The position numbers were made by a program, and so were the translations under genes. Below are positions 1 to 10,580 of a DNA stretch of 10,580 nucleotides, in pieces. The first letter of the stretch is position 1. Each line of letters begins with the position of its first letter. The notes under the pieces were generated by a model, which saw only the letters and a program-made list of their open reading frames with translations, made no database searches and was not told the origin of the DNA. Source of the stretch: Microcystaceae cyanobacterium (GTDB lineage Bacteria; Cyanobacteriota; Cyanobacteriia; Cyanobacteriales; Microcystaceae); assembly GCA_041746575.1 (NCBI GenBank), contig JBGTGT010000060.1, positions 1-10,580 of the forward strand, read 5' to 3'.

Positions 1-237
1 GCTTATGGGCGAGGATTAACAGAAAAACCGCAAATCATTGCGATTAATAAATTAGATGCCCTTGAAATAGAGAATATTAACTTCATTGAACAAGAATTAA
101 AAGGCTTAACCGCTCATCCGATTCTCAGGATTTCAGCAGTAACGCGTTTAGGATTAGAAGACCTAATGCAACTGGTATGGGATACTTTGGAGCAGATGGA
201 TCATGAAAGGGAGGAAGAATTAAAGACACTTAATTAG
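1..237 (+). CDS. obgE: 3' end (78 codons, 5'-partial) of Obg-family GTPase ObgE/CgtA, left copy
   Basis: Not in the ORF track. Frame +1 from base 1 reads AYGRGLTEKPQIIAINKLDALEIENINFIEQELKGLTAHPILRISAVTRLGLEDLMQLVWDTLEQMDHEREEELKTLN, with TAG at 235-237. It contains the G4 NKxD motif (NKLD) and the G5 motif (ISAVT). AYGRGL..PQI.A.NK.D is typical of the cyanobacterial ObgE C-terminus. Confidence 0.88.
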   Translation, partial: AYGRGLTEKPQIIAINKLDALEIENINFIEQELKGLTAHPILRISAVTRLGLEDLMQLVWDTLEQMDHEREEELKTLN

Positions 238-243
238 ACAAAT
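1..243 (+). repeat. Left arm of a 243-bp inverted repeat (partner 10338-10580)
   Basis: Base-by-base comparison with the reverse complement of 10338-10580 gives 241/243 identity, with mismatches at 142 (A vs G) and 163 (C vs T). Homology ends 6 nt after the obgE stop codon. Confidence 0.99.
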
Positions 244-322
244 CTACTGAACGAATCACGGGAATTCATCAGACAACAATTATAAATTGGGTCAAAAAAT
301 CAGGAGAAAGTTTGACCATTAT

Positions 323-335
323 ATTCAGCAACGCC
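323..335. repeat. ATTCAGCAACGCC, a probable end of a short cyanobacterial intergenic (MITE/REP-like) repeat
   Basis: Its reverse complement GGCGTTGCTGAAT resembles AGTGTTGCTGAGT at 6965-6977. I recall this terminal motif from dispersed intergenic repeats in unicellular cyanobacteria, but have not verified it. Confidence 0.4.
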
Positions 336-362
336 CAGAAAGTAAGATATGGGATTATCCAA

Positions 363-1514
363 TTATTCAATCATCGGATAATAAATATCCCCTAGCAATT
401 GCTCGCTCTTAGCACCCGTTACGGTGGGCAGATTACCGCTAAAATAGCAGTGAAATCGCCAATAAGCCAAAACCGCAAAGGCGATCGCCTCTTTATCGTC
501 TCCGTTTAAGCCAAGGTCATCTGTACTGAGAAGGGTTATCCCGGAAGGGAGGCGCATCTGCAAACACTGTCTGAGGAATTGATTGTGACTGCCACCGCCA
601 CAGAGTAACACTTCGTCGGGTACGGTGGGTAAAAAGCGTTGATAACTATCTACGATTGAGGCAGCCGTAAAATCCGTCAGGGTGGCTAACCAGTCCGCCG
701 GACTGAGATCATACTGTTGGGCATCCTGTTGACATTTTTGTAAGTAAACAGGACTAAAGCGTTCTCTTCCTGTTGATTTGGGAGGAATTTCAACAAAAAA
801 AGGATTTCCCAGCCATTTATCAACCAATTCAAGACAAGATATTCCTTGCGCTGCCCATTCGCCTTGATCATCGTAGGTTTTCTCCCCTTGCGTGAGCTGT
901 TGAATCGCCAAATCTATTAACACGTTACCAGGTCCTGTGTCCCATCCTTTAACTCTTTTTAACCAACCTGTCTCTTTTTTAGGTGGAATATAAGTGACGT
1001 TGCCAATCCCTCCGATATTCTGAATACAACGTGTTTTTTCGGCATGGGATAATAAACAAACATCTATTTTAGAGACAAGGGGCGCACCTTGACCTCCAGC
1101 GGCGATATCTGCTGCTCGGAAGTTATTTACTGTGGGAATTCCCGTTAAATTGGCAATTAATGCCCCTCTACCTAATTGGAGGCTATAACCAATGTGAGAA
1201 GACGAAGGAGGACGATGGAAGACCGTTTGTCCGTGAGAGCCAACTATTTGGGCTGAATACGTTAAATTTTGAATATACTTAGCCGCTTCTGCAAATTCAA
1301 TAGCGATCGCCTCGTCCAATTGCGCGAATTCCGCCATAGATAATGCTTTTCCTGCACAAACATCGAGAATTTGCTGTCTTAACGCCTTAGGATAAATGCG
1401 TTGATGATGAGCCACACAATTGAGCTCAATATCTTCATTTTGCCCAGTAATATCCACTAAAACCGCATCGATGCCATCTACAGAAGTCCCACTCATTAAA
1501 CCAATACAATACAT
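363..1514 (-). CDS. anmK: Anhydro-N-acetylmuramic acid kinase
   Basis: Signature motifs IGLMSGTSVDGID, GSHGQTVFHRP, FRAADIAAGGQGAPLV, NIGGIGN, DTGPGN, PPKSTGRERF, CGGGSHN and KEAIAFAVLA are present. The ATG at 1514 (MYCIGLMSG) is preferred over the ORF-track TTG at 1544. Confidence 0.96.
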   Translation of the reverse strand: MYCIGLMSGTSVDGIDAVLVDITGQNEDIELNCVAHHQRIYPKALRQQILDVCAGKALSMAEFAQLDEAIAIEFAEAAKYIQNLTYSAQIVGSHGQTVFHRPPSSSHIGYSLQLGRGALIANLTGIPTVNNFRAADIAAGGQGAPLVSKIDVCLLSHAEKTRCIQNIGGIGNVTYIPPKKETGWLKRVKGWDTGPGNVLIDLAIQQLTQGEKTYDDQGEWAAQGISCLELVDKWLGNPFFVEIPPKSTGRERFSPVYLQKCQQDAQQYDLSPADWLATLTDFTAASIVDSYQRFLPTVPDEVLLCGGGSHNQFLRQCLQMRLPSGITLLSTDDLGLNGDDKEAIAFAVLAYWRFHCYFSGNLPTVTGAKSEQLLGDIYYPMIE

Positions 1515-1598
1515 CTTTTCAATGGGAGGATTAGCCCCCTGCAAAAACTTATTCGTTAATTTTATTAAATTAAAGTAACAAAAGCTGATCTTTATTCA

Positions 1599-1666
1599 AA
1601 CTTTTATTAAAAGTTACGACAAAGTTAAGAGAGATAGTCTTTTAACAGCGATCAATCTCTTATAAT
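1599..1666. promoter_or_regulatory. Divergent promoter region (anmK / small ORF-ABC): palindrome, direct repeat and -10 box
   Basis: Perfect palindrome AACTTTTA-T-TAAAAGTT at 1599-1615. AAAGTTA is repeated at 1610 and 1621 (11-bp spacing). TATAAT at 1661-1666 lies upstream of the ATG at 1709. Confidence 0.35.
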
Positions 1667-1708
1667 AATCTCAATATAAATCGAAATCCTCCCTAATCCC
1701 TGTTGATA

Positions 1709-1906
1709 ATGATACAAACAGCTAATCCCCAGAATTTATGGCGCAAAACGACAGCCCGACTGAAAAGTTATCTCATCCAAGAGATTCCCGAAGAACTGTC
1801 ACCTTGTGAATTTGATTGTCATCGAGATTATTGTACTTACAGTCAAGCCAATACCTGCACAAAGCGGCTCATTTTGCTAAAATCACAGCATTTAGATGCT
1901 AATTAA
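1709..1906 (+). CDS. Small hypothetical protein with four clustered Cys (CEFDC-x4-C-x7-C)
   Basis: 65 aa from the ATG at 1709, containing EIPEELSPCEFDCHRDYCTYSQANTCTKR. Its stop TAA overlaps the next ATG (TAATG, 1904-1908). Confidence 0.65.
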   Translation: MIQTANPQNLWRKTTARLKSYLIQEIPEELSPCEFDCHRDYCTYSQANTCTKRLILLKSQHLDAN

Positions 1907-2889
1907 TGAAAATGATGACTCCAGAATGGTCATTGACGACCCCCTCAACTCCTGCGATCCTAACCCAAGGATTGACAAAACGGTTTGAGGGTCAAATTGC
2001 CGTTAATCACCTAGAATTGCAGGTGGCCAGTGGAGAAGTCTATGGTTTAATTGGACCTAATGGTGCAGGGAAAACAACGCTCATTCGAATGTTAGCGGCG
2101 GCGGAAGAACCCACTGTGGGAGAAATTTATTTGTTTGGCGATCGCCTTCTGCGAGATCAGAGTAACCCTCGACTTAAACAACGCATTGGTTATTTACCGG
2201 ATGATTTCCCTTTGTATGAAGATCTCACGGTTTGGGATTATTTAGATTATTTTGCCCGACTTTACCGGCTCAAATCCGCCCATCGTCGTCATCGCTTACA
2301 CGAAGTCCTTGAATTAGTTCAACTCACCTCTAAACACCGTAGTTCAATTGCAACCCTGTCAAGGGGAATGAAGCAACGTTTGAGTTTAGCGCGTACCATT
2401 ATCCATGAACCTTTATTATTACTATTAGATGAACCTGTTTCTGGGTTAGATCCGATCGCTCGGATGCAATTTCGGGAGATCATTAAAGTTTTACAATCCG
2501 TCGGCATGACCATCGTTATCTCTTCCCATGTTTTAAGCGATTTAGCGGAATTGTGTACCTCCGTCGGCATCATGGAACTAGGGTATTTAGTAGAAAGCAC
2601 CCGCTTGAAAGACCTTTATCAACGTTTAGCTAGTCAACATATTTTTATTACCATTTTGGGAGATTTGAACCGCCTAGAAGCAACCTTAAAGCATCTTTCC
2701 TATGTGAGTCATTGGCAAAAAGTTGAGGAGAGCAACAGTCTTAAAATTCAATTTGAGGGAGACGAAGAAGCCAGTGCAGACTTATTGCGATCGCTGATTC
2801 AAGACAACTTTGCTGTAACAGAATTCCGCACCGTTCGAGAAGATTTAGAAACCATTTTCTTAAAGTTAGGCCATCAACAAGTCAGTTAA
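1906..2889 (+). CDS. ABC-2/CcmA-type ABC transporter ATP-binding protein
   Basis: Walker A GPNGAGKTT, signature LSRGMKQR, Walker B LLLDEP, H-loop SSH, and a C-terminal extension ending LETIFL. Alternative Met starts at 1912 and 1915. Confidence 0.95.
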   Translation: MKMMTPEWSLTTPSTPAILTQGLTKRFEGQIAVNHLELQVASGEVYGLIGPNGAGKTTLIRMLAAAEEPTVGEIYLFGDRLLRDQSNPRLKQRIGYLPDDFPLYEDLTVWDYLDYFARLYRLKSAHRRHRLHEVLELVQLTSKHRSSIATLSRGMKQRLSLARTIIHEPLLLLLDEPVSGLDPIARMQFREIIKVLQSVGMTIVISSHVLSDLAELCTSVGIMELGYLVESTRLKDLYQRLASQHIFITILGDLNRLEATLKHLSYVSHWQKVEESNSLKIQFEGDEEASADLLRSLIQDNFAVTEFRTVREDLETIFLKLGHQQVS

Positions 2890-2964
2890 GTGTTATCTTT
2901 TGCTTAATTTTCGTTATATCCTTTTTACTCATAAAATGGATATGAAAATTACTTAAAAAAGTTT

Positions 2965-3897
2965 ATGGAAATTATTTACTCAGATACCTTTTTACAGCAT
3001 GATACTGGGGCTTCTCATCCTGAATGCGGATCGCGCTTAACAGCGATTGTTGAAGCCTTAAAAGCCACACCTTGGGCAGATCAGTTAACATGGCGATCGC
3101 CCACTGCAACGACCGAGCGGGATGTTCTGCTTTATATTCGACGGTGTCATCGTCAGAAATATATTGATTTAGTGCGTCAAATGGCTTCTAGCGGAGGAGG
3201 ACGTTTAGACATGGATACGCCTCTTTCTGCTGAAAGTTATGATGTCGCCTTATTAGCGGTTAGCGCATGGTTAGATGGGGTTGATCACGTTTTAGCGACG
3301 CAACGCCCTGTTTTTGTTGTTGCCCGTCCTCCCGGCCATCACGCTGTCAGCGATCGCGGAATGGGATTTTGTCTATTCTCTAATGCGGCAATTGCAGCAA
3401 ATTATGCTCTTGATTTACCCCATATTCAGAAAATAGCGATTTTGGACTGGGATGTGCATCATGGCAACGGCACAGAAGCCCTAGTAGAAGATAATCCCCA
3501 AATTCTCTATTGTTCGTTACATCAATTTCCTTGTTATCCTGGGACAGGTCGTGCTAACGATCAAGGTAAACACCATAATATTCTTAATTTTCCTCTGGCG
3601 GCAGGAAGTGATCTTCGCATCTATCAACCCCTATTCGAGCAGCAAATTGTACCCCGATTTTTGGACTTTCAACCGGATTTAATTTTAGTTAGTGCAGGAT
3701 ATGATGCTAATTATGCTGATCCTTTGGCAGGAATGGCTTTAAAACCGCAAGATTATGGTATATTTACCGATTACCTTTTGCAAGTGACTTCTAAGGTGTT
3801 ATTTGGACTAGAAGGGGGCTATGATTTGCCCAGTTTATCGGAGTCCGTCGTCGCTACTGTTGAACAGTGTTTGTCAAAGAAAAATGGGGAGCTTTAG
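2965..3897 (+). CDS. Histone deacetylase family (AcuC/AphA-like) Zn-dependent deacetylase
   Basis: HPE, RPPGHHA, GFCLFSNAA, DWDVHHGNGT, SAGYDA and LEGGY motifs are all present. Confidence 0.96.
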   Translation: MEIIYSDTFLQHDTGASHPECGSRLTAIVEALKATPWADQLTWRSPTATTERDVLLYIRRCHRQKYIDLVRQMASSGGGRLDMDTPLSAESYDVALLAVSAWLDGVDHVLATQRPVFVVARPPGHHAVSDRGMGFCLFSNAAIAANYALDLPHIQKIAILDWDVHHGNGTEALVEDNPQILYCSLHQFPCYPGTGRANDQGKHHNILNFPLAAGSDLRIYQPLFEQQIVPRFLDFQPDLILVSAGYDANYADPLAGMALKPQDYGIFTDYLLQVTSKVLFGLEGGYDLPSLSESVVATVEQCLSKKNGEL

Positions 3898-3900
3898 GGG

Positions 3901-4533
3901 TTACGGATCACTGGTGACGGTCTTGCGTTGCTTTAACCATTGCCCTATTTTCCAAATGCCCAAGAATATTAAGATAATAACAACAAATCCGGTAATAATA
4001 GGCACAAAAAGCGAGGTTGCCGCTAAAACAAACGAAAAAATGAGTTCAAGGGTTGCAAAAATAGGATTTCCTAAGCCCCCCGTAGCCCCTGTTGAACCCA
4101 GCCTGAAGAGACTATTTAAGGCTTTTGTTAAGCCGGCGGTTCCCCCCCCTGCGATAATAGCGATCGTCCATTGAGCCAAGGGATTCATTTCGGGCAGACT
4201 ACTTTGAGTGACCCAGGCTCCTGCCGCTGTCGCTAGGGGTAAAGCAATGGTATCAAGGGCATTATCTAGCAAAGGGAAGTAATAAGCAACAACTTCTACT
4301 AAACTAGCAGTGGCAAACAAAATGATCGCTTGATTGGTGTCTAACCATGATAAATCAGTGGGTAAGGTCACCCAATTTTCCACGGCGGCGGTACTGACAA
4401 CCAAAAAAGGAATAAAAATGCGGAAGCCACAGGCCGCACTTAAACTTAAACCTAACAGAAGACTGATTAAGGTATCGAGATTAATGATACTATCCACGAT
4501 GCTACCGAGATAATTGACATCAAAATTATACAA
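3901..4533 (-). CDS. DUF4126-family membrane protein
   Basis: Contains LGLSLSAACGFRIFIP, EVVAYYFPLLDNALD and STGATGGLGNP, with several hydrophobic helices. The start is uncertain (TTG 4533 or GTG 4497). It converges on the HDAC gene with only a 3-nt gap. Confidence 0.88.
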   Translation of the reverse strand: MYNFDVNYLGSIVDSIINLDTLISLLLGLSLSAACGFRIFIPFLVVSTAAVENWVTLPTDLSWLDTNQAIILFATASLVEVVAYYFPLLDNALDTIALPLATAAGAWVTQSSLPEMNPLAQWTIAIIAGGGTAGLTKALNSLFRLGSTGATGGLGNPIFATLELIFSFVLAATSLFVPIITGFVVIILIFLGIWKIGQWLKQRKTVTSDP

Positions 4534-4664
4534 TCGTTAACAAGAAGATAGCCAATACGGACTGACCCTGTTATCAAAATTCATGCCTATGTTTCAATTT
4601 TGCGTTGATTGCAGTATTTATATTGAAAGAAAGAATGCCATGCCTAACAGCCTGATTTAGGGAC

Positions 4665-6608
4665 TTACTGAGGCTTCGGGCGAGGGAATTTAGAAGCCGC
4701 ATTAAATTGTAAAACGGGTTCGTTTTTTAAGGCTTGATACATAAAACTGCGCCAAATGGGTGCTGCATGAGTTCCCCCTGATACCCCCCTGCCCAAATGA
4801 CGGTTTTGGTCATCCCCTACCCAAACCGCCGTCGCTAACTGAGGCACGTAGCCCACAAACCAGACATTCCGTTCATTATCCGTTGTTCCTGTCTTTCCTG
4901 CGGCAGGACGACCAATAGACGCTTGTTTTCCTGTCCCCCCGCGAATTACCCCTTGTAAAACCGTCGTTAAGGTTGCCGTTGCCCAAGGATCTAACACTAA
5001 CTGTGGTTTTGGCGTATTATCAAGAAGAACATTTCCTCGACTATCCGTAACCTGTACAATAATCGTCGGGTCAGAATGCCAACCATTACTAGCAAACGTC
5101 GCATAAGAACCCGCCATTTCCAATGGTGTCACATCCACCGACCCCAAAGGTAAAGAAATGACTGGAATAATTGGGCTGGTGAATCCAAGGCGACGACACA
5201 CTTCTACTACTTTATCAACTCCAACCCGTTGACCGATAATGACGGCAGGAACATTGGCCGAGGTAATTAGGGCATTTTGTAAAGACATTTGCCCAGAATG
5301 ACCGCCCCCGTAGTTTTTGGGGGTATAATAAATATCGCCATCTCGATAGCGGACGGGTTTATCAATAATGCTTGATGCAGGGGTGTATTTACCACTGGCA
5401 AACGCCGTATAATAGACATAAGGCTTAAAAGATGACCCCGGTTGACGACGGGATTGAACCACCCGATTTAATTGGCTTTTGTTATAATCAACACCACCGA
5501 CGATGGCTTTAATAAAATGGGTACGAGGGTCAACCGCTACCAGAGCTACTTGTAAGTCCTTCGTGCGAATGCCTTGCCCTCTTAAGCGTTGATAACCCCG
5601 TTTAACCGTTTCTTCGGCGGCTTTTTGCATATTGATGTCGACGGTGGTTTGAATCCGCATTCCCCCTTTGAGAACCGTTTCCTTGCCAAAACGACGATTG
5701 AGTTCCTGTGTCACGGTATCCGTCACGTAGGGAAGCTGACTGCTTTGCCAAGCGGTGGGTTTGCCCACTAATAATTTTGCTTTTTTAGCTGTTTCTGCCT
5801 CTTTTACACTGATCCAACCTAAATCTGCTAGGCGATTTAACACAATAGCTTGACGTTCCTTGGCTTTGCTATAGTTATTAAACGGGCTATAATCTTCTGG
5901 AGCTTGGATAATACCGGCCATCATAGCTGATTCTGCGAGATTAAGCTGAGCGGCCGGCTTATTAAAGTAACTTTCGGCGGCGGTTTGTACCCCATAGTTA
6001 TTGTGTCCCCAATAGATATTATTGAGGTACATTTCTAAGATTTCATCTTTCTCGAAAACTTGTTCTACTCGAATGGCTAGAACGGCCTCCGCTAATTTTC
6101 GGGTTATGGTTCTTTCATGGGATAAAAAGACGTTTTTGGTCAATTGCATCGTTAGAGTCGATGCCCCTTCAACGACGCCCCCACTGCGAACATTCGCTAA
6201 CACGGCACGACCAATACTATTCGGGTTGATGCCATTGTGACGGTAAAAGTTACTATCTTCAACCGCAATCACCGCCCGTTTTAACTGAGGTGAAATCTTG
6301 TCTAAAGCCACCACCTGACGGTTAGCTTCACCGTGTAAACGAGTCAGGAGTTTCCCTTTAATATCATAAATATAGCTGGTTTCTGGGGGATCATAGGCAT
6401 CGAGAAGCCGAACATCGGGTAAATTGCGAAAACTAATCGCTAAACCGACTAGACTTCCCCCCACAATGGCACTTCCTAATACAGAGACACCTAGAACTGT
6501 CCCGACGGTGGATTTAGCAACTCCTACCACGAAAGATAAGGCAGAAGCGGGGGATTTCCGTCTTCTACGTCTTCTTTTTTTCTTCTGTCCAGCAATACTC
6601 GATGACAC
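4665..6608 (-). CDS. Class A penicillin-binding protein (PBP1A family, transglycosylase + transpeptidase)
   Basis: N-terminal TM anchor. Glycosyltransferase motifs EDSNFYRHNG, GASTLTMQL and RKLAE. Transpeptidase motifs SSFK (SxxK), SAN (SxN) and KTG. GTG start. Confidence 0.97.
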   Translation of the reverse strand: MSSSIAGQKKKRRRRRRKSPASALSFVVGVAKSTVGTVLGVSVLGSAIVGGSLVGLAISFRNLPDVRLLDAYDPPETSYIYDIKGKLLTRLHGEANRQVVALDKISPQLKRAVIAVEDSNFYRHNGINPNSIGRAVLANVRSGGVVEGASTLTMQLTKNVFLSHERTITRKLAEAVLAIRVEQVFEKDEILEMYLNNIYWGHNNYGVQTAAESYFNKPAAQLNLAESAMMAGIIQAPEDYSPFNNYSKAKERQAIVLNRLADLGWISVKEAETAKKAKLLVGKPTAWQSSQLPYVTDTVTQELNRRFGKETVLKGGMRIQTTVDINMQKAAEETVKRGYQRLRGQGIRTKDLQVALVAVDPRTHFIKAIVGGVDYNKSQLNRVVQSRRQPGSSFKPYVYYTAFASGKYTPASSIIDKPVRYRDGDIYYTPKNYGGGHSGQMSLQNALITSANVPAVIIGQRVGVDKVVEVCRRLGFTSPIIPVISLPLGSVDVTPLEMAGSYATFASNGWHSDPTIIVQVTDSRGNVLLDNTPKPQLVLDPWATATLTTVLQGVIRGGTGKQASIGRPAAGKTGTTDNERNVWFVGYVPQLATAVWVGDDQNRHLGRGVSGGTHAAPIWRSFMYQALKNEPVLQFNAASKFPRPKPQ

Positions 6609-6850
6609 GGTGATTTTTCTTCCTCACTCCAAACAGAACAGCAGCTTAATTAAGGGATGTTTAATAAGATTTAGTATTTAGTATAAGGATTATTCTGTAG
6701 CTTACACTAATTTGATAATTAATCAAACGTCAAGACAATTTTGGATTTTGAGTTTTAGGGGGGAGAGGGGGCGGAACTGGCTCAATTCCAGTCTCACTCA
6801 GGAGTTGACGTTAAGTTGCCTTCAAAGTGTTCCTTCTCTTTAAACTCAAT

Positions 6851-6964
6851 ATGCAGCCAATTATCACGACTCACCCTTTATTAACTTTAGCATCGGGCGA
6901 TTATTTAAGCCTACAAACTTATCAGTTCAATGGAAAAAAAGCCTACATTCAAGCCAATCTATAG
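6851..6964 (+). pseudogene. N-terminal remnant of a succinylglutamate desuccinylase/aspartoacylase (M14-like) family gene
   Basis: Below the ORF-track size cutoff. ATG 6851 to TAG 6962-6964 gives MQPIITTHPLLTLASGDYLSLQTYQFNGKKAYIQANL*. As I recall it, the cyanobacterial family N-terminus reads ..PL..LASGD.LSLQ.Y.F.G..PGKKAY.QANLHGAE. Here the stop falls at the position of the first Zn-ligand His. Confidence 0.7.
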
Positions 6965-6967
6965 AGT

Positions 6968-7064
6968 GTTGCTGAGTGGAGGTTGAAGAATTAAAAATAT
7001 AAAAAGAACTATGTTGACGATGGGAATGAGAAGGAAAAGTGGGACGACCTACCTATTTAGCGAC
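6968..7064. repeat. Degenerate ~100-bp hairpin/MITE-like element
   Basis: GTTGCTGAGTGG-AGGTTG (6968-6985) pairs with CGACCT-AC-CTATTTAGCGAC (7045-7064). Every non-Watson-Crick position is G-U compatible on the + strand. Confidence 0.4.
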
Positions 7065-7109
7065 TTCTTTCATTATGCGATGCTAAACAAAATAAGTGAT
7101 GTCTGACTC

Positions 7110-7184
7110 AAAAAAATAAATCAGACAAGGTGATGAAGTCTCATATTAACCTAAACTTAGGTTATCTTAACTTCCTGTCTGATT
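7110..7184 (-). terminator. Long nested stem-loop with U-tract, likely intrinsic terminator or 3' stabilising structure of the PEP-CTERM transcript
   Basis: Outer IR AATCAGACA (7119-7127) / TGTCTGATT (7176-7184). Inner perfect IR TAACCTAA-AC-TTAGGTTA (7147-7164). The A-tract at 7110-7120 reads as a U-tract on the minus strand. It starts 35 nt past the stop at 7220. Confidence 0.6.
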
Positions 7185-7219
7185 CATGGGGTCTATTATC
7201 ATTGTTTTTTCTGATTCTT

Positions 7220-7945
7220 TTACTTTTTAGCAACCTGTCGCTTGAAAAAAGCACCAAATACTAAAGCTATTCCTGCCCCAAGAAGCGTGAGAGGTTGAGG
7301 TTCAGGAACAGCTTGGATTTCTCCCGCCGCTACAGGCAACGGAACCAAATATCCTCCCGTACCGTTGACCTCACCGTTTGTTCCGGCTCCAATTCCCCCA
7401 GCTACACTCCTGCCATGAATGACAATCTCACGGTTGACTAATGGAAATAAATCCTCAGCAGTGAAGGTAGGGTCAGAGAATAAAGCGTTGTTAGACAAAT
7501 CGTAAGTTTCACTAAAACTAATGGTTCCATTGGGGGCGGTTGGAAACGATTGATCGCTGGGCGACGACAACGGTAGAATGATCGGTCCATAGAAAGGCAC
7601 ACCTTCTCCAACTTCAATAAAACCGTCACCGTCAGTATCGGCTGAGGCAGGCGGCGTTTGTGAATCAATTGGGTTGCCCTCTCCTATGCCAGGTCCAGAG
7701 AACCGCCCGTGGATATGCTGCACATGTAGTTGATTGGGTTCTAACCCAGTCGCCGTGATGGTTACCTGTAAACTCGCTGGTACTCCCGTTATTTGATCGC
7801 TTAAGACCTTAAGTAGAGCTATCCCTGTTACCCCAGAATTGTTTAGCTCCATTAAATTGGCTTTAAATGTCGTTGCTGAGGCGGCTACAGCAGGTATTAA
7901 GGTAAGAGCCGCGCTTAATACAGTGATTCTGCAAAATGGCTTCAT
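7220..7945 (-). CDS. Secreted PEP-CTERM (cyanoexosortase substrate) protein with a Cu/Zn-SOD-like/CHRD-like domain
   Basis: Signal peptide (..LIPAVAASA|TT). Motifs GLEPNQLHVQHIHG, DTDGDGFIEVGE, REIVIHG and PVAAGEI. C-terminal VPEP, TM segment, FKRQVAKK. The ATG at 7945 has an SD-like GAGGA 8 nt upstream, so it is preferred over 7960. Confidence 0.88.
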   Translation of the reverse strand: MKPFCRITVLSAALTLIPAVAASATTFKANLMELNNSGVTGIALLKVLSDQITGVPASLQVTITATGLEPNQLHVQHIHGRFSGPGIGEGNPIDSQTPPASADTDGDGFIEVGEGVPFYGPIILPLSSPSDQSFPTAPNGTISFSETYDLSNNALFSDPTFTAEDLFPLVNREIVIHGRSVAGGIGAGTNGEVNGTGGYLVPLPVAAGEIQAVPEPQPLTLLGAGIALVFGAFFKRQVAKK

Positions 7946-7985
7946 GGGTATTATCCTCATAATTTTTGTTAAGCGTTTCTCTTAG

Positions 7986-8041
7986 ATGATGCTTCAACGC
8001 CAAAGCATTTTCAAGTTCAAAAGGGGCTCATTTTCTGCTCA
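7986..8041 (-). promoter_or_regulatory. Putative promoter of the PEP-CTERM gene with three phased direct repeats upstream of -35
   Basis: On the minus strand, TGAGC (8041-8037), TGAGC (8030-8026) and TGAAC (8019-8015) recur with an exact 11-bp period. They are followed immediately by TTGAAA (8014-8009), 17 nt, then CATCAT (7991-7986). Confidence 0.5.
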
Positions 8042-10126
8042 ATTTTCTAATCGGTTAATCTCTCGGTACCACAAAATTTCAACGACTCGGGCGGTTCCGG
8101 TTTTTAAATGACGACGAAAGGTACTGAAGGGCAAATCTAGAAGTTCAGCCGCCTTTTCTCGGGTTAGGGCAGGCTGTAAATAGCTGTGATAGAGTGCTCG
8201 GTAGTATTTTATCTCCCGGGGTGATGTTTGTAGAGACTCAATTACCGCTTTAAGTAGAGATTGTAAAGTAGCAATACGCTCTGCTGGCGCTGAAACTCGA
8301 TTCGCGACAAGCCATGACCGCAATAGCAGATTTTGAGAGAGGACATCGGGTCGAGAAAGATGATTGAGGGCTTCTCGCACTGCATTTACAAAGTCAGGGT
8401 GGCTTAAAACGATCAAAGGATCTTTTTCCAAAGAGGGTAAAATTGCTTGAGACGAGGCTGCTATCTCTCTTTGAGCGAGTAATTCTTGCCAGACTGCGGG
8501 AGGCACAACTCGCCAATCGTGTCCGTAAATTCCATAGCAGTGATCGCCTGCCCAAAAATCCGCTTCTGGAATCCGAGCGAGGTCGGCGTAGGCAAACAGG
8601 GCCGCCCAGAACTCGGGTTCCGCACAGGAAAAGAAGGTATATGCCAGCCCTAATGTATTCCGATGATACTGCACAAAAGTGATGAAAATTAGACTTTGGA
8701 GCGGGGAAACAGCTTGGTAAGTATCATGAACCATCCAAAAACGGAAGAAAGTTGCCCCTTCCCCAGAACGCAGGGGTGCATGATTGTTTAGATACTGCCA
8801 TGCTGCTGCTGTGCCTGGATCGGATTGCAACTCTTCAGCACTGGCTTGATGGAGCGCGAGCAGCAGGATAAAACCCACAGGTTGCTGCTGTGTATCTCGA
8901 AAAACCACGACTCCTTGAGGTTGCCGTTCTAACCAATAAGCGGCCAGATGTGCTGATGCTTCCCCCTCGTGCCTTGTTACCATTTCGAGTAAAATTGCTC
9001 GATCTGCTTCTTGCAAACTATCTGTCTTTAAACTGCTCGTCTCTTGCCAGATAAACCGAGGTCTAACATTTGGATTATCTCGGTGCAAGAAGATATAATC
9101 AAACAAAACTCGGTGCTGTTCGGGACCCTGAGTTTGCCCTAAACGGGTGGTGTAATAGGTACGAGCATGGGAGTGTAACTCGACGTACCTGTCAGGGTTT
9201 CGCCAACGGACATCGGCAATCAAGACTTCACGCACTAGGTCATGAGGGAAGACTCCCATTGACCCAGATTCGATAAAAGATAGTCCTCGCAACCACTCGA
9301 ATAAATAATGAACATCAAGCATTTTCAGCATTTTGGAGAGCAAGGCTTCAGTGGTGAAATGTACTAAAGCACAAGCTTCTAAAGCCATGCGATGAGAAAG
9401 GCTAGGCACTTCTTGGACAAATTTTTCCAGTAAGATTTTGACGACATCTGGTGCTGTACTTGGCTGAAAGTCCAAGTCTGGTCTCTGGCTGAAAACATCT
9501 ACAATCAGCGACAACGCTAGGGGATGTCCATGCGTAAAATCTAAAATAGCCTGGTGCTGAGCCAATGGAATTTTTCGCCGATTCAAGTAGACTCGACTTT
9601 CTTGAGAAGTTAAATTGCGTAGTGGCAGTGAGTGAATAAGTGCTTGCCAACCGGGATCGCCGCACCAAGCGGGAGCGGGAGGTTGACGACCTGCTAAAAC
9701 AATAAGTGTACTGATTGAAAGCTGAGGAATAAATATTTCATGAAGCCATTGGTCTAACGGTGCTAGGGTTTCGTAGGTGTCAATTAGAATCACTTGTCGA
9801 TTTGACTGAGAGCTAGAGCTAATGACCTCAATTGGTTTCTCTTCACTTAAGCTGATTACAGCGCAGCTCACTGCACTCAAAAACGATTCGGGTGTAGGTT
9901 CAAGACTGCGGGCATCTATATACGTTGCTGTAATTTGTAGTTGCTCACAAATCTCAACGAACTCCCTCAATAATGTTGTTTTACCGATGCCCCCGGGACC
10001 AAAGATGTGTAGTAAAGAGAAAGGGAGTTCTATGGCTACGAGCGCGGAGCGAAACAAACTTCGCTCATAAACTCGTCCAACGAATTGGCGCCGCCGCTCT
10101 GTCTTCAAACGTCTTGCTAAATTCAA
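8039..10126 (-). CDS. STAND/NB-ARC-like (AAA_16-type) ATP-binding protein with C-terminal helix-turn-helix; probable transcriptional regulator
   Basis: FVGR motif, Walker A GPGGIGKTT, Walker B ILIDTYE, sensor-1 AGR, GxP (GHPLAL), MHD-like PHDLVRE, and C-terminal HTH TREKAAELLDLPFSTFRRHL. TTG start, with an in-frame stop five codons upstream. Confidence 0.85.
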   Translation of the reverse strand: MNLARRLKTERRRQFVGRVYERSLFRSALVAIELPFSLLHIFGPGGIGKTTLLREFVEICEQLQITATYIDARSLEPTPESFLSAVSCAVISLSEEKPIEVISSSSQSNRQVILIDTYETLAPLDQWLHEIFIPQLSISTLIVLAGRQPPAPAWCGDPGWQALIHSLPLRNLTSQESRVYLNRRKIPLAQHQAILDFTHGHPLALSLIVDVFSQRPDLDFQPSTAPDVVKILLEKFVQEVPSLSHRMALEACALVHFTTEALLSKMLKMLDVHYLFEWLRGLSFIESGSMGVFPHDLVREVLIADVRWRNPDRYVELHSHARTYYTTRLGQTQGPEQHRVLFDYIFLHRDNPNVRPRFIWQETSSLKTDSLQEADRAILLEMVTRHEGEASAHLAAYWLERQPQGVVVFRDTQQQPVGFILLLALHQASAEELQSDPGTAAAWQYLNNHAPLRSGEGATFFRFWMVHDTYQAVSPLQSLIFITFVQYHRNTLGLAYTFFSCAEPEFWAALFAYADLARIPEADFWAGDHCYGIYGHDWRVVPPAVWQELLAQREIAASSQAILPSLEKDPLIVLSHPDFVNAVREALNHLSRPDVLSQNLLLRSWLVANRVSAPAERIATLQSLLKAVIESLQTSPREIKYYRALYHSYLQPALTREKAAELLDLPFSTFRRHLKTGTARVVEILWYREINRLEN

Positions 10127-10337
10127 CGATATAAAAACTCACGATGCTTCAAGGCTTCAAGTTTAAATCATTGACAGTCCGAAGGGATAACGCTAATTAT
10201 AAAGTTTTGTGTGTTTTTCTCGGAAGTGCTTAAGGTTTTCTTTAGAAATCGGCGATTACCTTTACCCAATTTTGAGCTTTAATAAGCAACGTGAAAAATC
10301 CAATTAAGAAATTTATCTCAAGAAAACATCGAAACAA

Positions 10338-10580
10338 ATTTGTCTAATTAAGTGTCTTTAATTCTTCCTCCCTTTCATGATCCATCTGCTCCAAAGTATC
10401 CCATACCAGTTGCATTAAGTCTTCTAATCCTAAACGCGCTACTGCTGAAATCCTGAGAATCGGATGAGCGGTTAAGCCTTTTAATTCTTGTTCAATGAAG
10501 TTAATATTCTCTATTTCAAGGGCATCTAATTTATTAATCGCAATGATTTGCGGTTTTTCTGTTAATCCTCGCCCATAAGC
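10338..10580 (-). repeat. Right arm of the 243-bp inverted repeat (partner 1-243)
   Basis: Reverse complement of 1-243, with differences at 10439 and 10418. Confidence 0.99.
10344..10580 (-). CDS. obgE: Second copy of the obgE 3' end (5'-partial in this window; a full gene or a fragment)
   Basis: Same 78 codons as 1-237 except ACG>GCG (ISAVTR>ISAVAR) and a synonymous CTA>TTA. Stop TAG at 10346-10344. Confidence 0.82.
   Translation of the reverse strand, partial: AYGRGLTEKPQIIAINKLDALEIENINFIEQELKGLTAHPILRISAVARLGLEDLMQLVWDTLEQMDHEREEELKTLN

Follow-up and report, generated by a model that had tools for sequence, protein, structure and literature searches.

Two opposed, apparently complete copies of obgE about 10 kb apart in a hot-spring cyanobacterium

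The genome of this hot-spring cyanobacterium appears to carry two complete, opposed copies of obgE, an essential gene normally present once, about 10 kb apart. The window, that is the whole stretch of 10,580 nt analysed here, is the entire contig C60 and ends on both sides within a repeat, R. It is strongly supported that R is 1,371 nt long, is present in about two copies and encodes all of ObgE, and the two-copy state is very probably a physical property of the genome. The locus looks like a real, rare and mechanistically ordinary duplication, what remains of a duplication with inversion in the recent past, and not a built-in switch. The features of the window are collected in Table 1.

Table 1 Features of the 10,580-nt window
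Position	Strand	Feature	Basis
1..243	+	Copy 1 of R, inner end: final 78 codons of obgE plus 6 nt, stop codon at 235-237	1,371-nt contig covers 1-243 without other letters
246..335	+	IS1-family remnant: internal transposase fragment, then IS1-type terminal repeat ending at 335 (J3)	Sequence comparison
363..1544	-	anmK, anhydro-N-acetylmuramic acid kinase	Protein family scan
1906..2889	+	ABC transporter ATP-binding protein (passenger)	Protein family scan
2965..3897	+	Histone-deacetylase-family protein (passenger)	Protein family scan
3901..4533	-	DUF4126 protein (passenger)	Protein family scan
4665..6608	-	Class A penicillin-binding protein, transglycosylase and transpeptidase; "PBP1A" by domain content	Family scan
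6549..6771	.	R2, 223 nt: first 20 codons of the PBP1A gene and upstream region	Sequence comparison
7220..7960	-	Secreted protein with weak PEP-CTERM-like tail (below Pfam cut-off)	Protein family scan
8039..10126	-	Large P-loop ATPase; weak AAA_16/ATPase_2 matches, below cut-off	Protein family scan
10338..10580	-	Copy 2 of R, inner end: final 78 codons of obgE, residue 312 Ala	Self-comparison, second-assembly contig

The repeat R and its two copies of obgE

Comparison of the window with itself reproduced the inverted arms of the original prediction: bases 1-243 are the reverse complement of 10338-10580 with 241 of 243 positions identical. The arms were also correctly said to encode the ObgE C-terminus through its stop codon, since the 78 residues encoded by each match the full-length protein P0001 at 100% and the homology stops 6 nt further on. 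One of the two mismatches (position 142, A/G) exchanges Thr for Ala at residue 312, and the other (position 163, C/T) is silent. Thr312Ala as a mark of decay in the right copy was rejected on the basis of 40 other Obg sequences (31 proteins from 32 loci and 9 database proteins), in which this residue is Ala in 11, Thr in 26 and Ser in 3.

The outer limit of the arms is an assembler break (k=141). The two ends of C60 have exactly 141 identical terminal bases, and common terminal stretches were found in 120 pairs of contig ends of the assembly, all of them 137-141 nt long and 75 of exactly 141 nt. The repeat had been taken for a 243-nt fragment of the obgE 3' end and the region for an intragenic one; the first is not confirmed, and the region is not intragenic in the manner of an att-like site within one gene. 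In a second assembly (Logan), R was recovered as a 1,371-nt contig from three runs of one study, which may be the source of the assembly itself. This contig encodes the complete 342-aa P0001, in which a profile search detected the N-terminal GTP1_OBG domain (PF01018, 1-155/155, E 2.5e-61) and then the G domain (PF01926, E 1.2e-26), the order of a complete Obg/CgtA protein. A duplication of the 3' end only was thereby ruled out. R comprises the whole gene with 336 nt of preceding DNA, and whichever way the interior is turned, obgE is therefore complete twice; about 1,128 nt of copy 1 lie beyond the contig edge.

The depth of R in the three runs was 62.7, 63.8 and 24.2, compared with 33/30.5, 37.2/33.5 and 11.7/10.4 for its two inner neighbours, which gives ratios to the sum of the neighbours of 0.99, 0.90 and 1.10 (contig depth is not a copy number, according to the tool's own warning). 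Single-copy neighbours were similar in depth within each run; two other runs had low and broken cover (X4) or a share of 0.06 (X5) and did not contribute to these figures. Each side of the collapsed R has two read-supported exits, and both copies are read-supported at both inner junctions. The 1,371-nt contig at about twice the flanking depth, together with the complete ObgE that it encodes, thus indicates duplication of the whole gene; the two complete copies, as in tufA/tufB, are seen as one collapsed contig and not as separately read sequences. The obgE 5' domain is absent from the assembly, for which completeness is 99.78% and contamination 0, because the collapsed repeat falls below the length of the smallest retained contig (1,511 nt). 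Another pair of contig ends, presumably psbD-like (D2) as judged from the translated sequence, collapses in the same way.

In 400 other genomes of the phylum, one obgE match was found in 392, none in 8 and two in 0, a count that would miss repeats collapsed in draft genomes. Both congeners (70-80% identical, with poor synteny) have one match each, and the inverted pair was not found conserved across related species. Genome G025, considered as a second case, also has no obgE match and was rejected since it contains no C-terminal pieces. A 30-nt arm pattern gave 0 matches in JGI metagenomes, and a scan of genome contigs for the arm gave 11 loci, none of this organism. Duplicated obg is unreported in the titles and abstracts of the literature searched, which included few subscription papers and no supplements, and the accessible text of PMC4342817 has nothing on obg copy number.

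Flanks, junctions and interior genes

The outer flanks of R are most probably the contigs C47 and C108. Their first 141 nt are exactly identical and encode Mo-nitro_C residues 147-193, and in 14 of 30 loci of relatives (L030, a weak non-Obg match, excluded) a Mo-nitro_C gene sits directly upstream of obgE and is co-directional with it. The lengths add up (141 + 987 + 243 = 1,371), and the resulting intergenic gap of 87 nt compares with 98 nt in Snowella. We infer this link with high confidence, the middle 987 nt of R being unread as DNA. Tracing the outer repeat ends through the assembly, as originally proposed, thus gave the length of R and its full obgE directly and the flanks by inference. 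With the same high confidence, the native upstream gene (TerB/Mo-nitro_C) is placed intact on C47, and a derived join, J2, between a copy of the PBP1A promoter and the last ~82 codons of that gene on C108. Contig C46, suggested by synteny with one congener, was rejected as a flank because it ends in a dispersed repeat with 67 hits, whereas C47 and C108 fit by gene content and length.

The second copy of R2 (C108:151-366) lies 9 nt outside the obgE repeat, at J2. Here window position 6549 meets the beginning of R, and the opposite ends of a contiguous 5,160-nt unit (R2, 6772-10337 and R) are thereby connected. Such a novel join of the two ends of one unit is what a tandem duplication leaves behind, provided that the C108-R link holds. 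J2 has 2 nt of microhomology and bears a 9-nt imperfect templated repeat; the second assembly shows it too, in runs X1 and X2, where a loose end of 39 letters precedes 6549. The R2 copies differ at 5 of 216 nt and the R copies at 2 of 384 visible nt. All 6 R2 differences lie at least 121 nt from J2 (p ~0.01 if uniform; post hoc), and this clustering is better explained by an inter-strain origin or by partial gene conversion than by even decay.

IS1 sequences lie at the two other junctions: the 90-nt fragment at 246-335 is cut 2 nt after the end of R (J3), and a remnant lies 4 nt from J1. An intact IS1 copy is present on C127 (DDE_Tnp_IS1, PF03400), and C108:371-503 is a 133-nt internally deleted element with both ends. 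Since 246-335 has an end of its own, the flanking pieces are not supported as halves of one split element. Flanks consisting of a deleted element and a fragment do not make an IS1 composite transposon, and inspection of the sequences by eye showed no common target duplication. IS1 end-motif sites numbered 23 (a descriptive count only).

In the interior, the ATPase gene is located 211 nt downstream of R copy 2 and is co-directional with it. Its distribution is patchy, with matches in 10 of 250 genomes of the order and in none of 13 family genomes searched; none of the 10 homolog loci has obgE, PBP1A or a PEP-CTERM-like gene within 1.5 kb. The PEP-CTERM-like protein used as a query had no match in the two congeners. 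In both congeners, anmK adjoins the kinase-region genes that are now at the start of C108, which fits the order expected before an inversion. A promoter/terminator scan remained at chance level (23 found, 19.4 +/- 4.1 expected).

Origin of the duplication and the question of inversion

We favour a recent, fixed duplication of the whole obgE by tandem duplication and, presumably in this order, inversion with deletion, at a probability of roughly 45% for this particular route. The 5,160-nt unit of R, the ATPase gene, the PEP-CTERM-like gene and R2 would have been duplicated in tandem through an illegitimate join with 2-nt microhomology (J2). An inversion with breakpoints at the IS1 remnants (J1 and J3) would then have eliminated one set of the two middle genes and brought the obgE copies face to face. 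The resulting map would run from C47 or C108 through an inward-pointing R, the IS1 remnant, anmK and the following genes to PBP1A, then R2, the PEP-CTERM-like gene and the ATPase gene to the opposed R and the other of the two flanks. The extra obgE would persist since a single crossover between inverted copies deletes neither of them.

The same structure could have arisen with an extra obgE from a sister strain of different gene order. Transforming DNA anchored in the PBP1A gene and joined illegitimately at J2 would have placed the PEP-CTERM-like gene, the ATPase gene and the second obgE between direct R2 copies. The R2 differences, clustered away from the coding part and from J2, agree with this, as do comEC and recA in the genome and the patchy ATPase, and homology-facilitated illegitimate recombination and merodiploidy are described mechanisms (PMC3240628 and PMC3784515, accessible parts). 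The lower divergence of R than of R2 resembles coding versus intergenic DNA of two near strains, although the contrast is not significant (Fisher p = 0.10). Neither a donor nor a recipient strain was found, including in the JGI scan, and the neighbourhoods of the ATPase homologs do not point to such a donor, so that this origin seems rather unlikely. A single replication template-switch, in which R2 (223 nt) and then R (1,371 nt) were copied at a distance of 6-10 kb and placed in inverted orientation at the anmK-kinase boundary, between the IS1 remnants, is still more doubtful. One such event would suffice for all three junctions, and both pieces originate nearby; in the C108-R-anmK arrangement the cassette has IS1-like sequence of the same orientation on both sides, and the templated repeat at J2 suits a template switch. 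The microhomology of only 2 nt and the non-collinear IS1 pieces speak against it, and the uneven R2 divergence is left unexplained. An artefact, in which a single-copy chromosome (C47-R-anmK...PBP1A-R2-C108) and a 5.16-kb circle, or a strain mix, were merged in the graph, is very improbable. The genome is metagenome-assembled, and at k=31, where the second assembler breaks at R2, the graph of the artefact would not differ from that of the integrated form. Exact identity between the R2 copies, however, extends over 120 nt at most and thus stays below k=141, so the path of the window through R2 should rest on single reads (deduced from the contigs, the raw reads being unseen). The even depth of single-copy neighbours in the three runs and the contamination of 0 also speak for the integrated form, and no replication gene could be recognised in the 5.16-kb unit from the scanned proteins.

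The prediction that a crossover between the arms would invert the ~10.1-kb interior without breaking obgE was upheld for a RecA crossover between whole-gene copies, and a static inverted duplication is, as was also anticipated, compatible with the sequence. A functional RecA flip-flop with coexisting isomers is nevertheless improbable. A flip would swap the promoter upstream, that of the native operon or the copied PBP1A one, from which transcription runs on through obgE to the ATPase and secreted-protein genes. The near-identical inverted repeat of 1,371 nt is a good RecA substrate and recA is present; one flank has a different promoter region, only one inner side has a co-directional gene, and for Salmonella inverted cassettes the accessible part of PMC8262849 gives inversion in 5 of 59 selected recombinants. 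The same source gives a rate of ~2.6e-6 per cell and generation for an inverted pair, too low for unselected phase variation. Moreover, the ATPase gene has 211 nt of upstream DNA of its own, the promoter scan was at chance level, and the arrangement was seen in no relative. R is ordinary gene sequence and no short crossover site was found in it, and as predicted, no invertase is encoded inside: the nine window proteins scanned, two of them rescanned at a laxer threshold, include no recombinase family. Within the window, R thus lacks the features of a site-specific invertible segment. It is very unlikely that R and the interleaved R2 (223 nt) form a recombinase-free network of isomers actually used by the population. 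If they did, a flip of R would choose the native operon or the copied PBP1A promoter for obgE, the ATPase and the secreted-protein genes and turn R2 from inverted to direct, making the second obgE excisable; Obg dosage and context in this hot-spring cyanobacterium would then be under a natural, selected toggle. Nothing found supports active inversion or a dedicated switch; the short-read contigs break at both ends of R and leave the orientation unreadable. Under the favoured tandem duplication and inversion, RecA would be able to invert the interior or make the copies uniform, at background rates and with little regulatory effect since each obgE keeps its own 336 nt of upstream DNA.

Known systems and biological meaning

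Islands that integrate into gene ends restore the target gene through a direct repeat. The obgE locus resembles them in one orientation, with the ATPase gene, the PEP-CTERM-like gene and the second obgE between direct R2 copies. In contrast to them, its obgE repeat is inverted and comprises the whole gene, the window encodes no integrase, R2 is a 223-nt gene start with its promoter, and the cargo is a copy of a resident essential gene. Small-colony variants of Staphylococcus aureus reportedly arise by a RecA-dependent flip-flop between long inverted repeats, with both orientations and the phenotype demonstrated. Both loci have long inverted repeats without a dedicated invertase, but coexisting orientations and a phenotype would be conjecture for the obgE locus.

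A close parallel is the tufA/tufB pair of Salmonella and E. coli, likewise near-identical, complete inverted copies of an essential GTPase gene, between which homologous recombination can homogenise the copies or invert the interval (PMC8262849, accessible part; Hughes 2000 as cited there). The tuf pair is old, conserved and hundreds of kb apart, whereas the obgE pair was found in one genome only, is 10.1 kb apart, has fresh-looking junctions and, upstream of one of its members, a truncated gene. Remnants of tandem duplications and merodiploids (SNAP model, PMC9016547; PMC3784515) likewise involve an essential gene that is duplicated and later trimmed with a change of gene order, and J2 has the geometry of such a join. 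The cases described in the accessible parts of these papers are of 100 kb to >1 Mb with long bounding repeats in direct orientation, unlike the 5.16-kb unit with its 2-nt microhomology join and later inversion.

The mechanism of duplication is itself ordinary. As a practical warning, a two-copy essential gene was lost from a 99.78% complete assembly. ObgE is described as essential in the accessible text of PMC10123104, and a wild population with a fixed second intact obgE would mean that doubled Obg dosage is tolerated. The locus would then capture gene order in the course of a change by duplication and inversion, and its three junctions can all still be read.

A repeat holding the whole obgE gene

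The arms at the two ends of the window are inverted copies of each other, identical at 241 of 243 positions (mismatches at arm positions 142 and 163), and both code for the C-terminal 78 residues of an Obg GTPase. The pair is far above chance, the next longest inverted pair in the window being 30 nt at 70%. This agrees with the original prediction of inverted ObgE C-termini at both ends; its reading of the repeat as copies of the obgE 3′ end did not hold. The Logan assemblies of three sequencing runs (X1, X2 and X3), which come from one study and from which this genome may derive, each contain a 1,371-nt contig that terminates in the left arm and extends past the window edge; run X4 was also compared with the window and its cover was low and broken. 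Using the arm as a protein query, a 342-aa ObgE with a complete GTP1_OBG domain was found on a contig of 1,371 nt, with 100% identity across the arm. The repeat (R) therefore comprises 336 nt of upstream sequence, 1,029 nt of obgE and 6 nt, and is the whole gene, not a 3′ fragment. The depth of the contig was 62.7, 63.8 and 24.2 in X1, X2 and X3. At each inner junction a single-copy neighbour shares 30 nt with it (start 214, end 10367), and these two had depths of 33/30.5, 37.2/33.5 and 11.7/10.4. The contig had 0.99, 0.90 and 1.10 times their summed depth, contig depth not being equal to copy number.

The window is an entire contig (C60) of a genome of 134 contigs, the smallest of 1,511 nt. 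The comparison of all contig ends gave 120 pairs with a common terminal stretch, all of 137-141 nt and 75 of exactly 141 nt. De Bruijn assembly with k=141 breaks contigs in this way at a collapsed repeat. Since the left and right ends of C60 form one such 141-nt pair and the first arm mismatch is at position 142, the outer limits of the arms are assembly breaks, as from k=141 de Bruijn assembly (the assembler is unnamed). The obgE 5′ domain is missing from the assembly despite 99.78% completeness. Two contig ends with a D2-like translation, which we take to be the photosystem II D2 protein, collapse likewise; the D2 gene is normally present in two copies in cyanobacteria. The ends of contig C127 share 141 nt in inverted orientation, also common to C9 and C71 and probably a multi-copy repeat, and a short dispersed repeat (about 47-67 matches in the genome) interrupts the assembly at 14 or more contig ends, including the right end of C46.

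Outer flanks and new junctions

The first 141 nt of contigs C47 and C108 are exactly common, have no match anywhere else in the genome and encode residues 147-193 of a TerB/Mo-nitro_C protein. In 14 of the 30 relatives' loci with flanks of at least 1.5 kb, its gene immediately precedes obgE and reads in the same direction; one more locus has it elsewhere. The lengths add up (141 + 987 unseen + 243 = 1,371), giving an intergenic gap of 87 nt versus 98 nt in Snowella. From the common stretch, the synteny and the lengths, we infer that C47 and C108 are the outer flanks of R.

On C47 the TerB/Mo-nitro_C gene is intact from its start onward, and on C108 it is truncated and, as read from the sequences, fused out of frame to a 216-nt copy of R2, a second repeat containing the first 20 codons of the PBP1A gene and the upstream region. 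This junction (J2) shows microhomology of 2 nt and an imperfect repeat of 9 nt; a second assembler saw it as a 39-letter loose end in X1 and X2. Between the R2 copies there are five substitutions and one 7-nt indel, and no exact match is longer than 120 nt, so that a k=141 path across R2 should be read-supported. Of this 7-nt variant, the X3 Logan contigs carry the long form and those of X1 and X2 the short one.

IS1 remnants are found at both other junctions, J1 and J3; an intact IS1 copy (PF03400) is on C127. In both congeners anmK adjoins genes which are now on C108, so the start of C108 probably lay next to the window's anmK end until the event.

Positions of the features discussed
Feature	Position	Strand	Remark
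R, inner parts	window 1-243; 10338-10580		inverted
IS1-transposase fragment (J3)	window 246-335		internal; starts 2 nt beyond R, reaches IS1-type end
R2	window 6549-6771; C108:151-366
7-nt tandem repeat	window 6662-6682		absent from C108 copy of R2
Secreted protein	window 7220-7960	-	weak PEP-CTERM-like tail and EF-hand-like stretch, both below cut-off; fits no assigned family
P-loop ATPase, 695 aa	window 8039-10126	-	Pfam matches below threshold only
Deleted IS1 (J1; L071)	C108:371-503		133 nt, internally deleted; 4 nt beyond R2; both terminal repeats kept, MITE-like
Genes adjoining anmK in congeners	C108:1375-2699
Second, partial anmK (L048)	G001:C224:39525-40113		at contig end; congener with 8% contamination

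Probable origin of the duplication and possible inversion of the interior

The join at J2 connects one end of a contiguous 5,160-nt unit (R, the ATPase gene, the PEP-CTERM-like gene and R2) with the other, as in a tandem duplication or a circle. Junctions J1-J3 are shown or strongly inferred; the most likely sequence of events would be tandem duplication of this unit, joined at J2, and a later inversion with deletion whose breakpoints would lie at the IS1 remnants. This would give C47-R-[anmK...PBP1A]-R2-[PEP-CTERM-like, ATPase]-R(inverted)-R2-C108, and one crossover between the R copies would produce the other isomer with the three junctions unchanged. Import from a sister strain would lead to an identical end state, and a template-switch insertion would reach it in one step. 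In favour of import, all six differences between the R2 copies cluster far from J2 (p about 0.01, post hoc) and comEC and recA are both present; against it, R and R2 do not contrast significantly in divergence (p = 0.10) and the search found no donor.

The interior can flip passively; recA is present in the genome and, as originally predicted, the scan of the window proteins showed no invertase. Flipping alters distant read-through only, since each obgE copy has its own 336 nt upstream, and it is very unlikely that the repeat is a functional switch. The ATPase is patchily distributed, with full-length relatives (58-66% identical) in 10 of 250 genomes of the order and in none of the 13 family genomes searched. 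As the secreted protein was not found in the two congeners either, the two genes may be an older acquisition. The ATPase C-terminus resembles, by eye, a helix-turn-helix.

Rarity of duplicated obgE

When 400 other genomes of the phylum were searched for the family, 392 had one obgE match, 8 had none and 0 had two, although collapsed copies in drafts would escape it, as in this genome. In one genome without any match (G025; 99% complete, 170 contigs), an essential gene may likewise have dropped out during assembly. The Thr/Ala difference between the arms lies within normal variation, 11 of 40 other sequences having Ala, so both copies may be functional; differences could hide in the unseen 987 nt. 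No report of duplicated obg was found in the literature, within partial coverage. Among known cases, this one comes closest to the inverted tuf pair and to the trimmed tandem duplications or merodiploids described in PMC9016547 and PMC3784515. The duplication is real and rare: in one hot-spring population the gene of an essential GTPase, obgE, is duplicated as a whole, by a type of rearrangement that is already known.
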